The translations under genes were made by a program, and so were the position numbers. Under the pieces are notes generated by a model that saw only the letters and a program-made list of their open reading frames with translations, was not told where the DNA came from and did not search any database. Shown here piece by piece: positions 1 through 60,220 of a DNA stretch of 60,220 bases; within the stretch, counting starts at the first letter, position 1, and the number at the start of each line of letters is the position of its first letter. This DNA is from a virus, in the IMG/VR virus record IMGVR_UViG_3300045988_066950; one strand, given 5' to 3'.

Positions 1-109
1 GTAATAGCAGGGTTGTGAGCGTTGATTCCCCATGAGTTCCATGATTCTGTGCCATGATGTCGTATGTATAAAATCCTGTAATAGCAGGGTTGTGAGCGTT
101 GATTCCCCA
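1..109. repeat. terminal redundancy / circular-closure overlap (1-55 identical to 78-132; 55-109 identical to 60166-60220)
   Basis: Direct string comparison of window start, positions 78-132 and window end. The 77-nt offset is not a multiple of 3. Confidence 0.85.
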
Positions 110-2020
110 TGAGTTCCATGATTCTGTGCCATTCAGAATTACGAGTTTCTGCGTCTCCTGCCCCTCACTGCTCACCGCGTCCACCTCACCGCCATACACG
201 GTTTCAGGCAGGGTCAGGGTGTTGGTCTGCCCGATGTATGGTGTGTAGGTGGTGGGGGCGGTGGTGCCTTCAACAACTTCAATTTGGAATTTGAAGTTGT
301 TGAATACTGTGCCTTTTCGCCAGCATTGCAGCATAAAAACAAGCTCGGTTTCTACCAGCGCAGCATCGCTTGCAATATACACATCAAGGTTTGTGCTGTT
401 TGTACCACCACGGAAGAAATGATTATAATCCGTCGTGAACAGCGCATAGGCAAAAGTAATGCCGTCACCGCTTCCTAAAGAGACACTGCCACCCACCTTT
501 TTGACATACATGGTGTAGGTTTTTCCCGCGACCCAATGCAGCCGACATGTTCCAATCGTGATATTGCCTTTTCCAGCAAGTGTTCCGTTTAACGTGATAT
601 TTTTTTCTGCGTCTACTGCTATTTTAATGTCTGAAGAGGAATCTTCTGTGCTTAAAAACTCAATGACATTCTCCCCACACCGATCCACCATCACGCTGTC
701 ACGTCCCTTGATGGGGCGAATGTTTTCGGGGCTTGGCGTTCCCGTGCCCTCTTGCGCTGGTTCCCACATCGCTTTCACGCCCAGCGCATATCCCGCCACA
801 GGGTAGCACACAACAGGGTTGCCGCTCTCTTCCAGAGGCGGGCAGAGCATATCAATGATGTGCTTACTGCTCCACGGCTTGTCCCCGATGCTGCTGTCAT
901 CGGGAGTTATGTTCTTCACGCTCTCGGCCAGCGTGTCCGCGCTCTGCTTGACGTTTGCCTCGGATTTCGCCGCAGCCTCGGCGCTCTTAGCCGCCACATC
1001 CCGGGCGGCCTCCGCGCCCTTCTGGGCAGTCTTGGCATCGTCCCGGACCTTCTCGGCAGCGCTCTTGGCATCCTGCGCCTTCTTAGCCGCCGCCTGCGCC
1101 GCAGTCTGCGCCTTTACCGCATCTGCCTTGGCCGCCGCCGTAGCAGTCTGGGCGTCCTGGGCAGCCTTGGCCGCGGTCTCGGCAGCTGCCTTGCTTGCCG
1201 CTGCGTCGCTGGCGCTCTGGCCTGCGTCGCTGGCGGCAGCCGTGGCCGTGGCCGCTGCCTTCTGTGCCGCCGTGGCATTCTCTCCGGCGAAGTAGGCCGC
1301 ATTGTTGGCCGCTGCCTTGGAATTCTCCGCCGCCAGGGCAGCCCGCGCAGCCTCCGCCGCCAGCGTATCCGCTGCGCTCTTACTGGCCGCCGCGGCAGCA
1401 GCCGCATTTTCCGCCGCCTCTTGGGCAGCCTGCGCGGCCTTTGCATACGGCCCGGCCTTGTCTGCACTTGCCGCAGCATTGCTTGCACTCGCCGCCGCTG
1501 CATTCTCACTGGCCTTCGCAGCCCTTGCCGCAGCCTGCGCATCTTCGCTGGCCGTCTCTGCGTCCTCTGCACGCGCGTTGGCTTTTTCAGCGGCCTCAAA
1601 CGCACCGTCCCGGTATCCCTTGGTCTCGGTCACGAACTGGTTCCAGCGGTCATCTGTCGGCACAGGGTCGCTGTCCGTGGTCTCGCTATGGTTCGTGACC
1701 TTATAATTCAGGTTTGTGGAAATACGCCGCTGGCCGTTTATGCTGCCCTCAAACGCAAGGCACCCAGAAAAAGTGTTTTCCTTTGTGGCTTCCCACGGCA
1801 CATCTGCATAGCCGTCCTTCCCCACGACCCTCTTTGCCACAACCTTGCCATTTACATTGAAAAACGCCGTAATGGTCAAATCCTGCCATGCCGCGTCCAG
1901 TGTAAGGTGCAGCTTTTCAATACCGTAGCTGCCCCATGTGCCCAAGTCCAGCATGCCGCCGGGGGAAGTAGCTTTGTACCCGGCGATGCTGATTTCATGA
2001 ATAATTATATTCTCTGCCAT
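110..2020 (-). CDS. tail fibre protein, 5' part; ORF continues across the junction into 59759..60220 (about 790 aa in total)
   Basis: ATG at 2020 preceded by GAGGAGG. The frame stays open to the window edge, and no stop-bounded minus ORF is listed here. The centre is Ala/Lys/Gln-rich and coiled-coil-like; the frame matches 59759..60220. Confidence 0.8.
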
Positions 2021-2034
2021 GTCTGCCCCTCCTC

Positions 2035-2994
2035 TTAGTAATAAATTAGTGTTATCTGGCGATACATGCTACCATTTCCACTCCATTTCATGTTAATGGT
2101 GTTTCCACTGATGTGCAGGTACTCAATGTCATGGTTGTACGCAGTTTCTGCGATGTCGCAGATGCCAACCAGCGTGCCACCCGTAAAAGTGTAACTCCAG
2201 TACATCGAGCTTGGAGCCATGGTAATTGTCATTGTTTTCAGACTTACAGCGGTGACCTTCCCGTTCCCGTTGTGATATCCAGCAGGGATGGTTGCCTCGC
2301 CTCCAGGATTTATTGTTGTACCCCAGCTGCCTCGATTCGGCATGTTACCCTTCACGATGCTATGTGCGTCATTGGCATAGCCGCTGCTCCCCTCCAGCAT
2401 CTTGTCTGCGGTGACATTGCCTGTCAGCGTGAGCGTGCCCTCTTTGATGGTCTTGCCGCCCGCATAGAACTTATTCCCTGCCAGCACATTGTCCTCGGTG
2501 GCGGTGGCGAGTGCCAGCTTGGATGCGCTGAGGCCACCGCCGCCGTTAAAATTTAGCTGCGTTCCATCATAGAAAAACAGCACCCATCTGCCCTTGACGA
2601 TGGTGTCTCCGTCCACTGCGTCTGCGCCACAGTAGGCCGGAACCGCTACGCCGTTGACCGTGAAACTGTCGCCCGCTGCCCAGGATGCGGGAATCTTGCA
2701 CCGGCCTACCGCGCCGCTGCCGACCAGCGCATATACGCCGTTCCTCTTTTCGCAGGTGTAGGGCTGCACGGTCACCTCGCCGCCGCCCGCGCCCGTGGGG
2801 TCCAGCTCGGTGAATCCAGCCGCCACGCGGCGCTCCAGGTCGTTCATCGTGTCCGCATCGAAGGCATCGCCATCTTCCATGATGATGCCCTCGGAGCGGG
2901 AAACATCGTACTCGCCATCGTTGCCAGTCGGGGTCAGCTTGCGCCGAGAGGGGTGTTCGCTCTGGCGATTGACCCATACTTTTCGTTCGTACAT
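2035..2994 (-). CDS. tail fibre / receptor-binding-like structural protein
   Basis: Internal ATG at 2994 overlaps the upstream stop (TGATG). Gly-rich, beta-rich sequence sitting in the tail-tip block. Confidence 0.45.
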   Translation of the reverse strand: MYERKVWVNRQSEHPSRRKLTPTGNDGEYDVSRSEGIIMEDGDAFDADTMNDLERRVAAGFTELDPTGAGGGEVTVQPYTCEKRNGVYALVGSGAVGRCKIPASWAAGDSFTVNGVAVPAYCGADAVDGDTIVKGRWVLFFYDGTQLNFNGGGGLSASKLALATATEDNVLAGNKFYAGGKTIKEGTLTLTGNVTADKMLEGSSGYANDAHSIVKGNMPNRGSWGTTINPGGEATIPAGYHNGNGKVTAVSLKTMTITMAPSSMYWSYTFTGGTLVGICDIAETAYNHDIEYLHISGNTINMKWSGNGSMYRQITLIYY

Positions 2995-3389
2995 CAGATC
3001 ACTCCAATCGTCTGTCCGGCGCAGATTTCGCCGGTGTAGCTGTGTTGTGCGTTCCTGCGCCAGAGCTCGTACATCGACCACTGCACCTGCTCCATCGTAT
3101 TGATGTCGCTGTACAGGGTGCTGGGCGTCTCGGGCAGGGCCGGTGTTCCCGGCAGGGTATAGTAGGCATCGCGCAGGGTCTGGATGTTTTGCAGAATACG
3201 CTCCATCTCGCTGCGCGTCAGCAGGTCGGTCGGGGCCCATGTCTTGGTCTGGATTTTAGGCCCCAGCAGTTCTGCCAGATAAGCGGAGTTACCCTCCAGC
3301 CGATTCAGCAGTGCCGCGTTGATATAGCACTTATCCGCGCCTGCGGACACATCCGCTTTGGTGCGGTCGTAGATTGGCTGCTGCCACAT
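2994..3389 (-). CDS. hypothetical tail-tip associated protein
   Basis: 131-aa ORF, translationally coupled on both sides within the tail block. Confidence 0.4.
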   Translation of the reverse strand: MWQQPIYDRTKADVSAGADKCYINAALLNRLEGNSAYLAELLGPKIQTKTWAPTDLLTRSEMERILQNIQTLRDAYYTLPGTPALPETPSTLYSDINTMEQVQWSMYELWRRNAQHSYTGEICAGQTIGVI

Positions 3390-5146
3390 CAGATCAGGTT
3401 CCTTTCTCCGGCATGGATTTCACCCGCATAGGCGGCTGCGTTGCTGGTAAGTCTACGCCCGATGACCTTGGCGTCTGCCAAAAAGCCACCAGTCAAATCA
3501 AATTCCAGCTTTGTGAGCATCCCTCGCACCATTTCGCCGCCGAAGCTCTGAATGATGAGCCTGTCGGCCAGCTTTTCATCACCGGCGACCATGGAGAAGT
3601 TCTGCTCGTATCGCTGTGCGTAATGCTCCAGCACCCGCACGGCCACGGCCTCTGCGCGGCTTGGGTCTACCAGCGTGGCGCCTGTCACGGTCAGCTCATT
3701 GTCCTGCACATTGGGCGGCAGGTTCGCCGCTGTGCGCTTCAGGACGACCGTGCTGTCGGCGTATTTGTGGCCCGTGACACAGACCTCGCCCGCTTCTGCG
3801 ACTGTCAGGGTGCAGAGGTTGACGCCGCTCTCGGTGAGCTCTGCGCCCGTGACGGTCAGGCTGCCCACGACTGCCGGGGCGTTGAAGGTCACCCGGTAGG
3901 TGCCCGGGTCAAGGGTGTCTCTGTACAGTTCCTCAGTGGATTCTCCCGGCAGGTATCGGTGGGCGGTCACTGCCACAGCGGTAATCAGCGGATTGAGCGT
4001 TACCTTGCTGCCGTCCTGCAGCTTTCTGTCGTAGGTAATCATGCCGCTGGCCTTGGACGGCGCAGGGGCAATGCGTATAAGCTCGCCTCGACTGCAATCG
4101 ACCACAGCGCCTATGGCAAATGCGAGCTGCTGCAGGGCCTCTCTGCGCGTCCCTGCGGCAATGTATCCCTGCACTCGCTCTGCGGCCAGACTCTCGTCCA
4201 AGGTGTAACTGTATCCTGTCAGGATCGCCGCTGCGAGCTCTGCTGCGGTGGTGTCGTAGATGCCCCCATCGAACGGTGAGCCGTCCAGCAGGCCTATGGC
4301 ATCGACGGCAGAGAAGTCCGCCAGCGTATCACCGCTGTTGCTCCAGTCCGAGAGGTAAAATGTGCCCATGCAATAACTCACGCTGCTTGTGCTGCGTGCG
4401 TCCTGCTTTACATCCTCCCAGATCGTGAATTTCTGCTTGTGCTGCAGAACGTCAAAGTAGCCCTCGGGATTCAAGATGGAAAAGCGGCCCTCTTTGTTGT
4501 ACAGCGACACGTTCAGCGTGTTGATGCTGATCTCGGAGCTGATGGGGTCGCATTCCTCCAGAACATGGGCCTCTACGATTTCGTGACCGCTGAAATGCAA
4601 GTAAACACCGTAGTCAATGCCCGCCAATTTGAGGTACCTCCCGGGCCGGTTTGTCTCGAAAAAATGAATACGGATGCGGCGGTAATTCTCTACCTTCTTG
4701 GCGCAGTAATAATCCACCGCGTTCGGGTAAAAGAGCTCCGTAGCGATAAGTCCTCCGTCTTGGCCGAACCACTGGATTTTGACGCGGCTGGCCCAGTCCT
4801 CTGTTGGGATGTAAAAGTGCAGCGTGAGGCCGCTGCTGCTGTGGTCTTGCGTGAAGGTGATGTCCAGCACAGGCGGGTCGGCAAACACGCCGCTCTTGTC
4901 GCTCTGCGTGGCGCTCCACAGCCCCCAGAAGTACTGCTCGGGAACCTCCGGGAAGAAGGCAAAGCTGCCATCCATGAGCCACTGCTCGCTCTCCAGTGTG
5001 CCGTATTTGTTTTGGCTCGGTACGCTTTCCAGCAACAGGTCGCGGCCCAGATTGCAAAAAGGCTTTGCGGTCGTGCAGCTCGGGGCGCTGTCGCCTCTGG
5101 CGGTGACATCGTAAAGGCCGAACTCCACGCGCGTATTGGTTCTCAT
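3389..5146 (-). CDS. tail-associated (Tal/baseplate hub position) protein
   Basis: 585-aa ORF two genes downstream of the tape measure (a small 122-aa Dit-position protein lies between). Call is by synteny. Confidence 0.5.
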   Translation of the reverse strand: MRTNTRVEFGLYDVTARGDSAPSCTTAKPFCNLGRDLLLESVPSQNKYGTLESEQWLMDGSFAFFPEVPEQYFWGLWSATQSDKSGVFADPPVLDITFTQDHSSSGLTLHFYIPTEDWASRVKIQWFGQDGGLIATELFYPNAVDYYCAKKVENYRRIRIHFFETNRPGRYLKLAGIDYGVYLHFSGHEIVEAHVLEECDPISSEISINTLNVSLYNKEGRFSILNPEGYFDVLQHKQKFTIWEDVKQDARSTSSVSYCMGTFYLSDWSNSGDTLADFSAVDAIGLLDGSPFDGGIYDTTAAELAAAILTGYSYTLDESLAAERVQGYIAAGTRREALQQLAFAIGAVVDCSRGELIRIAPAPSKASGMITYDRKLQDGSKVTLNPLITAVAVTAHRYLPGESTEELYRDTLDPGTYRVTFNAPAVVGSLTVTGAELTESGVNLCTLTVAEAGEVCVTGHKYADSTVVLKRTAANLPPNVQDNELTVTGATLVDPSRAEAVAVRVLEHYAQRYEQNFSMVAGDEKLADRLIIQSFGGEMVRGMLTKLEFDLTGGFLADAKVIGRRLTSNAAAYAGEIHAGERNLI

Positions 5147-5161
5147 CGGGGCTGGCCCTCC

Positions 5162-5530
5162 TTAAAATCTGGCGGGGGTCTTGGCGATGAAGTTGATCGT
5201 CAGCCCTTTCCAGTAATTGGCTTTTCCTCGCTGCAAAAGTAGTTCGTCGCCGATGTTGGAGAAATACGCCATAAAAGTATAGTCTCCGTCCGTGCCCGGG
5301 ACCGTGACCGTGTGGAACTCCTCCGGCTCGGTGATCTTGTCCCAAAACCGGGAATACTCCGCACGGTCAATGCCCGGCGCGACTGTCAGCTTGTAGTTGA
5401 AATACACACCGATCAGCTCGCGCTTGAGGTCGCCGTTCTCTGTGCGCTTGGCGTGCTTGTCCAGGAAGTCAGCGGTGCGCTTGCAGCTGAGGACATCGAC
5501 TTTGAAATTCTCGCCATCAATAATCAACAT
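5162..5530 (-). CDS. small tail component (distal-tail-protein position)
   Basis: 122-aa ORF abutting the tape measure stop. Call is by synteny only. Confidence 0.4.
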   Translation of the reverse strand: MLIIDGENFKVDVLSCKRTADFLDKHAKRTENGDLKRELIGVYFNYKLTVAPGIDRAEYSRFWDKITEPEEFHTVTVPGTDGDYTFMAYFSNIGDELLLQRGKANYWKGLTINFIAKTPARF

Positions 5531-8500
5531 CAGTACACACCTCCCGTGACCAGCTTGGCTCCGCGCCGGTTCTCCTCTTTGTCGATATAGGGTTTGAGCA
5601 CCCGAGCCAGTTGGGCAAGGTCTCCGGCGAAGCGGATCGTGATGTCCTGCTGCCCTGTGTAGGCTTCCATAACCTCTGCGAGGGCCTGCTGAATGGTTGC
5701 CAGCGGTGCCTCGATGTTGGTGCCGTTGGTCTGGTCACCCAGCACTGCAAGGAATTCATGGTTTGCCGGAATGACTGCGCCCTGTGCCAGATAGGGGATT
5801 TGCGGCGCGGTGATGGGGTCGATGTTGAAGCCGACCCGCTCTACGCCGAGCTTGTCCTGCGCCCATTCTGGAACGTCGAAGCCAAAGCCGTTCAAGACAC
5901 TAATGACTCCGTTCACACCGCCAACAATGGCCGAGATCATGCTGTTAACCAGACCGATGATGCCGTTGATGGCCGTCTCGATTGTATCCGTGATGCCTTC
6001 CCAGATGTCAGACACAAAGTCCGAGACAGCGGTCCACGCATCGTTCCAGCCCTGCTGGATGTCGGCTGCTGCGCTGTCCAGTGCGGTGCCGATATTTGTC
6101 CAGAAATCGTTCCAGCCTTGAGTAATATCCTCCCACAGCTGCATGCCGATCAGCTTGACAGTTAGCCACAAGCCATTCCAGATTTCCTTGACTTTTTCAC
6201 CGGCGCTATGGACTTTTTCTTGCAAATTGTCCAGAGTTTCGCCGAGCTTTTGCTTGATTTCATCCCAATGCGCAACAAGGCAGGCAATGATGGCAGCGCC
6301 TAAAATAAGCAGTACCGCTATAATCGTTGCGGGCCATAGGCCGATTGCTGAAACGATGGCCGTAATCAAAGCCGTCAGGCCGCTGAGAATAGTTGGTAGC
6401 ATTGTGCCGACAATCCAACCCGCAATTTTGCCAAGAAGCTGAACACCCATAATCCCGACCTGTTTTGACAATTCTGCTAAAACAGAATCGATGACAAATC
6501 CGCCAATAATAGGAAGTAGACTTGCCCCGATGATTGTCATTAGCATGGGCCAGAGATTGTTTATGATTTCTCCGAGCTGAGACAAAATGCCAGCCCAATC
6601 AACAGCCTCAATGCACTCCATGATTTTTTGGCCGACAGCGCCCCAATCGACTTGATCAAGGATGCCATTGATAGCTTGCAGTACATCTATCGCGAGTGTA
6701 CCCATCGCGGAAAAAAGCCCGACCCAGTCTATGGCGCTTACCATCGAGACGATGTTCTGGCCCAGAGCTGTCCAATCGGTGCCCTGCACCGTTGCGATGA
6801 GCGTGTGCAAAAGGCCGACAACGAATCCGCTAAGCCCCAGACCCGCCTCCATCCATGGAATGTTTGCGATGGCCGAATTGATGCAAGCTGCGATAGAATT
6901 TCCAAGGTCTGCCCAGCCTGTGTAGGTCTGGACGAAGCTATAAAGCGTGAGAATCGCTGCCCGCATTCCGTCCGTCAAAACTCGCCCGAGCAGGGGCCAG
7001 TCGAGCTCTGCCACCGCAGTGGTGATCCCTCTCGCGAGTCCTGCGCCCAAGCTGTCCCAGTGAATGCCCTGCATGAGCGTATCCGCAAAGATGAGCGCCG
7101 TGTTCAAGCCCTGCGCTACAGTATGACCGACGGCCTCCCACAATCCAGGCACTTCAATAAAGCCGTTGATGCAGTTGGCGATGTTGGTCGCCCATGCTCT
7201 GGCTTTGTCATGAATATCGGGCCACGGGATTGCGTTCAGGCTATCGCGCAGCTTCTCGCCAATCAGCTGGCCGACTCCGTACCAATCGCCATCTTTGATG
7301 GCCTGCAGGATTTCGTCAAGAAACGGGTTGTCTGTGTTAAAGTCGTAGTTCGGGGTGATGGCTCCCGCACCGCCGCCGCTGTTTTTATCCAGCACGTCCA
7401 GTTCATCGAACTTCGCCAGTGCGCCGTCCGCTGCGCTGCCTGCCGATTTTGCAGCCTTGGCATACTTGCCCATCGCTTTGGCCGCGCTCTTGCTTGCCCC
7501 TATGGACTTGCCGGTCAGGAAAGACACAAGCTGGGCGATGTAGTAAAAGGCGGTTGCTGCTGCGTTGGCTATGGCCGTGAGAGCCGGGAGGAGCGCCTGA
7601 AGCAGCGGTGCGGCTGCGGTGGATGCCGCGCCCTGCAGGTTGCCGAGTGCGGCTCTCAGCGTGGCCGAGGAGAGCGCGGCAGAGCCCATCCATTCGGTGG
7701 TCTTCCGCAGTCCTGCGGAGATCAGGTTGAACACCAAGGCTCCGGAGACGATGCTCATAAGGCGGTTGCGGAAGCTGGCGAGATTCTTGCTGCTCTGGGT
7801 GAGCTTGGCTCGCAAGCCGTCTACGGCCCGTTGAAGGGTATCAAAGACACGCGCTCCGAGACCTCCGACCGTGCGCAGGGCATTGTTGAGGGTACCAGAC
7901 AGCGCTTTGTTTAATCCGGTGATTCTGCCGGAAAGTAGTCCAGCAGAACTAGATGAACCGGGCACGGAACTTCCTTTAGGCGACTTAGCGGCTGCGCGTT
8001 CACGTGCAGCCCTGTTCTCCGCGGCCTGGGCGGCCTTATCCTGGGCGTTCACGGCCTTCTTGGTATCTGCTACGATGCGCTCCGCATGTTGTGTAGCCGA
8101 TTCGTCTACAGTACCGTACGCTTTATTTTGCCGATTCTCGATTTTGGCAAAAGATGATTCTATGGCATCGGCTTGTTTGTTAAAATAGGCCTGCATATCA
8201 TCTTCGCCGCTAAGATGCTGAATTAGACTTTTTTGCTGATTTACGGCATCGTTTTCTTGATTTAGCTGTGCGGTAAGCGCTGCATGACGCTTTTGCAAGC
8301 CAGAAATAGCATCGCCTTGTGCATTGTAATCTGATTCAATCTCAGCAACTTTGGCATCTTGCTTTTCAAGATCATCGAGGAGTTTTTGGTTTTGATTCAG
8401 GAGAGAGGTTTCCCCCTCCATGCGAGATTTAAGAACATCTTGCACTTTTGAATCACTCAGGCCGGGGTAATCCGATTTAATATCAGCAAGATGGGATTTT

Positions 8501-8742
8501 TTGACATTTTCTAGCTGTGCGTTCACCTTTTCAAGAGCAACGGCAGTATCATCAGCGTTTTGGCGGGCTTGATTTAAGCTGTCGCCTAATGCGCTACGCT
8601 TTGTTTGCGCAGAATTTAACTGCTTATCTAAATCACCAATCTGCTTTGATGTGCTCTTGACCTTTGCCTGTAACGCTTTTAAGTCGGATTCTGCGCCCTT
8701 TTTGTTCAGGCGGGCATCTATTGTGATTGACCCATCTGCCAT
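5530..8742 (-). CDS. tail tape measure protein
   Basis: 1070 aa with an N-terminal coiled coil, central hydrophobic Gly/Ala-rich helices, and a position after the tail chaperones. Confidence 0.9.
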   Translation of the reverse strand: MADGSITIDARLNKKGAESDLKALQAKVKSTSKQIGDLDKQLNSAQTKRSALGDSLNQARQNADDTAVALEKVNAQLENVKKSHLADIKSDYPGLSDSKVQDVLKSRMEGETSLLNQNQKLLDDLEKQDAKVAEIESDYNAQGDAISGLQKRHAALTAQLNQENDAVNQQKSLIQHLSGEDDMQAYFNKQADAIESSFAKIENRQNKAYGTVDESATQHAERIVADTKKAVNAQDKAAQAAENRAARERAAAKSPKGSSVPGSSSSAGLLSGRITGLNKALSGTLNNALRTVGGLGARVFDTLQRAVDGLRAKLTQSSKNLASFRNRLMSIVSGALVFNLISAGLRKTTEWMGSAALSSATLRAALGNLQGAASTAAAPLLQALLPALTAIANAAATAFYYIAQLVSFLTGKSIGASKSAAKAMGKYAKAAKSAGSAADGALAKFDELDVLDKNSGGGAGAITPNYDFNTDNPFLDEILQAIKDGDWYGVGQLIGEKLRDSLNAIPWPDIHDKARAWATNIANCINGFIEVPGLWEAVGHTVAQGLNTALIFADTLMQGIHWDSLGAGLARGITTAVAELDWPLLGRVLTDGMRAAILTLYSFVQTYTGWADLGNSIAACINSAIANIPWMEAGLGLSGFVVGLLHTLIATVQGTDWTALGQNIVSMVSAIDWVGLFSAMGTLAIDVLQAINGILDQVDWGAVGQKIMECIEAVDWAGILSQLGEIINNLWPMLMTIIGASLLPIIGGFVIDSVLAELSKQVGIMGVQLLGKIAGWIVGTMLPTILSGLTALITAIVSAIGLWPATIIAVLLILGAAIIACLVAHWDEIKQKLGETLDNLQEKVHSAGEKVKEIWNGLWLTVKLIGMQLWEDITQGWNDFWTNIGTALDSAAADIQQGWNDAWTAVSDFVSDIWEGITDTIETAINGIIGLVNSMISAIVGGVNGVISVLNGFGFDVPEWAQDKLGVERVGFNIDPITAPQIPYLAQGAVIPANHEFLAVLGDQTNGTNIEAPLATIQQALAEVMEAYTGQQDITIRFAGDLAQLARVLKPYIDKEENRRGAKLVTGGVY

Positions 8743-8780
8743 TGAATCAACCTCCTCTCTTTGACTTTGTTAGAGTTGGA

Positions 8781-9341
8781 TTATGAATTGAGTAACGCAA
8801 GCAACCGCTCTTTTTCTGCCCTATTCTCCGCGCTTTCAGGAGCGTGGATTCTGATGATTCGATCGTTCTCTTTGGCAAATTCCTGTTCGCTCTTGTCAAG
8901 TTTTTTTCCGTGAGCCCTTTTATATCGAATACTTACGACTTGAGCAAATAGCCCATCTCCAATACCGTAGAAAGCTCCGAGAAACTCCCACCAATGCAAG
9001 TACTCACATCGGCGGCAACTGTACCCCAGTACTTTATCAACAGCGGGTGCGATTAAGGCTGCATCTTGTTCCCAATCTACAATTCGAGGACGTGGAATTG
9101 TAGAGTCTTCGGGTTGTCCGCCATTGATAAACAAAAACGCTGCCCGTAACGCAGCATTTGCGTCGGGCAGCGCTTGCCATTTTGGGTATAGAATTTCAAG
9201 GCAGGCAGCGTACTGTTCCTGTTGAGTCATTTCCGGGTCTGCTAACGCCGCAAGGGCATCAAGTACAGCTCGGAAATCAGATCGGATGGCAAAATTCTGA
9301 CCATCTACATCTACGGTTGTGGGCAGTTCCCAAGCGCTCAC
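8781..9341 (-). CDS. Gp15-like tail assembly protein
   Basis: 186 aa with a GTG start overlapping the upstream stop. Position and sequence style resemble the Listeria/Streptococcus phage Gp15 family. Confidence 0.5.
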   Translation of the reverse strand: MSAWELPTTVDVDGQNFAIRSDFRAVLDALAALADPEMTQQEQYAACLEILYPKWQALPDANAALRAAFLFINGGQPEDSTIPRPRIVDWEQDAALIAPAVDKVLGYSCRRCEYLHWWEFLGAFYGIGDGLFAQVVSIRYKRAHGKKLDKSEQEFAKENDRIIRIHAPESAENRAEKERLLALLNS

Positions 9342-9781
9342 GCCTTCTGGCCGGGGGCCAGGCCCTTGGCCGTGTTCGTGTAGGCACCAGCGTGTTTCTG
9401 CACACGCTTCTGGCTGGCTCTGACGGCGCTGCCGACCGCGTCCTCAATAATGGGGACTGCCGCCTGGAGGGCTTTCTCGAAGACCATGGTGCCGTCAGGG
9501 AGCAGCGCCAGGGCAGAAACCCCTTTGAAAAACACCGAGGAAGCATCGCTACCGAAGATGTAGTTGATCTGCTCCCGGATGAGCTTGTCCGCCTCGATGA
9601 TCTGGTCTACGCCCGCGTCTGCTGCCAGCCCATCGGCCAGCTGCTGAATGGCGCGGCGGGCCTCCTCCAGTCGTGCCGCGATACCAATGTCCGCAGGGTT
9701 GACATAAAGCGTGCCCAGCAGGGTGCCATCGATGTCTTTGACCTCGTAGCTTTTAAGGCCTCTGTCGATTTTCAGTTCCAT
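9338..9781 (-). CDS. tail assembly chaperone
   Basis: 147-aa ORF between the major tail protein and the Gp15-like/TMP genes. Confidence 0.5.
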   Translation of the reverse strand: MELKIDRGLKSYEVKDIDGTLLGTLYVNPADIGIAARLEEARRAIQQLADGLAADAGVDQIIEADKLIREQINYIFGSDASSVFFKGVSALALLPDGTMVFEKALQAAVPIIEDAVGSAVRASQKRVQKHAGAYTNTAKGLAPGQKA

Positions 9782-9799
9782 TGTACACCTCCGTTATGC

Positions 9800-10285
9800 T
9801 TAGGCCTCGGTGAAGGCCTTCGTGCTCGGGTTGAATGTACCCGTGGTCTTCGCGCCAGTGTAGTGAATATTGAACGGAATCTGGTAACCAGTGGTGTCGC
9901 CGCCGTAGCTAGAGACCTCGATGTAGCACTCCTCGCGCACAGCGGGGAAAGCGCCGGATGCCTCCTCGTTCCAGAGCTTGACCTCCACAATGTCGGTTTT
10001 GAGGTCGTCAAGAACCATGTTTCCATCAATGATGGCCTGCAGCTTTTCAAACAGGGGGTCGCCCTTTTCGGCGTAGTAGGGGCTGACTTCGCCCTGCTTC
10101 TGGTAGCTGTCGATCGTCACGGACGTGTTACCGAGAATGTTTTGCTTTTTCTCGACATTGGCACTCAACTCGGGGGAATACTCCTCCAAATCTTTGCCAA
10201 GGCGTACATACTCGGCGGTGCCCTCACTGTCGTTTGCAAAATGGGCATTCAGATAGTGCGCCATGTATTTGCGTTCGATCTTCAT
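9800..10285 (-). CDS. major tail protein
   Basis: 161 aa. Position and TP901-1/phi13-like sequence style. Confidence 0.6.
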   Translation of the reverse strand: MKIERKYMAHYLNAHFANDSEGTAEYVRLGKDLEEYSPELSANVEKKQNILGNTSVTIDSYQKQGEVSPYYAEKGDPLFEKLQAIIDGNMVLDDLKTDIVEVKLWNEEASGAFPAVREECYIEVSSYGGDTTGYQIPFNIHYTGAKTTGTFNPSTKAFTEA

Positions 10286-10287
10286 AG

Positions 10288-10728
10288 TCAGTTTCTCCTA
10301 TATGTGATTTGTATCTGAATCTGATATTTTGCGCTATCAACACCAATCTGCGATGGATACGCGGTCAGTGTGGGAACGATAGCGCAAACCCGACCCTCCT
10401 CTATGCAGGGGTAGTTTCGGGCATTGTTCTGCTCTACCATCCACGCAATCAAACCCGTATAAAAAGCGAGATTGTCGGAGTTTTGTTTGACATCAGCCCC
10501 AAAATTCTCACGCGTAGCAAAAATATAGTTTTGAGTCTGCTTATCATCCAGAACATAATCTCCGAGGATGTTCTCATGGTAGGTCAGAGTGGATGGTGAT
10601 GCGTAAATGGCGTATTCGGTAGGGTTTTCACCGAGGTAATCAGCACCAAATCGTTTGTTTTTAGACAGCAGCGGGCATTGCCTAAACCACTTCCGGATTC
10701 CCTCAGTGCTATTTGATACCTGCAGCAT
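10288..10728 (-). CDS. tail completion / tail terminator-position protein
   Basis: 146 aa. Call is by synteny. Confidence 0.4.
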   Translation of the reverse strand: MLQVSNSTEGIRKWFRQCPLLSKNKRFGADYLGENPTEYAIYASPSTLTYHENILGDYVLDDKQTQNYIFATRENFGADVKQNSDNLAFYTGLIAWMVEQNNARNYPCIEEGRVCAIVPTLTAYPSQIGVDSAKYQIQIQITYRRN

Positions 10729-11167
10729 TTTTTGCCTCCCTTACAATGTCATCAATGTGATCGGCTTTCATTCGTTCTGCCCAAAAAGGCCCGGCTAGAG
10801 CGTTTTTATCAGTTTTGTACTGAATTGCTCTGCCAGTGGGAGTTTTTCTCTCGCCTGGACGAGAGAAAAATCGTGTAGGCGTTCCACTGTTGTCATCAAA
10901 AACGGGAATATTCGGGCCATAAACTTCGCCCCTGTACATATAATGCGCATAGGGGCCGGGGTACACGATGATGCCAGAGCCAATGTCAGATGCGGCGTAA
11001 GGGCTTTTTGCAAGCATAAATGTGTCCGCAGGAGTGTAATCCATGCACCATCGTATTACCGCGTTATCAATGACTTTTTGGACAATTCCGTGATCTCCAA
11101 AGCCATGGTTGCTAAGAACAGTGTTTATGCTATCGAAATCAAACCGCGAATCTACTGACAGTTGCAT
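10709..11167 (-). CDS. head-tail joining protein (HK97 gp10-like position)
   Basis: Internal start MQLSVD shares position 11167 with the upstream stop (1-nt TGATG-type overlap). Call is by synteny. Confidence 0.45.
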   Translation of the reverse strand: MQLSVDSRFDFDSINTVLSNHGFGDHGIVQKVIDNAVIRWCMDYTPADTFMLAKSPYAASDIGSGIIVYPGPYAHYMYRGEVYGPNIPVFDDNSGTPTRFFSRPGERKTPTGRAIQYKTDKNALAGPFWAERMKADHIDDIVREAKNAAGIK

Positions 11168-11577
11168 TAAGCACCTACGACTTTCCAATGCCGCGCCTGC
11201 GGAGCACGACGATTGTCTGTAACCTGCAAGATGGTTGCGGCCTCGAAGTAGACATCATGAATGGTTGAGGGACGCAAGCCCTCAGCACCAACGCCCAGAA
11301 CTACGAGATCGCCAGCAGCCAACGTGAAAGTGGCGGCAGGGTCATCGGTGGTGGCGTACTGCTTAGGGGGCAGATACACCTTGCCGCCGAAATCCGCATC
11401 CGTAGGGATACGGATTGTGACCTTGTTTGCCGCTTTCAACCCGGTGCTGTCAACGGTGGTCGCATCGGAGTTAAACCAGTGAACGCCCCGGATGACGGTG
11501 CGCCCATAAACGTCGCAATCCTCCTCTGGGTCGAATCGCCGGTTGTACAGGGTGATGGTGTCATTGCAAAGTTGCAT
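11167..11577 (-). CDS. head closure / head-tail adaptor protein
   Basis: 136 aa. Call is by synteny. Confidence 0.4.
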   Translation of the reverse strand: MQLCNDTITLYNRRFDPEEDCDVYGRTVIRGVHWFNSDATTVDSTGLKAANKVTIRIPTDADFGGKVYLPPKQYATTDDPAATFTLAAGDLVVLGVGAEGLRPSTIHDVYFEAATILQVTDNRRAPQARHWKVVGA

Positions 11578-11578
11578 T

Positions 11579-11965
11579 TTACCTCACTCCTCTATACAGC
11601 AGGGGAACGCCGTAATCGTCCAACTCACCATACAGCATATCCGCCGCAATGGCGTTCATCTGCTTGGCTGCGGCATCGGCATCCGGCACATTCCCGTGAT
11701 TCTCCGTGTAGCCATCCGTGTTAAACGATGTGACTGTGGGTGATGTGACCTGTGCCACGGCACCGACAACGCTTTCCATTTGCGCCAGTACAAAAACGCA
11801 GAGTTTGACCGCTCCGGGAATCTCGGCCATGTTCTGGACACGAGAATCCGTCAAGCGATCAATGCGTTTTCTGCAAGCATATTCCAGCGGAGGCCACGCA
11901 GCGGCATCAACGGTGCCGCCAAAATCCTTGTACTCGTCAAAGGTGAGGTACATATCGTGTGCCAT
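11579..11965 (-). CDS. head-tail connector protein
   Basis: Start MAHDMYLTF preceded by AGGAGG. Sits directly after the capsid gene. Confidence 0.5.
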   Translation of the reverse strand: MAHDMYLTFDEYKDFGGTVDAAAWPPLEYACRKRIDRLTDSRVQNMAEIPGAVKLCVFVLAQMESVVGAVAQVTSPTVTSFNTDGYTENHGNVPDADAAAKQMNAIAADMLYGELDDYGVPLLYRGVR

Positions 11966-11991
11966 GTGTAAACCTCCTAAGCGACCTGAGA

Positions 11992-13383
11992 TCAGGCCAG
12001 AGAGAGGATGCGGGCGATGGGGATGGCCTTGCGGGCGATGTACTGCTTGCCCTCGGCCTCGTTGGAGTTCACCAGTTCCCAGTTTTCGCCGTCCTCCAGC
12101 TCGTCGTCGGTGGGAGACAGGCTCTTCATCTTGGCCTTGGTGAAGTTGATGCCGTAGGGGGCAAAGCACTTGCGCTGACGGCCATAAAGGGTGTCCTCGC
12201 CGCCGTTGGTGTGAGGATCACGATCCATCTCGTAAGGCACCTTAGCGCCGCAGTCAGTGTACTCGATAGCACCGTCGCCCAGAACGTAGGTAGTGTAACG
12301 GGTCTGAGACACCTTAGCCACGCCTGCGGTGGTCTGAGCGGCAGCGGCCTTGACAGTGCCATTGACGGTCACGACAGGCAGCTTGCCCTCGCCGCCGAAA
12401 ATCTGCTTGAGGGTAACGACAGCGCCGGAAACGGTGACGATGAACTTGCCCTCATACTGGGCAGACAGCACGGTTTTCAGAGCCTGAGCCTCAGCAGCGG
12501 CATCGCCGGTCTTGAGGGTCTTGTTGGCGGTGGAGGTGGATGTGGCAAAGGTATAGGTCTGGCCGTCCACGGTGATGGTGTCGCTGTTCACGCCAGCAGT
12601 GCTGACAGTGATGGTGTAAACGCCCTGCACCTCCATGGTGGTGACAGTTTCCACGGCGGGCATGGTGTCGTCAACCAGAACAGCGCGGCCATTCAGGGTG
12701 CCGATCTGCAGCTCACGCTCGATACCGTCCTTGTCGGTGTACTTCATGTACGCCAGCAGCTTGAGATTTTCGAGACCAGTTGCAACGGCAGAGTGCATGA
12801 TAGCGAGGCTGAAAGCGCCCTTGTTATCACCGCAGGCACGCTGCATAGCGGTGTTCAGGGATGTGCCATCCATCAGGCCCAGAGCGCCCTCGGAGTTGGT
12901 CTTGCCGGTGACATCGTAGGTGTGCTCACGGACGAACTTCACGCCCTCAGCATCTTTCATAGCGAAGATGCCGGTCAGAATCTTGATGATGGTGGCCTGA
13001 TCGACTTCCTCCCAGTATTCACCGATCTGAGATGCGACGTCAGCGAGAGTATCCTCGCCGCCGGTGATGTCGTAGGAGAAGTCGCGCTCAGTCCATGCCT
13101 GCGCGCGGCCCACGACAACGCGGGAGTGGGAGAAAGTCTTGGTGGGGTTGCTGGTGATGTTGGTAGAACCGTCATAGTTCTGGGGAACCGCGCCGCTGAT
13201 GATGCCGCGCAGGGGAATGGTGACGTAGTTGCCACCGACCTGATCGCTCATGGAGTCGGCGATGTCCTGACGCTTTTTGATGGCGCGGGACTTAATCAGC
13301 TCGTTGCGGTTCAGGTTGGGAACGCGGTCAACATACTGCTTGAACACGTTACCATTGAAGTTTTTGGAATCAAAGATTGCCAT
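11992..13383 (-). CDS. major capsid protein
   Basis: 463 aa with a strong RBS, located after the scaffold gene. Carries an extra internal beta-rich insertion. Confidence 0.8.
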   Translation of the reverse strand: MAIFDSKNFNGNVFKQYVDRVPNLNRNELIKSRAIKKRQDIADSMSDQVGGNYVTIPLRGIISGAVPQNYDGSTNITSNPTKTFSHSRVVVGRAQAWTERDFSYDITGGEDTLADVASQIGEYWEEVDQATIIKILTGIFAMKDAEGVKFVREHTYDVTGKTNSEGALGLMDGTSLNTAMQRACGDNKGAFSLAIMHSAVATGLENLKLLAYMKYTDKDGIERELQIGTLNGRAVLVDDTMPAVETVTTMEVQGVYTITVSTAGVNSDTITVDGQTYTFATSTSTANKTLKTGDAAAEAQALKTVLSAQYEGKFIVTVSGAVVTLKQIFGGEGKLPVVTVNGTVKAAAAQTTAGVAKVSQTRYTTYVLGDGAIEYTDCGAKVPYEMDRDPHTNGGEDTLYGRQRKCFAPYGINFTKAKMKSLSPTDDELEDGENWELVNSNEAEGKQYIARKAIPIARILSLA

Positions 13384-13433
13384 GTGGTTTTGCCTCCTAT
13401 TGATTTTTTAGGGGTTCGGTTGGTGTAGCTCGA

Positions 13434-14096
13434 TCAGTCGAAATCGGGCACGAAGTTGGGATCGGCATTTGCTGCCGCCATCTGCTCGGACAAACTCAGT
13501 TTGTGCGTACCGCCGTCGGGCTTTGCGGGAATCGTGATAGACGGGCCCTTCTTGCCCGGAGCGGGTTCATCAACGACAAAACTGCCGGGGTCGTCGGTTT
13601 TGTACTGGGTCAGAAACTCGTCGTAGCCCTGCATCTTGCCGTTCTCGTCCTGCTTAAACTGCTTGGCGATGGCATCCGCGATAAACTGCTTTTTCGCGGC
13701 ATTGGAGCTGAACTTGACCTCGCCCGCCTTTTCGCGGATGGCAAATTCATACGCCTGTGCGGCGATTTTCCGCTCCCACTCCTTGCCGTCATTCTCGCGC
13801 TGCTGACGCAGTGCCGCGAGATCGGACTGAACGGATGCCAGCTTGTCAGCATCGGTCTGTGCGGCGGTCAACTTGGTCTGCAATTCGGCCATGTCGGTGT
13901 CACGCTGCTTGACCTGCCCCTGCAAGTCGGAAATCTGGCCCTGCAAGCCCTTGACCTTGGAATCCATCTTATCGCGGCTGACGTAGGAACCGTCCGCGAT
14001 GTTGGCGAGTTTCAGGCCCGCCGCGCTGATTTTTTCGGTCAACTGGTCGTAGGTCAGCGCCTCGCCCTCAGAAAACAGATTTTTGAGCAATTCCAT
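13434..14096 (-). CDS. scaffolding protein
   Basis: Start MELLKNLF. Coiled-coil, charged sequence located upstream of the capsid gene. Confidence 0.7.
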   Translation of the reverse strand: MELLKNLFSEGEALTYDQLTEKISAAGLKLANIADGSYVSRDKMDSKVKGLQGQISDLQGQVKQRDTDMAELQTKLTAAQTDADKLASVQSDLAALRQQRENDGKEWERKIAAQAYEFAIREKAGEVKFSSNAAKKQFIADAIAKQFKQDENGKMQGYDEFLTQYKTDDPGSFVVDEPAPGKKGPSITIPAKPDGGTHKLSLSEQMAAANADPNFVPDFD

Positions 14097-14239
14097 AAGA
14101 TTGTCCTTTCGCCGCGATTGATTTAGCTTATAATCGCGCGGCCACTCCGCGCACGTCGCGCCATCGCATTTATTTCCCTGCAATGCCGGGTATTTATTTA
14201 TCAGCCAAAACGGCGTGATAACACAGAAAAAGCGCCGTT

Positions 14240-15400
14240 TCAGGCGCTTACCTTTATGGCACTAAAGCCATCCACTGCCATGCGGTCACGGCGCTGTGAC
14301 AGCCCGGATTGCTTGGCAATGAGATTATATCGGGCGCTTAGGGTGTTGATGTGCTGCTGTGCCTCACGGCGCAGGTCATCGTCGCCAGCGGCCCGCGCGG
14401 CAATGGCAACGTCTTTCCAGCGGCGGGTATCGGTTTCAATTTTTCGCATCATCTGCGAACACTGATAGAGGGTCAGGCCCTCTTTGTTGCCGATAGTCAC
14501 GCCTGCATGGTTTGACGTTATCCATGCCGCCAGTTGATGGTCGGAGTATTTGCGCACCGAATATTCGGTGCTGAACGGTGCGGCAAAGTGCCCGCAGTTC
14601 CACTCGCCGATAGGGCGCTTGAATCCTGTAAAGTGATGACCGTCCACGTCCACGCAGGCCATGCCCGCCTGCATTTTGGCGTATTCGGCCAGCAGGAAAA
14701 CATGACCCTGCACCGGCTCATGGTCGGGGGCGCTGTTGAGATGCGCGGACAGCTCCACCGCATCATAGCCCAGCGCCTTGCCGATTTCGTCGGCGCTGTG
14801 CTGGGCAATTTGGCAAGCCCCGTCAATGATGTTCTGACGGGCGGCGGTATCAAGGCGGCGGTGATAGCCGCTTGCGTACTGCACCTGCATCCCCGCCCAG
14901 CCTATATCTTTGATGGTCTGCCGCATAGCCGATTTGTAGTCGGTCATGCCGGTGGACACGCTCAAAATGGCCTTATCTATGGCCTGTTGATAGGGCACGG
15001 ATATGGCCGTAGTGTTGGACAGGTTTTGCAGCGCCCCGGAGGTCTGCGCGGCGATGTTGCGCGTATACTGTATGAGCCTCTGATTCTCCTCACGGGGCAG
15101 CGGATGCGCCGCCAGCACGGCCTTAAAGCGCGGGTCAGTGAAGTTGTCCTGCAAGGCGGTGTTGTACACAACGGCCATCTGCTGCTGTGTCAGCCGGGTT
15201 GCGGCTTGGAGCTTGCCGGAAATATCGGCGATGTCTGCACCCATTTCCAGCATGATCGCATAGCGGTGTATACTGGTGGGGTTCATCTCGCCTATTTTCT
15301 TTATCTGCGCCGCTATTTTCTGGATGAAATACAGATTGACTTCATCCAGATTCGCAATCATTTTGCGAACGGCGGCATCAAGCTCTTTTTGGGTCAGCAC
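14240..15400 (-). CDS. minor head / head morphogenesis protein (SPP1 gp7-like)
   Basis: 386 aa directly after the portal gene, with gp7/Mu F-like sequence style. Confidence 0.7.
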   Translation of the reverse strand: MLTQKELDAAVRKMIANLDEVNLYFIQKIAAQIKKIGEMNPTSIHRYAIMLEMGADIADISGKLQAATRLTQQQMAVVYNTALQDNFTDPRFKAVLAAHPLPREENQRLIQYTRNIAAQTSGALQNLSNTTAISVPYQQAIDKAILSVSTGMTDYKSAMRQTIKDIGWAGMQVQYASGYHRRLDTAARQNIIDGACQIAQHSADEIGKALGYDAVELSAHLNSAPDHEPVQGHVFLLAEYAKMQAGMACVDVDGHHFTGFKRPIGEWNCGHFAAPFSTEYSVRKYSDHQLAAWITSNHAGVTIGNKEGLTLYQCSQMMRKIETDTRRWKDVAIAARAAGDDDLRREAQQHINTLSARYNLIAKQSGLSQRRDRMAVDGFSAIKVSA

Positions 15401-15406
15401 GGGTCA

Positions 15407-16984
15407 TCACTCCTCGCCGGGGCCACTCCCGAACGGTGTAGCCGGGTTGCCCCCGCCCTGATCGGCATTGTCGTTGTCGCCCTCGTCCGTGGGAACGGTG
15501 ACATCGCTCTGGTCAGGGTTGGGCTGCTGGATAGCCATAGCGGCCTGCATTTCGCTGACTTTTTCCTGCTGGACTTCCTGCAAGGCCTTTTCGGCCTGTG
15601 CGCGGGTTTCGCCAAAGAACCACATACGCATCTCAATTTTGCTCATCATGCCGTTATTGAGCATGAGGAGCCGCTGCTGCAACTGGGTTTCGGTATCGGC
15701 GATAACGGAATCATCCCAATCGAACGACACCTCATATTCGCCAGCCGGGGCGAGATTGTACAGGTCGGCGTACTTATCCATCGCCCGCACGACCTCGCGC
15801 AGCGCACGCTCAAGGGCCTGCTGGTTGTCGGCGATAGTGGTATAGGTGCGATTGCGAAGGATAGTCAACTCAGTGGCCGTGCGGGCCTCTGTGTTGGCAT
15901 CGGAGAGGGTGCCACGGGCGAGGCCGGACTGATCTTCAATCTTCATCAAGATTTGGTTCAGACCGGCCACAAGGGAGCTATCGCGCAGGGTCGGGGCGAA
16001 AACATGATACGTTTCATCAGTGCCCAGATCGACCGCGCGGAACAGGCGCTCGTTCAGCTTGGGAGTTTCCATAGCCTTTGCGCCGTTACGCATAACGCCG
16101 TCAATGGGCCGCAAGGCCATCGGGTCAACGTCGATAGCCATTTCGCCGCCCTCAAACTCCCACAGCAGGCGGCTGTACTGTGTGTCAGCCTCCTTGATGG
16201 TGTCCATGCTCTTAGCGAACACAGCCACGCCCATAGGGGAAAGCGGGTCAACGGTGTTCGCCGATGCCACGCGGAACCAGCCAAAAAGCTGCCCATCCAC
16301 GTTGTTGACGTAGACCACGGGCTTGAGGTCTTTCCACTGCGGTACTTCCGTCAGGGGGATTTCCTTGCCGAGAGCATCGCGGGAACTGGACTTAAAGGCC
16401 CGCTGAGTGATTTTGATTCTATCGCCCTCGACGGTGTGCCGCTCAAGGCGGGAATAGTAGATCTTGCCCTCCGAGAACATATCACGGAAAACGACATCGG
16501 ACAGGTCGCTGTCATCGCCGAAAGCAATGGGGTACAAATCCCAATCGGGGGTATAGTCGAAATAGATATGCCCATCACGGACATACGGCTTTATCGTCAT
16601 ACCGCCCGCCGCGCATCCGATCTCAGTCTTGCTCCGCAGCTGTGTAGCCAGCTTCTCAAACTCCTTGCTCAGAAACTCCGAGCGCGGGTTGGTGATGTCC
16701 TCGCCGGTGCTGTCATCCTTGCCCGCCGTGATGCTCCACTTAAATTCAAGCGTGACCTGCCGGGAAATCTCGGACGCGATGAACGCCGGAATGTTGAGGG
16801 TTTTGACCTGCTTGCCCTTGTAATTGGGCTTGTCCAGATAGGCCCGGTGCCATGCTTCGAGGGCAATCTGCATCTCCTGCGACAGCGGGGTGTCGATGTT
16901 CTCCACCTGCTGAATATTCTGATACGGAATCACTCTGCCTAACACCTGCCTTATCATGGTATAGATACTTGAAAAAATAGACAT
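15407..16984 (-). CDS. portal protein (SPP1 gp6-like)
   Basis: About 525 aa from MSIFSSIY, located after terL, with an acidic C-terminus. Confidence 0.85.
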   Translation of the reverse strand: MSIFSSIYTMIRQVLGRVIPYQNIQQVENIDTPLSQEMQIALEAWHRAYLDKPNYKGKQVKTLNIPAFIASEISRQVTLEFKWSITAGKDDSTGEDITNPRSEFLSKEFEKLATQLRSKTEIGCAAGGMTIKPYVRDGHIYFDYTPDWDLYPIAFGDDSDLSDVVFRDMFSEGKIYYSRLERHTVEGDRIKITQRAFKSSSRDALGKEIPLTEVPQWKDLKPVVYVNNVDGQLFGWFRVASANTVDPLSPMGVAVFAKSMDTIKEADTQYSRLLWEFEGGEMAIDVDPMALRPIDGVMRNGAKAMETPKLNERLFRAVDLGTDETYHVFAPTLRDSSLVAGLNQILMKIEDQSGLARGTLSDANTEARTATELTILRNRTYTTIADNQQALERALREVVRAMDKYADLYNLAPAGEYEVSFDWDDSVIADTETQLQQRLLMLNNGMMSKIEMRMWFFGETRAQAEKALQEVQQEKVSEMQAAMAIQQPNPDQSDVTVPTDEGDNDNADQGGGNPATPFGSGPGEE

Positions 16985-16994
16985 GGGCTGTACC

Positions 16995-18242
16995 TCACAG
17001 GCCGCGCCGTTTCCAGATTGGATTGAGCGCGTACCGCACACTGTCAATGCTGTGGTTATCCTTATCGGGGTATTGCCCGGTCAGTTCGTCGTCTTTGGTG
17101 CGCTCGTATTCGTATTCGGCAAACTCTCGCGCCGTTTCCGGGCATCGGTTGGGGTCAACGACGATTTTTACCAGCGATTGCAGCCATTTCATGCTGTACC
17201 GCACAGAATCCGGCCCCTTTTCAGTTGGGCGGATGGATGCGCCGTAGGCTTTCAAGTCCGCAATGGATTTCGGCTCTGCACTATCTGCAATAATGAGGTC
17301 TTGCGATGTTACGTTCTTTTCTTTCTGCAAGCGCTGCCAGAAAACCTCATTCGGAGTTTTATTGCAGCGCAGTTCATCGAAAATATAGAGCGTCATCTTT
17401 GAGGGACGGTAGCACATCTTGCTCCAATGGTTGGGGTCGGGATACCAGCCCCAGTCGATGCCCTCGTAGATGTAATCAAACGACGCAATTTCGGCGTCGG
17501 TGATTTCTCGCAATTCAAGGTTGCTAAACACCTCGCCGCCCGTGCCCGTGGGGATGCCCAGATACTCATGTTCATAAGCGCGGGGGTTGGTTTGCCGCAA
17601 CAGCTCCGCATCATCAAAGAACATCTGACCGAGCCATTCAGGCGGCACGGTCAGATAAGTGCTGGAATGTACCAGCCTATCAGGGCGCTGCACAAGCGCC
17701 TCCTGATTCATAAAGTTGTTCAGGGTGATGGGCGGGTTGAACGACATGAAATTCCAAAATTTAGAGCCGCCACGGTTGGTTGACTGCAACACGTTTCGGA
17801 TTTCTTTCATCCCATCGAACGTGTCCGCTTCTTCAAACCATGTGATGGCGCAGTACCCTTTGGGGAATTTCAACGATTTCAGCTTCATCGGGTCATCAAG
17901 ACCGCGAAAGAGAATCGTCTGCCCGGTGCTTTTCCGGGTAATGCTCATGGGGGAAACATGACAGATAAATTCGCTGTCAAGGCCCAGTTTGTCAAGGGCA
18001 AAGACCATCTGGCTGTAAACAGAATCGCGCAGGGTGTTGGCGGTCTTACGGAATATGACCGCGTTGCAAGCCTCGTTTCCCGGCTGAACCATAATCAGCG
18101 GGATAGCAAAGCCGATAAAGGATGATTTCAGCGAACCGCGCCCGCCCTTGAGGAGATATTGCGAGTGCCGATGATCGAGAACATCATCCAGCAGTTCGTC
18201 ATAGTTGGGCGCGATGACATCTTCGATGTAAACATCAGGCAT
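16995..18242 (-). CDS. terL: terminase large subunit (PBSX/SPP1-type)
   Basis: Walker A-like GGRGSLKS near the N-terminus. The start overlaps the terS stop. Confidence 0.9.
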   Translation of the reverse strand: MPDVYIEDVIAPNYDELLDDVLDHRHSQYLLKGGRGSLKSSFIGFAIPLIMVQPGNEACNAVIFRKTANTLRDSVYSQMVFALDKLGLDSEFICHVSPMSITRKSTGQTILFRGLDDPMKLKSLKFPKGYCAITWFEEADTFDGMKEIRNVLQSTNRGGSKFWNFMSFNPPITLNNFMNQEALVQRPDRLVHSSTYLTVPPEWLGQMFFDDAELLRQTNPRAYEHEYLGIPTGTGGEVFSNLELREITDAEIASFDYIYEGIDWGWYPDPNHWSKMCYRPSKMTLYIFDELRCNKTPNEVFWQRLQKEKNVTSQDLIIADSAEPKSIADLKAYGASIRPTEKGPDSVRYSMKWLQSLVKIVVDPNRCPETAREFAEYEYERTKDDELTGQYPDKDNHSIDSVRYALNPIWKRRGL

Positions 18243-18918
18243 CGAACACCACCTCCCCATCGGCAGGGGTCGTGACGGGTGTAGCCGCGTTTGCCTGATC
18301 GGCGTCAGCTTGCTCCACTGCCGGGACATCGCCCTCAGCCACGGGGGCGGGCTTCTCGCCGCGTATCAGGTGGATGCGCACCGCATTAGGGTCATCGGCA
18401 GACGTGGGTTTGCCGGGGCCGCCTGCGCCCTCCGGGAGCGGCTCAGGCGAGGTAAACTCGTCAACACCAAACTGGCCGGGGGTGCCCGGTTCCTGCCCCA
18501 GAACGCGCAGGATGGCGAACAGGGAGTCAATGTTGCCGTTGATGGCTGACTGGATAAGGGGAATGAGCATCTGCACCATGAGGGTCGTGTTCTCTGAGAA
18601 TACGTCATCATAGCTTGTCAACTCGGCGCTGGCCTTGTAGTGGGCCTTGCCGCCCTTTTTCTTGTGCTGAGGTTTTGTCAGCAGGTTCAGCAGGGCATCC
18701 TTTACCAGCTTCTCCTCCCGGCGCTTTTTGGCCGCTGCCTTACCGCCTTTGGAGCGGATAGCGAACGCCTCCTCCGGGGGGAGCTGATTCAGTGGCGGTT
18801 TCATCCCGGACGTATTGCGAGGCTTTTTCTGCTTTTTCTCGCCGGTGTCGGCGGGCTTCGCGTCTTGCGGCGCGGGGCTTGCGCTGATCTCCGGCATAGC
18901 CTCGGTATTTTCGGGCAT
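18235..18918 (-). CDS. terS: terminase small subunit (by position)
   Basis: 227-aa basic protein immediately upstream of and overlapping terL. Confidence 0.5.
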   Translation of the reverse strand: MPENTEAMPEISASPAPQDAKPADTGEKKQKKPRNTSGMKPPLNQLPPEEAFAIRSKGGKAAAKKRREEKLVKDALLNLLTKPQHKKKGGKAHYKASAELTSYDDVFSENTTLMVQMLIPLIQSAINGNIDSLFAILRVLGQEPGTPGQFGVDEFTSPEPLPEGAGGPGKPTSADDPNAVRIHLIRGEKPAPVAEGDVPAVEQADADQANAATPVTTPADGEVVFDA

Positions 18919-18937
18919 CTGCTGCCACCTCCTATCG

Positions 18938-18981
18938 GTAAAAATAAAAAAAGCACCCGGCGCATTTCAGCGCTGAGTGCT
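18938..18981 (-). terminator. intrinsic terminator between the small acidic ORF and terS
   Basis: On the minus strand: AGCAC-TCAGCGC...GCGCCGG-GTGCT stem followed by TTTTTTTATTTTT. Confidence 0.6.
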
Positions 18982-19010
18982 AAGGGGTATTCAGTTACTT
19001 TGCGATGAAA

Positions 19011-19172
19011 TTATTCGTCGTCTGCGTCATCTTCGGTATTTGCCTCGGCATCCTCGGCATCGAGAATGGCGAGTGCCTCAGTATCGCCCCACTCCGTCAG
19101 GATGCGGCGCTCCATGCTGCGCAGGTCATCAAAAAAGCTGCCATCAGTTTCAATAGTTCTCTGCTTTGCCAT
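19011..19172 (-). CDS. small acidic protein (53 aa; below the ORF-track cutoff)
   Basis: ATG preceded by GAGGAG. Translation is MAKQRTIETDGSFFDDLRSMERRILTEWGDTEALAILDAEDAEANTEDDADDE. Confidence 0.55.
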   Translation of the reverse strand: MAKQRTIETDGSFFDDLRSMERRILTEWGDTEALAILDAEDAEANTEDDADDE

Positions 19173-19199
19173 GTCGAATCTCCTCTCAATTCATCGAAA

Positions 19200-19865
19200 T
19201 TAGCGGTTGTAGGTGTAATCCTTTTTGCGGGTGATAAACTCATAGCCAAACTTAGGGGCCGTGCGCCGCCAGTAGTCGTTGAGATAACCAACGGCCATCT
19301 GGCGGGCCATGTGTATGGCGGATTGCTTGCTCTTGCCATCTTTGAGCGCGTCATCATACGCTTTTGTGTAACGATCAGACAAATAGCGCTCGATCTGCTT
19401 ATAGTCCCGGTTGATCTGGTTATAAAAGGCTTTCGGTTTTGCACCCTGCCCCTTACGCATGATGTAGTTCATCTCGCCTTGGCCGCTGGCCGTGGCGCGA
19501 TGCTCTGCCCATTTGGACTCAAGCATATTTTTGACATCAGCAAAAGAGAACGTGCCTCCGAAATCTGCTGCGCCTTTAGGATGGCCGTGCGTGACGGTTG
19601 CGCCCTTATAGTCCAAAACGGACATCGGGAACGAAACAGAATGAGAATTGCCCTTGTACGCCTCGACCAGCTTGCCGTCTTTGTCAAAAACGAAAAGCTC
19701 CTCATGTTTCAGATTGCGGATGCGACGTTCTGCATCCTCAAGGCTCATGTTGCCGAATTTGGAAATATCAAGCGGATGCGGCGAACCGCCGCCCTTGCCC
19801 TCTTTACTCAGCCAGTCGATAAAACCGTTGACGTTGCCTTTACCGCCTCTGCCGCCCATGTTCAA
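19200..19865 (-). CDS. hypothetical protein with a JAB/MPN-like E...HxH...SxxD pattern
   Basis: Contains THGHPKGAADFGGTFSFAD preceded by EELFVF. It is the first gene after a consensus promoter and has a GGAGG RBS. Confidence 0.3.
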   Translation of the reverse strand: MNMGGRGGKGNVNGFIDWLSKEGKGGGSPHPLDISKFGNMSLEDAERRIRNLKHEELFVFDKDGKLVEAYKGNSHSVSFPMSVLDYKGATVTHGHPKGAADFGGTFSFADVKNMLESKWAEHRATASGQGEMNYIMRKGQGAKPKAFYNQINRDYKQIERYLSDRYTKAYDDALKDGKSKQSAIHMARQMAVGYLNDYWRRTAPKFGYEFITRKKDYTYNR

Positions 19866-19870
19866 CCTCC

Positions 19871-19899
19871 ATTATAGCGCTATGCGTCGATTTTGTAAA
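19871..19899 (-). promoter_or_regulatory. sigma70-type promoter TTTACA-N17-TATAAT
   Basis: Read on the minus strand, immediately upstream of the 19865 start. Confidence 0.6.
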
Positions 19900-19938
19900 T
19901 AAAAAAGCGCCGCAATGTCGGTTTTGACATTTCAGCGC
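19897..19938 (-). terminator. intrinsic terminator after the DUF4417 gene
   Basis: GCGCTGAAATGTC...GACATTGCGGCGC stem followed by TTTTTTATTT on the minus strand. Confidence 0.55.
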
Positions 19939-19959
19939 TTAGCGTATTAAATTTGCGAA

Positions 19960-20631
19960 TCAGTCATCCGGGACGCCATCCCGTACATTGCAGGGCTCTT
20001 TCTTGCCCTTTACTCGCGCCTTGAGTTTTTCCTGAAACGCTGTAACGTGAAAAATGTTTCCCTCGCACCCGGCGGGCACCTTGCCGTAGAAGATGATCTG
20101 CGCGGGCTGTAAGCGCCGCAGCATCTCATTGTACCCAGCCATGAACAGCGCCGCCGATTCGGGGCTTGCCTGTGTGCCGACACTCGAAACGGCCACCGCG
20201 CCGCCTACCGGCTCACCGTCAAAGCACCATGCAAAGCTATCCGGTGTACTCCATGAGATGGTCGGAATGACCTTGATGCCGTGGGCCTGCCAATAGGCAC
20301 CCAGCCAGTGCTTGCGGTAATGGTTGTAAATCTGGATAATGCGGGGAAAGTCTGTATATGTGCTGAAATCGGGGGTACATACGGTATCGAACCGCGCCAT
20401 CATGCCGAGGTAGTTATCGGGATGCGCCCAGATGCGGTTGAATTGGTAATCGTCAACGAAGAAGTGAACGCCATGCTCTGACGGCTCCTCACACCCTTTG
20501 GCGTAGTTGAAACTTATCCAGTTTTCAGCCGTAGTCAATTCGGGCCGCAGGATGGGGATGTCGAACCGCCCAGCGCCGGGGAAAATGCCCTTATTGAGAT
20601 TTTCGTAATTGCGCTCTGTGCGGTACACCAT
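19960..20631 (-). CDS. DUF4417-like protein
   Basis: Start MVYRTERNY with a GGAGG RBS. Sequence style resembles the phage DUF4417 family (VHFFVDDYQF). Confidence 0.5.
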   Translation of the reverse strand: MVYRTERNYENLNKGIFPGAGRFDIPILRPELTTAENWISFNYAKGCEEPSEHGVHFFVDDYQFNRIWAHPDNYLGMMARFDTVCTPDFSTYTDFPRIIQIYNHYRKHWLGAYWQAHGIKVIPTISWSTPDSFAWCFDGEPVGGAVAVSSVGTQASPESAALFMAGYNEMLRRLQPAQIIFYGKVPAGCEGNIFHVTAFQEKLKARVKGKKEPCNVRDGVPDD

Positions 20632-20647
20632 AAACCTCCGGGAAAGC

Positions 20648-20682
20648 AATAAAAATGCGCCGCAGTTGTGACGCTGTGGCGC
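20648..20682 (-). terminator. intrinsic terminator closing the ncRNA/tRNA unit
   Basis: On the minus strand: GCGCCACAG-cgtcacaa-CTGCGGCGC followed by ATTTTTATT. Confidence 0.7.
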
Positions 20683-20836
20683 GTAATATAGGGGCAGGTC
20701 AACGGCGGCAGTACCGGCGTCGGCCCTCGCGGCGAACCGCGATAATAACCAAAATTAGGCGCGTCATACGGGGAAAGGAGAAAAAGCCCGTTTTGCCGTG
20801 GACGCGCCGCGAGGTGAAATGCCCTCAAGCCTCGCA

Positions 20837-20911
20837 TGGTTGCACAGGCTGGAATCGAACCAGATACTTGCAGGGTATGAACCTGCCGAGCTACCAGTGC
20901 TCTACTGTGCA
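20837..20911 (-). tRNA. tRNA-Met (anticodon CAT), CCA encoded
   Basis: Manual cloverleaf. Acceptor stem TGCACAG/CTGTGCA; D arm GAGC-ACTGGTA-GCTC; anticodon arm GCAGG-TTCATAC-CCTGC; T arm with TTCGATT loop; discriminator A followed by CCA. Confidence 0.85.
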
Positions 20912-21356
20912 ATATAATATAGGCCACTGATCGGAAACCGCCAGCGGTGGAACCGCGTGAATGGATTGCAAACCGCAATTTGCCATCACTGGGGAGGTGC
21001 AGATCACTTGTGCCGCCGCAATGGCCGGACGACGGCAATGGCCTAATGGAACCGCATAAGGGCCTTGCACCCTTGCCGTGCTATGGGGATAACACAGCGC
21101 CCTTTTCGCTCTAATTGCTGATTGAGCAGCTATGCGGTAAAATGCCCCGGCCCCGTAGGCTACCGGGGTAAAATTTAGTGCAGGGGTCAAGGGCCTGCAC
21201 AGCGCCGGGCGTGAGAGGCGCACCCAGCGTATAGGGCTTTTGCCACCTCGGCGCAAACACGAACGCCGCCGCGCTTATTCACGCAGCGGCGTTTGGAGGT
21301 GACAGCGGGGAAAGCACGAGCGAGGGAGCGCCCAGAACTCCCTCGCCCTAAACCCG
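20912..21356 (-). ncRNA. candidate structured non-coding RNA of about 445 nt, co-transcribed with tRNA-Met
   Basis: No credible ORF. Has its own consensus promoter and many GC-rich hairpins, e.g. GCGAGGGAG/CTCCCTCGC, a 12-bp AACGCCGCTGCG/CGCGGCGGCGTT stem and CUGUGUUAU-CCCC-AUAGCACGG. Confidence 0.5.
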
Positions 21357-21363
21357 CAAATAC

Positions 21364-21392
21364 ATAATACGCGCATGGGAGCGAACAATCAA
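21364..21392 (-). promoter_or_regulatory. sigma70-type promoter TTGATT-N17-TATTAT
   Basis: Read on the minus strand, just downstream of the 21430 stop. Confidence 0.6.
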
Positions 21393-21429
21393 TATTTTAC
21401 GTTGAATTGTTCGTTTTGTTCGCTTTTTT

Positions 21430-21831
21430 CTATACGGTTTTTGCTAAATAGCGCTTGCAGGCCATACGGCAGGCATCGCCGGTGTATCCCGCGCCCACGC
21501 TTGCGCCCACCTGCGCCCACGACAGGCCGTCCACAAAGCGCAAGTGCATAATGAGCCGCAACTGTGCATCGTCCACGCCGTCAAGGTACGCCGTGATGCG
21601 GTCACGCTCTGCCATAGCGCGGGCCAGCTTGCCCCTGATCTGCTCTTTCAGCTCGATAATGGCTATCGCGTCACTTTCGACACTCGACCCTGCACCGCCG
21701 CCACCGGGCATCCCGGACATATTCGGCCCACCGGGGGATGTGGCGCGGGCCTCAAGCTCTGCAAGGTGCTGTTTATCACGGTCAATCTCCAAATTCAGCC
21801 AATGGAGTTGAGATAATTCTTTCATCGTCAT
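21430..21831 (-). CDS. ArpU/RinA-like (sigma region-4-like) late transcriptional regulator
   Basis: 133 aa. C-terminal LRLIMHLRFVDGLSWAQVG HTH typical of the DUF1492/ArpU class. Confidence 0.6.
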   Translation of the reverse strand: MTMKELSQLHWLNLEIDRDKQHLAELEARATSPGGPNMSGMPGGGGAGSSVESDAIAIIELKEQIRGKLARAMAERDRITAYLDGVDDAQLRLIMHLRFVDGLSWAQVGASVGAGYTGDACRMACKRYLAKTV

Positions 21832-21833
21832 AG

Positions 21834-23219
21834 TCAGACGGCCTCCTTTGCCGTGATGATTTTTGCTTTTAGTGATTCCAGCAGGTGGTTTTGTTCGGTG
21901 ACACGGCCCATGACCGTTGCGATGGCATCCTCATCCTGACCGCCCTGCACGACCAGCGAATGGATGACGACGGGATGCGTCTGCCCTTGTCGGTGTAGCC
22001 GCTTGTTTGCCTGCAGATAAACCTCCGCCGAGTACGTCAGCCCAAACCAGATGATGTGATGCCCGCCGTGTTGCAGGTTGAGGCCGTAGCAGCAGGACAC
22101 AGGATGGGCCAGCAGAATGTCCACCTCTCCCGCGTTCCATGCACGTTCATCGTCAGGGCCGTTATATACGCGCACCCGCAGATCCAGCGGCTCAAGGGCG
22201 GCGAGGATGCGGGCGAGATCGTGCTGAAACCAGTAAAACAGCAAGGCGTGTTGACCGTGCAGACCCTCGATCAGCTCCACCAGCGCGGCCAGCTTGCATT
22301 CATGAACGGGGATGACCTTGCCGTCCTCATCATACACGGCGCCGTTGCAAAGCTGTAACAGCTTGCCCGCCAGCACTCCCGCCGTGCCCGCTGTGATGGT
22401 TGATTCATCAACTTGCAACAGTGCATCCCGCTCCAATCGCTTGTACGCGGCAGCGGCAGGGGCGTCCAGCTTGACGGGTATCTCATCATAGATGCGGTCA
22501 GGAAGGGTCAAATAGTCATCGCTGGACAAGCTGATGCAAATATCACTGATGGCGGCATAGATGGCATCTGCCGCGCCCCGGCGGGCCTTGTAAGTAAATA
22601 TCTGCGATCTGCTGCGCTTGTCTGGCTCAAAGTACATATCGCGGTAAACGGAGATCGTGCGGCCCAGCCGCTGCCCACCGTCCAGCAAGTAGACCTGCGC
22701 CCACAAATCCATCAAGCCGTGCGGCGAGGGGGTGCCGGTCAATTCTACAATGCGCTTGATTTTAGGTCGCATTGACCGCAGGGCCTTAAACCGCTTGGCC
22801 TGATGGTTTTTGAACGATGACGATTCATCCAGCACGACCATATCAAACGGCCACGCCTTGCCGTACTCTTTGACAAGCCACTGCACATTGTCCCGATTCG
22901 TCACATAGATGTCGGCATCCACTGCCATCGCGGCGCGGCGTTGTGTAGCTGTTCCCAGCACCTCGGAGCAGCGCAGATGCCGCAGATGCTGCCACCCTGA
23001 AATTTCGGTGCGCCATGTTGCCTCGGCAACTTTCTTCGGCGCAATGACGAGGCATCGCCGAATTTGCCACGCATAATACTTGAGATAGTTAAACGCGGTC
23101 AGCGTCATCACGGTTTTGCCCATGCCCATGTCCACGAAAAGCCCAGCGGCGGGGTGATCGATGATGTGCTGAATGCAAAACTGCTGATAGGGGTAAGGGT
23201 GGAACTCTTTACAATCCAT
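21834..23219 (-). CDS. SNF2-family helicase
   Basis: DMGMGKT (motif I), VVLDESS (motif II), and a C-terminal helicase domain with RLHRQGQ. Confidence 0.85.
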   Translation of the reverse strand: MDCKEFHPYPYQQFCIQHIIDHPAAGLFVDMGMGKTVMTLTAFNYLKYYAWQIRRCLVIAPKKVAEATWRTEISGWQHLRHLRCSEVLGTATQRRAAMAVDADIYVTNRDNVQWLVKEYGKAWPFDMVVLDESSSFKNHQAKRFKALRSMRPKIKRIVELTGTPSPHGLMDLWAQVYLLDGGQRLGRTISVYRDMYFEPDKRSRSQIFTYKARRGAADAIYAAISDICISLSSDDYLTLPDRIYDEIPVKLDAPAAAAYKRLERDALLQVDESTITAGTAGVLAGKLLQLCNGAVYDEDGKVIPVHECKLAALVELIEGLHGQHALLFYWFQHDLARILAALEPLDLRVRVYNGPDDERAWNAGEVDILLAHPVSCCYGLNLQHGGHHIIWFGLTYSAEVYLQANKRLHRQGQTHPVVIHSLVVQGGQDEDAIATVMGRVTEQNHLLESLKAKIITAKEAV

Positions 23220-23553
23220 CTTGCCGCATGACCTCCTCGCAATGGCTGAGAATCGTCTGCACCTGTTCCGGGGTCGATACCGTGCTGAACACGGTAAAGC
23301 CCAGCCGCCGCATCTGATTCTGTACATACGTCTGCCGCATCCGCTCCCGCTTGCCTACCTGTTTCAGTTCCACAAACACAATGCGGCCACCCGGCAGCAG
23401 AATCATCCTGTCGGGCACCCCAGACGTGCCGGGGCTTTCAAATTTCAGGCATTGCGCCCCGCCGCCCAATTTCTTCACACCGTCACGCAGTTTGCGCTCG
23501 ATGACCTTTTCCAATTCCGGCGTCCTAATAACCTCCCATCTTTTTCGCGGCAT
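23209..23553 (-). CDS. VRR-NUC domain nuclease
   Basis: GVPDRMILLPGGRIVFVELK pattern. Start MPRKRW. Confidence 0.75.
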   Translation of the reverse strand: MPRKRWEVIRTPELEKVIERKLRDGVKKLGGGAQCLKFESPGTSGVPDRMILLPGGRIVFVELKQVGKRERMRQTYVQNQMRRLGFTVFSTVSTPEQVQTILSHCEEVMRQDGL

Positions 23554-23885
23554 CGCCGCCGCGCTTGTCCACCTGACTGACACACGCGCGCGCGTATAGA
23601 CCCGTAAATACGGGGGTATATGCGCTCTCACGCGCGTTATTTTACTTATTTTTATTTTTATTTATTTTAAGTGTCAGAAGTGTCAGTTATAGATATATTG
23701 CAACGATATATCGTAAAAATTTAGACTGACACTTTAACTGACACTTGTATTTTGCGTGTCAGTTGTGTCAGTGCGCTTGTTCACAATTTTTTCATATTTA
23801 ACTGACACTTCTGACGGTTCTGACACTTGGCATATAAGGAAGTGTCAGCTTTTTGGCCCAAAGTGTCAGTTGATTTTTATACATA
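23554..23885. repeat. iteron/AT-rich module 1 (at least 10 copies of GTGTCAG/CTGACAC in both orientations)
   Basis: 7-mers at 23577, 23671, 23680, 23726, 23738, 23756, 23765, 23802, 23820, 23842 and 23863. An AT-rich tract lies at 23638-23725. The module is collinear with 52326-52660. Confidence 0.8.
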
Positions 23886-26384
23886 TTACACCTGTCTGTT
23901 GAATCTCCGATAACCGCGCTGCTGCTTGTACGGCCCAAACTTCATGCCCCGGTTAGCCTCCCATCCGGGGGTGCTTGCCAGCACGGCATTGATTTCGCGG
24001 GTGTCTGCCTGCTTGATGTCACGGGGGGCACCGTTGAAAAGTTCGCACCAAACCTCGGCGGCACAAATGCGGTCACGGGGCATCGTCGGGATGTCCTGCC
24101 CCTTGCAAGCCCCGGCCCAATAGTCGCGGCGCTTGTCCAGCGGCCACTCAAGCCAGTTCGTGGGAACATCGCGCTCCACAAAATCGCGGATAAGACCCTC
24201 GCGGACGGATGCCTCGCGGTGATCTTCCTGCCGTGCGCGGGCCGCGTCTGCCAGATCGCCGGTCAGGAACAGCGGCTCTCCCATCATCCAGCGCATCTTT
24301 GCCTCGGCCCAAATCTGATTGATTTCGTCATCGGTCAGATCCCATGCACGGTGAATCAGTTCGCCTTGTCCCACATCCACGGGCCAGAAACGGCGGTTGC
24401 CCGTGGTATCTTGCAGAAAATCGCTGACATTGCAGGTGCCGAAAAAGACACAGCAGCGGGGCAGTTCCTTTACATTACGGCCATAGGCGGCGCGGTAGCG
24501 GTCATAGCGCAGACTCAAAAACTGCTTGATGCGGGATACATCTGTTTTGCGGAAAGCGTCAAGCTCTGCCACTTCGACCAGCCAAACACCCTGCAAAAGC
24601 TCGGATGCCTCTTTGCCCTCAAACGTGCGGATGCTGTCGTTGTACCAGCCCTTGCTCATCCTGTCCAGCAGCGTGGACTTGCCGAGGCCCTGCGGCCCGC
24701 ACAGAATCAGCATATTATCGAACTTGCATCCCGGCTCCATCGCACGGGCCACAGCACCGACAAACGCCTTGCGGGTGACAGCGCGGGTATATGGGGAATC
24801 GTCAGCACCGAGGTAGTCGATGAATAGGGTGTCCAGCCGGGGCACTCCATCCCACGCCAGACCCTTGATGAAATTCTGCACCTCGTTAAATGCGTGTGTA
24901 GCCGCATGGATGTCCAGCCCCGCGTCGATGGCGTTGCGCTTGGTGATCTTGTATCCCTTTTCCATGTACCAGTACATTGCGCTGATGTCAGAATCAGCCC
25001 ATGCCCGCCGCTTGAATTTGTCGGGGTCTTTGTCCCACGGCAGGGGGTACAGCACCTCGCCGCGCCCGCTGAACTCATTCAGCATGAACCGCCCGCACAG
25101 GCGGGGGTCATTGTTGAGAATCAGCAGAACATTGTCGATGGTCTGCTTGATTTTGCCGTTTTCATCGCGCTGGATATAGCCCAGCCATGCGTTGGGGTCG
25201 GTTTGCTGACCGTCATCGCCGATGACCTCGCCCTGCACAGGCTCGGCGCCGTCACTGTCGCCGGGGGTCTGCTGAGGCCCGTTGCCGGGGATGGGGGCGA
25301 TAGCGCCAAAGTCAGCCTGCAACTGGGCAAACTGCTCTTTGTTGTAGATGGCCTGCACCGCGCTATCCTGCAACGACATTTCGCACATCGCCTTATAAGA
25401 TGGGAGCTTGCTGACCGGGGTGTTGCCGGGGGCGCTGTCGTCCTTATCGCCGTACAGGTGCAGGCGAACAAGGTCAAAGGCGTTCACAAGCTGCATAGAG
25501 CAGGGGTCAGTAGCGTGATGGCTGTACAGGAATTTGCCGTTATCGTAGATGATAGCGCCGCCCGCCGTGCTGCCGCCCGTATAGGTGTACCGCTCCTCGC
25601 TGCCCATAATGCACGGGGTATAGATGCCGGGCAGAAACTTGTCCATCGCCGTGCGTATGTCATAGGCGCGGCAGAATGCGCCCACGATGCCGGGCTTTGT
25701 CAGCGGGTCGCCCTGCTTGAGTGCCATCTTTTGGTAATTCGGAGCAGCACCGGGAACCTGCGGCCACTCGACCATGTTGCGCCAGTCCGTGTAGGTTCCC
25801 AGCAGGAACGCCACAGATGCCAGCGGCGCATCCTTGTAACGGAACACATAATCCGAATCCACGCAGGCACTCGGCCAGTACATGAGGCGGCTTGCCTGAA
25901 ATGTGGTAGGGTCGGCCTTATCAATGCCAATCAGCCACGCCAGCCGCCGCGCCAGAGGCTCGTACTCATCGGGGGTAGCAGTACGGTCAAGGGGGATTAC
26001 AACGCGCAGGCGGGGCTTATTGGGGCAGTGCTTGCGTGTGGAGTAGATCGCATAGCTGCATCCGATGGCATCCACGCGGCTCACGATTTCATCGGTGCCC
26101 CAGCCGGGGATATTATCGAAGTCAAGCGTCACAAGGTCACGCCCGGTCACTGCATTGGCCTTGCGCCGTCCGCCGTTGAGGGAGCCGCCCACGAACCCGC
26201 CGACATCCTTTAATGCGTCCTGCTGAGGTTTCGGCAGGTGCATATAAGCGTCGAGCGTTTCCGTTGAACGGACGGGATTCCGCAGGCGGTCATACAGCTC
26301 TGCCACGGTCATCAGCTGAGGTTTCCAGTTGAGATCGTTTCGGGATGCGCCGGTGGTGATGGTAATTTGTCTATCGAATTGCAT
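23886..26384 (-). CDS. primase / VirE-family P-loop replication protein
   Basis: Start MQFDRQITI. Central Walker A LILCGPQGLGKST in a VirE-like context; long N-terminal primase-like region. Confidence 0.75.
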   Translation of the reverse strand: MQFDRQITITTGASRNDLNWKPQLMTVAELYDRLRNPVRSTETLDAYMHLPKPQQDALKDVGGFVGGSLNGGRRKANAVTGRDLVTLDFDNIPGWGTDEIVSRVDAIGCSYAIYSTRKHCPNKPRLRVVIPLDRTATPDEYEPLARRLAWLIGIDKADPTTFQASRLMYWPSACVDSDYVFRYKDAPLASVAFLLGTYTDWRNMVEWPQVPGAAPNYQKMALKQGDPLTKPGIVGAFCRAYDIRTAMDKFLPGIYTPCIMGSEERYTYTGGSTAGGAIIYDNGKFLYSHHATDPCSMQLVNAFDLVRLHLYGDKDDSAPGNTPVSKLPSYKAMCEMSLQDSAVQAIYNKEQFAQLQADFGAIAPIPGNGPQQTPGDSDGAEPVQGEVIGDDGQQTDPNAWLGYIQRDENGKIKQTIDNVLLILNNDPRLCGRFMLNEFSGRGEVLYPLPWDKDPDKFKRRAWADSDISAMYWYMEKGYKITKRNAIDAGLDIHAATHAFNEVQNFIKGLAWDGVPRLDTLFIDYLGADDSPYTRAVTRKAFVGAVARAMEPGCKFDNMLILCGPQGLGKSTLLDRMSKGWYNDSIRTFEGKEASELLQGVWLVEVAELDAFRKTDVSRIKQFLSLRYDRYRAAYGRNVKELPRCCVFFGTCNVSDFLQDTTGNRRFWPVDVGQGELIHRAWDLTDDEINQIWAEAKMRWMMGEPLFLTGDLADAARARQEDHREASVREGLIRDFVERDVPTNWLEWPLDKRRDYWAGACKGQDIPTMPRDRICAAEVWCELFNGAPRDIKQADTREINAVLASTPGWEANRGMKFGPYKQQRGYRRFNRQV

Positions 26385-26406
26385 GACCGTTTTCCTCGCT
26401 TTATCG

Positions 26407-26706
26407 TTATAATGGGGTTTCGCTGTTGGGCTGTTCACGGTTGAACAGCTCGGATGCAACGGATGTCAGGTATCCGGCAATTTCGGAAAGCTCAATGCCC
26501 TTGGTTTCCCACCGCATGAGCGTGTACACGGCCTGCCCCGGCTTTTCGGGGTCGGGGCTGCGGGCAATGCACACCAGATTTTTAGGATTCTGCTTTGCAA
26601 TGGCCGTCAGCCATGCCGCGATGCCCTTTGTGTAATCGTTGCCGTTCGGGTCAAGGATGACTACGGGATAAACCTCGGCATCCTCTTTTTCATTCGGTGT
26701 AGCCAT
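26407..26706 (-). CDS. hypothetical protein
   Basis: 99-aa ORF in the operon. Confidence 0.4.
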   Translation of the reverse strand: MATPNEKEDAEVYPVVILDPNGNDYTKGIAAWLTAIAKQNPKNLVCIARSPDPEKPGQAVYTLMRWETKGIELSEIAGYLTSVASELFNREQPNSETPL

Positions 26707-26722
26707 ATCTCAGATTTCCTCC

Positions 26723-26971
26723 TTACTTGTAGATGTCGCCGCTCTGCTTGTGCCGCAGGGTGATTCGACCCACGACCTCAAACCCCGCCAGCCCACAGAT
26801 GTACTTGACCGTGTGGATAAGCGCGGCGATGGCATCAAACCGCGCCCGGTATTCGCTGGTTGCCGCTGCCTCGATGCCCCGATAGGCGGTGGGGTCAGCA
26901 TAGCCCTTGTCGTTGTAGTAAGGATTGTTGCGGGAGTTGAACGCCCGCTCATCGACAGAAAAATCAATCAC
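26723..26971 (-). CDS. hypothetical protein
   Basis: 82-aa ORF in the operon. Confidence 0.4.
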   Translation of the reverse strand: MIDFSVDERAFNSRNNPYYNDKGYADPTAYRGIEAAATSEYRARFDAIAALIHTVKYICGLAGFEVVGRITLRHKQSGDIYK

Positions 26972-27431
26972 TATGGTCGCCCTCCTCTGCGCCCACAGCG
27001 GCGCTCTGTGTGGCGGTTTCGGCTTCGTCCGATACCTTTGTTGTCGTGACTGTTTCGCCCTCAGACGGGGCGTCTGAGGGGTTGTCAGCGGGCGCCCAGC
27101 CTGTGGCCTGAATCAGAGCATCATACCGCATCATCTCATTTACGACCTCGGCCACAGTAGGGGACGGGGCGGCCTTTTCCGGCTCAAAACCAAAATGCTC
27201 GTTGAGAGCCTGTTTGCGCCAGTATTGGGCCATGCGGACAGCGTGATTTCGTTCATCGGCATGGCGATATGCGGTGGTTTTCCAGATGCGGGTTTCCTGC
27301 TTGGCGAACTCAAGGCGCGTTTTCAGGGATGCGATTTCAGATTCCGCGCTCTTTTTGGTGATGTAGTGCTGAATCGTAGCGCAGACAGTACCCAGCACCA
27401 GCAGACCGCCCCAGACAATATCAGTGTTCAC
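26964..27431 (-). CDS. hypothetical membrane-anchored protein
   Basis: 155 aa with an N-terminal hydrophobic helix. Confidence 0.4.
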   Translation of the reverse strand: MNTDIVWGGLLVLGTVCATIQHYITKKSAESEIASLKTRLEFAKQETRIWKTTAYRHADERNHAVRMAQYWRKQALNEHFGFEPEKAAPSPTVAEVVNEMMRYDALIQATGWAPADNPSDAPSEGETVTTTKVSDEAETATQSAAVGAEEGDHSD

Positions 27432-27673
27432 AGCTCATCCTCCCAATCCTCAGAGGTGCCCTCGTCAAAATCTTCATCTGCCGGTTCAATGAACAGGCAG
27501 TGATGATCGTCAATCGGGATGGACGCGCCGTCGGGGCAAGCCTCGACCTCTCCCGTGGATTGCTCGGAATAAATAACCTCACCATCATCGGGGGACATCT
27601 TTTTTGCATCCTCGGCGGATTCGGCATAAACCATAAAAAAGCCGCTGAACGGTACTTTATACAGACATTTCAT
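27428..27673 (-). CDS. hypothetical acidic protein
   Basis: 81-aa ORF. Confidence 0.35.
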   Translation of the reverse strand: MKCLYKVPFSGFFMVYAESAEDAKKMSPDDGEVIYSEQSTGEVEACPDGASIPIDDHHCLFIEPADEDFDEGTSEDWEDEL

Positions 27674-27696
27674 TTTCAGTAAACCTCATTTCTTTG

Positions 27697-27975
27697 CTAA
27701 AAATCGTTGCTGATGGCATCATTACTCAAATCTTCAAGCCTATTGGCGGCAGTTTCAATAAGGCTCGAAAAGGCTGTGATAGGCATACCCATGACTGTGT
27801 TACCGATGCGATAGTCATAGCATCCACTTTTCATTTCACGAAGCCTTTGAATAATAACTGTATCAGCATCAAAGCTATAATCGTGGTCATGAGATTCTTC
27901 ATGCTGTTCACACTCGAATGCAGAACTAAACCCTTTGCCACAAAACTCGCAGACGTACACCGTGTATTTGTTCAT
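27697..27975 (-). CDS. zinc-finger protein (CxxC...HxxxH)
   Basis: Contains CEFCGKGFSSAFECEQHEESH. Local GC is lower than the surroundings. Confidence 0.45.
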   Translation of the reverse strand: MNKYTVYVCEFCGKGFSSAFECEQHEESHDHDYSFDADTVIIQRLREMKSGCYDYRIGNTVMGMPITAFSSLIETAANRLEDLSNDAISNDF

Positions 27976-28727
27976 TTCTTGTCAGCCTCCTCACTCTGCT
28001 GCTGTGTAGCCGTTGCCAGCACATCCTGCAGCCGAGGGTGCTTGCCGCAGGACTTGCCCTCGATGCAGAATTGAAAGTCGGGATTGATTTCACATTGCGG
28101 AACCATCATCGCCGCGATTTCGGGGGAAATTGGCGCGATGCAATGCTTCATAGCAAGAAACAACGCACAGATTTCAAACTGCGCCTTGCCGCATAGCCGC
28201 AGGTGGCTGGCCTCAATCAGCGCCCGCGCATTTGCAGAGATGTACAGCTCCGTGGGTGCGCCGTTGGGCAGAACCATTCGCGCGTCCTCTTTCTTTACGC
28301 CTGCTTTCAGCAGGCGGTCATAGGAATCCCACGCATTATCGTATGCCTCATCGAGGATGGCATCCTGATTTTCGTTGGTGGCAATAGGGAGAATCGGTTC
28401 TGCACTGCTTTCATCGCAATACCGCTGACTGCGCACGGAAAAGCTGAAATGGCGATGCCGGGTCAACTGAGCGAGGCAGGCGCGGCTCATGCCGCTGATA
28501 TGGAATGTGAAATAAGTATGCTCGTACACGCTCAGGTGCCCGGTCTTGGCGCAGGTTTCGGCAATCTTAAAGGACGCAAAATCCGGCGCACTGTCATAGC
28601 ACACACTCGCGGCCTGCTCAATGATGCGCATGGGATTGGAGAACATACGGGCGGCGACACTCAACGATTTGTTGATGCCGCACCGTCCGGGGAGAGGGCG
28701 GGAACAGGCAATCAGTTCAACATTCAT
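27972..28727 (-). CDS. thyX: flavin-dependent thymidylate synthase ThyX
   Basis: ThyX signature RHRHFSFSVRSQRY. Confidence 0.9.
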   Translation of the reverse strand: MNVELIACSRPLPGRCGINKSLSVAARMFSNPMRIIEQAASVCYDSAPDFASFKIAETCAKTGHLSVYEHTYFTFHISGMSRACLAQLTRHRHFSFSVRSQRYCDESSAEPILPIATNENQDAILDEAYDNAWDSYDRLLKAGVKKEDARMVLPNGAPTELYISANARALIEASHLRLCGKAQFEICALFLAMKHCIAPISPEIAAMMVPQCEINPDFQFCIEGKSCGKHPRLQDVLATATQQQSEEADKK

Positions 28728-29196
28728 GGCTCATGGCCTCCTTTTCGATGCAGGCGTTGCCGCCCATCCGCTGGTAAGCGGTAGCGTTTGCGTTATCGGG
28801 TACGATTTTCAGCAGCTTGTCATCGCCGCCCAGCGAGAGAAACTTATCTTTGTACCAGTTGGCTTTTGACAATTCCTGCGTTGCACCGTCTTTCAGACCG
28901 CAGCGGTATAGGTATTTGTAGCGGCTCAACAGGCAAAAATACTGCACGGCGGCAGTGCCGAACCGTTCCTCCATCTCGACGATGCACTCTTTCTGACCGG
29001 GGCGGTTGTAGTGGTCAGGGTGATTCACCATCTCCGGCTCGTCACCCTCCTGATCTCTCCCGCATAACGGCTGTGTAGCTGTTCCGAGCGTCGCCACAAT
29101 AGCTCCCAGCAGGAAGATGGCAGTGATAAACGCCAGAACTAAAGCGATGACAAAAAGGCCCATGAGAACCTTTGCGATAGCTATCAAAATAACCAT
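28717..29196 (-). CDS. DUF3310-like protein with an N-terminal transmembrane segment
   Basis: NHPDHYN...ECI...YKYLYR pattern. AGGAGG RBS before the TM-encoding start. Confidence 0.5.
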   Translation of the reverse strand: MVILIAIAKVLMGLFVIALVLAFITAIFLLGAIVATLGTATQPLCGRDQEGDEPEMVNHPDHYNRPGQKECIVEMEERFGTAAVQYFCLLSRYKYLYRCGLKDGATQELSKANWYKDKFLSLGGDDKLLKIVPDNANATAYQRMGGNACIEKEAMSHEC

Positions 29197-29209
29197 TTTC
29201 TAATTCCTC

Positions 29210-29536
29210 CTATGATACAAATAGATCGGGTGGCATAGCCTTATCATCAATGTAGTAGTCAGCGCCGATTTTACGCGGGTTGGTGCCGTATGCCCGTTTT
29301 AATTCCTCGGTGTTGTCGTTCACGGCGTCAAATTCCAGCCCGTAACAGCGGCAAAACTCCACCGCGCGGGTCAGCATCTCGCCCTCCCGGCATGTCCACA
29401 GGATAATCTTTGCACCGAGGCGGCGGCGAGATATGAGTTTGTCGATCAGGGGCAAATTGGGTGCGCCGATTTCAGGGTAGGCGTTTTCGCAGAGGGTGCC
29501 GTCAAAGTCAACGGCGTATGTGGTCGGATGGCTCAT
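29210..29536 (-). CDS. HAD-superfamily phosphatase (deoxyribonucleotidase-like)
   Basis: N-terminal DFDGTL motif. Start overlaps the upstream stop (ATGA). Confidence 0.6.
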   Translation of the reverse strand: MSHPTTYAVDFDGTLCENAYPEIGAPNLPLIDKLISRRRLGAKIILWTCREGEMLTRAVEFCRCYGLEFDAVNDNTEELKRAYGTNPRKIGADYYIDDKAMPPDLFVS

Positions 29537-29928
29537 TTCAGTTTTTGCTCCTCCATGTATGCCGCCCATTGGCGGTCTTTTTCGGCTTTCATCGACTTAT
29601 CCATCGCGGTCATCATGCGGCGCACGACCTCAGCGGCGATTTGCGGCTTTTTAGAACCCTCGGCGATGTCCGGGCTGTCAGCCGTCCAGCGGGCGGTCAC
29701 GACGACGCTGGGCACCGCCCCGGCGTAGTAGAAACAGGCATCCACAGCGTCACAGTAGAGGTAGGAACGGATGCGCGGGGTGGCGCGGGTACTGCCGAGC
29801 ATCGTCATGCCACGCTCGGCAAGGGTCTGAGGGGTAGAGGTAACGATACGATCATTGATGTGGGCATTATGCGCCGCCTCGCGCAGACAGCGCTCCCGGA
29901 TTTCATCGGTGATTTTCAAGTGCATCAT
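29533..29928 (-). CDS. hypothetical protein
   Basis: 131-aa ORF. Confidence 0.4.
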   Translation of the reverse strand: MMHLKITDEIRERCLREAAHNAHINDRIVTSTPQTLAERGMTMLGSTRATPRIRSYLYCDAVDACFYYAGAVPSVVVTARWTADSPDIAEGSKKPQIAAEVVRRMMTAMDKSMKAEKDRQWAAYMEEQKLK

Positions 29929-29937
29929 AGTGGCACC

Positions 29938-30333
29938 TCACCGCAACAGCGAGTTAAAAAGGCGCTCGGCGGCTGTTCTGCTGGCGCACTCGCGCAGGGC
30001 ATCGCGTTCATTCATCGCCAGAGCGCCCGCCCGCATCAGCAAATCCATAGCTTTTGCAAGGGGCAAATCGTAGTTGGTGACGCACATACCGTGGACAATA
30101 CGCTGATGGTAGGTGCGCCGTCCGCGCTCAATCAGGTCACGAATGGCCTTTGCCCCGGCGAACATAGCGACGCCCGCCTGCCGATACACGGCCAGTTCAC
30201 GGGCCATGTCGGCCACGACATTGAGTTTTTTCAAATCCTCGGCGCTTTCATTGCACCACAGGACATCCTCAACTGCGCCGGTCTTTTCGTTGTAGATGAC
30301 GGAGTATTTACTGTCCCGAATGTCGATCCTCAT
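29938..30333 (-). CDS. hypothetical protein
   Basis: 131-aa ORF. Confidence 0.4.
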   Translation of the reverse strand: MRIDIRDSKYSVIYNEKTGAVEDVLWCNESAEDLKKLNVVADMARELAVYRQAGVAMFAGAKAIRDLIERGRRTYHQRIVHGMCVTNYDLPLAKAMDLLMRAGALAMNERDALRECASRTAAERLFNSLLR

Positions 30334-30640
30334 GGCTGCTCACCTCCCAGAGCTTTTCGTCGTGTAGCCGTTCGTTCCACCGCCGATGCTTTGCGGACAT
30401 CGTCCTGCCGACCTCGGCGGGGTCATTCAGTGCGGCGGGCAAAATACTGATGCACAATTCCACATCCGCGATTTCCTCTTGCAGATTGGCAACACAATCC
30501 GCGCGGGATTTCGGCGTGGGGTTCTCGTTGCGTATCTTGCGGGCCATCTTGAGCGCGGCCTGCGCCAGTTCAGCCGATTCCTCGGCGAGTTGTTCCAGCA
30601 GTGCCGCCGTGCCGATCATCTCCAAAACGTCATCGGGCAT
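30308..30640 (-). CDS. MazG-like nucleotide pyrophosphohydrolase
   Basis: EESAELAQA...EEIADVE helical EExxE/D pattern. Confidence 0.65.
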   Translation of the reverse strand: MPDDVLEMIGTAALLEQLAEESAELAQAALKMARKIRNENPTPKSRADCVANLQEEIADVELCISILPAALNDPAEVGRTMSAKHRRWNERLHDEKLWEVSSHEDRHSGQ

Positions 30641-31013
30641 CGTCTGTACCTCCCACAATGTCAGCTAGATTGATAATCTCGCCGGGACGCAGATTATTAA
30701 AAGCCCCTGTCGGTAGCGGAATGGTGCGCTGTCCCTCGCCCTTAAAATAGCGGTGATTCGGATTAGGTTTCGCCTCAATAGGCCAGACGATAGTTTTTGC
30801 AAACGGCATCATGGCCTTTGCAAGCGCGATGTCCTGTGCAGACCAGATTGAGGGTAACTCCCAATTATTAGGTGAACTTTCGCATAAAATGCAAAACCCG
30901 CTATCCTCACGGGCAAAGCACCCCTTGCAAACGTCTGTTCCGTTTTCGTTACAATATCTGGACAGATAGTCCGCCGCGCGGCGGGCATCCGCAGAGTTTG
31001 TCGTCCGTTCCAT
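30630..31013 (-). CDS. hypothetical Cys-rich protein
   Basis: 127-aa ORF. Confidence 0.35.
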   Translation of the reverse strand: MERTTNSADARRAADYLSRYCNENGTDVCKGCFAREDSGFCILCESSPNNWELPSIWSAQDIALAKAMMPFAKTIVWPIEAKPNPNHRYFKGEGQRTIPLPTGAFNNLRPGEIINLADIVGGTDDAR

Positions 31014-31016
31014 GCT

Positions 31017-31991
31017 TTACTCCTCCTTTGCCATCAAATCCTTACCGCACAGCGGGCAGATTTTGCCGTCAACCTTGATGCCGCACACGGGGCAGCGCAG
31101 GCGCACATTGGTGTTGATTTCATGGCTGTCGGCCTCACTAGCCGCGCTCTCAAGGTTTTTCACGGCCTGTGCGTAGTAGCTATCTTTCAGTTCGATGCCT
31201 AGCCCACGACGACCCATGAGTACGGCCTGATAGGGCACAGAACCGATACCCGCAAACGGATCAAGCACGATGTCGCCGGGATTCGTCCACAGGTCGATGC
31301 ACCGCTCGATTACATCCAACTGCAACGGGCAGATGTGCTTTTCATCCTTTTCATCGCGGGCGCTCTTGCGCTGCAAGGTGTTGGACTGCCGCACATCCAT
31401 CCAGACCGGTGATGCGTATTTCTGCCACACATCCACTGGGAACGATTCATGGTCGTGGGGGATAGGCTCAGGGTTTTCACCGGGCTTGCGGAATGTCACC
31501 ACATAATCAGGCAGCCCCTGCCTCGACATCGCAGAATCCTTGCGGATCTGCTTGTGTAGCAAGCCGAGGGCTTTCGTGCGCTGCATCTCCGTGACAGGGT
31601 TTTTCCAGATGCACACCTCCGAATGGAAGATGAACCCGTACTCGGTCATCTCGCGGATAATGTCACCGCGAAAATCCTTGATGCCGATAAAGCCGTCACG
31701 GGATTTCATGGCGGGCAGATTCATGCAGTGGATAGATACCAGCCGCCCCGGCATGATGACCCGGTACAGCTCCGCCACGAGGTAGCCGAAATGCTGTGCA
31801 AACTCCGCGCCATCGCTGCTGTTGCTCATGTCCCGATCACTGTTGGAGTAGGTGTACAGGCTGGCGAACGGCGGGGAAAAGATGGAGTAGTGGACGCTGT
31901 TATCGGGGATGCCGCGCAGGGTTTCCACGCAATCCCCCTGATACATTGCCCAGCGCTGTGCGCTGTCAATCAACTGATTAAGCACATTCAT
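31017..31991 (-). CDS. beta-class amino DNA methyltransferase (SPPF motif, possibly N4-cytosine) with a C-terminal zinc ribbon
   Basis: Contains FSPPFASLY, a later AdoMet-binding region DPFAGIGS, and a C-terminal CPVCG...CPLCG. Confidence 0.75.
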   Translation of the reverse strand: MNVLNQLIDSAQRWAMYQGDCVETLRGIPDNSVHYSIFSPPFASLYTYSNSDRDMSNSSDGAEFAQHFGYLVAELYRVIMPGRLVSIHCMNLPAMKSRDGFIGIKDFRGDIIREMTEYGFIFHSEVCIWKNPVTEMQRTKALGLLHKQIRKDSAMSRQGLPDYVVTFRKPGENPEPIPHDHESFPVDVWQKYASPVWMDVRQSNTLQRKSARDEKDEKHICPLQLDVIERCIDLWTNPGDIVLDPFAGIGSVPYQAVLMGRRGLGIELKDSYYAQAVKNLESAASEADSHEINTNVRLRCPVCGIKVDGKICPLCGKDLMAKEE

Positions 31992-33363
31992 GTCTAAATT
32001 CCTCCCATGCAGGTAGGCGCATAGCCGTCTGCGGTTCATAGGGCGTTGTCAGGCGGCAGGTGCTTTGCAACTGCTTTTTGACGATCTCGCGGGTCTGTTC
32101 GCCCATTGCGGCCCGCATTTTATCGCAATCGGCTTGCTTGCGCTCGATATTGGCCTTGACCGCGCCCTCGCGGGCACTGATAACGATGTACACATCCACC
32201 GGCTCAGACTGCCCAAAACGCCAACAGCGGCGCACAGCCTGATAATATTGCTCATAACTGTCAGACAAACCGACAAAAATCATCTTGTGGCAGTTCTGCC
32301 AGTTCATGCCGAATCCGGCAATAGAGGGCTTTGTGACGAGCGCCCGGTTAAAGCCCATCGAAAAGCCCAGCAGGCGGGAACTTTTCAGCGCGGCCCTATC
32401 ACTGCCCTTGACCTCTACCGCATCGGGGATGCCGTGCGCCAGTGCTTCACTCTCCGAATTGAGGTCGCACCACACGAGCCACTGTTCACCAGGGTCGCCA
32501 TTCACCAGATCGGCCACCGCTTGACACCGTTCTGCGAGTGTAGCCCGTCTGGCCTCCCGCCGCTGCGTCAGCGTCATGCTCTCGGTAATCGGTGCATCTC
32601 CGTCCACGATGACCTCATGCACCCTCAGCGGCGGGAGGTCGTACCCCGGCAGGTCATAGCCGAGGTCTGCGGGACTGTTCATAACCACAGCCCAACTACC
32701 CAGCCATTGCCAGAAAACATCCTCAGCGTGACCTTTGAGCCGCCATTTGGAGGTCTGCCCGCCATCATGGACAAAGAACATAGACAGCATCTCAGAGTAG
32801 GACATTATGCCCAAAAATTCCGCGTGATTGCCAAGCTCCATAAAGTCATTGGGCGCGGGGGTGGCGGTGCAGGCCAGCCTGAACGGCGTATCCGAGAAAA
32901 AGTCGATGATCTGATTACGCACCTTGCCCGTAAAGGATTTCAGGATGCTGGATTCATCCAGCACTACGGCAGAGAAATGCACCCCGGCGAATTTGTCCAG
33001 TTTTTCATAGTTGGTAATGTTCACACCGGGCTGAATATCATCGGCGGTTTCGCAGAGGGTGACGGGCACTCCGAATTTCAAGCCTTCGCCCACGGTCTGA
33101 GGGGAAACGGTAAGCGGCGCCACAATGAGGGCATTTCCACCTGTATGCACACACACCCGATGCGCCCATTCAAGCTGCATCGCGGTCTTGCCAAGGCCGC
33201 AATCGGCAAAAATAGCGGCGCGGCCCTTTGCCAGCGCCCACCGCACGATGTCTTTTTGAAAGTCGTACAGCTTGTCGTTGAGATCGTTCACGGTCAGAAC
33301 GATGCTGTCGGTATGTACTGCCCGCTCCGACTTGTGAACAACGAAATCAGAATAATTTTCCAT
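31978..33363 (-). CDS. SNF2/DEAD-like helicase associated with the methyltransferases
   Basis: DCGLGKT, VLDESS, and a C-terminal RRCWRFGQ motif. Confidence 0.8.
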   Translation of the reverse strand: MENYSDFVVHKSERAVHTDSIVLTVNDLNDKLYDFQKDIVRWALAKGRAAIFADCGLGKTAMQLEWAHRVCVHTGGNALIVAPLTVSPQTVGEGLKFGVPVTLCETADDIQPGVNITNYEKLDKFAGVHFSAVVLDESSILKSFTGKVRNQIIDFFSDTPFRLACTATPAPNDFMELGNHAEFLGIMSYSEMLSMFFVHDGGQTSKWRLKGHAEDVFWQWLGSWAVVMNSPADLGYDLPGYDLPPLRVHEVIVDGDAPITESMTLTQRREARRATLAERCQAVADLVNGDPGEQWLVWCDLNSESEALAHGIPDAVEVKGSDRAALKSSRLLGFSMGFNRALVTKPSIAGFGMNWQNCHKMIFVGLSDSYEQYYQAVRRCWRFGQSEPVDVYIVISAREGAVKANIERKQADCDKMRAAMGEQTREIVKKQLQSTCRLTTPYEPQTAMRLPAWEEFRHECA

Positions 33364-35155
33364 CCTCTACCTCCGGGAACCATTTCTTCGTAACCGCGAT
33401 GGGAAACTCCTCAATCTCCGAGGCCCAAACGCACAACTCTTTGCGCCCAGCGTGTAGCTGTGCCCACACATACGGGAATCCACCAATACCATCAAACAAA
33501 CTGCCGAGGGTAGCGTCATCCGGCAGACGGTCAGAGATGCCGCCGAGAACGTAGTACCACTGCGGCAGGGCGATGGAGTTACCCAGTGCTTTATATCGGG
33601 GCGTGTCAGCGTCCTTATGGGTCTTGCCCTTGCTGTCTATCCAGCTACCAAGGTCTGTCCATCCATCGGGATAGCCCTGCAGGCGCTCACACTCGGTAGG
33701 GGTCAGCCGCCTCACAATCCAGCGGATGATTTTTTCAATCACCGATGGCCCTGTGTTAGCTCCGCCCTGCCCGGTAGCAGTCGTCAGAGTTACAGCCCTA
33801 TCGCCCGTTAGAGTACCGTTATACAGGTCTGCACCTACGGGCTGGGCGATTACTCTACCGAGAGAATCTGCCCTGCCGGGACCCTTATAATCGCGGGCCA
33901 GTAGCGCACCTGCTACGGTATCGCCCTGTAATGTGATGGCTGTATAGTCGGTGACGCGGCTGTTGTGGTCGCCGGTCATGGTAGGAGATGTGATGCCGTC
34001 GCCGTTGCCCCGCGCATCATAGATAAGCGGCTCGGCTACGGGATTGATGTAGTTGAGGCTTTGCCCGCCGTTGTCTTTTGCCTGCAAGGTTGCGGACAGT
34101 TCTTCATTGGCGGTCATATTGCGGCAGTCAAGCGCGAACGCAACGGCAGGGCGATCAATCGTATTCAGTGTGTAACAGACATCCTCTTTGACACCGGTGC
34201 CGTTTGCACCCGCCGTGTCTGCGCGGTCAATCGTGTTGCCCTGAATACAGAATGTCGGTTCGACAATAGCGATGCCGCCCTGATTCTTTGCGGGGTCAGG
34301 CGGTTCGGCCACAAAAAGCGTCTGATCTTGCAAGGTGGAGAGGGTGGCGCTCTTTTCGGTCTGCACCAACGCACCCTTGCCGCCGCCATCACACCCGGAA
34401 CGGATTTTTAAGGTGTATGCTTTGGCAATATCAGGACAACAGACCCCATGCTCATGACCCTCCTGCAATGTATAGGCGGCATCACCCGCCTGCCCAACGC
34501 CAAGACCCGTTCTCTCTCCGAGAGATTTGTGACGGGTCGCAATTTGGAGGTTTACGGGGATGGCATCTGTGCAATCTGCTGTTCCAGCGCCGTTTTCAAC
34601 AGCTCCGGCAGCTGCTTGCCCCGGCGTGATGCCCGGCGCAAAATGCCCTCGCAGGCTCTCCGGCTCAAATAGTATTTCTCCGGCACGCCCACCTGTAAGA
34701 TCGAGGACAAGCGAGATGCGCAGGCGACGTTGGGGAACGCCCCAGTGCTGGGCATCCATAGTTCGCCACGCCAGCGAGTAGTGGTCTGCCAGAATTGCCC
34801 CGGCGCGGGGCCATTTGATCCCCCCCCGTGCGTTCGTAGGTCTAGGAATAACAGCGTTGGGGTCGATGACCCGACAGAGGCTTTGGAGGACGGCATGAAA
34901 ATCTTCTCCTTTGTTTGAACTGAACGCGCCGGAAACATTCTCCCAGACAGCGTATTTGGGGTACGCACCAAAAGTGGCGTATCTCATTTCGCGGATGATG
35001 CGGACAGCCTCAGAGAACAGTCCAGAGCGTTCTCCGGCCATACCGGCCCTTTTTCCGGCGATGGAAAGGTCTTGACACGGCGATCCGAACGTGATGACAT
35101 CCACGGGCGGGATGGTGTACCCGCTCATTTTCGTAATGTCGCCAAGATGTACCAT
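33347..35155 (-). CDS. C5-cytosine DNA methyltransferase, circularly permuted motif order, very long variable region
   Basis: Motif order is GDIT (III), GSPCQDLS (IV), WENV (VI), QRRLR (VIII), about 330 aa of variable region, RRLTPTECERLQGYP (IX), GNSIALP (X), LFDGIGGF (I), ASEIEE (II). ATG preceded by GAGGAGG. Confidence 0.8.
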   Translation of the reverse strand: MVHLGDITKMSGYTIPPVDVITFGSPCQDLSIAGKRAGMAGERSGLFSEAVRIIREMRYATFGAYPKYAVWENVSGAFSSNKGEDFHAVLQSLCRVIDPNAVIPRPTNARGGIKWPRAGAILADHYSLAWRTMDAQHWGVPQRRLRISLVLDLTGGRAGEILFEPESLRGHFAPGITPGQAAAGAVENGAGTADCTDAIPVNLQIATRHKSLGERTGLGVGQAGDAAYTLQEGHEHGVCCPDIAKAYTLKIRSGCDGGGKGALVQTEKSATLSTLQDQTLFVAEPPDPAKNQGGIAIVEPTFCIQGNTIDRADTAGANGTGVKEDVCYTLNTIDRPAVAFALDCRNMTANEELSATLQAKDNGGQSLNYINPVAEPLIYDARGNGDGITSPTMTGDHNSRVTDYTAITLQGDTVAGALLARDYKGPGRADSLGRVIAQPVGADLYNGTLTGDRAVTLTTATGQGGANTGPSVIEKIIRWIVRRLTPTECERLQGYPDGWTDLGSWIDSKGKTHKDADTPRYKALGNSIALPQWYYVLGGISDRLPDDATLGSLFDGIGGFPYVWAQLHAGRKELCVWASEIEEFPIAVTKKWFPEVEDGKLF

Positions 35156-35157
35156 CG

Positions 35158-35640
35158 TCAAGCCTCCTCAGTAACAGTGGCAGCGTGTGTAGCCATCAGT
35201 GCTTTGCGCTCGGCCATCAAAATCTGCCCCAGCTTATTCAGCCCCTTAGTTCCCTCACTACGGCAGCGGGCGCATCCGCAAACGCCCCAGTAGTTGTCGT
35301 TCCACGTGTTACCCTCGATCAACTCGGCATCGCCAGTGTCGATAAGGGCCTGTGCAAGGGCGGGATTTTGGGAAAATTTCGCATGGATGACATCAGCCAT
35401 GATGCTGTCACGCTCTTTCTCCCATCCCTTGCGCAGTTTGATTTTGCGCCCGATTGCTTTCGCCACATTGGGCGGGACAGTGCAGAACGCCGCGCGGTCA
35501 ATCGGGACATTGCATTTTGCTGCCTGAAAAGCAGCCTCAGCACTCCGATAAGTCAACCCATCAATAGTGACGGGGCAGGCGCAGTAGTTGCTCAAAAAGT
35601 GGTATTCGCCGGTAAAGGCGGTGATTTGTACCTTGCTCAT
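35158..35640 (-). CDS. NADAR (YbiA/DUF1768) domain protein
   Basis: FTGEYHFLSNY...YRSAEAAFQAAK...NYWG pattern. Confidence 0.7.
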   Translation of the reverse strand: MSKVQITAFTGEYHFLSNYCACPVTIDGLTYRSAEAAFQAAKCNVPIDRAAFCTVPPNVAKAIGRKIKLRKGWEKERDSIMADVIHAKFSQNPALAQALIDTGDAELIEGNTWNDNYWGVCGCARCRSEGTKGLNKLGQILMAERKALMATHAATVTEEA

Positions 35641-35945
35641 CTTCTTTTACGTTTCCTTTCTCGGCTTGTCGCCTTGACCTCGACGCCCGAATCGTGAAGC
35701 ATCGAGCGCATGAACAGGTCGCCTAAATCTTCGGTCTGGTATTCCATGTACTTGTCCACGACGGCATCAAAATGATTGACGACACGCTGGACGGTTCGCG
35801 GGGAAAGACCACATTGGAGCATGGACAGCGCCCAAACGTACTGAGCGCGGGTGCTGATGTCGGCGCGTTCTTTCATAACGGCCTCATGGACGCGCCGTTC
35901 CATGACCTTTTTGCCGTTCTGGTCAAGATGAATTAACGCTTTCAT
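35637..35945 (-). CDS. hypothetical basic-tailed protein
   Basis: Start MKALIHLD. C-terminal RERKRKRR. Confidence 0.35.
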   Translation of the reverse strand: MKALIHLDQNGKKVMERRVHEAVMKERADISTRAQYVWALSMLQCGLSPRTVQRVVNHFDAVVDKYMEYQTEDLGDLFMRSMLHDSGVEVKATSRERKRKRR

Positions 35946-35952
35946 ACGGCAA

Positions 35953-37980
35953 TCAGTCCTTTTTGAAGTATTTATCAACCCAGCCATCCGCGTTGAGGGG
36001 GAGCATCTGCGCCCATGGGATAGGCTTTGTCATTATTTTGGTGACGGTTTCCAGCATCGTGTCCTCATCGGCCCATGCGGGAGTGTCGATGACGACTTCA
36101 TCATGGATGTGGAATACAACGTGTAGCCCCTGCGCCTCCAGATTTTCAATGGCGATTGCCAGACAATCACGGGCGATGGCCTGCACGATGTTCTCCACGA
36201 GCTTGCCGCCGTAGGTTTCAACCCTCTCCCATCGTTTGGTCGTCTGATTCTGACCCATATAGCTGACCGAGGGATTGCCCCAGCGGTTTACGCCGATTTC
36301 GGGGGACGGGTAGTACAGCTTGCGCCCGGATGGCAGCAGAATCGTCATGTACCGAGTGCCGGTGATGACATCCAGTTCACAAGCCAGAGTGATTACGGCA
36401 TCGGTAGTTTCGGAGCGGATGGTCTGTGCGCCGCCGTTGGTGATGACGGTGACGGCGGCGGAATCAACGATGTTCCACAAATCGCGTATCATCGAGTTTG
36501 TTTCGCGCCATCTGTCCACGATGCCCTTGACTTCATCATCGGAGAGGTCATCAAGGTTGTGTCCTGTGTCCATGCGGCGCATCGCACTGACACCGCCCTG
36601 ATAGCCAAGGGCCAGTTCTGCAACTTTGCCGCGCTGGCGCAGGGCGTATTCGGGGTTGCCCTTTTTGATTTTTTCGATGGGCACATGGAACATCTGCGAT
36701 GCCGACGCCTCATAGATTTTGCCGTGGGTACGGAAAACCTCAAGCCGCCATTCCTGCCCAGCCAGCCACGAGATGACGCGGGCCTCAATGGCCGAGAAGT
36801 CGGCATCGATCAGAACATTGCCGGGGGTCGCCACAAAGGCAGTGCGGATAAGCTGCGACAGGGTATCGTTTATGCTGCCGTAAATCATCCGCAAACCGGC
36901 TATATTGCGGTCTTTGACGAGCTGACGCGCCGGGGGCAAGGGGTGGGTATAGGTGCGGGGGAGGTTCTGCACCTGTACCAGACGACCCGCCCAGCGCCCG
37001 GTACGGTTGGCACCGTAGAATTGGAGCAGGCCACGGACACGACCATCATCCGCGATGCAGGTTTCCAGCGCGTCATATTTTTTGGTGCTGGTCTTGCCGA
37101 GTTCCTGTCGGATTTCGAGCATCCGCTGCACATTGGCGGGTTGCGGCTGTTTCAGCATCGTGGCGACGGTTTCTTTGGTGACGCTGGTAATTTCTGCGTC
37201 GCTGTCCGTGGCATCGGTCAGCCATTGGGCAAGCTGCTTGATGGAGTTGGGATTGTCCAGCCCGGAAAGCTGACGGGCCTCGGCCATCAACTGGCTTTTG
37301 ACCGTAGCGCCGATGACGAGAGCGCCGCTCACCATTTCCATGTCAGCGGCCACGCCCCGCGCGTTCATCGTCAAGTCGGTTTCCCATTGCTTTTGCACAA
37401 ACGCGGGCACGGGAAACGCCGACAGGCGGCGGTCAATTTCCATTTCGGTTACAACGTCCTGCCCGTTGTACTCCTTGAACAGTTTCCATTTGGCGGGGTC
37501 GTGCTTGGGTAGATTGCGGGTGCGGTTCCCGTTGGCATTGGAGGGCTTGCAGGGAACGCAGAAATAGCGGATAAGGGCCTTGCCCGTCGTCAACTTTTTC
37601 TTATCTTCGGGCAGGCCCATCGCCCTGCCCGCCGCGTCCAGAGAGGCCGGGTAACCGCAGTAGAGCGCGTGGAGCATCGTATCGCGCCACTGATCGGGGG
37701 GCAGCCATCCCAGATACTTGCTGAGAGCGAACCATTCAAAGGCCGCATTGTAGGCGTGTTTGATGTACAGGGGATTTTTGAGGGCATTTTTCAGCCAAAG
37801 GGGAATGACCTGTCCACTTGCCACGTCGATGACCTCAACGGGCATCCCATCGAGACTGTACGCGAAAAGCAGAATCTCAAAAGACGGGTCGAGGATATAT
37901 CGGTATGACCCCGCCGCGCCGATGCTGACGGTACTGTAAGTCTCAAGGTCGATACTCAGATGGTGTAGCTGTTCACTCAT
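35953..37980 (-). CDS. polA: family A DNA polymerase with a 3'-5' exonuclease domain
   Basis: SIDLETYS (Exo I) and HIHDEVVID (motif C). About 675 aa. Confidence 0.9.
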   Translation of the reverse strand: MSEQLHHLSIDLETYSTVSIGAAGSYRYILDPSFEILLFAYSLDGMPVEVIDVASGQVIPLWLKNALKNPLYIKHAYNAAFEWFALSKYLGWLPPDQWRDTMLHALYCGYPASLDAAGRAMGLPEDKKKLTTGKALIRYFCVPCKPSNANGNRTRNLPKHDPAKWKLFKEYNGQDVVTEMEIDRRLSAFPVPAFVQKQWETDLTMNARGVAADMEMVSGALVIGATVKSQLMAEARQLSGLDNPNSIKQLAQWLTDATDSDAEITSVTKETVATMLKQPQPANVQRMLEIRQELGKTSTKKYDALETCIADDGRVRGLLQFYGANRTGRWAGRLVQVQNLPRTYTHPLPPARQLVKDRNIAGLRMIYGSINDTLSQLIRTAFVATPGNVLIDADFSAIEARVISWLAGQEWRLEVFRTHGKIYEASASQMFHVPIEKIKKGNPEYALRQRGKVAELALGYQGGVSAMRRMDTGHNLDDLSDDEVKGIVDRWRETNSMIRDLWNIVDSAAVTVITNGGAQTIRSETTDAVITLACELDVITGTRYMTILLPSGRKLYYPSPEIGVNRWGNPSVSYMGQNQTTKRWERVETYGGKLVENIVQAIARDCLAIAIENLEAQGLHVVFHIHDEVVIDTPAWADEDTMLETVTKIMTKPIPWAQMLPLNADGWVDKYFKKD

Positions 37981-38356
37981 TGCCGTTCTCCTCATATCCG
38001 AGTTCAGCCAAAACCGAGCCAATCAGCACGGAGGTGTTGACCCCACGCCCCTCAAGGGTAATGACGATAGCCGTAAACAGGGGCGTACCCTGTACCCACT
38101 GAACAATCTCACGAGGAGTCATGGAAGTGGCATTGTGGATAGATGCGACGGCATCTTCGTCAACAAGATCATTCGCTCTCCAAACATTGCGGGTCTGGCG
38201 CTCAATATCGCAGACGAGCATCGTCTGCACGGTTTCGGGGCGGCGCAGGAGCATCCGTACAATGTTCATAAGGTGCGAGGTTTCCAGTTCCTTGATACTT
38301 ACAGCCGTATCATTGTTTGTGCGCCAAATCTCGGCGCTGTCAAATCTGGTTTTCAT
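37973..38356 (-). CDS. hypothetical protein
   Basis: 127-aa ORF. Confidence 0.4.
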   Translation of the reverse strand: MKTRFDSAEIWRTNNDTAVSIKELETSHLMNIVRMLLRRPETVQTMLVCDIERQTRNVWRANDLVDEDAVASIHNATSMTPREIVQWVQGTPLFTAIVITLEGRGVNTSVLIGSVLAELGYEENGNE

Positions 38357-38398
38357 TTGGGCATTTCCTTTCCTTATTTATAAGGGAATCCGCATAGG

Positions 38399-38419
38399 CC
38401 GCGCCCACAAGGGGCGCGG
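38399..38419 (-). promoter_or_regulatory. GC hairpin downstream of VR2 (CCGCGCCC / GGGCGCGG, 5-nt loop)
   Basis: Identical sequence to 57533-57553. Lies 23 nt beyond VR2. Confidence 0.7.
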
Positions 38420-38425
38420 GGATAA

Positions 38426-39028
38426 TTACGATTTACGGATACGGAAGCAGACGGGCGCGGACAGCCACGTGCTGGAGGCATAGGTGCCGTGCGCATAGCC
38501 GGTGCTGTTCACACCGCAGAAGCCGGAGGAGCTGCCGGAGCGCTGAGAAGATGTCCAATAGGCAGTTGAATCACCGCCGTGTTCGTCCATCTTCATGCGA
38601 TGGCGGCGATCTTTGTACCAATCCATCTGCTTGTACAGCCCGTCGTCGCCGAGAACAGCATCCCCGCTGAACAGTTCAGACGCGGCGGGCAGAAATAAGC
38701 GCTCAAGGCGGCATACCTTTTTGCCGTCGATGGTGTGCTTGCGCTCAGTATCAACGATGGCCTCGCGCAGTTCATCGGGCATCAGATGATCGATGCGGTC
38801 AAGCCATTTTTCGACCTTGCCGTAGGTCATGTCGTCACCGAGGCAATCCACAGAATCAAAGCGGATGGCCTTATCGTCGATGTCAGTGACGGCGCACTCA
38901 ATGTGACGGCCATCCAGCAGGTCAAAGGCCAGTGCATCGCCAATATGCGGGTTGGAAGTGATTTCTTTCAGGGCAGTACCGATGTCAATATCGGTGCAGA
39001 CGGTTTTACGCAAAGTTGCAAAGCTCAT
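38426..39028 (-). CDS. DGR target protein 2 (small; VR-encoded C-terminus ...YWTSS...WLSAPVCFRIRKS)
   Basis: Start MSFATLRK. VR2 forms the 3' end. Located in the early/replication operon. Confidence 0.75.
   Translation of the reverse strand: MSFATLRKTVCTDIDIGTALKEITSNPHIGDALAFDLLDGRHIECAVTDIDDKAIRFDSVDCLGDDMTYGKVEKWLDRIDHLMPDELREAIVDTERKHTIDGKKVCRLERLFLPAASELFSGDAVLGDDGLYKQMDWYKDRRHRMKMDEHGGDSTAYWTSSQRSGSSSGFCGVNSTGYAHGTYASSTWLSAPVCFRIRKS
38442..38542 (-). repeat. DGR variable repeat VR2 (remote)
   Basis: Aligns to TR 56724-56824. By manual alignment all of about 16 mismatches fall at TR T (A on the coding strand). Confidence 0.85.
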
Positions 39029-39078
39029 TTGTAGGTTCCTTTCCTTTATGTACGGGCTTGTATTTCCTCTTGATTTCT

Positions 39079-39138
39079 GCCCCGGAGCCGGGGTTGAACC
39101 GACATCGCGCGCTTGCTCTACCATTGAGCTATCCGAGT
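39079..39138 (-). other. tRNA-like remnant lacking an anticodon arm
   Basis: Acceptor ACTCGGA/TCCGGGG, D arm GCTC-AATGGTA-GAGC, T arm GTCGG-TTCAACC-CCGGC. Only about 10 nt sit where the anticodon arm should be, and no CCA is encoded. Confidence 0.3.
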
Positions 39139-39271
39139 ACATGAGAGGAGGGGCCGTAGCCCCTCCCGGTATAGAAAGAGGTGGATGGTTATTTAATTAC
39201 CAGTACCCTGCCGAAAAGCGTGGTAGCTGGGTCGAACAGGGCGTCACGCACCCTGTGAGGGAGTGTTTCGA

Positions 39272-40012
39272 TTACATCGGATTCCCGGTAAGCGGATTCA
39301 CAGCGCCGCCAGTGGCATACGTCTGTGTAGCGCCGTTCCACGGTGCCGGGTTCGCGGCAGGCGCGGAGTAGGGCGGCTGGTACGCGGGCGCAGCCGGAGA
39401 GGCAGTCGGCGTAGGGATTGCCTGCGGCCAGCCCTGCTGCATGGGGGCGGCGGGGGCTACGGCGTTGCCGACACCGGCGAAATCAGATGCGGCAGAGGCA
39501 CCGCCAGACAGCGGCTCACCGTCACGGGTTTTCATTACGTTGCCCAGCCCACAGCCGACACCGCGCTTGCCAGCGGTGTTAAAGGGGTAGAAGCGAACAG
39601 TCACGCGGGCATACATGCCGCTGTAAATGTCCTGCGGGGCCAGTTCCACGTTGATGTTGTCCTGCCCGACGACCTGCGGCTTGTTTTTGGTGCTGGCGGT
39701 GATGACCCAGCAGCCGTGACATTCATCGCCGAACGGGATGCCGCTGGGGCGCACACCGTCGCCGTCGTGGATGATGGAATCCAGATTCGGCGGGATAATG
39801 CCGCCCCACAGCGTCCCCGCGCCGATCTGAGCCGCCGCCTGAATGGCACTGCGGAAGTCGGCGATAGTGGCGGTGTCGGTCTTAGGAATCAACAGCGTGG
39901 CGCTGTACTTGGCATCACCCACGCCGCCCTGCGGCTGACGGGGCTTGTCGAGACTGACATAGGACAGGCGAACTTCGCCGGTCAAACATCTCTGTGCATC
40001 GTTGTTATACAT
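39272..40012 (-). CDS. DUF2815-like single-stranded DNA-binding protein
   Basis: N-terminal RLSYVSLDKPR...YSATLLIPK pattern. Synteny with DUF2800 and PolA. Confidence 0.6.
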   Translation of the reverse strand: MYNNDAQRCLTGEVRLSYVSLDKPRQPQGGVGDAKYSATLLIPKTDTATIADFRSAIQAAAQIGAGTLWGGIIPPNLDSIIHDGDGVRPSGIPFGDECHGCWVITASTKNKPQVVGQDNINVELAPQDIYSGMYARVTVRFYPFNTAGKRGVGCGLGNVMKTRDGEPLSGGASAASDFAGVGNAVAPAAPMQQGWPQAIPTPTASPAAPAYQPPYSAPAANPAPWNGATQTYATGGAVNPLTGNPM

Positions 40013-40027
40013 GACACATTTCCTTTC

Positions 40028-40612
40028 TTATTCGGTTTCAGTTGTATTTTCTTCGTCGCTATCATCGAAATAGGCATCGGTGATTTCGGCAAATTCGGAG
40101 TAGCGGTGCATGGCATCGAGGATGTCGGTCTGAGCGCGGCAGATAGTAGCGCTGACATCGGCAAGCATTGCCGCACGGCGGGCAGTGTACGGGCGCATCC
40201 GTTTCGGAGAAACCATACGCGGGACAGAGTTCAAAATGTCCACGAGTTCGGCAGATACCAAAACGACGCGGGCCGGGGCCGCGATGCTTTCAGGAATGTC
40301 CGGGTCATTGGCGATACTGCGAATTTCATCAACGATGCTGATGTCACCGTCCGCATCCTCAGTATCATCGCAGGGTGTAGCCGTCTTGGCGTCCTCACAC
40401 CCATCGCGGTTTTCGCAATTCTTGCAGTCATCCTCGTCTTTGGCGAGAGATTCCAGCAGTTCTTTGACTTCGCCATCGGGTGCGCCGCCGACAGCGATAA
40501 TGTTCACGCCCTCAACCTCGCCGTTGCGGATAGCCTCGCGCAGTTTCGGGTCGTGCTCAGCGGCCAGTTTCAAGAGCATTTGGGCCAGAGGGCTGTTTTT
40601 CTCAACTTTCAT
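40028..40612 (-). CDS. hypothetical highly acidic protein
   Basis: 194 aa with Asp/Glu-rich segments. Confidence 0.4.
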   Translation of the reverse strand: MKVEKNSPLAQMLLKLAAEHDPKLREAIRNGEVEGVNIIAVGGAPDGEVKELLESLAKDEDDCKNCENRDGCEDAKTATPCDDTEDADGDISIVDEIRSIANDPDIPESIAAPARVVLVSAELVDILNSVPRMVSPKRMRPYTARRAAMLADVSATICRAQTDILDAMHRYSEFAEITDAYFDDSDEENTTETE

Positions 40613-41103
40613 TTCTGTACCTCCTCAGAATTGAAAACCCATTGTAATTTGGGGTGACATTTCAGCATCTCGATAAAGAAGTCCAGCCGTGTTTTGCGGT
40701 CATAGCTGAATTTCAAAGTATCGTAGGTGCGCTTTTTAAGAGCTTTTTTGCTTGCAAGTTGCTTTTTAGCATCCTGCAATTCGGTATTAGATAGCCGAGT
40801 GCCGACAGGATGCTTTTTAGTACGGATGACGGTTTGCAGATCTGACACCTCGGTAGAGATGTTCACATAGGCATTTGCCGCGTCTTTACGATCACGCTCG
40901 TACTTATCACGCTGCCGCTCCCAATAGGTCAGTAGCTTTTTGGCCTTATCCTCGCACTTTTCATCCTTAATGAATTGGGAGAGGATAGCGGGCATCTTAT
41001 TTTTGGGGCAGTCAACCAACAGTGGCAGATATAGCTCCATCTCAAACCAGCCATCGTCCCGATGGTGATAGCTGATTGTGATATGGTCGTAATCGTTAAA
41101 CAT
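40609..41103 (-). CDS. hypothetical protein (lower GC)
   Basis: 164-aa Lys-rich ORF. Confidence 0.4.
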   Translation of the reverse strand: MFNDYDHITISYHHRDDGWFEMELYLPLLVDCPKNKMPAILSQFIKDEKCEDKAKKLLTYWERQRDKYERDRKDAANAYVNISTEVSDLQTVIRTKKHPVGTRLSNTELQDAKKQLASKKALKKRTYDTLKFSYDRKTRLDFFIEMLKCHPKLQWVFNSEEVQK

Positions 41104-41106
41104 GGG

Positions 41107-42318
41107 TTAAACCCCTCCAAAATCAGCGGCGGCACTGTTGTACGGTTCGCGCTTGTCAGATTCGTCAACCAACGTCGGTTTGCCCATCGGGCGGTCAATC
41201 TGGTCAGCCAGCAGATCAGCAAACTTTTTCTTGCCGAGCCGCTTTTCCAGTTCGGACAGGGAAACGGGCTTGCGGTCATAGAGCATAGCCTCATCATACC
41301 CAGCCTTGATGAGCGTCTGGAACGCGGCATCGGTATCGCGGAACGCGCGAACGCTGCGGCCTGCAACGACTTTCCAGCCGGGAATTTCGCCGCCGTCGAG
41401 AATTGTCTGCTGTGCATAGGCTTTCAGATCGTCATACCAGCTCACCAAAAACTGGCCGCGCGTCAGCAGTTGACCGATTTCTTCATCGGTCAGCGCTTTT
41501 TGCAGGCCCATCGCGCGGCGCGTGATGTTGTCTTTCGGTTCATCGGCGGGGACGCGACCCATAGGTACACACGCGGCGAAATCTTCCAGCGCCGTGTTGA
41601 TGTTGGCACGGGCGCGGCATTTTGCCTTGCCCCGGCAGAACTTGCAGTGCTCGCCGGGAACAAATATGCCGGGGCCGTTGAACGCCTCCACAGCGAGGGG
41701 ATGGATTTCGGCGCCCCACGCCAACAGGTCATCCACGGTCATCTCATCCTCGGACGGGTCGGCGCTGATTCGGGGCTGGATAATGGTCATGCGCACCTTT
41801 TTGATGGTGTCACCGTACAAGGGCCGGTACCTTGCAAGGGCACCGAGGGCGTAAAGCCGCATCTGCGGATTGCCCACGGCATCCACACGGACACCCTTGC
41901 CGTGTTTGTAATCAAAAATGTTCAGCGTGTCATCGCCGATCATCACGCAATCACAAGTACCGAAACCATCCGGCACGACATCAGAAAAGTCCACCTGCTG
42001 CTCCGTCATAATCGCCGGAGGATTGGTGTAGCCCAGCGCCTTTTCCATAATCCAGTCGCAGTAAACCTTGGCACAGGTCAACATTTCGGGCTGATAGAGC
42101 TTGTTCCGCTGCAGAGGGCGCAGCTCCTCAGCCATCGCGTCCACATCGCCGCGAGTTTTGACGAACAGTTCACAAATGCTATGCGCCAGTGTACCCTCCT
42201 CGGCATAGACGCTCGTACTGACCGGGAATTGCGCCTCAAACGTGGGCGACGCGGTACAGACCAGATAGCGGTGCGCATTGGACGCGCCGCACTTGGCATG
42301 AATCTCAGGGCTTGCCAT
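41107..42318 (-). CDS. DUF2800-like PD-(D/E)XK (Cas4-like) nuclease
   Basis: Start MASPEIHAKCGASNAHRYLVC. Contains CDCVMIGDDTLNIFDYKHGKG and C-terminal Cys residues. Confidence 0.65.
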   Translation of the reverse strand: MASPEIHAKCGASNAHRYLVCTASPTFEAQFPVSTSVYAEEGTLAHSICELFVKTRGDVDAMAEELRPLQRNKLYQPEMLTCAKVYCDWIMEKALGYTNPPAIMTEQQVDFSDVVPDGFGTCDCVMIGDDTLNIFDYKHGKGVRVDAVGNPQMRLYALGALARYRPLYGDTIKKVRMTIIQPRISADPSEDEMTVDDLLAWGAEIHPLAVEAFNGPGIFVPGEHCKFCRGKAKCRARANINTALEDFAACVPMGRVPADEPKDNITRRAMGLQKALTDEEIGQLLTRGQFLVSWYDDLKAYAQQTILDGGEIPGWKVVAGRSVRAFRDTDAAFQTLIKAGYDEAMLYDRKPVSLSELEKRLGKKKFADLLADQIDRPMGKPTLVDESDKREPYNSAAADFGGV

Positions 42319-42478
42319 TTGCTTTCTCCTTTTCTTGCTGTTGATAAAAAGCGTGAAGAACACTTTTCGCCGCGAGAATCCCATCCATATACCCCTCGGC
42401 GCGTTTTCCGCGGTGTGGGTTGTTCTGGGCCTTACGAGTTAGCAACGCCTGCATGGCGTCATATTCCCACGCCGTCAT
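42305..42478 (-). CDS. small hypothetical protein
   Basis: 57 aa from MTAWEYDAM. Confidence 0.35.
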   Translation of the reverse strand: MTAWEYDAMQALLTRKAQNNPHRGKRAEGYMDGILAAKSVLHAFYQQQEKEKANGKP

Positions 42479-42488
42479 CTCAGCACCC

Positions 42489-43112
42489 TTAAAACTTTGC
42501 GCCGAGGGCGGCGAGATCAGCAGCCACATTGGGCAGAAACTCCTTAGGAATCTGCGTGACGGCCTGAACGCCGTATTTTGCGAGGATGCCCTGCAACTGC
42601 ATAGCAAATGCGGGGTTGCTGTTCATCAGCGGCATAGCGGCGTTGATGATCTGCTCAAGGGTGACGCTACTCTGCTGAGGCTGTGCCGGAGCGACGGGAG
42701 CGGGAGCAGGTGCAGCGGTAGGCTGAGGGATGAACTGCTGGGCCACAGGAGCAGCAGGCGGGGTCATCACGGGAGTAGCCGTTGCAACGGGCTGGGGCAT
42801 CATAGGCGCGGCTACGGGGGCGGCAGGAGCAGGCTGCTGTGCCGGGGCAGCGACGGGGGTCTGCACGGGTGCGGGCTGAGGCATGGCCACAGGCGGCTGT
42901 TCAACGGGGGTCGGGGGAGTGACAGGCTCAGACGGGGCAGGAGCAGAAGCCGCAGGTGCGTCCGGGGCAGTTTTGGCAGCAGCTTTCTTGCTGCGGGAGT
43001 TTTTTGCCGGAGCGGCGGGGACGTCAGTGCCCTTGCTTTCGATGGCCTCGGCCAGATGGTTGATGGCGGCGCTCAGTTCGGGAGCGTCAACGGTTACTTT
43101 CAGTTCGATCAT
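42489..43112 (-). CDS. Pro/Ala-rich hypothetical protein
   Basis: 207 aa with a low-complexity PA-rich centre. Confidence 0.45.
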   Translation of the reverse strand: MIELKVTVDAPELSAAINHLAEAIESKGTDVPAAPAKNSRSKKAAAKTAPDAPAASAPAPSEPVTPPTPVEQPPVAMPQPAPVQTPVAAPAQQPAPAAPVAAPMMPQPVATATPVMTPPAAPVAQQFIPQPTAAPAPAPVAPAQPQQSSVTLEQIINAAMPLMNSNPAFAMQLQGILAKYGVQAVTQIPKEFLPNVAADLAALGAKF

Positions 43113-43131
43113 GGTGTGTTACCTCCAAAAT

Positions 43132-43359
43132 TTATTTGACGTGGGCATCGGTGCCCTTGTCGTAATTGAAAACGGGGAGAATGGTAGCGTCGATGATGGC
43201 GGCGACAATCAGGAGCGCCCACGACGCGCTGAACATCAATGGGTTGATGGGGAAATCAAAGCAGATACGGAGAAGCGGGTCAAACATGGCGTAGTACATA
43301 GCGACCTGAATCACGAAGAAAAGCGATATGCGCCCCGCGAGGTTCACAATCTTATACAT
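43132..43359 (-). CDS. small membrane protein
   Basis: 75 aa from MYKIVNL with two hydrophobic helices. Confidence 0.4.
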   Translation of the reverse strand: MYKIVNLAGRISLFFVIQVAMYYAMFDPLLRICFDFPINPLMFSASWALLIVAAIIDATILPVFNYDKGTDAHVK

Positions 43360-43510
43360 GAGCAGACTCCCTCTTTGCTTTCCATGCGTTGTACCGGGCG
43401 AGGTTGTCAGAATTTTCGTAGAACGCCTTGCAGGCCGTAAAGAGCGTGTCGCCCAGAACTCGCTTTTCTTTATCTGGAATCCTATCGAAGTCGATTGTGA
43501 TGCTTTCCAT
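43352..43510 (-). CDS. small hypothetical protein (52 aa; below the ORF-track cutoff)
   Basis: MESITIDFDRIPDKEKRVLGDTLFTACKAFYENSDNLARYNAWKAKRESAHV. RBS GAGAGGTG. Confidence 0.4.
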   Translation of the reverse strand: MESITIDFDRIPDKEKRVLGDTLFTACKAFYENSDNLARYNAWKAKRESAHV

Positions 43511-43532
43511 GCTGCACCTCTCATTCCAAAGA

Positions 43533-43547
43533 GTGATAAATAATCAC
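43533..43547. promoter_or_regulatory. operator-like palindrome GTGATAAATAATCAC (third copy)
   Basis: Reverse complement of the 43782-43796 site. Overlaps the cro-like stop codon. Confidence 0.5.
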
Positions 43548-43753
43548 CCTTTTGCAAAAAAAATATCTTCTCGTTCCTGCGCGGACAGAGACAGCTCGTC
43601 GGTCAGGGTGCGAATCTCGCTTGCCTTGAACTCGCTAATGCCGTTCAGCTTGTTATAAAGCCCCTGCTCCGATATGCCGAGCTTTTTTGCAAGATCACGC
43701 TTTGAAATTTGCGAACGGGTGATTACCATTTCAAGAAGTAAACCGTTGAACAT
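43544..43753 (-). CDS. Cro-like XRE-family HTH regulator
   Basis: 69-aa HTH (RDLAKKLGISEQGLYNKLNG), divergent from the CI-like gene. Confidence 0.75.
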   Translation of the reverse strand: MFNGLLLEMVITRSQISKRDLAKKLGISEQGLYNKLNGISEFKASEIRTLTDELSLSAQEREDIFFAKG

Positions 43754-43781
43754 TTTATCAAACCTCCTCTCTACTCGGGAT

Positions 43782-43889
43782 GTGATTATTTATCACTACA
43801 CGCATCATAACACTAGGGTGATTATTTGTCAACATCTTTTTTTAAAAAAGTAAAAAAAACTTGATTTTTAGTCACTTATGTAGTAAGAT
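43782..43889. promoter_or_regulatory. genetic-switch region with divergent promoters and two operators
   Basis: Leftward promoter: TTGACA (43827-43832 rc)-N17-TATGAT (43804-43809 rc). Rightward promoter: TTGATT (43861-43866)-N17-TAAGAT (43884-43889). Operators: GTGATTATTTATCAC (43782-43796) and GTGATTATTTGTCAA (43818-43832). Confidence 0.65.
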
Positions 43890-43934
43890 ATTATATAAAG
43901 AAAACTTTATACATTACGCTATATGGAGGTTTTT

Positions 43935-44732
43935 ATGGATTCCATAGGTGATAGAATTAGGTTGTGCAGGAAGCGTCTCGGCATTTCGCAGGCTGAACTT
44001 GCTGAAACAGTCGGATATGGAACGCGCTCAACCATTGCAAAGATTGAAGCGGGCAAAATTGACCCCTATCACAGTAAAATAGTTGCACTTGCCCATGCAT
44101 TAAAAACCACGCCAGAGTATTTAATCGGGTGGACGACAGATGATTATAATTGGGATGATGACCCAGATAATCGGCTTGACACTATTCCTAATGCGATCCT
44201 TAATGAATTGACGGAAAAACATCATGGTAACAGTCGCCTCGTGTGGGAGGATTGGCAGGCGATGGAGCGCGACGCGGCACATGAGGCCACAAAAGGCAAA
44301 GCCGTCCCTAAAGGGTTCATCCCGTTACCCGATACAAAGGCCATTCCCGTGATTGGTAATATTGCCTGCGGCACTCCGATTCTGGCACAAGAAAACATAG
44401 AACGATATATAGGTGTATCTTCGCTATGGAAAGCCGACTTTGCTTTAGTATGCAAGGGTGATTCGATGTCCCCGACAATTCAAGACGGCGATTTGGTCTG
44501 CATCCGCTCTCAGCCTAACGTCGAAAACGGGCAGATAGCGGCGGTGCTGATTGACGATGAAGCAACGCTTAAACATTTTTACCGGCATGATGACACTGTG
44601 ATTTTACAGCCAGAAAACCCTCGGTTTACGCCGATGACCTACACGAAAGAAGAAATAAACGATTTGCGCATCGAAGGTGTGGCTGTAGGTATCTGTCGGG
44701 GCTTGCCAGACTATGGCCCGGAGGGGATTTAA
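43935..44732 (+). CDS. CI/LexA-like repressor (XRE HTH plus S24 peptidase)
   Basis: N-terminal HTH. C-terminal GDSMSPTI Ser nucleophile and a downstream Lys (ATLKHF). GGAGG RBS before the second ATG. Confidence 0.85.
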   Translation: MDSIGDRIRLCRKRLGISQAELAETVGYGTRSTIAKIEAGKIDPYHSKIVALAHALKTTPEYLIGWTTDDYNWDDDPDNRLDTIPNAILNELTEKHHGNSRLVWEDWQAMERDAAHEATKGKAVPKGFIPLPDTKAIPVIGNIACGTPILAQENIERYIGVSSLWKADFALVCKGDSMSPTIQDGDLVCIRSQPNVENGQIAAVLIDDEATLKHFYRHDDTVILQPENPRFTPMTYTKEEINDLRIEGVAVGICRGLPDYGPEGI

Positions 44733-44733
44733 C

Positions 44734-45177
44734 ATGATGGCTTTTATTACATTGATTTTGACAATCGGTCTGTATATGCTTTTAGGATTTGCGGCACTCA
44801 TCATCGCATTTGTCATTGCGTTGCTGTGCGCTCTCGGCTATCACGCGCAAAAGAATAAGGTCAAACAGACCCAGCCATCAAAGAGGGTCTGCCCAATGTG
44901 CAGCAGCCCCAAGGTGCGGTTTAAGCATGTAGTGAACGGTACGACGTCGACAGGCGGCGCAACGACCGTCTCGGGCATTAGTCTCGCATCTGGTGATACA
45001 AAGATTCATCGCCGTAACATCGCGTACTGCGAGAATTGCGGATACAGCTTTGACTTTACCACGCAGGATGACCTCAATGCCCAATATAATAAACTGAACA
45101 CAAACGAGGGATGCGCCATTTTGGTGGCGGTCATTCTCGGCGTTATTCTTATAACAATTTGGTTTTACAGCCATTAA
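44734..45177 (+). CDS. membrane protein with an internal zinc ribbon (candidate superinfection-exclusion factor)
   Basis: TM helices at both ends. Contains CPMCSS...CENCG. Lies between the repressor and the integrase. Confidence 0.4.
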   Translation: MMAFITLILTIGLYMLLGFAALIIAFVIALLCALGYHAQKNKVKQTQPSKRVCPMCSSPKVRFKHVVNGTTSTGGATTVSGISLASGDTKIHRRNIAYCENCGYSFDFTTQDDLNAQYNKLNTNEGCAILVAVILGVILITIWFYSH

Positions 45178-45220
45178 ACGCAAATTTGAGGCCGTTTTCG
45201 TTAAATAAGGGGGTGATAGT

Positions 45221-46810
45221 TTGAGTTCAGTTGATAAAATCGCCGTCGTTTACGCGCGGTATTCGTCCCACGGTCAGACCGAGCAATCTATCGAGGGGCA
45301 GATTGCCGCAGCGCAGAAGTATGCAGAACAGCATGGCTACACAATCATCCATATCTATGCCGATCGGGCAATGACCGGGCGCAACGATGACCGAGAAGAA
45401 TTTCAAAGGATGCTGTCCGATACCGCAACGCATCAATTCGGGGTTATCCTATTGTGGAAAATTGACCGATTTGGTCGTAACCGCGAAGAAATCGCCTTTA
45501 ACCGTTACCGCTGTAAAAAGAATGGGGTCAGGGTGGAGCGCGTTGCAGAGGATGTGCCAGACGGCCCAGAGGGCGTTATTCTGGATTCCGTGCTTGAGGG
45601 CATGGCAGAATACTACTCGCTTCAACTGGCGCAGAATGTGCGCCGGGGCCAGCGCGAGAGTGCCAAGAAATCCCAAACCGTGGGCGGCTGCAAGATTATC
45701 GGGTACAATGTCAATCCCGACACAAAACGATATGAGGTTGACCCCAAAACCGCCCCGTTTGTGACAGAGGTTTTCAAGCGGTACGCCAACGGCGAAACCA
45801 TCTCGGAAATCGTTGCATGGCTCAACGCGCAGGGGGTCAGAACGACGCGCGGCGGCGAGTTCACCGTCAACAGCCTGCACCGCTTGCTGAAAAATGAGAA
45901 GTACACCGGCGTGTACATCTTCCACGACATCCGCAATGAGGGCGGTATGCCTGCACTGATCGACCACGCCACATTCGACAAAGTGCAGGAAATGCTCAAG
46001 GTAAACCGCCGCGCCCCGGCGCGGGTATGGTCTAAGACTGAGTATCTGCTGACCGATAAGCTGTTCTGCGGCCACTGTGGCGCGATGATGGTAGGGGAGA
46101 GCGGCCACGGGCGCAACGGCACAAAGCACAACTACTATACCTGCTGGAATCGAAAAAAGAAAAAGAGCTGTGACAAAAAGCCGGTGCGGCAAGATGTCAT
46201 TGAGTCACTGGTGCTGAGGTCAATCGGCAAACTGCTAGAAAATCCGGCTACACTGGAAAACATCGCCGATCAGGTATGGGCTGCCTATGAGCGTAGCGAT
46301 ACATCCGGCGATACCATCAAGGCACTGGATAAGCAAATAGCCGATGTGAATAAGGCGCTCTCCAATGTGATGAAAGCCATCGAAATGGGCATCATCAATG
46401 AGATGACGAAAACCCGCATGGATGAACTGACAGACCAAAAACAAGCCCTCAGTGCAGCCCGCGCTGAGGCGGGACTGGCTGAGGGCTTTAAGCTCACACG
46501 GGATATGATTCTGTTTTTCCTACAAGAGATAGCCGCGCTGGATATGGCAGACCGTGATAGCCAAAAGCGGCTGATTAAGACATTTGTCAACGCCATCTAT
46601 TTGTACGACGATCACTTTGACATTGCATTTAATTATACCGATAATGGTAAGGTGGTCGTGCGGATGCAAGAAATCAACGATGCTGCGTGTGGTGAAGTGT
46701 TCGGACGCTGTGCGCAAAGTCCTGCCATTGTACAGACATCCGAACCGCTGATAACGATAGTTGTTAGCTGTTCGGTGTTTGTTTTTTCAGTAAAAATGCC
46801 GGAGGCGTAA
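45221..46810 (+). CDS. int: large serine recombinase (integrase)
   Basis: VVYARYSSHGQ catalytic Ser region, a recombinase domain, and Cys clusters (CGHCG...YYTC). Confidence 0.9.
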   Translation: MSSVDKIAVVYARYSSHGQTEQSIEGQIAAAQKYAEQHGYTIIHIYADRAMTGRNDDREEFQRMLSDTATHQFGVILLWKIDRFGRNREEIAFNRYRCKKNGVRVERVAEDVPDGPEGVILDSVLEGMAEYYSLQLAQNVRRGQRESAKKSQTVGGCKIIGYNVNPDTKRYEVDPKTAPFVTEVFKRYANGETISEIVAWLNAQGVRTTRGGEFTVNSLHRLLKNEKYTGVYIFHDIRNEGGMPALIDHATFDKVQEMLKVNRRAPARVWSKTEYLLTDKLFCGHCGAMMVGESGHGRNGTKHNYYTCWNRKKKKSCDKKPVRQDVIESLVLRSIGKLLENPATLENIADQVWAAYERSDTSGDTIKALDKQIADVNKALSNVMKAIEMGIINEMTKTRMDELTDQKQALSAARAEAGLAEGFKLTRDMILFFLQEIAALDMADRDSQKRLIKTFVNAIYLYDDHFDIAFNYTDNGKVVVRMQEINDAACGEVFGRCAQSPAIVQTSEPLITIVVSCSVFVFSVKMPEA

Positions 46811-46833
46811 TGCCTCCGGCTTTTCTTATTTTT
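46798..46833 (+). terminator. intrinsic terminator after int
   Basis: GCCGGAGGC-gtaat-GCCTCCGGC followed by TTTTCTTATTTTT. Confidence 0.8.
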
Positions 46834-46867
46834 CCACCTTTAGTCATACCAGCAAGGACAATAGGCT

Positions 46868-46948
46868 GTACCGCTAAAGCGGTACAAAAATGCATGGCAA
46901 AGTTTGTGCAGCTTGCCTATTGAAAGTGTACCGCTAAAGCGGTACAAT
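46868..46948 (+). promoter_or_regulatory. two copies of the palindrome GTACCGC-TAAA-GCGGTAC plus promoter TTGAAA-N17-TACAAT
   Basis: Palindromes at 46868-46885 and 46928-46945. The second fills the spacer between -35 (46920-46925) and -10 (46943-46948). Confidence 0.65.
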
Positions 46949-46996
46949 ATAATCGCCGAAAGGCAAACAAGCCACACGAAAAAGGAGAACAGGATC

Positions 46997-47332
46997 ATGG
47001 ATGAAATCAGAGACGCGATCTACCAGGCAACGGGCGTTTACGTTGACGGCGCAGCCGTTGCGGATGAAATCAGAGAGGCCATCAGCAGCAGCGGTGCAGA
47101 GCCTGGCCGCCAGTGGATCACCGGACAGGACAACGCGGCGGCGCGCTGGGAATATTTCGTCGACTATTCCCGCGACGATGAGCTGGACGAAAACGGCGAT
47201 TTGATCCAGTCCGACGAAACGATCCGGCTGCTTGAAATTTCCATTTTGCCGCGCAGTGCATCCACCAGCTTTGCAAAGGCCGGGCTGCCGCTGAACAAGG
47301 AGTTCAATGTCTCCCTCAACGTTGAGATTTAA
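46997..47332 (+). CDS. acidic hypothetical protein (acr-position gene)
   Basis: 111 aa from MDEIRDAIY, with an AAGGAG RBS. Asp/Glu-rich. Confidence 0.45.
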   Translation: MDEIRDAIYQATGVYVDGAAVADEIREAISSSGAEPGRQWITGQDNAAARWEYFVDYSRDDELDENGDLIQSDETIRLLEISILPRSASTSFAKAGLPLNKEFNVSLNVEI

Positions 47333-47346
47333 AAGGGGTGCGCCGC

Positions 47347-47553
47347 ATGGAAAAATCCGAAATAAAGGCTGCCCGTGAGCGTGCGGGCTACTCCATCCGC
47401 GTCTTTTCAGATCTTGCTGGGTGCTCCCCCTCAACGCTTCAAGATATTGAAAGCGGCAGGAAAGTGCCCCGCGTCGACACCCTCCGCAGGATTGCGGACG
47501 CTCTGGGCTGCACAATGGACAGCTTGTGGCCCTCTGCAAAGAGTAAAAAATAA
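47347..47553 (+). CDS. XRE-family HTH protein (aca-position gene)
   Basis: HTH region SIRVFSDLAGCSPSTLQDIESG. Starts 15 nt (ATG at 47347; 6 nt for the alternative GTG at 47338) after the upstream stop. Confidence 0.65.
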   Translation: MEKSEIKAARERAGYSIRVFSDLAGCSPSTLQDIESGRKVPRVDTLRRIADALGCTMDSLWPSAKSKK

Positions 47554-47556
47554 GAA

Positions 47557-47597
47557 AAGCGCTCAAACCGTATGGCTTGAGCGCTTTTCTTATTTTT
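47557..47597. terminator. bidirectional intrinsic terminator
   Basis: AAGCGCTCAA...TTGAGCGCTT stem with A/T runs on both sides, between convergent genes. Confidence 0.7.
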
Positions 47598-47859
47598 CCA
47601 CAATCTCCACTTTGACATCTATCCAGCCAAGATGCGCGTGTTTGATAGCGACAGGGAATACTCCGTCCTTTGGGCGGTAGACTTGTGCGCCGGACGGGGA
47701 AACATGAACGACACTCAAATCCTCCGTCTTATATATCATCGCCTCGCCGCTTTGCCCCACAACCCGCGTTGTAACCCGCATTAGGGTACGCAGGCTGTTA
47801 GATGCCGTAATGTATGCCCCAGCATCATACGGCCCCGGATGAATTGCGCAGTAGGTCAT
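47590..47859 (-). CDS. hypothetical protein
   Basis: 89-aa ORF. Confidence 0.4.
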   Translation of the reverse strand: MTYCAIHPGPYDAGAYITASNSLRTLMRVTTRVVGQSGEAMIYKTEDLSVVHVSPSGAQVYRPKDGVFPVAIKHAHLGWIDVKVEIVEK

Positions 47860-47891
47860 TAGAAATCACCTCTTTCAATGCTCTGATTTTT

Positions 47892-48101
47892 TCACCATTC
47901 TGTAATGCAATACGGGTCAGGGGCGATTGCTGGAACCGCTGCGATTGTTCCCGTTCTGCCGTGCTGCATCATCCATCGTTTACCGTGCCAGACTGCTTGA
48001 CTCTCTGTTTTGTAGGATTCACCGCCTCTTAATCCGAGGTCGTAGCCGTTGTTTGCCGCGATGTCCACTGCATCCGGCTCAAATTGCCAATCATACATCA
48101 T
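47892..48101 (-). CDS. hypothetical protein
   Basis: 69-aa ORF. Confidence 0.35.
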   Translation of the reverse strand: MMYDWQFEPDAVDIAANNGYDLGLRGGESYKTESQAVWHGKRWMMQHGRTGTIAAVPAIAPDPYCITEW

Positions 48102-48163
48102 CTTTTAGCTTTCCTCTCTAGCCTGCCATCATCAGCACCGGGCGGCGTTTCGGGTCTTTTTCA

Positions 48164-48319
48164 TCATTCTTGTTTATCCCTCCTAAATAATTTATTATAG
48201 CAAATTGGGCAAATATAACCGGGCGCACACTTTCCACCTATAACTGGAATGGGCTTTATAGCTTGCGAAAATGCCTTGTTACACATATAACAGCGTTTAG
48301 GGTTCTGTTCAAATTTCAT
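48164..48319 (-). CDS. small zinc-ribbon protein
   Basis: 51 aa from MKFEQNPKRCYMCNK...CPICYNK, with an AGGAGG RBS. Low GC. Confidence 0.45.
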   Translation of the reverse strand: MKFEQNPKRCYMCNKAFSQAIKPIPVIGGKCAPGYICPICYNKLFRRDKQE

Positions 48320-48395
48320 TATATAGACCTCCTTATATAAAAATGTCCCCGCACGGCGACTGTTCCCGTAGACACCCTTTGCAGGGTGTTTCGGC

Positions 48396-48620
48396 TTATA
48401 ACTTATCAGCGATTGGTGAACCCTCAAACACTTCTACAAGGACATCCCATTCTCGCTGATATGACATGATGGGTTCTCCCGCGTATTTGCCAACTTCAGG
48501 AATATATCCGAAATCAGGGCGAACCGGGCGCATGTCAGGAAGTCGCTTTTCAACGGGTTGCATCTGATTGATCTGATGGAGATAGTTGCGTATCTTCTTT
48601 TCATAAGTCTTACGTTTCAT
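48396..48620 (-). CDS. hypothetical protein (low GC)
   Basis: 74-aa ORF. Confidence 0.4.
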   Translation of the reverse strand: MKRKTYEKKIRNYLHQINQMQPVEKRLPDMRPVRPDFGYIPEVGKYAGEPIMSYQREWDVLVEVFEGSPIADKL

Positions 48621-48638
48621 TTTTTTGTTATCCTCCTG

Positions 48639-48980
48639 TTATTTAGATACTTTTTTGAAGTTGCCGAGAATCTTATCTGACATAATCGTTTTGAAAAAGG
48701 CATTTGCCCCATCTTTGGTATCGAAACTATAGCAAGTGCTGTTGCCGTATTTATTTGTGAGGGCGATTACAAACCTATCCCGATAACAATAATCTGTTAT
48801 GTCCTCGCCGGTTTCGGTGTTCGTGACGCGGTATATAACCTCGCCGTTACCATTCCGCTCCTCGGAAAAATCTTGAAAGATGCACTCCATCTTTACCCAG
48901 TCGGTGGCCTTATAAAAGGCGTTTGCATTTTTCCAGAGGGTGGATTCTCTGATATAGGTTGCAAGGACTGTTCTTTTCAT
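48639..48980 (-). CDS. hypothetical protein (low GC)
   Basis: 113-aa ORF with a GGAGGG RBS. Confidence 0.45.
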   Translation of the reverse strand: MKRTVLATYIRESTLWKNANAFYKATDWVKMECIFQDFSEERNGNGEVIYRVTNTETGEDITDYCYRDRFVIALTNKYGNSTCYSFDTKDGANAFFKTIMSDKILGNFKKVSK

Positions 48981-49019
48981 TTTGTTGCCCTCCTAGATGC
49001 TGTTTGTTTCGATGATTCT

Positions 49020-49125
49020 AGTATATAGTATATGCTTTCTATATACAATAGGCAAAGCCGCTAAAGATTCGGGCAAAAATGGCGGGATATGTTGTGCAAA
49101 ATGTATATAGCAAGCATATATGTAC
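49020..49125 (-). promoter_or_regulatory. inverted-repeat promoter module A
   Basis: Arms GTATATGCTTTCTATATAC (49028-49046) and GTATATAGCAAGCATATAT (49103-49121). Minus-strand promoter TTGCCT-N17-TATACT. Homologous to 51941-52045. Confidence 0.6.
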
Positions 49126-49164
49126 AAGAAAGCGCCCACAGGATGCCCTGCAGGCGCTATGCAG

Positions 49165-49644
49165 TTATTGATTATCCACGATCAGCATCGTAATGCCGGA
49201 ATCATCGTAGACATCGTGAATGATGCGCTGAACCTTGTCCCAGTCACCGCCAGCAATGCCGCATCCGATGCGGGCAGGAACGCCCACAATGTCATAATCA
49301 TTGAATACGGCGTAAACCCTCAGCAGGTCGAGCGCCTGCCGCAGATAGTTGTAGGCAGTCAGATCAAACGACCCATCAACCGGGGCGGGGAACTGCGTAA
49401 ACAGATTACAGATTTTCAGCTCCTCGCGCTTTGTGTCCAAAATCTGGATGCTACCCATCCACTCAGTTACTGGGAGCTTTGCGTTGTGACGGCATCTCTC
49501 CACATAGGCGCTCTGGGATTCTGGGGTCAGCAGCGGCCAGATTGCCGCCGCGATGCCGCCGCCCATCACTCCGAATGCATTCACCTGATGTGCTACAAGT
49601 GTAGCCTCGCAATTTAGTACATCGCCTTTGATGTATTTAACCAT
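49165..49644 (-). CDS. macrodomain protein (TARG1/Poa1p-like)
   Basis: Contains IKGDVLNCEATLVAHQVNAFGVMGGGIAAAI and PARIGCGIAGGDWDKV. GGAGG RBS. Confidence 0.7.
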   Translation of the reverse strand: MVKYIKGDVLNCEATLVAHQVNAFGVMGGGIAAAIWPLLTPESQSAYVERCRHNAKLPVTEWMGSIQILDTKREELKICNLFTQFPAPVDGSFDLTAYNYLRQALDLLRVYAVFNDYDIVGVPARIGCGIAGGDWDKVQRIIHDVYDDSGITMLIVDNQ

Positions 49645-49645
49645 T

Positions 49646-49915
49646 TCAGTTGTCCTCCTTGCTATATTTATAATCCCAAAAGCGCCTATCACTGTCAACA
49701 AAAAAGTCATCAACTTCCCACCGGGCATCGCAGGCTCGGTAGTTCTCACAGGCGGCAATACTTGCATCCATAGGGACACTCTTGCCGCGCTTACACCGAT
49801 TGCCGATTGTCCCGTCTCGCCGCATTACATAGTCAAGCGAACACTGATATAGGACACTGACAACAATGCGACCACCGCAAAGCGGACAACACTTGATAGC
49901 TTTCCCGGTTTTCAC
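49646..49915 (-). CDS. zinc-ribbon protein
   Basis: CCPLCGG plus further Cys residues. 89 aa. Confidence 0.4.
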   Translation of the reverse strand: MKTGKAIKCCPLCGGRIVVSVLYQCSLDYVMRRDGTIGNRCKRGKSVPMDASIAACENYRACDARWEVDDFFVDSDRRFWDYKYSKEDN

Positions 49916-50817
49916 TGTGCGACCTCCTCAATGGCCTTGATGGCCTGCTTTGCCGCATATCTGCCGTTGGCGGTGTTCTGCCGCTGCCACGCGCCCTGAG
50001 ACGGTGCCCAGCGGAAACCCCACTGCTTGACAATATCGCGTATCTCGGCGACGGGCTTATCATCAAAAACCAACTGCACCCGCTCCGGGGTAATGCGCAG
50101 AACACCGCCCGTAAAAGTCTGCTCAGAATCGCCCTGCGCCTGCTGCGCGTCCAGCACGGCGAGGCGGGAGCGCAGGCGGCGGATTTCGGCGCCGTTGTTA
50201 TCCAATGCCCATCTCGGATAGGGCGGCTCAGAACGCCCCGTAGACGCGCTCTGAGAGGCTGATGCGGTGAGGCGGGCAACTTCCTTGTCTGAAAGCCCCG
50301 GACAGCCTACGAGCGCCCCGTGCTTGCGCCAGTACGCATTTACGGATTTCATCTTCTCCTGCATGACCTCGCGCTCGGTGAGCTTTGCCTGTACGCGCTC
50401 CCGCGCATCGGCATCCATACCGCTGATGCCGCCGTGACCCACAGCCCGAATCTGGTCAAGGATGCCTCGAATATCCCGCCATTCCCGCATGAGGGTATCG
50501 TCACGGGAGAGTTGCTGCTGCTTCTTACGCACGGGGAAGTTAGACCATCCGGCGACCATGACAGACGGGCAAGATGCCCGGTTGCGATTTGATGCGTTCA
50601 TATTGTCGGCCAGTCGGCGGGCATAGCGGTCAAGCAGGTAGTCAATCTTATCCTGCTGGGCCTCGGTCTTGCCTTTCTTGCACTCCTCCGCCAGTGTAGC
50701 CGCTCGATCAACCTCTCGGCGGTATTCGCTGGTCGCTGATCCCTCAGCATAATCGCTGAGGCTGTTTGCCTGTTTGGCGCGGCGGGCCGCGCTTTCGTCG
50801 ATGGGGTAGTATTTCAT
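49912..50817 (-). CDS. DUF3560-like protein
   Basis: C-terminal VQLVFDDKPVAEIRDIVKQWGFRWAPSQGAWQR pattern. Confidence 0.55.
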   Translation of the reverse strand: MKYYPIDESAARRAKQANSLSDYAEGSATSEYRREVDRAATLAEECKKGKTEAQQDKIDYLLDRYARRLADNMNASNRNRASCPSVMVAGWSNFPVRKKQQQLSRDDTLMREWRDIRGILDQIRAVGHGGISGMDADARERVQAKLTEREVMQEKMKSVNAYWRKHGALVGCPGLSDKEVARLTASASQSASTGRSEPPYPRWALDNNGAEIRRLRSRLAVLDAQQAQGDSEQTFTGGVLRITPERVQLVFDDKPVAEIRDIVKQWGFRWAPSQGAWQRQNTANGRYAAKQAIKAIEEVAQ

Positions 50818-50842
50818 GGGAAAAACCTCCTTATAAACTGTG

Positions 50843-51058
50843 TTAGTTTTTTCTTATCAGTAAAGCATTTTTAGGTAGCACTAAAATGCAATCATCCATG
50901 TGTTCAACAATTCCAGTCGCAAGATGGAGACGACCCTCGGACGTTTTCATGTAAAAGTCGCTATTCTTACCATATTCAAACATATCACCACAATGTAAAT
51001 CCTTATAACGTACCTTTCCGCTGTCATCCTCATCAATTACAGTGTTCGTGTTATTCAT
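50843..51058 (-). CDS. hypothetical protein (low GC)
   Basis: 71-aa ORF. Confidence 0.35.
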   Translation of the reverse strand: MNNTNTVIDEDDSGKVRYKDLHCGDMFEYGKNSDFYMKTSEGRLHLATGIVEHMDDCILVLPKNALLIRKN

Positions 51059-51290
51059 CGACCTGCTCCTCCTTATTTTTGTTCTCGGTATAACCGGATG
51101 TGCTGATTGCGGTCAGGATGTCGAAATAGGGAACCTCATCACTGCAAATCCAGATGACGCGGGCCAGCTCCGTGATGGGAACACCACCCTTTGCCATTGT
51201 CAGTGCTTTTTCGTACTGGCGGACACTGCCGCAGGTGAACCACTGATATTTGTTGCACAGCTCGTAAATAATTGTTTCGTTGTTAATCAT
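51051..51290 (-). CDS. hypothetical protein
   Basis: 79-aa ORF. Confidence 0.35.
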   Translation of the reverse strand: MINNETIIYELCNKYQWFTCGSVRQYEKALTMAKGGVPITELARVIWICSDEVPYFDILTAISTSGYTENKNKEEQVDE

Positions 51291-51303
51291 GGTGTTTTCC
51301 TCC

Positions 51304-51669
51304 TTAAACGTCTATAGCGAAGTGATGGTATGCCATCCAGCGCCCGTTGCGCTTGAACAACTTGTAGAAAATGGTGAACATTTGACCCGTGCAGTCATAC
51401 TGCGATGGGACGCAATCACGATAATAGAGAGCGTTAAATTCGGCATCGGCATCCTCTTTTGTCTTAGCTGCCAAAGTGATAAGCTGCCATCCACTATCGT
51501 AGTCAGCCGTGATGATTTTGACACGGCCCTCTGGGCGATGGTAGAATGCCCGCAAATCCCGCTTGACATCGTCCACATAACTACGGACGGCTTTGCCTTG
51601 CGGCAAAGAGCGGAGATCGTAAAGAACGCGCTCATAAGACCTTGCGTCGTCAATGCAGGTGATTTTCAT
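51304..51669 (-). CDS. hypothetical protein
   Basis: 121-aa ORF. Confidence 0.4.
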   Translation of the reverse strand: MKITCIDDARSYERVLYDLRSLPQGKAVRSYVDDVKRDLRAFYHRPEGRVKIITADYDSGWQLITLAAKTKEDADAEFNALYYRDCVPSQYDCTGQMFTIFYKLFKRNGRWMAYHHFAIDV

Positions 51670-51680
51670 GTCTTACCTCC

Positions 51681-51896
51681 TCAATCTTCATACGGGCATT
51701 CAGGCTCAGCAGCGTTCAGGTCGTGGATGATCTCAAACTTGTTATCGACCCAAATCACGATGCCAGCTTTGGCGCTGGGCATCTTGAGGGCCGTGCCCAG
51801 ATACATATACTTGGTGCCGTATCCGTAGAGGATTTCGGCCTCGGTATAGGTGAGTTCCACGCGGTAGGTGCCGGAGTGTGTGCGGGTCGCTTTCAT
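51681..51896 (-). CDS. hypothetical protein
   Basis: 71-aa ORF, the first gene after module B, with an AGGAGG RBS. Confidence 0.4.
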   Translation of the reverse strand: MKATRTHSGTYRVELTYTEAEILYGYGTKYMYLGTALKMPSAKAGIVIWVDNKFEIIHDLNAAEPECPYED

Positions 51897-51940
51897 TTTG
51901 ATGTCCTCCTGTGTGTTGCCTTGTTTCTTTCGATGGCTCT

Positions 51941-52045
51941 ATTATAGTATATGCTTGCTATATACGCAATACTCAAATTCACCAAAGATTCGGGCAAATT
52001 AGGAGGGCGGCATTGTGCAAAATGTATATAGCAAGCATATACCTA
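51941..52045. promoter_or_regulatory. inverted-repeat promoter module B
   Basis: Perfect 19-bp arms GTATATGCTTGCTATATAC (51947-51965) and its reverse complement (52024-42). Minus-strand promoter TTGCGT-N17-TATAAT (51941-51969). Confidence 0.65.
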
Positions 52046-52084
52046 TATGTGTTATTATATTTTGGATAGGAGGTGTATCCCAAA

Positions 52085-52279
52085 ATGGGCGCAAAATACA
52101 CAGAGGCGCAGAAAGCGGCATCGCAAAAATATCTCGGCGAGAAAACCGACAGCATCCAGATCAGAACCCCCAAAGGCACAAAAGAGCGCTGGCGGGAGGC
52201 CGCGGCAGCGGCAGGAACATCCCTGAACCGTTACATCATGGATGCCGTAGAGGAGAAAATTGAAAAGCACCCCGAATGA
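52085..52279 (+). CDS. ribbon-helix-helix (Arc/CopG-like) DNA-binding protein
   Basis: 64 aa from MGAKYTEAQ. Contains IQIRTPKGTKERWREAAAAAGTSLNRYIMDAVEE. GGAGG RBS. Confidence 0.6.
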   Translation: MGAKYTEAQKAASQKYLGEKTDSIQIRTPKGTKERWREAAAAAGTSLNRYIMDAVEEKIEKHPE

Positions 52280-52284
52280 AAAAG

Positions 52285-52324
52285 GCCCATCAGCAGACCA
52301 TGAAATCTGCCGATGGGCTTTTTG
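52285..52324 (+). terminator. intrinsic terminator after the RHH gene
   Basis: GCCCATCAGCAGA...TCTGCCGATGGGC followed by TTTTTG. Confidence 0.75.
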
Positions 52325-52325
52325 C

Positions 52326-52660
52326 TATCCTGTGACACTCTCGCGCACGCGCGTATGCGCACCTGCAAACATGGGCGTTATGGCGTTTTTGGGTGTATAT
52401 TATACCATATATTATCTTTTTATATTTTAAGTGTCAGAAGTGTCATATATAGAAATAATAAGATGATATATCGGTAAAAATCCACATGACAAACCCACTG
52501 ACACACAGCAAAACTATGTCAGCGCGTGTCAGTTGAAAATCTGACGGACTGACACTTTCCGGGGCAAGTGTCAGCAAAAGTGTCACATGGAATATTTTGC
52601 GATGCAACGAAAAAAGCGGGTATCCCGCAAATAGGATGCCCGCGCAAGTGTCAGTTGGTA
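52326..52660. repeat. iteron/AT-rich module 2 (paralogue of 23554-23885)
   Basis: GTGTCAG/CTGACAC at 52431, 52498, 52526, 52549, 52568 and 52648, plus one-mismatch variants. Shares the string TTTTAAGTGTCAGAAGTGTCA and the CGCGCACGCGCGTAT block with module 1. Confidence 0.8.
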
Positions 52661-52673
52661 TGTCGGTCAGCGC

Positions 52674-52910
52674 TCAGGGCTTTTTTTCGCTCTGGGTACC
52701 GAAATAGAACGCCACTACCATCGTGGCGATGGTGAGAAACTTGTCCGGCTCGATACTCCCATTGACGGACAGCACAGCCAGCACCGCGATGATAACCAGC
52801 GTGATGATGGTTTTCACCTTGAGCAGCGCTGCAAGGTTTTTCCAAAAATCATGCACCGGGGATGTGTTGGTGGTGGTATCCTTGGTAGAGGTAATTTTTT
52901 TGTTGTCCAT
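52674..52910 (-). CDS. holin-like protein (two TM helices, charged C-terminus)
   Basis: 78 aa. Hydrophobic segments IITLVIIAVLAVLSV and FLTIATMVVAFYF. Sits in the lysis block. Confidence 0.55.
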   Translation of the reverse strand: MDNKKITSTKDTTTNTSPVHDFWKNLAALLKVKTIITLVIIAVLAVLSVNGSIEPDKFLTIATMVVAFYFGTQSEKKP

Positions 52911-52922
52911 GATTTATCCTCC

Positions 52923-53375
52923 TTACTCGGTTTCGATGCGGATGGGCAGCGCCTTGGCCCGTTTATAGAGTTCCGTGCCCGTTCCGTTGCCACCCTGACT
53001 GTGGTAGCTGTCGTATAAGTATTTCAGATTGTTCAGATCATCCTCGGTGATGTACCCGCGTTTGATGCACAGGCGGCACATCTGATAGATTCGATCATGC
53101 AGCACCGCCAGATTCCCTGTGTGTAGGTCGTTGACCGTTTTGCCCATCGCAGTCAACTGCCCCTCCACGGCATCCAGCCGGGGAGTGATTTGCTGAATCT
53201 GTGTTTTAAGGGCGCTGATTTCTGCGTTCTGGGCTTCTTCGGGGGCTTTGTGCTTTTTCCATTTCGCCAGCAGGGTGTCCCATGCTTTATCAATGGCTGT
53301 AAATGCCGTAGCTACGGCGACAACAGCTGTCACGACCTGCCACGGGGAAGTGATGACGATGTTCCACGACTGCAT
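52923..53375 (-). CDS. membrane-anchored coiled-coil protein (lysis-associated position)
   Basis: 150 aa with an N-terminal TM helix. Confidence 0.35.
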   Translation of the reverse strand: MQSWNIVITSPWQVVTAVVAVATAFTAIDKAWDTLLAKWKKHKAPEEAQNAEISALKTQIQQITPRLDAVEGQLTAMGKTVNDLHTGNLAVLHDRIYQMCRLCIKRGYITEDDLNNLKYLYDSYHSQGGNGTGTELYKRAKALPIRIETE

Positions 53376-53380
53376 CGGAT

Positions 53381-53680
53381 TTACACCTCCACAATGGGGA
53401 TGCCGTAGGCTACGGCGGCATCGTGTTCAATGTGGCATCCGCGATAATCCTGCCAGCCGGGGGCGAACACCACAAAATCAGCGGTGCCCAGCAGCTTGAG
53501 GCTTTCGCCCAGATACCACAGCGGCGTTGCGTCAGCCGGGGCGCCCTCGAAAAAGGATTCGATGACCTCGATTTCCTCATGGGTTTTCATGTACACATCG
53601 GCAATCAGCACCCTGCACTCTTTGATGATTTCCTCGTCAGCCCTGCCGCGCATCGGCTGAGAAATAAACAGTTTTTTCAT
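53381..53680 (-). CDS. DUF4406 / nucleoside 2-deoxyribosyltransferase-like protein
   Basis: MKKLFISQPMRG...DFVVFAPGWQDYRGCHIEHDAAVAYGIPI pattern. Confidence 0.5.
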   Translation of the reverse strand: MKKLFISQPMRGRADEEIIKECRVLIADVYMKTHEEIEVIESFFEGAPADATPLWYLGESLKLLGTADFVVFAPGWQDYRGCHIEHDAAVAYGIPIVEV

Positions 53681-53696
53681 AGATTTACCCCCCTTG

Positions 53697-54968
53697 TTAT
53701 GCCCACGAGCTCTTGTACAGCCCCGCATCCGTCAGGCCGCGGCTCTGGCACAGCAGGTAAATTGCATCCGCATCTCCCTGGCTCACCGGCCCGATGGTAA
53801 TCACTTGTAGCTTCCTTTCAGGCTTGTCCGCTGCGGGCAGGGCCTTGACCAGATGGTTCAAATCAACCTCCTCGGTGATGCCCGGCACGCCGCCCTTTGC
53901 GGTCTGGCTGTACTGGTGGATGTATCGCGGCAGGCTCGTGTCGTAGTTGGCGCGGGCGTCGGCCAGCCAGCCGATGTAGTCCTTGCACAGGCCCTCGTAG
54001 TCGATGTTTGCCGTGGCAAACGACGTAAACGTGTAGACGCCCGGCTGGTAGCCCAGCGCCGCCGCACGTACACAGAACGCTCGGGCGCAGGCCGTGCGCT
54101 GCGCCTTGGTCAGGTTGTCCGCACGGCCATCGTGGACGCCGGTCTTGGTTGTGTGTCCCCATTCGCTGTCGAAGAACAAGGGATAGCCTGTCGGGGCAAG
54201 GCTTGCGCAGAAATCAGCTTCCTCGCAGGCTTCGTCCACTGTGACCGCCTGTGAGAAGAAGTAAAAGCCGAACAGCTTCCCGCTTGCTTTCGCCCCTGCA
54301 AGGTTGGCATCGTACTGCTCGTCCTTCATCAGCTTTCCTGTGCCGTAGCCGCGATAGCCGATGCGGACAATAGCGCGGTAGGGAACTTTTGCCCAGTCAA
54401 TAGCGCCTTGATGGTGGGACACATCAATCAGCACTTCCTCGCCGCTGGGCTGTGCAGCGTCTGCGGGTTTTTCTACTGCGTGCTCACCCGGGCGGTACGT
54501 AAACACCTGGCTGCTTGCCGTGGTAAAGTCGCCGTCCAGCCACACCAGCGGATTCGTGCGGCTGCCGTTCAGAATGACTTCAAAGTGCAGGTGCGCTCCG
54601 AACACATTCCCGGTCACGCCAGAATAGCCGATAAGTTCGCCCTCTTTGACCTGCTGACCCAGCTTAACGCAATATCTGCTCAGGTGCGCGTACCGGGTCT
54701 GCAGGGGCTTTCCCTCGTAGGGCGCGTGCTTGAGTCTAACCATGTTGCCGTAGCTCTGCATCCCGGTTTTGGTATGGCCGTCCCAGTCCTGCACCTGATC
54801 CACGGTGCCGTCCTCGGCAGCGTAGACCGGCTGCGTGCTGGTATTGCCGATCTGGGTGCGCAGGTCGATGGCCCGGTGCATACTGCCGTCGTTGTAAAAC
54901 CATCCTTGTGTGACGATGTGCTGGGCCAGAGGCCACGCCAGCAGAACCTCACCATTAGACAGCCTCAT
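53697..54968 (-). CDS. endolysin: M23 peptidase plus GH25 muramidase
   Basis: N-terminal HRAIDL...GNVFGAHLHFEV (LytM/M23). Central IDVSHHQGAIDWAKV...GFYFFS (GH25). Confidence 0.8.
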   Translation of the reverse strand: MRLSNGEVLLAWPLAQHIVTQGWFYNDGSMHRAIDLRTQIGNTSTQPVYAAEDGTVDQVQDWDGHTKTGMQSYGNMVRLKHAPYEGKPLQTRYAHLSRYCVKLGQQVKEGELIGYSGVTGNVFGAHLHFEVILNGSRTNPLVWLDGDFTTASSQVFTYRPGEHAVEKPADAAQPSGEEVLIDVSHHQGAIDWAKVPYRAIVRIGYRGYGTGKLMKDEQYDANLAGAKASGKLFGFYFFSQAVTVDEACEEADFCASLAPTGYPLFFDSEWGHTTKTGVHDGRADNLTKAQRTACARAFCVRAAALGYQPGVYTFTSFATANIDYEGLCKDYIGWLADARANYDTSLPRYIHQYSQTAKGGVPGITEEVDLNHLVKALPAADKPERKLQVITIGPVSQGDADAIYLLCQSRGLTDAGLYKSSWA

Positions 54969-54972
54969 ATCC

Positions 54973-55230
54973 TCAACCCTCCTTTACCTGCGCAGCGGCC
55001 ATCTTGGCCATCTCCGCATCAAACTCTTGTGTAGCTACTGCCAGCTCCGTTTCCAGCGCGTTGATCTTGTCGCGCCATTCCTCGCGCTGCAGGCGGATAG
55101 GCTCGTACTCCTCGGCGCTCATAACGCCGTCGGCGTGTTTCAGCGCCTTATAGTCGGTATCGGTCAGCAGGCTTTTAAGGGCGGTGATTTCAGCATTGAT
55201 GGTGTTGATGCGTTCAAGAGATTTTTCCAT
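54973..55230 (-). CDS. small coiled-coil protein (XkdX-position)
   Basis: 85 aa from MEKSLERINT. Its start lies inside the 3' end of the RT ORF. Confidence 0.4.
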   Translation of the reverse strand: MEKSLERINTINAEITALKSLLTDTDYKALKHADGVMSAEEYEPIRLQREEWRDKINALETELAVATQEFDAEMAKMAAAQVKEG

Positions 55231-56432
55231 TGAATGTGCCTCGCTTTCGATTTTCGTTTTGATTTTATCTTCCACGGCATGATGCCGTAGAGCCTGTAGA
55301 ACAGCAAATCCGTACAGTGGACAGATCGGCGGGCCTGCTTTTTGATAAGTGATCCGCGCCACGACATATAGGACGTGAGAATCTGTTCCATCGTCATAAG
55401 CCCCGCCTGCAGAAAGTTGAAAAACTTCTTGATTTTGCGGCGCTCCCGGATGACGCTTTCGCGGCAAGGCTGCTGTAAAACCTTGCCGTTGGGTAACAGG
55501 GTGAATTTGGTTTTTAGGTAGGTAAAACCTCGGCGTAGCTTGACGATTTGCGTCTTTTTGGGATTCGGGATAATGCCCTTTTCAGCGAACAGCCCAAACA
55601 GCAGGCGGCGAAACTCTATCAGCAGTTCTTTCGATTTGTTGATGATGTAGGAATCGTCCATATAGCGGGCGAACCACCGCTGCCGCCATTGATCTTTGAT
55701 GGTGTGGTCGATGCTGTTTGGGTAGGCGATGGCAAAAATCTGGCTGTCCTCCGGGCCGATATACAGACCGTTTTCTTTTGTTGGCTGGCCGTATTTGATG
55801 CGTTCAAGATTCGGCGCGTCAACAAAATTTTTCGCCAGAGCATTGAGCCGCTGATCGAGGATATGGCGGTCGATCACATTGCGCTTGAGATTATCCAGAT
55901 TGATGTTGTCGAAAAAGGCGCGGTAGTCGATGAGCAGGATGTACCCGTCATTGCCGCCTGTTTCGCGGTAGAACTCATGTAGATGCACAGCGCACCGTTT
56001 GACCGCAAAGCTGATGCCCTTGCCCTCAAGGCTTGCGCCGTTGTCATAGATCAGATTGCTGGACAGAATCGGCACCAGAGCATTTGTGCAGGCAGACCGC
56101 CGCACAACGCGCTCAGAGTAGTGCAGACTGTGGATAGCCCGCTTTTTGCCGCGCTCCACAATCCCAAAATGATAAAACCCTCTGCGGGTGTCGCCACCGC
56201 GCATGAGGGTTTTGTGGATTTTGATTGAATTTTTGAAATAACGGGCATTGTATCGGGCAACGCTGGCTTTCCACATAACGCTTTTGCGGGCGTTATAGTT
56301 GGCATCGACCAGCGAGGATACATCTGCCACCCGGTCAAAATTATCGTACTGTGCTATTCGTGCGCGGTGCTTGGCCTGCCGTGCCGCCTTACGGCGCTGA
56401 TAGCGGGCCTCGTGCCGCTCTTGTGATGTCAT
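55164..56432 (-). CDS. DGR reverse transcriptase
   Basis: RYMDDSYII (YxDD box) and LYIGPEDSQIFAIAY ([LI]GxxxSQ signature of DGR RTs). The start at MTSQERHEA is uncertain; the ORF is open to 56570. Confidence 0.9.
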   Translation of the reverse strand: MTSQERHEARYQRRKAARQAKHRARIAQYDNFDRVADVSSLVDANYNARKSVMWKASVARYNARYFKNSIKIHKTLMRGGDTRRGFYHFGIVERGKKRAIHSLHYSERVVRRSACTNALVPILSSNLIYDNGASLEGKGISFAVKRCAVHLHEFYRETGGNDGYILLIDYRAFFDNINLDNLKRNVIDRHILDQRLNALAKNFVDAPNLERIKYGQPTKENGLYIGPEDSQIFAIAYPNSIDHTIKDQWRQRWFARYMDDSYIINKSKELLIEFRRLLFGLFAEKGIIPNPKKTQIVKLRRGFTYLKTKFTLLPNGKVLQQPCRESVIRERRKIKKFFNFLQAGLMTMEQILTSYMSWRGSLIKKQARRSVHCTDLLFYRLYGIMPWKIKSKRKSKARHIQWKNLLNASTPSMLKSPPLKAC

Positions 56433-56723
56433 CTCGGAATGTACCTCGCAAAGTGTTATTGTAGGGGCGCTGTTGTGTACTTCTTTGCGATAACAGCCAT
56501 GAAACCCGGTACTCGGCCATCTGCCGTGTGGCGCACGGTAGTTTAGCCTGTTGTCGCCGTTGCGGGCCATGCAAGAAGCGTCCGGCTGATCGCGTCAAGA
56601 TACCTATTTACCCGCTACTGCGGGAGGGTCGATAACTCCTTCCAATGATGATAAGGCTCGGATTTCGGTCTGCCTGTTGATTAGCCCAGCAAACCTACTT
56701 TAATACTGGCCGAGGATTCTCGT

Positions 56724-56853
56724 TGGAATCAGACGGGCGCGGACAGCCACGTGTTGGAGGCATTGTTGTTGTTCGCATTGCCGTTGTTGTTCACATTGCA
56801 GAAGTTGGAGGAGTTGCCGGAGTTAGGGGTAAGCTCCCACCAGTTGTTACGGC
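56724..56853 (-). repeat. DGR template repeat (TR)
   Basis: 130 bp. The coding-sense strand is rich in AAC (plus strand gttgttgtt). It is the only copy carrying T/A at every variable position. Confidence 0.9.
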
Positions 56854-56883
56854 TCTTTTATACAGCTATCGACCCGATGGCGG

Positions 56884-57519
56884 TCAACGGGGATAATGAT
56901 GATAGTTTATCCCTGCTGCCTGTGCGGCCATCACGCTTGAATCATTTACAGCGGGCGCCGTAGGCGGCGCATTGGGTGTGTAGGTGGCCTGCGGTGATGT
57001 CTGATACCGGGCATCTCCATTCGGTAGGGATGCTTTCGGCTTGAATTTTGCAGTGTCCGGGAATTTCGTATTATGCCGCCAGTCTTTCAACAGCGTTTCC
57101 TCACGCTCTAACAGGGTGCCAATGTAAACCAACTGCGCGGGCAGTTCCTTTTGCGGCGCAATGCCCATGTCAAGCCCGGTGTTCAGCCGGGAAAAATGAA
57201 ACTCATCCATGATGAATTGTAAGCGATCAAACAATGCCTCACAGTCGGCCACGGCCTGCGCCTGCAATTCCTTGCGGCGGTGCAAAAGCTCATGGTCGAG
57301 TTTACCGCCGCTGTACGGATAGATGCCGTTCGCGGCGATGATGTGTTCCATCATCGTATTCAGCAGATTCACGGTAGGATAAGCGAGAATGGGTCGCCAT
57401 TTCTTGGGAATATACTTTTCCTGCATAACAAAGCCGGACAGGGCGCAGCGCAGTTCCACGGCGTTCTTGTAGAACTCCATTTCAGAAATGCTACGAAATC
57501 GGGATAATACGTTACTCAT
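56884..57519 (-). CDS. avd: accessory variability determinant (Avd)-like protein
   Basis: Lies between the target gene and TR. Helical, with an IPKKWRPILAYPTVNLLNTMMEHIIAAN pattern. Longer (211 aa) than typical Avd. Confidence 0.6.
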   Translation of the reverse strand: MSNVLSRFRSISEMEFYKNAVELRCALSGFVMQEKYIPKKWRPILAYPTVNLLNTMMEHIIAANGIYPYSGGKLDHELLHRRKELQAQAVADCEALFDRLQFIMDEFHFSRLNTGLDMGIAPQKELPAQLVYIGTLLEREETLLKDWRHNTKFPDTAKFKPKASLPNGDARYQTSPQATYTPNAPPTAPAVNDSSVMAAQAAGINYHHYPR

Positions 57520-57532
57520 GGTTCACCTGATG

Positions 57533-57553
57533 CCGCGCCCACAAGGGGCGCGG
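57533..57553 (-). promoter_or_regulatory. GC hairpin downstream of VR1 (CCGCGCCC / GGGCGCGG, 5-nt loop)
   Basis: Lies 28 nt beyond VR1 and is identical to 38399-38419. Absent next to TR. Confidence 0.7.
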
Positions 57554-57570
57554 GGATATTAGTATGAGAT

Positions 57571-58674
57571 TTACGAGATTCGGAAGCAGACGGGCGCGGA
57601 CAGCCACGTGCCGGAGGCATTGGCGTAGTGCGCAAGGCCGTTGAGGCTCACATAGCAGAAGAAGGAGGAGTTGCCGGAGGAAGGGGTAAGCTCCCACCAG
57701 TTGGTACGGCCACCACCATCACCGAGGCCCTTGATACGGTTCATGTTGTGGGCAAAGATGGGGTACTGGACAAACCCGCCGTTGGGGCATCCGTTGCCGC
57801 CCCAAACAGGAGCGCCGCAGACCTCCATCTCGGTAGGCACCCACAGATTGCCGAGGTTCGTCCACGACCAGCTATTGTCGCTGTTCAGCAGACCGCTGGC
57901 CGAGTAGCGCTCACCCAGCAAGGCGCGTTTGTTGGCAATAACAGCCTTGAGTTCGGCGGGCAGGAAGTAGTATACGCCGCCCTGACTGTAATCCACCTGT
58001 TTAACGGCGGGGTCTTTGCCCGTGCCGTTGGGCACCTGCATCTTGAGGGAGTTCAGGAACGCATACAGATGAGAACACAGCCACGGGTGTTTGTCGCCCT
58101 TGCCGGTCACGGTGATGTTGTTCGTGCCAGCGGCGGGGGCTTCATCGAATGTGACGGTAAAGGTGGATGCGTCATAGGTATAGCCGGTGACCTGATTGCT
58201 GCCCACAATGATGTTGTCGATGCTGTCCATCTGTTTCGTCAGCACAAACTCGGTCTTGCTGCCATCGCCAGACAGCTTTTCCACGGGAATCAGGCCGTTG
58301 TTGAAGTTGGCGAGATTGTACTGGATATAGGTGGGCCACAGGTCTTTGGAAATAAAGTCGATGTGATGGCCGACCTGCTGATCGCCGTACTTGTAGTAGG
58401 TGTCGATGCCCGCCACGACAGCCACGATGCGGGTCTTGGCGCTGTTCGAGCAGTTGAACGGGATGTAGTCGCCCACATGGATGCCGTAGAAGTTCCCGGC
58501 CTTGATGCGGGCCTGAATCCACTTCCACACACTGGTGTAGCCCTTGATTTCCTCCGCGAACTTCAGGCTCAAATCCATGCCGGGGTAGCACTGGTCGGTG
58601 TTCATGCCGAGGAAAAAGCCCTGATCGCCGGTAGCAGGATCAAGGATGTTGTCGATAAAAACTTTGTTTGCCAT
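57571..58674 (-). CDS. DGR target protein 1 (tail-fibre-cluster receptor-binding candidate)
   Basis: 367 aa. VR1 encodes the C-terminus (...NWWELTPSSGNSSFFCYVSLNGLAHYANASGTWLSAPVCFRIS). Confidence 0.85.
   Translation of the reverse strand: MANKVFIDNILDPATGDQGFFLGMNTDQCYPGMDLSLKFAEEIKGYTSVWKWIQARIKAGNFYGIHVGDYIPFNCSNSAKTRIVAVVAGIDTYYKYGDQQVGHHIDFISKDLWPTYIQYNLANFNNGLIPVEKLSGDGSKTEFVLTKQMDSIDNIIVGSNQVTGYTYDASTFTVTFDEAPAAGTNNITVTGKGDKHPWLCSHLYAFLNSLKMQVPNGTGKDPAVKQVDYSQGGVYYFLPAELKAVIANKRALLGERYSASGLLNSDNSWSWTNLGNLWVPTEMEVCGAPVWGGNGCPNGGFVQYPIFAHNMNRIKGLGDGGGRTNWWELTPSSGNSSFFCYVSLNGLAHYANASGTWLSAPVCFRIS
57581..57710 (-). repeat. DGR variable repeat VR1
   Basis: Same length as TR. By manual alignment about 19 mismatches, all at TR T (A on the coding strand). 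Confidence 0.9.
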
Positions 58675-58691
58675 AGGTGTTGCACCTCCGC

Positions 58692-59063
58692 TTAGTAGTT
58701 GAATTTCACAGTCGTTTTATCGAATGTGAACGACTTTGCCATCTGGGCGGTTTTGGTCTTGCCATCCTGCAGGTCGGCTTTGGTTGCCGGGTCAATCCCG
58801 GAATCGGACAGGGATCCGTCAGCCGTCAGCGCGGCGAGGTTTCCCGTCTTGCTGGGTTTGGCCTTAACGACTACATTGGCCCCGGCCTTGCCGCTGTCCG
58901 CGAGGTTGCCGTTGGCATCCAGAGCCGCAAGGTTGCCCGCTTTGCTGGGCTTTTTCTTGTCGGCCTTGCCGCTCAGGTCGATGCTCCCGGCCAGCTTTTT
59001 TGCATAGCGTTTAGCGTCCTCACTGAAAATGAGGGCGATGCGCACTACATCAGAAAGTTGCAT
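58692..59063 (-). CDS. fibre-associated protein with tandem KPSK-GNLAAL-x-A-x-G-x-L-x-DSG repeats
   Basis: Two clear copies of the motif typical of phage tail/head-fibre repeat proteins. Confidence 0.5.
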   Translation of the reverse strand: MQLSDVVRIALIFSEDAKRYAKKLAGSIDLSGKADKKKPSKAGNLAALDANGNLADSGKAGANVVVKAKPSKTGNLAALTADGSLSDSGIDPATKADLQDGKTKTAQMAKSFTFDKTTVKFNY

Positions 59064-59075
59064 GATGCCGCCTCC

Positions 59076-59312
59076 TTACTGGCCGATGAACTGACCCGTT
59101 TCACCGGCAATGTAGATTTTGTGCTTGGCATCCTCAGCCAGCACATAAATCAGGCTGAACGGAGCAAAAACCTCGCTCTCGCTCATGCCGATAATGCCCT
59201 CGCCGGTGGTGGGCAGATTTTCGGGTTCCGTGTCGGCAATAATCATCGCCTCGACCAACTGCTTGCCGGTCTTAGGATCAGTGCCTACGGGTTTGGTGTT
59301 GAAGCAACGCAT
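59076..59312 (-). CDS. hypothetical protein (tail-fibre cluster)
   Basis: 78-aa ORF with a GGAGG RBS. Confidence 0.4.
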   Translation of the reverse strand: MRCFNTKPVGTDPKTGKQLVEAMIIADTEPENLPTTGEGIIGMSESEVFAPFSLIYVLAEDAKHKIYIAGETGQFIGQ

Positions 59313-59483
59313 AAAATTGTCCTCCTATGATTTATTCCGACTTTGCAATGTTGAATTGCGCAGTGCCGTTGGAAAACTGCATCTCCACGCCGCTGACGTA
59401 AGCGGGGGAGCTGTACATCGGGCACCTGCCCGGTCTTGCTGTCCAGCCCCGTCACGCCAGCAACACCTCACCGTTTGAGAGTC

Positions 59484-59744
59484 TCATTGATCTTCCTCCT
59501 CGTACAGCGGATTTTGAATCTGCTCATTCGTTGCGTTGCCGTCCTGCACCGTTTCAGCGTCCAGCGCATCATAATACGCCTGCGCCAGCGCTTCCACCTC
59601 TGCAATGTCCGCCTCATCCAGCAGGCCGTTGTCGTAGTGCGTGTACGTCTTGTCCAACCAAAACGCAACGTCCCGCCCAGCGCCGATCTCTCGCTTGATG
59701 CTGCGCAGCGTTAAATCGTGCCGCGCTTTACTCTTGATAGCCAT
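59484..59744 (-). CDS. hypothetical acidic protein (tail-fibre cluster)
   Basis: 86-aa ORF directly after the tail-fibre stop. Confidence 0.4.
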   Translation of the reverse strand: MAIKSKARHDLTLRSIKREIGAGRDVAFWLDKTYTHYDNGLLDEADIAEVEALAQAYYDALDAETVQDGNATNEQIQNPLYEEEDQ

Positions 59745-59758
59745 GGTGATTTCTCCTT

Positions 59759-60220
59759 TCAGTTGATAGAAGCAACCGCATCTTCCAAATCGGCAATCCT
59801 CTTAATGGGGTCTGCTCGTCCCGTCACATTCGCGCTGTCGGCGTCTGTCAGCACGGTATTAACTCCTGCAAGTGCGGACAACGGCTGTGCGCCTGTCGCG
59901 GTGAAGGGCACAGGCTCTGCCAGCTTGTAAGCAATTTGTACTGGCGTGCCAGCGTCGTTCTGGGCGGCAAGGTAGGCTTTCAACGAAACAACTTCATGTC
60001 CCGCTGATATATCGGGTAGCGAGCTAGTCAGCATACTGAACATAAAATAGCGCGACGATCCGACTGTCGCAAAGCCAATTCCAGCATTCCGCCCACCCCA
60101 CACATCTTGGTTCGGAGTCTCTAAATGGCTACAAATGCCTTTTGAGTTTATAGCATCATAATCATTGATGTCGTATGTATAAAATCCTGTAATAGCAGGG
60201 TTGTGAGCGTTGATTCCCCA
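59759..60220 (-). CDS. tail fibre protein, 3' part (continuation of 110..2020)
   Basis: The frame is open to the window edge. The codon phase at 60220 matches the phase at 110. Confidence 0.8.
   Translation of the reverse strand, partial: WGINAHNPAITGFYTYDINDYDAINSKGICSHLETPNQDVWGGRNAGIGFATVGSSRYFMFSMLTSSLPDISAGHEVVSLKAYLAAQNDAGTPVQIAYKLAEPVPFTATGAQPLSALAGVNTVLTDADSANVTGRADPIKRIADLEDAVASIN

Follow-up and report, generated by a model that had tools for sequence, protein, structure and literature searches.

The natural permutants among the C5-cytosine DNA methyltransferases include the M.BssHII group (M.Alw26I, M2.Eco31I, M.Esp3I and M2.BsaI), in which motif X precedes motif I within the same fold. 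The plant enzymes DRM2 and ntDRM also join motif X to motif I within one chain. Their break lies between motifs V and VI (order VI–X, I–V), and they are eukaryotic enzymes that act as a dimer in RNA-directed DNA methylation. A further topology, named 'Class B', was engineered in 2018; its members were the most active of all permutants made, and the topology was stated to be missing from nature (PMC5944983). These Class B proteins were built in the laboratory from CG-specific mycoplasma enzymes that have a single recognition domain (TRD).

We analyzed a window of 60,220 nucleotides of viral DNA (IMG/VR record IMGVR_UViG_3300045988_066950), which carries a gut-phage methyltransferase gene (here the methylase) with the motif order III-IV-VI-VIII, variable region, IX-X, I-II. 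Judged by its sequence and by model confidence, the methylase is a natural Class B circular permutant. It shares with the engineered proteins the new N-terminus in the II–III loop, the direct joining of the motif X helix to motif I, and the order III–X followed by I–II. Unlike them, its lineage comes from natural phage and has a large modular variable region, a nested open reading frame (ORF) and a poly-G tract. In contrast to the M.BssHII group, the window methylase has its break within the large domain, after motif II and before motif III.

Other parts of the gene have counterparts elsewhere. M.SPRI, M.Phi3TI and M.Rho11sI are likewise phage orphan C5 methyltransferases with tandem, separable TRD cassettes that contain T-L dipeptides, and they share a TRD that module M4 of the window methylase resembles. 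They differ in their canonical motif order and in having two to four TRDs, and their overall identity to the window methylase is low. The segment 'L.eILE..VDEKYYLS' lies in the main frame of these three genes but in the +1 frame of the window gene. In M.EcoHK31I, too, a second reading frame within the methyltransferase gene encodes a separate polypeptide (β inside α). That β chain carries motif IX and overlaps another part of the gene, whereas the window gene keeps IX-X in the main frame and its nested product, which may or may not be needed for activity, carries only the segment that follows motif VIII. Some relatives of the window gene are split (L008, L027 and others) and look like M.AquI, with an α chain that ends after motif VIII and a β chain made of TRD-IX-X. 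The bifunctional Dam and C5 enzyme Dmt of phage P1 has an N-terminal C5 domain from the same wider family. It carries the same nested +1 ORF (163 open codons, '...LLSQVLEQTSIPQRYFLSSKACAGILRRGEKRRKSLPPLLQMAL...'), which has no annotation in the P1 record, but differs in its canonical order, its fused Dam domain and its lack of a poly-G tract.

Gene structure and motif order

The features are listed in Table 1. The ATG is the more probable start and gives a protein of 602 aa; an alternative in-frame TTG lies at 35161 (ORF 33347..35161). The frame has a TGA immediately upstream of the start, and the NADAR stop (35158–35160) overlaps it, so an N-terminal extension of the methylase is impossible. 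The preliminary description had likewise placed the start by the Shine-Dalgarno sequence and the NADAR stop. A 70-sequence alignment shows every catalytic and cofactor motif to be conserved, and Q142, R143, R144 and R146 of motif VIII are invariant (alignment A1). The linker from the motif X helix to motif I is approximately 15 residues long. All of these motifs could be located, and the sequence statements made earlier about them are correct. The earlier wording 'single ORF' is incomplete because the same DNA holds a second conserved reading frame.

Table 1. Features of the methylase gene, with positions in the window
Feature	Position	Strand	Detail or basis
Circularly permuted C5-cytosine DNA methyltransferase gene	33347..35155	-	ORF list, sequence, Pfam and TIGRFAM matches
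Shine-Dalgarno GAGGAGG	35163..35169	-	7 nt upstream of methylase ATG
N-terminal catalytic block (motifs III, IV, VI)	34871..35155	-	Pfam profile positions 46-130; motif III is GDI
Motif IV (PCQ)	35072-35080	-	
Motif VI (ENV)	34934-34942	-	
G8 homopolymer (C8 on + strand)	34820..34827	-	Loop between motifs VI and VIII
Motif VIII (QRRLR)	34718..34732	-	Sequence
Variable region	33722..34660	-	aa 166-478, roughly 310 aa
Module M4 (...NGTGVKEDVCYTLNTIDRPAVA...)	34124..34255	-	aa 301-344; likeness to recognition domain of M.SPRI, M.Rho11sI, M.Phi3TI
Motifs IX (RRLTPTECERLQGYPDGW) and X (ALGNSIALP)	33563..33712	-	Pfam profile positions 275-319
Motifs I (LFDGIGGF, AdoMet binding) and II (WASEIEEFPIAVTKKWFP)	33368..33511	-	C-terminus; Pfam positions 4-46
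Nested overlapping ORF, +1 frame	34552..34971	-	139 codons from TTG at 34971
Conserved C-terminal domain of nested ORF	34555-34755	-	MPSTGAFPNVACASRLSSILQVGVPEKYYLSRRACEGILRRASRRGKQLPELLKTALEQQ...

The methylase matches Pfam PF00145 with 116.9 bits (cut-off 22) and TIGR00675 with 106.3 (cut-off 100.65). The order of the Pfam segments is swapped, and the break falls at profile position 46: aa 5–95 match positions 46–130, and the last 63 aa match positions 4–46. When the C-terminus was artificially rejoined to the N-terminus, the match became collinear over positions 4–130. The two-way, non-collinear match predicted in the preliminary description was thus obtained, and the Pfam order and the homologues show that the II–III break it proposed is genuine and occurs widely in nature. 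In the AlphaFold model, the pLDDT is mostly 86–97 for aa 1–165 (with a dip at aa 21–50), 87–97 for aa 491–590 and 93–97 across the X-to-I junction. The best structural matches of the model are M.HhaI, M.MpeI and ntDRM, and aa 484–569 align to the X-to-I junction of plant DRM structures (4onq, 7l4c). The chain starts in the surface loop that joins motifs II and III, passes through motifs IV, VI and VIII into the long variable region, and returns through IX-X to end in the AdoMet-binding motifs I-II, which are fused to the motif X helix by the short linker. The methylase is a complete, intact orphan phage enzyme and is probably active.

Predicted product of the nested reading frame

Within the nested ORF, an in-frame ATG at 34896 is preceded by AAGGAG, giving a length of about 115–139 codons. 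The Shine-Dalgarno sequence and the start codon are conserved across relatives; the lineage of the window gene itself has, at the homologous position, a TTG start preceded by a weak Shine-Dalgarno sequence. A total of 1627 database proteins match the nested product, and proteins of 63–123 aa were found among the matches. Its C-terminal helical domain of approximately 50 residues is more conserved than the methylase frame that it overlaps.

This domain resembles the segment that follows motif VIII in the canonical enzymes of SPR, rho11s and phi3T (z up to 7.7; hhalign E = 1.7e-4, over a short match of 31 columns with a probability of 49%), and similarity to M.HhaI is absent. The main frame of the window gene's family lacks this segment between motif VIII and the recognition domains. 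In five relatives (L008, L009, L027, L031 and L046) the nested frame continues in frame into TRD-IX-X. Because of this likeness, the gap in the main frame and the fusions, we think it most likely that the nested product is a small methylase subunit acting in trans, which would supply the post-motif-VIII segment much as the M.EcoHK31I β chain does. The nested ORF could also be real without being part of the methylase, as a regulator of the timing or expression of the methylase, a protein that binds DNA, or an overprinted anti-defence factor. We regard this as a serious possibility, though not the one that we favor. The product has no match in Pfam, PHROGs, NCBIfam, PADLOC or PDB, and thus no homology to a known family; modeled alone it folds partly, with a disordered N-terminus and a C-terminus that is basic and helix-turn-helix-like; and most genes carry it as a small ORF that stands by itself. 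The fusions and the resemblance to the missing segment argue for a subunit instead, as does the strict co-occurrence of the nested ORF with the methylase family, canonical and permuted alike.

Proposed recognition cassettes and the G8 tract

The variable region begins with a disordered linker (aa ~166–194), which overlaps the conserved domain of the nested ORF, and continues with about seven TRD-like modules and one remnant. Among 119 homologues of at least 84% identity, all indels of at least 15 aa fall within aa 195–436. Near-identical relatives differ by whole modules of 15–50 aa, which are gained and lost cleanly in proteins of at least 84% (mostly ~97%) identity, and the same modules recur in different order. 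The region contains 10 TL dipeptides, whereas shuffles give 2.4 ± 1.4 (P ~5e-5), an approximately four-fold enrichment, and only one lies in the other 296 residues of the methylase; the count of five to six in the preliminary description was too low. Module M4 aligns with the recognition domain that M.SPRI, M.Rho11sI and M.Phi3TI share, with a Smith-Waterman z of 6.5–7.5 against shuffles.

The sequence comparisons suggest that the variable region behaves like an array of approximately seven exchangeable recognition cassettes and that the methylase is likely multispecific. The earlier multi-TRD proposal thus holds up indirectly, through module indels, reordering, TL enrichment and M4, but not through a confident fold: AlphaFold gave none for aa 166–481 (pLDDT ~35 throughout). 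That result would also suit a permuted, active enzyme with one or a few specificities, its variable region consisting for the most part of scaffold, of relic cassettes or of an insertion other than a TRD, in place of 7–8 functional recognition domains. Likeness to TRDs of known enzymes was found for M4 only among the modules, aa 284–300 look like a relic module (some others may be relics too), and in some relatives the variable region is much shorter, with a minimum of 63 aa. We nevertheless consider a narrow specificity rather unlikely, since clean module exchange, reordering and TL dipeptides are the hallmarks of the multispecific Bacillus phage enzymes described by the Trautner laboratory.

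The G8 tract, which the preliminary description did not mention, is a frame-switching tract that varies across assemblies, which points to phase variation at the population level. Across 23 IMG/VR contigs whose flanks are identical, the tract is G6 in two, G7 in one, G8 in 12, G9 in six and G10 in two. All full-length or end-cut in-frame ORFs have G8; a single G8 contig loses its frame at a point past the tract. With G7 or G10 the N-terminus is joined to the nested frame, and G6 and G9 lead to truncation. In the phage, a change in tract length would turn the full-length enzyme off, and a change of −1 or +2 would join the N-terminal half to the nested domain. Homopolymers of eight or more are error-prone on several sequencing platforms, and one large data set (3300045988) supplied most of the contigs, so the variation could reflect sequencing or assembly error. 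This seems unlikely to us: tract length differs between consensus assemblies by one base or by several, 29 of 84 related genes have a G7–G9 tract at the same codon, and two independently cultured and sequenced Faecalibacterium phages, FP_Toutatis (G9) and Lelie (G14), are both frameshifted.

Conservation of the nested frame and of the permuted order

By its sequence conservation the nested +1 frame is a real coding frame, predicted to be translated. Its peptide is present in 85 of 85 loci, and purifying selection acts on it throughout the wider family, phage P1 dmt included. In 65 genes (codons −60 to +39), no stop occurs among 6500 +1-frame codons, against 2–7% in the +2 frame; in 71 bacterial genes the counts are 4/7100 and 270/7100, or about 4% in the +2 frame. 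It is very improbable that this is a passive by-product of methylase constraint or codon bias in a frame that is never translated. On the upstream side of motif VIII the main frame is strongly conserved in its own right (identity 0.80, nested 0.51), which preserves any overlapping frame to some degree, but downstream the nested frame is the better conserved (0.69 vs 0.46). Nucleotide diversity by main-frame codon position is 0.457/0.257/0.230, compared with 0.246/0.150/0.592 in a control block, so the periodicity follows the nested frame. Of the 71 genes, 63 encode a main-frame Ile by the rare codon ATA, as the nested Tyr demands, and the main-frame residue at the nested start varies (N, D, H, G) but the start codon does not. 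These observations strongly disfavor a passive origin.

The methylase has thousands of homologues. Among the top 150 cluster representatives (50% identity), 100 are permuted and 35 canonical, and 94 of the 100 permuted ones form one pure clade in a rough tree. The permuted order is also found in Toutatis and Lelie and in the genomes of approximately 48 species, most of them Oscillospirales. The arrangement probably has a largely single origin, and a tandem duplication followed by in-frame fusion and trimming would account for it; in the canonical relatives L008 and L029, a Met already stands exactly at the new start position. That the swapped order is an assembly or sequencing artefact, or a functionally meaningless, decaying pseudogene of two tandem methylase genes, is effectively refuted, despite frameshifts in Toutatis, Lelie and L038 and odd variants such as P0048 and P0082, by its recurrence in 100 clusters with conserved ends ('M[KI]HLGDITK...' to '...WASEIEEFPIAVTKxRF'), its presence in cultured phages and isolate genomes, the invariant catalytic residues, and flanking NADAR and SNF2 genes in place of methylase remnants.

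Overall we consider it likely that the gene encodes an active Class B permutant with a cassette array and carries a nested +1 gene for a subunit and a G8 switch. The lineage is a natural case of a topology that in 2018 was reported only as engineered. Given an array of about seven exchangeable cassettes, the enzyme would probably methylate several unrelated sequences and so may protect the phage from many host restriction systems.

Motif order and spread of the permuted methylase

By sequence, the window protein is a member of the C5-methyltransferase superfamily whose motifs depart from the canonical order. It scores 116.9 bits against PF00145 (cut-off 22) and 106.3 against TIGR00675 (cut-off 100.65), and motifs IV (PCQ Cys), VI (ENV), VIII (QxRxR), I (FxGxGG), II (acidic), X (GN) and IX could all be found. 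Residues P26, C27, Q28, E72, V74, Q142, R143, R144, R146, R482, G525, N526, F554, G556 and E580 are invariant or nearly so among 70 relatives. The best PADLOC match is the 'orphan methyltransferase' profile. A GAGGAGG sequence lies 7 nt upstream of the methylase ATG. A TGA in the same frame directly precedes this ATG, and the upstream NADAR gene ends there with an overlapping stop, which makes an N-terminal extension impossible. The preliminary description had taken the start as fixed with no missing upstream exon, and these three features bear it out.

The order of motifs is III–VIII, TRD, IX–X and I–II, with the break at profile position 46. When the pieces were scanned separately with the Pfam profile, residues 5–95 matched positions 46–130, the IX–X piece matched positions 275–319, and the final 63 residues matched positions 4–46. 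Artificial rejoining of the C-terminus to the N-terminus gave one collinear match over positions 4–130. Partial matches in swapped order had been predicted for a circular permutation, and the non-collinear result on the separate pieces confirms it.

We ran AlphaFold2 on the protein with a 70-sequence alignment. The pLDDT was mostly 86–97 for residues 1–165 (with a dip at 21–50), 87–97 for residues 491–590 and 93–97 over the X-to-I junction. Residues 166–481 had a pLDDT of approximately 35, so the number of TRDs cannot be read from the model. The best Foldseek matches in the PDB were M.HhaI, M.MpeI and ntDRM, each covering one segment. This is expected for a permutant, since the aligner depends on sequence order. 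In a PDB sequence search, residues 484–569 independently aligned with plant DRM enzymes, which are permuted as well, at their junction of motif X to motif I. That junction is the only permutation feature shared with DRM, which is broken between V and VI (VI–X, I–V), whereas motifs III–V of the window protein are N-terminal to VI. In the M.BssHII type (Type H/J), the permutation site is within the variable region and IX–X stand ahead of I–VIII (PMC5944983). In contrast, the window protein is broken between II and III, and its TRD and IX–X follow VIII in a canonical-like manner. The window protein is outside both types.

Slaska-Kiss et al. found 27 natural permuted C5-methyltransferases in a scan of REBASE, and the break was in the variable region in all of them (PMC5944983). 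In the same work, the one study that has examined circular permutation in these enzymes systematically, the II/III break was the best tolerated in the laboratory; the authors raised the question of why nature avoids it and proposed a cofactor-binding handicap. The Class B topology was defined there on the engineered cp62M.MpeI and cp58M.SssI. The window protein has its new N-terminus between II and III and its native C-terminus joined to its native N-terminus. It matches the engineered topology and is therefore, by the definition of PMC5944983, a natural Class B permutant. Literature searches turned up no subsequent description of a natural II/III permutant. Searches on natural II/III permutants, nested genes in C5-methylases and the nested peptide motif described below returned only PMC5944983 and the EcoHK31I and AquI papers. 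The Class B permutation is thus a topology without an earlier report from nature.

The protein has thousands of relatives, the best 120 of which are 84–100% identical to it and 564–650 aa long. When 1.84 billion cluster representatives were searched exhaustively, 30,989 proteins matched at E ≤ 0.001. Among the best 150 of these, 100 have the order III–VI, VIII, IX–X, I–II and 35 are canonical; the remainder are fragments. Permuted members start with 'M[KI]HLGDITK' and end with 'WASEIEEFPIAVTKxRF..', and canonical relatives read '...VTTKRLPxMKHLGD...' without interruption. A neighbour-joining tree groups 94 of the 100 permuted representatives in a single pure clade. The tree has four state changes, but it is rough (821 columns) and this figure should not be over-read. 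The cultured Faecalibacterium phages FP_Toutatis and Lelie have the permuted arrangement too, annotated only as methyltransferase fragments or hypothetical proteins. The contiguous IX–X–I–II junction is present in approximately 48 species-representative genomes, mostly Oscillospirales (Gemmiger, Faecalibacterium, Dysosmobacter, Oscillibacter, Acutalibacter and Christensenella). The permuted clade yielded no characterised member.

At exactly the permuted start point, two canonical relatives carry a methionine, the loci L008 ('...LPKMKHLGD...') and L029 ('...LPFMKHYGD...'); Javan191 has a valine there ('...MPEVKHLGD...'). Such a pre-existing methionine would ease an origin by duplication and trimming. 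Three further relatives deviate. The 540-aa cluster representative P0244 has the order IX–X, I–II, III–VI, VIII; it may be a piece of an intermediate in a tandem duplication, or have another break point. The protein P0048 has a 9-aa insertion within motif IV (PCQD-YPEIQDNQT-LS). In P0082, about 30 residues between 'SSNK' and the G-run are in the nested frame before the main frame resumes, a compensated double frameshift. The latter two are either errors or real variants.

Features of the methylase gene and its surroundings
Feature	Position	Strand	Remarks
Permuted C5-cytosine methyltransferase ORF	33347..35161	minus	likely start ATG 35155, giving 602 aa
Nested +1 ORF inside the methylase gene	34552..34971	minus	conserved C-terminal domain, purifying selection (canonical and permuted relatives)
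G8 homopolymer	34820-34827		loop between motifs VI and VIII; length polymorphic in near-identical phages
Second methyltransferase (N6_N4_Mtase, 340 aa)	31017-32039	minus	CxxC...CxxC tail; two genes downstream, beyond the SNF2-type helicase
Flanking genes	31978-33363 and 35158-35640		SNF2-type helicase gene and NADAR-domain gene, the latter abutting the methylase start; a family A DNA polymerase is further upstream, beyond these two

Variable region and poly-G tract

In 119 homologues with at least 84% identity, all indels of at least 15 aa fall within residues 195–436, where clean blocks are gained or lost. The blocks measure 50 aa (20 sequences), 36 aa (46 sequences), 48, 28, 24 and 15 aa, and relatives carry the same modules arranged differently, for example at the related locus L010. 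TL dipeptides occur 10 times in the variable region (2.4 ± 1.4 expected; P about 5e-5) and once outside it. The variable region shares this T-L mark of TRDs with multispecific phage C5-methyltransferases of the M.SPRI type. Judged by these patterns, the variable region appears to be a cassette array, and each module would be dispensable for function.

Module M4 (residues 301–344) aligns with 'NGRRFK.DGEPAFTVNTIDRHGVA', a domain common to M.SPRI, M.Rho11sI and M.Phi3TI (z = 6.5–7.5). We take GGCC to be the specificity that these three enzymes share. Module-wise alignment to characterised multispecific enzymes matched one of the eight modules, M4, and the others gave z < 4. With the whole variable region as the query, the tblastn matches in gut phages were all partial and mosaic, and Bacillus phages gave no match; the link to SPR is visible only by module-wise alignment. 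The preliminary description had proposed several TRDs and multispecificity. The cassette behaviour stands, on the clean indels, the reordering and the TL dipeptides; that the methylase is multispecific is likely but unproven.

The G8 tract was compared in 23 IMG/VR contigs with identical flanks and lengths of G6–G10. Of the 12 contigs with G8, all but one have an in-frame ORF that is full-length or cut by the contig end, and one breaks further downstream. In the contigs with G7 (one) and G10 (two), the N-terminus is fused to the nested domain, giving a product of 202–233 aa. The ORF is truncated with G6 (two contigs) and G9 (six). Every intact or end-cut in-frame ORF thus has G8. The tract is G9 in Toutatis and G14 in Lelie, and 29 of 84 related genes have a G6–G9 tract at this site. 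A frame-switching homopolymer is what marks the phase-variable methyltransferases with simple-repeat contingency loci. The tract looks like a contingency switch of this kind, and the gene is probably phase-variable, though some of the variation in tract length may be sequencing error.

The nested +1 frame and its product

The nested frame came to light through the G-run frameshift in Toutatis and Lelie. The N-terminal half of the Toutatis gene enters another frame encoding '...LSQILEVNVPQRYFLSARACQGILTRASRRGKALPDLLKTAL', a peptide that in the window lies in the +1 ORF. In the FP_Toutatis record (L001, 4001–5412), the gene is annotated as two methyltransferase genes, and the fusion of its N-terminal half with the nested-frame domain is 201 aa long. 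In Lelie (L002, 4001–5417), the gene is frameshifted at the G-run and annotated as a truncated hypothetical protein.

The conserved C-terminal domain of the nested product has the consensus LSxILxxxVPEKYYLSxxACxGILRRAxxRGKxLPxxLxxAL. By tblastn, the peptide is present in 138–152 phage records, always within a C5-methylase gene; these include Streptococcus, Vibrio, Pseudomonas, Caulobacter and Mycobacterium phages and the dmt genes of P1, P7 and SJ46. It is in the +1 frame in 85 of 85 loci, in P1 and in 70 of 71 bacterial genes. In phage P1 (L085, AF234172), the nested ORF has 163 open codons (2204–2692) inside the dmt CDS (1906–4170) and is unannotated in that detailed record. Numbered along AF234172 itself, the CDS spans 66412–68676 and the nested frame 66710–67198. 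The peptide is also seen in P7, SJ46, Vibrio CP-T1, Burkholderia Bcep22, Caulobacter phages and Mycobacterium phage Omega.

Stops were counted over codons −60 to +39 around motif VIII. The +1 frame had 0 in 6,500 codons (65 distinct full-length genes), against 2–7% for the +2 frame and 2–8% for the +1 frame elsewhere. In the 71 bacterial genes, the counts were 4/7,100 for the +1 frame and 270/7,100 for the +2 frame. Past motif VIII, nucleotide diversity at the three main-frame codon positions was 0.457/0.257/0.230, compared with 0.246/0.150/0.592 in a control block around motif IV. The amino-acid identity downstream of motif VIII was higher for the nested frame (0.69) than for the main frame (0.46). 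Selection downstream of motif VIII follows the nested frame, and the gene counts as dual-coding. In 63 of 71 genes, a main-frame isoleucine is encoded by the rare ATA, as the nested tyrosine requires.

The likely start of the nested frame is embedded in the main-frame motif 'E-M-R-x-x-T-(N/D/H/G)-G', encoded by GAA ATG AGG ... xAT GGN. In the +1 frame, the same bases give a TGA stop, a GAGG Shine-Dalgarno sequence, an 8-nt spacer and ATG or GTG. This start codon is conserved even among genes that differ in the main-frame residue it overlaps. The window lineage has TTG (34971) at the homologous position, where the Shine-Dalgarno sequence is weak, and an in-frame ATG at 34896 follows AAGGAG. A programmed ribosomal frameshift may also rejoin the nested frame to the main frame; the position of the nested stop varies among genes. 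Two further routes into the nested frame were rejected. General initiation at codon −8, the methionine just ahead of the conserved domain, does not fit, since only 41 of 80 genes have ATG there and the frame is open for approximately 70 codons further upstream. The poly-G tract is not a general way into the nested frame, as 55 of 84 genes lack it.

Database proteins called 'hypothetical' match the nested product in 1627 cases; the best listed ones are 63–123 aa long and have no Pfam domain. The product itself had no match in Pfam, PHROGs, NCBIfam, PADLOC or the PDB sequences, Foldseek with its model gave only chance-level matches, and hhalign against M.HhaI gave nothing. AlphaFold predicts the first 85 residues to be disordered, followed by three helices (residues 87–135), of which the last two (104–135) have a pLDDT of approximately 80.

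Like M.EcoHK31I and M.AquI, two-polypeptide C5-methyltransferases with overlapping genes, the window gene has a second overlapping frame. In M.EcoHK31I, the beta chain is encoded within the alpha gene in another frame. The second chain carries motif IX in M.EcoHK31I and IX–X in M.AquI, whereas the window gene keeps IX–X in the main frame. A nested frame that reaches TRD-IX–X, as in an M.AquI-like layout, is seen only in five related loci, L008 and L009 (canonical) and L027, L031 and L046 (permuted), which have two long overlapping ORFs at about 2465–4020. In these split relatives, the main frame ends 45–70 codons past motif VIII, and the nested frame, using the same internal start as the nested ORF, continues into TRD-IX–X (and I–II in the permuted ones). 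The nested conserved domain aligns with the main-frame segment of SPR, rho11s and phi3T between motif VIII and the TRDs ('RLREILEEYVDEKYYLSEEKT'), with a Smith-Waterman z of up to 7.7 and, in hhalign, E = 1.7e-4 and 49% probability over 31 columns. Here the main frame of the window family offers no more than a linker of low complexity and poor conservation.

The split relatives, the likeness to the SPR-type segment, the linker-only main frame and the two-polypeptide precedents together argue for a methylase-linked role. We infer that the nested product would be a methylase subunit; it may instead be a regulator or have an unrelated function. In its way of working, the window protein would be closest to a Class B permutant that also has a cassette array of the SPR type and a nested partner of the EcoHK31I type. 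It is conceivable, and in our judgement somewhat short of an even chance, that the large phage C5-methyltransferase family including P1 Dmt and the permuted clade consists of obligate two-polypeptide enzymes. A deeply conserved nested +1 gene would then supply the structural segment that is in frame between motif VIII and the TRDs in canonical enzymes. The permuted clade would add the Class B permutation, the cassette array and a poly-G switch that reroutes the N-terminal half into the nested frame.

Genomic setting and significance

The methylase gene is accompanied by the NADAR gene, an SNF2-type helicase, a second (N6/N4) methyltransferase and a family A DNA polymerase, and this neighbourhood is a phage replication and modification module. 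No partner restriction enzyme is evident beside the methylase gene, as would fit an orphan methylase with a protective role.

The abundance of the II/III break in a gut-phage clade means that nature does use the topology best tolerated in the laboratory, and the kinetic hypothesis becomes testable on a natural enzyme. A natural permutant with its termini beside the AdoMet pocket could possibly serve directly as the scaffold of methyltransferase tools that are split or targeted. If translated, the nested +1 gene would be an unannotated protein-coding gene in widespread methylase genes, one of them in phage P1. In that event it would also be a clear case, among DNA phages, of dual coding kept over a long time. 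For the gut virome, the array of recognition modules and the poly-G switch are relevant to the way phages escape the many restriction systems of their Oscillospirales hosts, and they affect how methylation-based host assignment in metagenomes is to be read.

Follow-up and report, generated by a model that had tools for sequence, protein, structure and literature searches.

The window, by which we mean the whole 60,220-nucleotide stretch of viral DNA analyzed here (IMG/VR record IMGVR_UViG_3300045988_066950), begins with 32 nt that are repeated at its end, and it is therefore a complete genome of ~60.19 kb, either circular or terminally redundant. The phage is temperate. Its integrase and repressor genes face a long minus-strand array (Table 1), and the 69-aa ORF at the head of this array reads like an HTH/Cro-like regulator. 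The array continues with genes for a DUF2800 nuclease, an Enc34-type SSB, a 200-aa protein that we call target 2, a 127-aa ORF, PolA and a NADAR protein, followed by two DNA methyltransferases, helicases, ThyX and a primase-helicase, and then by the terminase, portal, capsid, tape measure and tail genes, the virion genes lying at ~2–18 kb. Target 2 is thus placed deep inside the early/replication operon, with the first virion gene ~20 kb further downstream and with the NADAR gene and the two methyltransferase genes within 7 kb in the same operon. It has a good Shine-Dalgarno sequence (AAGGAAAGGAA, 8 nt upstream). Upstream of target 2, ARAGORN gave no tRNA, and the Rfam tRNA model matches an anticodon-arm-less element there; the flanks of the gene carry this tRNA-like scar and repeated junctions that resemble an RBS.

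A megablast search of the deposited phages with window positions 35900–42400 gave no match, and the TerL of the window phage is <50% identical to that of every deposited phage. Consequently, no annotated close relative can serve as a guide. A scan of the GTDB genomes returned homologues that were only 37–43% identical, so the host can be placed no finer than Clostridia (Oscillospirales/Lachnospirales).

Table 1. Features of the target 2 locus, the early region and the DGR cassette (positions in the window).
Feature	Position	Strand	Remarks
PolA (family-A DNA polymerase)	35953-38022	minus	downstream side of target 2
GC hairpin, 21 nt	38399-38419		8-bp stem, 5-nt loop; 22 nt past the IMH-like end
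Target 2 gene, 200 aa	38426-39028	minus	MSFATL...CFRIRKS; stand-alone DUF6273 protein
VR2	38442-38540	minus	3' end of target 2 gene; 38541-38542 are edge positions
IMH-like invariant 3' end of VR2	38442-38471	minus	CGGAAGCAGACGGGCGCGGACAGCCACGTG on the plus strand; TR differs at 38442 and 38447
Enc34-type/DUF2815 SSB	39272-40012	minus	upstream neighbor of target 2
69-aa ORF	43544-43753	minus	downstream of the promoter-like site; heads the operon containing target 2
Early promoter-like site	43832-43804	minus	TTGACA-17-TATGAT with TG; sigma-70-like, 11/12 matches
cI/S24 repressor gene	43923-44732	plus	divergent from the Cro-side promoter
Serine integrase	45221-46810	plus	
DGR reverse transcriptase	55164-56570	minus	Pfam RVT_1 E 2e-13; phrog_1423 E 1.7e-54
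Rfam RT-2 RNA motif	56421-56714	minus	between TR and RT start; 112.6 bits (gathering score 40)
TR	56724-56853	minus	adenine-rich in coding sense (AAC codons)
ORF in accessory-Avd position	56884-57519	minus	between target 1 and TR; position only
Target 1 gene, 367 aa	57571-58674	minus	behind the tail genes across the circular junction
VR1	57581-57710	minus	in target 1; its hairpin at 57533-57553

Because the genome closes on itself, the DGR cassette lies directly behind the tail genes. On the minus strand it runs from target 1 through the ORF in the Avd position, TR and the RT-2 RNA to the reverse transcriptase. The enzyme adjoining TR was assigned to the DGR type from its RVT_1 and phrog_1423 matches, and the RT-2 RNA would, judging from its position only, be the region that primes cDNA synthesis. 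Searches of Pfam, PHROGs, NCBIfam and PADLOC gave no match for the ORF in the Avd position, and BLASTP showed no similarity between it and the Avd of Toutatis. The translation of TR was identical in all 10 genomes checked. Target 1 is presumed to be a virion protein, namely a tail-side binding protein; its VR1 differs from TR at 26 positions, 24 of which are plus-strand T in TR, the remaining two lying beyond the edge of the homology.

In the DGR of phage BPP-1, the cassette has the order target-avd-TR-RT, mutagenic homing is specific for A, the VR is C-terminal and ends in an IMH that is unlike the TR end, and a hairpin follows the VR. The target 1 cassette has a like order, and A-specificity, a C-terminal VR, the IMH end and the hairpin are common to both systems.

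The window has exactly three copies of the 24-mer CAGACGGGCGCGGACAGCCACGTG, one each at 38448 (VR2), 56730 (TR) and 57587 (VR1). When TR 56724–56824 was aligned without gaps to 38442–38542, 18 of the 101 nt were mismatched, and all 18 fell on a plus-strand T of TR (11 T>C, 5 T>G and 2 T>A), that is, on an adenine in the coding sense because the genes are on the minus strand. With 29 T among the 101 bases, the chance of all 18 falling on T is (29/101)^18, or ~2e-10. As every mismatch lies at a T of the copy at 56.7 kb, that copy is the TR. Two of the mismatches (38442 and 38447) are fixed differences between VR end and TR end, common to VR1, and two more (38541–38542), at the edge of the homology, are nearly fixed in the relatives although they are TR-A sites. 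The other 14 fall in the truly variable zone, where the variable A-sites span 38472–38532.

The homology of VR2 to TR stops at 56822, whereas that of VR1 reaches ~56853, leaving VR2 ~31 nt shorter. Both VRs end in CGGAAGCAGACGGG, whereas the corresponding end of TR is TGGAATCAGACGGG. VR2 ends 15 nt before the stop codon of target 2, and the hairpin CCGCGCCCACAAGGGGCGCGG beyond it is identical at 38399–38419 and 57533–57553; no such GC hairpin is present beside TR. Of the 28 relatives inspected, 27 have kept both the IMH-like end and the hairpin, the exception being a 61% orthologue (L057). Furthermore, in four relatives (L011, L018, L021 and L022), the hairpin stem carries a compensatory change of C:G to T:A (CTGCGCCC...GGGCGCAG), so that pairing is kept. 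An earlier note on this DNA had described most of this arrangement: a gene lying between the DUF2815 SSB and PolA genes, downstream of the Cro-side promoter and outside the virion genes; an alignment of its 3' end to a TR 18 kb away, with about 16 mismatches (a fair count for the 18 found here), all at TR adenines; a 3' flank of the VR1 type; and homology ending about 30 bp earlier than in VR1. Our coordinates and alignments agree with all of these points.

Is VR2 still being rewritten, or is its similarity to TR a fossil or even a chance repeat that is no longer diversified? The earlier note proposed that VR2 may be hypermutated and named the fossil as a finding that would refute it. Among 28 related IMG/VR genomes, the nucleotide diversity within VR2 was 0.49 at the TR-adenine positions, compared with 0.03 at all others. 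In each of the five genomes from which both loci were extracted cleanly, every in-repeat mismatch of VR2 to the TR of that same genome was at an adenine. The protein databases gave the same picture. Two 90%-identity protein clusters have 1,312 and 2,381 members, the larger of which also wrongly holds copies of the 127-aa neighbor, and the 20 full-length members that we read from them had almost identical scaffolds and a different VR in each, the VR differences falling at ~12 codons within residues 166–187. Moreover, VR2 is as saturated as VR1, with 12–16 of the 25 A-sites changed, compared with 11–19 in VR1. For four long contigs carrying target 2 (L002, L005, L010 and L013), no RT or TR match was found in the portions searched.

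These results show that VR2 is a genuine second target of the single DGR, ~18 kb remote from it and actively diversified in natural populations. At the population level, a fossil VR2 is refuted, and we found nothing here to support it. The nearest published point in its favor is that some cultured two-VR Faecalibacterium phages had no read-level variation at the time of sampling (PMC11792537); the improbable mismatch pattern, and the close relatives and cluster members whose VR2 differs on near-identical scaffolds only at TR-A sites, leave this explanation practically no room.

We also considered that the two VRs of one genome might be alike, as would be expected from a common ligand or a common cDNA, and rejected it: the likeness of VR1 to VR2 was 0.35 within one genome and 0.33 between genomes (n = 8). 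The two repeats are thus uncorrelated, which indicates that homing is independent and that they are rewritten and selected separately.

How would one template serve two genes so far apart? By analogy with BPP-1, the TR RNA would be copied by the RT with errors at adenines, and the mutagenized cDNA, primed at the IMH-like end with the assistance of the hairpin, would then replace the VR. Such cDNA could home to any DNA carrying an IMH-like end and a GC hairpin, and VR1 and VR2 would be the two such sites of this genome, each overwritten independently. Since homing of this kind acts in trans, the distance of 18 kb would be irrelevant.

The protein itself is small and simple. Residues 53–197 of target 2 align with residues 208–366 of target 1, its C-terminal domain (29% identity, E 7e-17), so target 2 consists of the variable domain alone plus ~50 N-terminal residues. 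The binding-scaffold-like body that the earlier note saw in this protein is in keeping with this alignment and with the DUF6273 family, which has been described in papers as C-type-lectin-like. Pfam DUF6273 (PF19789) scores 19.8 bits on the window protein, below the gathering cut-off of 23.5, and it matches 54 of 61 aligned relatives at E <= 1e-3 (best 4e-10), while many database relatives carry precomputed PF19789 annotations. On these profile matches, membership is secure at the family level, with the window copy itself below threshold. Beyond DUF6273, Pfam, PHROGs and NCBIfam gave nothing for target 2, and neither target 1, target 2 nor the 127-aa gene had a match in PHROGs, NCBIfam or PADLOC. 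No attachment, oligomerization or trimerization domain was recognized in target 2 with Pfam, PHROGs or NCBIfam, and no hydrophobic leader, lipobox, signal peptide or membrane segment was evident in the sequence by eye.

The structure of target 2 was modeled in two AlphaFold (AF2) runs, with alignments of 30 and then 61 sequences. In both models, residues 11–120 were confident and the VR half was weak. The first model was poor, and its Foldseek matches were discarded as meaningless. The 61-sequence model (pLDDT 73.6), itself weak over the VR (pLDDT 43–72 at residues 121–190), had no significant Foldseek match in the PDB, Mtd included, and matched only other viral DUF6273 proteins in BFVD. A profile search of PDB chain sequences gave noise only. 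An exhaustive profile search recovered 1,439 representative clusters related to target 2; the close ones are mostly stand-alone proteins of 180–300 aa ending in a VR-like segment, and giant multi-repeat DUF6273 proteins were also found. The product is best explained as a free-standing single-domain binding module of the DUF6273 (lectin-like) type, ~12 surface residues of which would be randomized.

Mtd of BPP-1 is a trimeric tail-fiber tip of 381 aa with N-terminal attachment domains, and it is encoded in the cassette. Target 2, unlike Mtd, is a single-domain protein of 200 aa encoded 18 kb away among replication genes. Neither its location, between SSB and PolA, nor its domain content, DUF6273 only, is that of a Mtd-like tail-fiber tip.

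The order SSB-target 2-127-aa ORF-PolA is kept in all 29 IMG/VR loci, where the flanking proteins are mostly 96–100% identical to those of the window, with the SSB and the 127-aa protein at 87–92% in some. The 61% orthologue occupies the same gap between SSB and PolA, without the IMH and the hairpin. Further away, homologues of 42–48% identity are found within small-gene arrays that have the lysis cassette on one side and the integrase on the other; at three loci a Macro-domain gene stands directly upstream of the homologue, and others have Lar and DarA_C genes close by. In all of the lineages examined (the window lineage, Shimadzu, Toutatis, L031/L055/L058 and L032/L056), the small target is outside the structural module.

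Such a shifting position is what one would expect of a mobile cassette, and it raises the question of whether VR2 is a mere passenger, that is, a duplicate of the C-terminal domain of target 1 that came to rest in the replication module and is overwritten through its homing signals without any selected function. The homology of the two targets and the scar and junctions flanking target 2 are compatible with this, as is the pN/pS of the non-VR scaffold, which is raised to 0.45 compared with 0.04–0.16 in the neighbors (crude, uncorrected values). The same ratio nevertheless remains <1, and the hairpin has been maintained through compensatory changes. In addition, each of the 29 loci has kept the 200-aa ORF intact, as have >100 protein clusters, and 27 of its residues are invariant down to 40% identity. 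Because ORF and motif are conserved over this range, we regard a functionless passenger as quite improbable. The retention of homologues in several Clostridia families and in phage Shimadzu, and the Toutatisvirus case, in which the second target is found in more genomes than the DGR (see below), also argue against it.

Among the deposited phages, the only match to target 2 was orf43 of the Roseburia phage Shimadzu (tblastn, 37% identity over 85% of the query, E 5e-23). Both Shimadzu VRs, including that of orf43, were shown experimentally to bear mutations of the DGR type in virion reads and in mouse-passaged phages (Cornuault et al., bioRxiv 10.1101/575076). Like target 2, orf43 is small, remote from the cassette and the second target of a single DGR, and its function was unknown to the authors. 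Its surroundings are early/recombination genes, with a DNA methyltransferase on one side and Erf/SSB on the other, and these flanking genes differ from those of target 2. The phages also differ: Shimadzu is a 45-kb myovirus with Erf/DnaC-type replication and a host in Roseburia (Lachnospiraceae), whereas the window phage has 60 kb, a DUF2800-SSB-PolA module and a host placed in Clostridia.

The Faecalibacterium prophages Lelie and CP11 carry "large and small" DUF6273 targets, and in CP11 variation was seen at both VRs in alignments of cognate genomes (PMC11792537, 2024). In Toutatisvirus, the second VR gene lies 17,480 nt from TR, compared with ~18 kb in the window, and the second target is core (98.8% of genomes), whereas the DGR is present in 68% (bioRxiv 10.1101/2024.10.15.618418). 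All of these phages resemble the window phage in having one TR for two VRs and two DUF6273 targets of unequal size, the smaller of which is distant from TR. FP_Toutatis gp24, a DUF6273 protein, is encoded in the early region, as is target 2. It has no BLASTP-detectable similarity to target 2, and it continues past the expected place of the VR to a C-terminus that is not VR-like, whereas the VR of target 2 ends near the stop. We rejected Toutatisvirus as a home for the window phage, which lacks BLASTP similarity to either gp24 or the Toutatis Avd. An identity with CP11 was likewise rejected, the genome of CP11 being only ~36 kb, compared with ~60 kb here. Judged by sequence comparison, the window phage is a different, undeposited lineage from the published two-target phages.

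In Quimbyvirus, one DGR target is beside the tail genes, and a distal one, judged non-structural, lies amid a nuclease and methyltransferases; a role in phage–host conflict has been proposed for it (Benler et al. 2021, PMC8008677), which is the same idea as that of the earlier note for target 2. Quimbyvirus is a phage of Bacteroidota in which the distal target and the structural genes are on opposite strands and the RT carries a frameshift. By its sequence and gene position, target 2 belongs with the small, remote second DGR targets outside virion modules, of which orf43 is the type. It would be one of a recurrent kind of "small second targets" in phages of gut Clostridia, which Quimbyvirus may join by analogy. 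Second DGR targets outside the virion module have thus already been published, and a case of this kind is not new. The earlier note had framed the locus as unusual; with the second targets of Shimadzu, Toutatisvirus, Lelie/CP11 and Quimbyvirus in print, that framing is out of date, and the case is less unusual than was assumed.

What could a hypermutated protein of the early operon bind? Target 2 would be transcribed with the early/replication genes, apart from the virion genes. The reading we favor, although it could equally well prove wrong, is that the product is a soluble, early, non-virion binder of a variable host molecule in phage–host conflict. We infer both the non-virion role and the class of ligand from context only. 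In favor of a non-virion binder are the location of the gene, which is away from the virion module in all lineages examined, the absence of an attachment domain, the fast evolution of the scaffold and neighbors that recurrently belong to ADP-ribosylation-reversal (Macro, NADAR) or anti-restriction families. An early protein would, we reason, also have a direct link between genotype and phenotype. Published support comes from Quimbyvirus, whose non-structural second target adjoins counter-defense genes.

On the other hand, DUF6273 elsewhere is extracellular, being known from giant multi-repeat proteins, from an IgA protease that is sortase-anchored and from a surface protein of Filifactor, and in phages the family is found in presumed receptor-binding proteins, which counts against a non-virion binder. 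Guilt by association with Macro, NADAR, Lar and methyltransferase genes is also weak because such genes abound in early regions. Target 2 may accordingly act outside the cell on host-surface or gut glycans, either as an accessory receptor-binding protein or adhesin docked on the virion or as a lectin freed at lysis, in which case its place among the early genes would be an accident of where the cassette landed. A Mushuvirus DUF6273 tentaclin has been reported in the host secretome, and in phages nd4 and nd12 small DUF6273-only targets are located in DGR cassettes adjoining the tail genes (tentaclin paper). The authors of the tentaclin paper favor receptor binding for DUF6273 targets, and those of the Toutatisvirus study lean the same way (bioRxiv 10.1101/2024.10.15.618418). 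Moreover, target 2 and the C-terminal domain of target 1 are homologous and are written from one TR. Since it shares scaffold and TR-defined sequence space with target 1, a similar class of ligand (surface glycan or protein) would fit. What weighs against an extracellular site of action is, once more, the position of the gene in every lineage, together with a protein without a recognizable attachment or oligomerization domain or export signal. The lack of convergence between VR1 and VR2 of one genome also speaks against a receptor common to both, though with n = 8. An extracellular binder is the main alternative and a substantial possibility, to be held on balance somewhat doubtful.

Phage DGRs are usually explained as a means of changing tail-fiber tropism. 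The equal activity of a second target among early genes in several unrelated lineages of gut phages suggests that hypermutation serves another step of infection as well. If this step were intracellular, for instance the neutralization of variable host immunity proteins, these targets would form a new class of phage counter-defense and a natural source of evolvable binders. In its strongest form, the proposal would make target 2 an early intracellular lectin-like binder that the DGR hypermutates as an adaptive counter-defense or host-capture module. Such a phage-side "antibody" would have each of its variants put directly to the test when the genome coding for it next infects a cell, and it would represent a conserved class of modules that phages of gut Clostridia keep beside genes of the Macro, NADAR, Lar and methyltransferase kinds. 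We consider this rather unlikely as it stands. Of the interpretation in the earlier note, the remote, active DGR target in an early operon holds, whereas the step to an intracellular binder of host or defense proteins is not supported beyond the gene neighborhood from which it was taken.

The question was opened by Shimadzu, Toutatisvirus, Lelie/CP11 and Quimbyvirus rather than by the window. What the window newly provides is a well-sampled lineage that lends itself to testing this question, with at least 29 genomes and VR variants in the thousands. Further additions are the observations that VR1 and VR2 diversify independently, that the target-2 scaffold evolves fast and that ADP-ribosylation-reversal or anti-restriction neighbors recur. 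Its interest lies mainly in the role of the recurrent class of small second targets and in the depth to which this lineage has been sampled.

In one phage with a 42–48% homologue, the same DUF2800-SSB-PolA module is present, and its gap is occupied by another small gene. Prophages in two MAGs, of Oscillospiraceae and Ruminococcaceae (L058 and L060), have the TR ~8 kb away from the small target, and 17 of 19 and 18 of 19 mismatches, respectively, are at A.

The comparison of the 3' part of the target-2 gene, which holds the variable repeat (38426–38542), with the rest of the gene (38543–39028), made across L001–L029, the IMG/VR loci that carry the target-2 gene, gave a crude pN/pS of 0.45 and a pN of 0.116 for the scaffold outside the repeat. 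This pN is approximately 10 times that of the flanking DUF2800, SSB and PolA genes. The body of the target-2 protein evolves fast too, in addition to the tip written by the DGR.

Furthermore, the small target may be retained without a DGR in some relatives of the phage. A 61% orthologue at L057 (8001–8600) occupies the same gap between the SSB and PolA genes, and both an IMH-like end and the hairpin are absent from this gene and the region downstream of it. Similarly, four long contigs with the target-2 gene (L002, L005, L010 and L013) showed no RT match and no match to the TR 29-mer. Such relatives may resemble the Toutatisviruses in this respect, in which retention of the small target without a DGR has been reported (bioRxiv 10.1101/2024.10.15.618418).

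Could the small DGR target be associated with counter-defence genes? In the window, a NADAR-family gene lies ~300 nt downstream of PolA, with a 116-aa ORF in between, and in three lineages other than that of the window, represented by loci of more distant homologues (L031, L055 and L058), the gene adjoining the small target encodes a Macro domain. Both families are tied to ADP-ribose and the reversal of ADP-ribosylation; the small DGR target may, therefore, travel with counter-defence genes of this kind.

Features of the DGR cassette and of the surroundings of the small targets
Feature	Sequence	Coordinates	Strand	Remarks
RT-2 RNA motif (Rfam)	window	56421–56714	minus	112.6 bits; between TR and RT start
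tRNA-like element	window	39079–39138	minus	~50 nt upstream of target-2 start
NADAR-family gene	window	35158–35640	minus	TIGR02464, 79.5 bits; also PADLOC PDC-M42C
Macro-domain gene	L031	9505–9978		directly upstream of small DGR target
Macro-domain gene	L055	7515–7988		directly upstream of small DGR target
Macro-domain gene	L058	9414–9923		directly upstream of small DGR target

The 90%-identity protein cluster of target 2 (P0002) also holds many sequences of 126–127 aa encoded by the downstream gene (37973–38356 in the window), and its member count is consequently inflated. These members are probably a clustering artefact arising from a fused read-through member.

The tRNA-like element retains the acceptor, D and T arms, with the anticodon arm cut to 6 nt. 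It scored 32.2 bits against the Rfam tRNA model (gathering score, 29), and ARAGORN made no tRNA call for it. The element is kept in 21 of 23 related loci, among which its T stem shows one compensatory and one wobble-to-Watson–Crick change; at L009 and L057, an ORF stands in its place. Processing by RNase P/Z at this element could part the SSB and target-2 messages; alternatively, the element could be a recombination scar.

In the DGR cassette, the RT-2 RNA motif extends over the initial 150 nt of the RT gene and, judged solely by its position, is probably the structured RNA region used for cDNA priming by DGR RTs. When read in the target frame, the TR contains a TGA stop codon (56730–56735), whereas VR1 and VR2 have TGC (57587–57592 and 38448–38453, respectively), encoding a Cys with little or no variation across the family. 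This change is one of the two differences between IMH and IMH*.

The first 32 nt of the window (1–32) recur as its last 32 nt (60189–60220), and owing to this terminal repeat, the window is a complete phage genome, circular or terminally redundant, of ~60,188 bp. Across the junction of its ends, the tail genes and the DGR cassette are contiguous. Other features of the minus strand are a complete gene for tRNA-Met (CAT) between the replication and packaging modules (20837–20911) and an Rfam GP20-a cis-regulatory RNA motif (14102–14194; 68.5 bits) at the beginning of a 249-aa ORF (13434–14183) upstream of the major capsid gene.

Follow-up and report, generated by a model that had tools for sequence, protein, structure and literature searches.

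[quoted passage not shown] It has a GC-rich IMH with a non-identical IMH* at the TR, a GC hairpin after the VR and a structured RNA in the TR-RT spacer (PMC7826257; PMC6182149), the latter being motif RT-10 (PMC5737381). The closest relative of the locus described here is the DGR of Roseburia intestinalis phage Shimadzu (LR596903; Cornuault et al.), which alters its two VRs: 10-15 mismatches were found in 2% of virion reads (bioRxiv 10.1101/575076). In Shimadzu, a DUF6273 tail fibre with VR1 is followed by Avd, TR, RT-2 RNA, RT, a small conserved ORF and an endolysin, while a small DUF6273 target (orf43) with its own VR2 and a C-versus-A IMH difference lies beside SSB in the replication/recombination module. 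Two-target DGRs have also been reported from Faecalibacterium prophages Lelie and CP11 and phages nd4 and nd12 (PMC11792537, PMC10743442), in a text where neither "Avd" nor "accessory" occurs (PMC11792537).

The stretch of DNA analysed here, referred to as the window, is the 60,220-nt IMG/VR record IMGVR_UViG_3300045988_066950. We consider it very probable that it carries an active BPP-1-type DGR with two targets in a temperate siphovirus-like phage of the human gut. The phage is of a common, very prevalent temperate type, and its two-target DGR is a good but ordinary example of a kind already known. An earlier note made on the sequence had described a complete DGR with the architecture and mutational signature of BPP-1. 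This description holds for each hallmark examined at the sequence level, with the accessory gene taken as Avd-like by fold, synteny and homology to an annotated Avd. The note's claims were largely right, but it had missed VR2, the RT-2 RNA, the hairpins and the fixed IMH/IMH* differences. The three ORFs on which it was built, 55164-56570 (468 aa), 56884-57519 (211 aa) and 57571-58674 (367 aa), are present on the minus strand, as are all other features of the cassette at the positions it gave (Table 1).

The window shares with Shimadzu the order of the cassette, the placement of both targets and the C-versus-A difference in the IMH, whereas the proteins are only distantly similar (RT 44%, Avd 30%, target 2 37% identical). 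The tail type differs as well, since Shimadzu has baseplate J and P2-I genes and is thus myovirus-like. Compared with their Shimadzu counterparts, the accessory protein carries ~56 additional residues as a C-terminal tail, the RT has 43 aa more, its overlap with the following gene amounts to 67 nt rather than 4, and the RT-2 RNA has a 45-nt insertion in one hairpin. The BPP-1 system agrees with the window in the order of its parts, in the adenine-specific mutagenesis of 3'-terminal AAY codons of a receptor-binding gene, in the IMH/IMH* pair, the GC hairpin and the presence of a structured spacer RNA, and in the RT motifs, including equivalents of R74 and I181 (PMC7826257). It differs from the window, in which the accessory protein cannot be told to be an Avd from its sequence, the target domain is DUF6273-like and not of the Mtd type, the spacer RNA is Rfam RT-2, one of two targets is remote, and the hairpin lies 22-27 nt from the VR end. 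In BPP-1 the latter distance is ~4 nt. The RTs of the Faecalibacterium systems are only ~30% identical to that of the window. In nd4 and nd12 the VR of the tentaclin targets is located close to the 5' end (PMC11792537, PMC10743442), unlike the two VRs of the window, which are at the 3' end.

Table 1. Elements of the two-target DGR in the 60,220-nt window.
Feature	Position	Strand	Remarks
Hairpin 2	38399..38419	-	same sequence as hairpin 1; 22 nt 3' of VR2
Target gene 2	38426..39028	-	200 aa; stand-alone DUF6273-like protein between SSB and PolA genes
VR2	38442..38540	-	99 nt, matches TR 56724-56822; same IMH as VR1; mismatches 16/16 at TR adenines
Conserved ORF	54973..55230	-	85 aa; overlaps RT 3' end by 67 nt; homology to Shimadzu orf25
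DGR reverse transcriptase	55164..56432	-	422 aa; profile, PDB and motif matches
RT-2 RNA (Rfam RF03077)	56421..56714	-	structured TR-RT spacer; 3' tail holds RT start codon
TR (template repeat)	56724..56853	-	non-coding; last 25 nt = IMH*
Accessory gene	56884..57519	-	211 aa; Avd-like four-helix bundle aa 13-150, predicted-disordered tail aa 157-211
Hairpin 1	57533..57553	-	CCGCGCCC-CTTGT-GGGCGCGG; 27 nt 3' of VR1
Target gene 1	57571..58674	-	367 aa; tail-module protein, C-terminal DUF6273-like domain carrying VR1; ORF, homologues, predicted structure
IMH of VR1	57581..57605	-	GC-rich 19-mer then C-TTCC-G
VR1	57581..57710	-	130 nt; codons 322-365 of target 1; mismatches to TR 19/19 at TR adenines

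Repeats and putative homing signals

The TR, noted earlier as a 130-bp repeat rich in AAC, contains 35 A in its 130 nt, including 15 AAY triplets in the frame of the target. Its ungapped alignment with VR1 over 130 nt has exactly 19 mismatches, and every one of them is at a TR adenine (7 A>C, 7 A>T, 5 A>G), so that the previous estimate of about 19 differences, restricted to adenines and leading to all three other bases, proves exact. Because only 35 of the 130 TR nucleotides are A, the chance of all 19 falling on this base is 1.3e-13. A repeat finder reported the same pair (56725-56853 / 57582-57710, spacing 857). VR1 lies at the end of the 367-aa ORF, as had been stated, 10 nt from its stop, and 17 of the 19 changes affect codon positions 1-2 of AAY codons.

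The sequence GGCTGTCCGCGCCCGTCTG is identical between TR and VR1. The invariant GC-rich 3' boundary had been taken for an IMH-type element, and this assignment is strengthened by what follows the identical part: both VRs read GTCTGcTTCCg and the TR reads GTCTGaTTCCa, a two-position difference that is fixed in 18 VR1, 17 VR2 and 21 TR copies. In target 1, codons 363 and 365 are unchanged in 30 protein variants. A third exact copy of the GC-rich 19-mer, at 38448-38466, marks the second VR, which is located at the 3' end of target gene 2 and is likewise altered in positions 1-2 of AAY codons.

A GC hairpin occurs in exactly two copies in the window, one per VR and none after the TR, and its predicted fold as DNA has -12 kcal/mol (z -3.8). 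Among related loci, it was found 3' of 36 out of 37 VR copies versus none of 21 TR copies. By analogy with BPP-1, we regard IMH and hairpin as putative homing elements.

Accessory protein, spacer RNA and reverse transcriptase

Searches of the accessory protein against Pfam (including PF05635), NCBIfam, PHROG and PDB sequences gave no match. Its AF2 model consists of four helices, and the best superpositions found by Foldseek in the PDB are 2gsc and bAvd (8ub7_E, 4dwl_B), with TM ~0.8 (target-normalised), probability 1.0 and E 0.2-0.4. It might be argued that the ORF is no functional counterpart of Avd and encodes some other helical protein without relation to it, such as a fibre chaperone, which happens to lie between target and TR. 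The four-helix bundle is a common fold, similarity to Avd is lacking at the level of HMMs and PDB sequences, with PF05635 touched by only one of 57 sampled family members (E 8e-4), and the core has a near-neutral pI of 6.5, while bAvd is strongly basic. We nevertheless consider this explanation improbable, as among all four-helix bundles of the PDB it is the Avd family (2gsc, 4dwl, 8ub7) that superposes best, and as the protein is homologous to the annotated Avd of Shimadzu (E 6e-17). Moreover, among 25 related bacterial-genome loci the gene is always situated between VR and TR, as seen in all 24 that span both repeats, and it adjoins a DGR RT in all 22 that reach far enough downstream. The earlier designation as Avd-like thus stands on fold, synteny and homology, but not on a match to an Avd HMM. 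The protein had also been described as about 80 aa longer than usual; the extra length consists of the C-terminal tail of ~56 aa, which is predicted to be disordered. The family comprises 465 clusters at 50% identity.

The spacer between TR and RT is filled by an RT-2 RNA, whose covariance model matched over its full length directly before the RT start, at 112.6 bits (gathering threshold 40 bits; E 1.9e-26). Shimadzu has the motif at the corresponding site (144.9 bits), as do 22 of 25 bacterial-genome loci. By analogy, it may serve as a primer or scaffold. RT-2 has been an orphan motif since 2017. The position of the RNA implies that the RT starts at the ATG at 56432 and not at 56570, 138 nt further upstream. 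Codons 1-46 of the 468-aa ORF lie across the RT-2 RNA and are noncoding.

Both RYMDDSYII and IGPEDSQ, the latter of the DGR type [LIV]GxxxSQ, were reported earlier for the 55164-56570 ORF and are present, and the catalytic motif is intact. The RT matches RVT_1 (2e-13) and phrog_1423 (1.7e-54), and the annotated phage RTs nearest to it are DGR RTs. A comparison with DGR RTs had been proposed as a check; the best match among solved structures is bRT of BPP-1 (8ub7_A, E 9.5e-15), with IGPEDSQ and YMDD aligned to IGSLTSQ and YMDD of bRT. Aligned equivalents are also present for R74 and I181, bRT residues that promote adenine mutagenesis (PMC7826257).

The overlap of the RT with the next gene was seen correctly (RT stop at 55164, next ATG at 55230). 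This 85-aa ORF is 60% identical to Shimadzu orf25 (E 1e-21), which also abuts the RT. It follows the RT in 6 of the 25 loci, its reading frame is open in 8 distinct relatives, and it was not called by the gene callers in the assembly collection. Judged by its sequence conservation it is a real conserved gene, and it possibly belongs to the DGR module.

The two DUF6273-like targets

Target 1 has 497 homologues, many with PF19789/DUF6273. It does not itself match the PF19789 HMM even at E 10 (gathering score 23.5 bits), while homologues at 52-58% identity reach 20-29 bits and so pass or nearly pass the cut-off; target 2 reaches 19.2 bits. The AF2 model of target 1 (pLDDT 77) is of moderate confidence over the VR (66-79) and the VR-bearing domain (48-79). 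Its best matches in BFVD are DUF6273 proteins, tail fibres and receptor-binding proteins (E 7e-12), and the sole significant Foldseek match in the PDB is 9qa6 (E 3e-4), the N-terminal domain of which is DUF6273 (PMC12402451). A C-type-lectin fold was also sought in the PDB with this model, and neither Mtd nor TvpA was matched, the confidence in the VR region being moderate; a tie between DUF6273 and the C-type lectin fold is described in PMC10743442.

Target 2 is located 18 kb from the cassette in the replication module. It is related to the C-terminal half of target 1 (29% identity, E 2e-14) and is homologous to Shimadzu orf43. Its placement between PolA and SSB is kept in all related viral contigs. 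A position beside SSB and recombination genes is common to the window and Shimadzu, two phages with RTs only 44% identical. One may speculate that target 2 is a non-virion, early-expressed, intracellular hypervariable binding protein, such as a counter-defence or host-takeover factor, a reading that we regard as rather unlikely. Should it be true, the place of target 2 would reflect that function, or else a mechanistic link between cDNA homing and the ssDNA machinery of the phage. On a smaller scale, this speculative reading would have RT-2 act as a scaffold for self-priming throughout a large clade of DGRs whose Avd family is distinct in sequence.

Diversification in the lineage and its significance

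All parts of a DGR, the adenine-only signature and natural hypervariation were observed directly. In 44 related viral loci, every VR copy (18 VR1 and 17 VR2) is distinct, although the flanking sequences are 91-99% identical, whereas the TR is nearly invariant (9 variants in 21 copies). Mismatches occur at A in 300 cases versus 6 elsewhere for VR1 and in 219 versus 9 for VR2, a total of 519 out of 534 at adenines. The hypervariable, high-entropy protein columns correspond exactly to the 15 AAY codons in target 1, and to 12 AAY codons in target 2, and the 90%-identity clusters of both targets contain thousands of distinct sequences. The reading as active or recently active is thus supported by population data. 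Variation of the VR between contigs attests, at the level of sequence, to diversification in the lineage, which is distinct from activity of this particular copy.

The system might instead be decayed or domesticated, with its parts kept in a copy that no longer diversifies and with the VR/TR differences as fossils. Some copies indeed drift, as is evident from a 3-nt indel in one related VR1 (L031) and 7 non-adenine mismatches in one related VR2 (L021). In the window, however, RT, accessory gene, TR, RT-2, IMH and hairpins are all intact, and strong purifying selection acts on the accessory core, where 247 differences are synonymous and 16 non-synonymous. Gene calls for the identical 422-aa RT product exist in 148 blocks of the assembly collection, and 35/35 related VR copies differ from one another between nearly identical flanks. 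We therefore find decay very unlikely. It is extremely unlikely that the RT is that of a retron or group II intron and the TR/VR likeness a plain duplicated gene fragment: there are sub-threshold NCBIfam matches (group II intron RT/maturase, 55 bits vs a cut-off of 300; also Drt3a, Drt3b and Drt4), and the describers of the RT motifs suspected that many belong to retrons (PMC5737381), but the RT has the signature IGxxxSQ and not QGxxxSP (PMC7826257), its best PDB match is a DGR RT, an Rfam search gave RT-2 only and no intron or retron RNA family, 19 adenine-only mismatches would hardly arise by chance (p ~1e-13), and the repeat has three copies, with each VR in the 3'-terminal part of a DUF6273-like gene.

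For an active DGR, we envisage the following mechanism, inferred from BPP-1 and Shimadzu as regards the RNA-protein complex, the initiation of cDNA synthesis from the spacer RNA, and homing. The 422-aa RT and the Avd-like four-helix-bundle protein would jointly bind a transcript comprising the 3' end of the accessory gene, the TR and the RT-2 RNA. [quoted passage not shown] The direction, from TR to VR and never the reverse, would be set by the IMH with its two fixed differences from the TR copy and by the VR-only GC hairpin. Each AAY codon (15 in VR1, 12 in VR2) could become any of 15 amino acids without generating a stop, allowing up to ~1e19 possible protein variants for VR1 and ~5e14 for VR2.

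The window provides a clean, fully delimited two-target DGR from a prevalent gut phage, and as thousands of natural VR variants are already public, it offers a good data set on receptor-binding variants selected in the gut. Three points go slightly beyond the literature searched. The Rfam motif RT-2 is the TR-proximal RNA of this whole DGR lineage. The accessory protein of this lineage is a family missed by standard Avd HMMs, so that DGR software which requires Avd would call such cassettes incomplete. Finally, across distant phages the small DUF6273-like target stays in the replication module, remote from the cassette.

Adenine-restricted variation in two target genes

The earlier note had proposed a diversity-generating retroelement (DGR) of the type known from Bordetella phage BPP-1, made up of three open reading frames and a template repeat (TR) paired with a variable repeat (VR1). 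All three reading frames are present on the minus strand, and the RYMDDSYII and IGPEDSQ motifs claimed for the reverse transcriptase (RT) were both found. A repeat finder reports TR and VR1 as a direct repeat of 129 nt (56725-56853 and 57582-57710, 86% identity). In an ungapped alignment of 56853..56724 with 57710..57581 (offset 857) there are exactly 19 mismatches, where about 19 had been counted, and all 19 are at TR adenines (7 A>C, 7 A>T, 5 A>G), so that the claims of adenine restriction and of substitution to all three other bases hold as written. As only 35 of the 130 nt of the TR are adenines, the chance of all 19 falling on them is 1.3e-13. In the frame of the 367-aa tail-module protein (target 1), the TR contains 15 AAY triplets, and 17 of the 19 changes affect positions 1 and 2 of such codons. 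These parts, their arrangement and the adenine-only signature are established directly.

A third exact copy of the GC-rich 19-mer GGCTGTCCGCGCCCGTCTG occurs at 38448-38466, and alignment of the TR to this region revealed a second variable repeat (VR2). It forms the 3' end of an ORF at 38426-39142, for which gene callers place the start at M39, resulting in a protein of 200 aa (target 2, 38426-39028); the exact sequence of the 238-aa form is absent from the protein collection. Target 2 consists of a DUF6273-like domain by itself (19.2 bits, under the cut-off) and has 29% identity (E 2e-14) with target 1 over the C-terminal half of the latter. Its gene is flanked by those for an SSB (Enc34 type) and a family-A DNA polymerase, 18 kb from the cassette.

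Many of the 497 homologues of target 1 carry PF19789/DUF6273. Its AF2 model (pLDDT 77) matches DUF6273 proteins, tail fibres and receptor-binding proteins in BFVD (E down to 7e-12), and among PDB structures 9qa6 alone is significant, the N-terminal domain of which is DUF6273 (PMC12402451). A sequence search of the PDB gave no match, and neither Mtd nor TvpA was among the structural matches returned by Foldseek. A relationship of DUF6273-type targets to C-type lectins has been asserted (PMC10743442); for target 1 this was not reproduced in the present analysis.

Natural hypervariation was directly observed among 44 close relatives, IMG/VR loci found with a 23-nt IMH probe. The TR hardly varies (21 copies fall into 9 variants); the VR copies are all different (18 of 18 for VR1, 17 of 17 for VR2). 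Compared with the best-matching TR, mismatches fall at adenines 300 times versus 6 elsewhere in VR1, and 219 versus 9 in VR2. High-diversity protein columns coincide exactly with the AAY codons in 30 variants of target 1 and 76 of target 2, and clusters of the targets at 90% identity hold thousands of distinct sequences.

Features of the DGR and its genome context
Feature	Coordinates	Strand	Remarks
Replication-module genes	33347-35640, 41107-42384	-	604-aa DNA methyltransferase, NADAR-domain protein, DUF2800/PD-(D/E)XK nuclease
Hairpin 2	38399-38419	-	22 nt after VR2
VR2	38442-38540	-	matches TR 56724-56822; 16 mismatches, 16/16 at TR adenines
Lysogeny module	43923-46810	+	CI/LexA-like repressor (HTH and S24 peptidase), DUF2321-like ORF, 529-aa large serine recombinase
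35-nt direct repeat	54934-54968, 59453-59487		83% identical
85-aa ORF	54973-55230	-	conserved, after RT
RT-containing ORF	55164-56570	-	468 aa if read from ATG 56570; contains RYMDDSYII and IGPEDSQ
RT-2 RNA (Rfam RF03077)	56421-56714	-	full-length match filling the TR-RT spacer; 112.6 bits (gathering score 40), E 1.9e-26
TR	56724-56853	-	template repeat
Accessory ORF	56884-57519	-	211 aa
Accessory C-terminal tail	56884-57051	-	codons 156-211; basic, pI 9.6, predicted disordered
Hairpin 1	57533-57553	-	27 nt after VR1
Target 1 ORF	57571-58674	-	367 aa
VR1	57581-57710	-	variable repeat of target 1
Region of a gene of ~800 aa in close relatives	59759-60220 and 1-2038		gene ends at 59759 in the window

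Elements that distinguish targets from template

The two 3'-most TR/VR differences are shared by VR1 and VR2. On the 3' side of the GC stretch the TR reads GTCTGaTTCCa, while both variable repeats read GTCTGcTTCCg. In the relatives these differences are fixed (18 of 18 VR1, 17 of 17 VR2 and 21 of 21 TR copies), and the codons concerned are invariant among 30 protein variants. An origin of this A-to-C and A-to-G pair by mutagenesis can be rejected, as it is invariant in every VR copy; this fixation identifies the last two differences as a distinction of the IMH/IMH* type, IMH* being the TR counterpart of IMH.

Both variable repeats are followed by the same hairpin, CCGCGCCC-CTTGT-GGGCGCGG, of which the window contains these two copies and no others (fold of -12 kcal/mol, z between about -3 and -3.8). 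Of the VRs in related loci, 36 of 37 are followed by this hairpin, as against 0 of 21 TRs. The association of both IMH and hairpin with targets only is a direct observation. Both hairpins are devoid of a T-tail and received no call in a terminator scan; thus neither resembles a terminator. Scans for promoters and terminators around both targets gave no signal above chance.

Reverse transcriptase, spacer RNA and accessory protein

The RT matches Pfam RVT_1 (2e-13) and phrog_1423 (1.7e-54), and its best match of solved structure is the DGR RT of BPP-1 (8ub7_A, E 9.5e-15). In this alignment YMDD is matched and IGPEDSQ corresponds to IGSLTSQ; equivalents of R74 and I181 of the BPP-1 enzyme, which promote adenine mutagenesis (PMC7826257), are conserved. 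Among annotated phage RTs, those closest to it belong to DGRs of Clostridia phages, with that of Roseburia phage Shimadzu as the best match (44%). The 468-aa form can be rejected, because its additional 46 codons lie inside conserved helices of the RT-2 RNA, ATG 56570 itself falling within one of them, and because it is the exact 422-aa form that is called as a gene in the assembly collection (148 blocks). Translation starts at ATG 56432, within the 3' tail of the RT-2 model.

RT-2, described in 2017, is an orphan motif near RT genes. Weinberg et al. assigned the spacer of BPP-1 to another motif, RT-10, and raised the speculation that further DGRs are served by other RT motifs (PMC5737381). 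In the literature that could be searched we found no published link between RT-2 and DGRs. The RNA also lies between TR and RT in locus L001 (4191-4414) and in 22 of the 25 related loci from bacterial genomes (22 of L046-L070). This places RT-2 in the corresponding spacer of the present DGR lineage, where, by analogy with RT-10 in BPP-1, it would fill the same role. The copy in the window has a 45-nt insertion within one of the hairpins of the RNA.

The accessory protein, encoded between target 1 and the TR, has no match in Pfam, NCBIfam or PHROGs, nor among PDB sequences when searched as a single sequence and with two profiles. Its AF2 model, for which 12 sequences were used (pLDDT 71; mostly 78-96 in the core blocks), consists of four long helices across aa 13-150; the tail, aa 157-211, is modelled at low confidence. 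Foldseek superposes it best on Xcc0516 (2gsc) and bAvd, the accessory protein of BPP-1 (8ub7_E, 4dwl_B), with a TM of ~0.8 normalised to target and probability 1.0; the E-values are weak (0.2-0.4). It shares 30% identity with the annotated Avd of Shimadzu (E 6e-17). A profile search collects 465 representative clusters, typically of 135-155 aa. By modelled fold and context the family thus appears Avd-like, although its sequences are distinct: only one of 57 sampled remote members gave a PF05635 match in a Pfam scan, and a weak one (E 8e-4).

The C-terminal tail is confined to close relatives of this phage, and its frame is open in 16 distinct relatives. Synonymous and non-synonymous differences number 37 versus 101 in the tail and 247 versus 16 in the core. 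The middle of the tail, rich in Pro and Ala, evolves fast, while its two ends are conserved. The final ~60 nt of the gene, conserved and adjacent to the TR, might be constrained instead as part of the DGR RNA.

Genome context, relatives and a possible mechanism

The window represents a whole tailed-phage genome, with terminase, portal, major head protein and a 1070-aa tape measure protein followed by further tail genes. The genome is apparently circularly permuted, as suggested by a gene of ~800 aa in close relatives, the copy of which would need to cross the window ends; the tail module apparently also runs across these ends into the DGR block. An in-frame stop near 60104 interrupts this gene and may be an assembly-end artefact. 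The serine recombinase and CI/LexA-like repressor indicate a temperate phage, and occurrence of the RT on contigs of 121 kb and 342 kb fits an integrated prophage.

Downstream of the cassette are the 85-aa ORF and then an M23+GH25 endolysin. The former encodes a coiled-coil protein homologous to Shimadzu orf25, is found in 6 of 25 related loci and was uncalled by automatic gene callers. The second copy of the 35-nt repeat (59453-59487) is a stranded duplicate of the first 11 endolysin codons (MRLSNGEVLLA, then stop), and all 6 differences between the copies are synonymous. Together they bracket a 4.5-kb block (three small ORFs, target 1, accessory gene, TR, RT-2, RT and 85-aa ORF), and the pair looks like the scar of a modular acquisition of fibre plus DGR.

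With the accessory-protein profile, 25 loci of the wider lineage were identified in bacterial genomes or MAGs. A target 1 homologue lies upstream of the accessory gene in all 25, an RT homologue downstream in 22 (the other three end at a contig edge), and a VR/TR pair brackets it in 24, with mismatches only or predominantly at adenines. The closest relatives of the cassette come from MAGs of Clostridia plus a few further ones of gut or rumen origin, some with labels that are doubtful due to binning of prophage contigs. The 23-nt IMH had no exact match among GTDB representative genomes, so no host is named; megablast against GenBank phages retrieved one unannotated 7-kb faecal contig and nothing else.

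The layout recurs in the DGR of Shimadzu, with RT-2 (144.9 bits) and the 85-aa ORF homologue. The homologue of target 2 (orf43, 37% identity) is likewise in the replication module, beside Erf and SSB, and has its own VR2 with the same C-versus-A difference in the IMH. Both Shimadzu VRs were reported by Cornuault et al., and 2% of virion reads carry 10-15 DGR-type mismatches (bioRxiv 10.1101/575076).

By analogy with BPP-1 (PMC6182149, PMC7826257, bioRxiv 10.1101/2023.10.23.563531) and Shimadzu, RT and accessory protein would bind an RNA covering the 3' end of the accessory gene, the TR and RT-2; the spacer RNA would prime cDNA synthesis, promiscuous at adenines, and the cDNA would replace VR1 and VR2 in a reaction dependent on IMH and hairpin.

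The DGR is real and complete, and very probably active. The match to the BPP-1 RT, the adenine-only mismatches and the unique VRs of the relatives bear out the interpretation in the earlier note, which had overlooked the second target, the fixed IMH differences, the hairpins and the spacer RNA. Phage DGRs at the tail-fibre/lysis boundary, paired DUF6273 targets and remote VRs have already been documented (PMC11792537, PMC10743442, 10.1101/575076). Modestly new are the assignment of RT-2 to a DGR spacer, a putatively Avd-like but sequence-distinct family in which a tail is specific to the lineage, and the finding that the small target keeps its place in the replication module.
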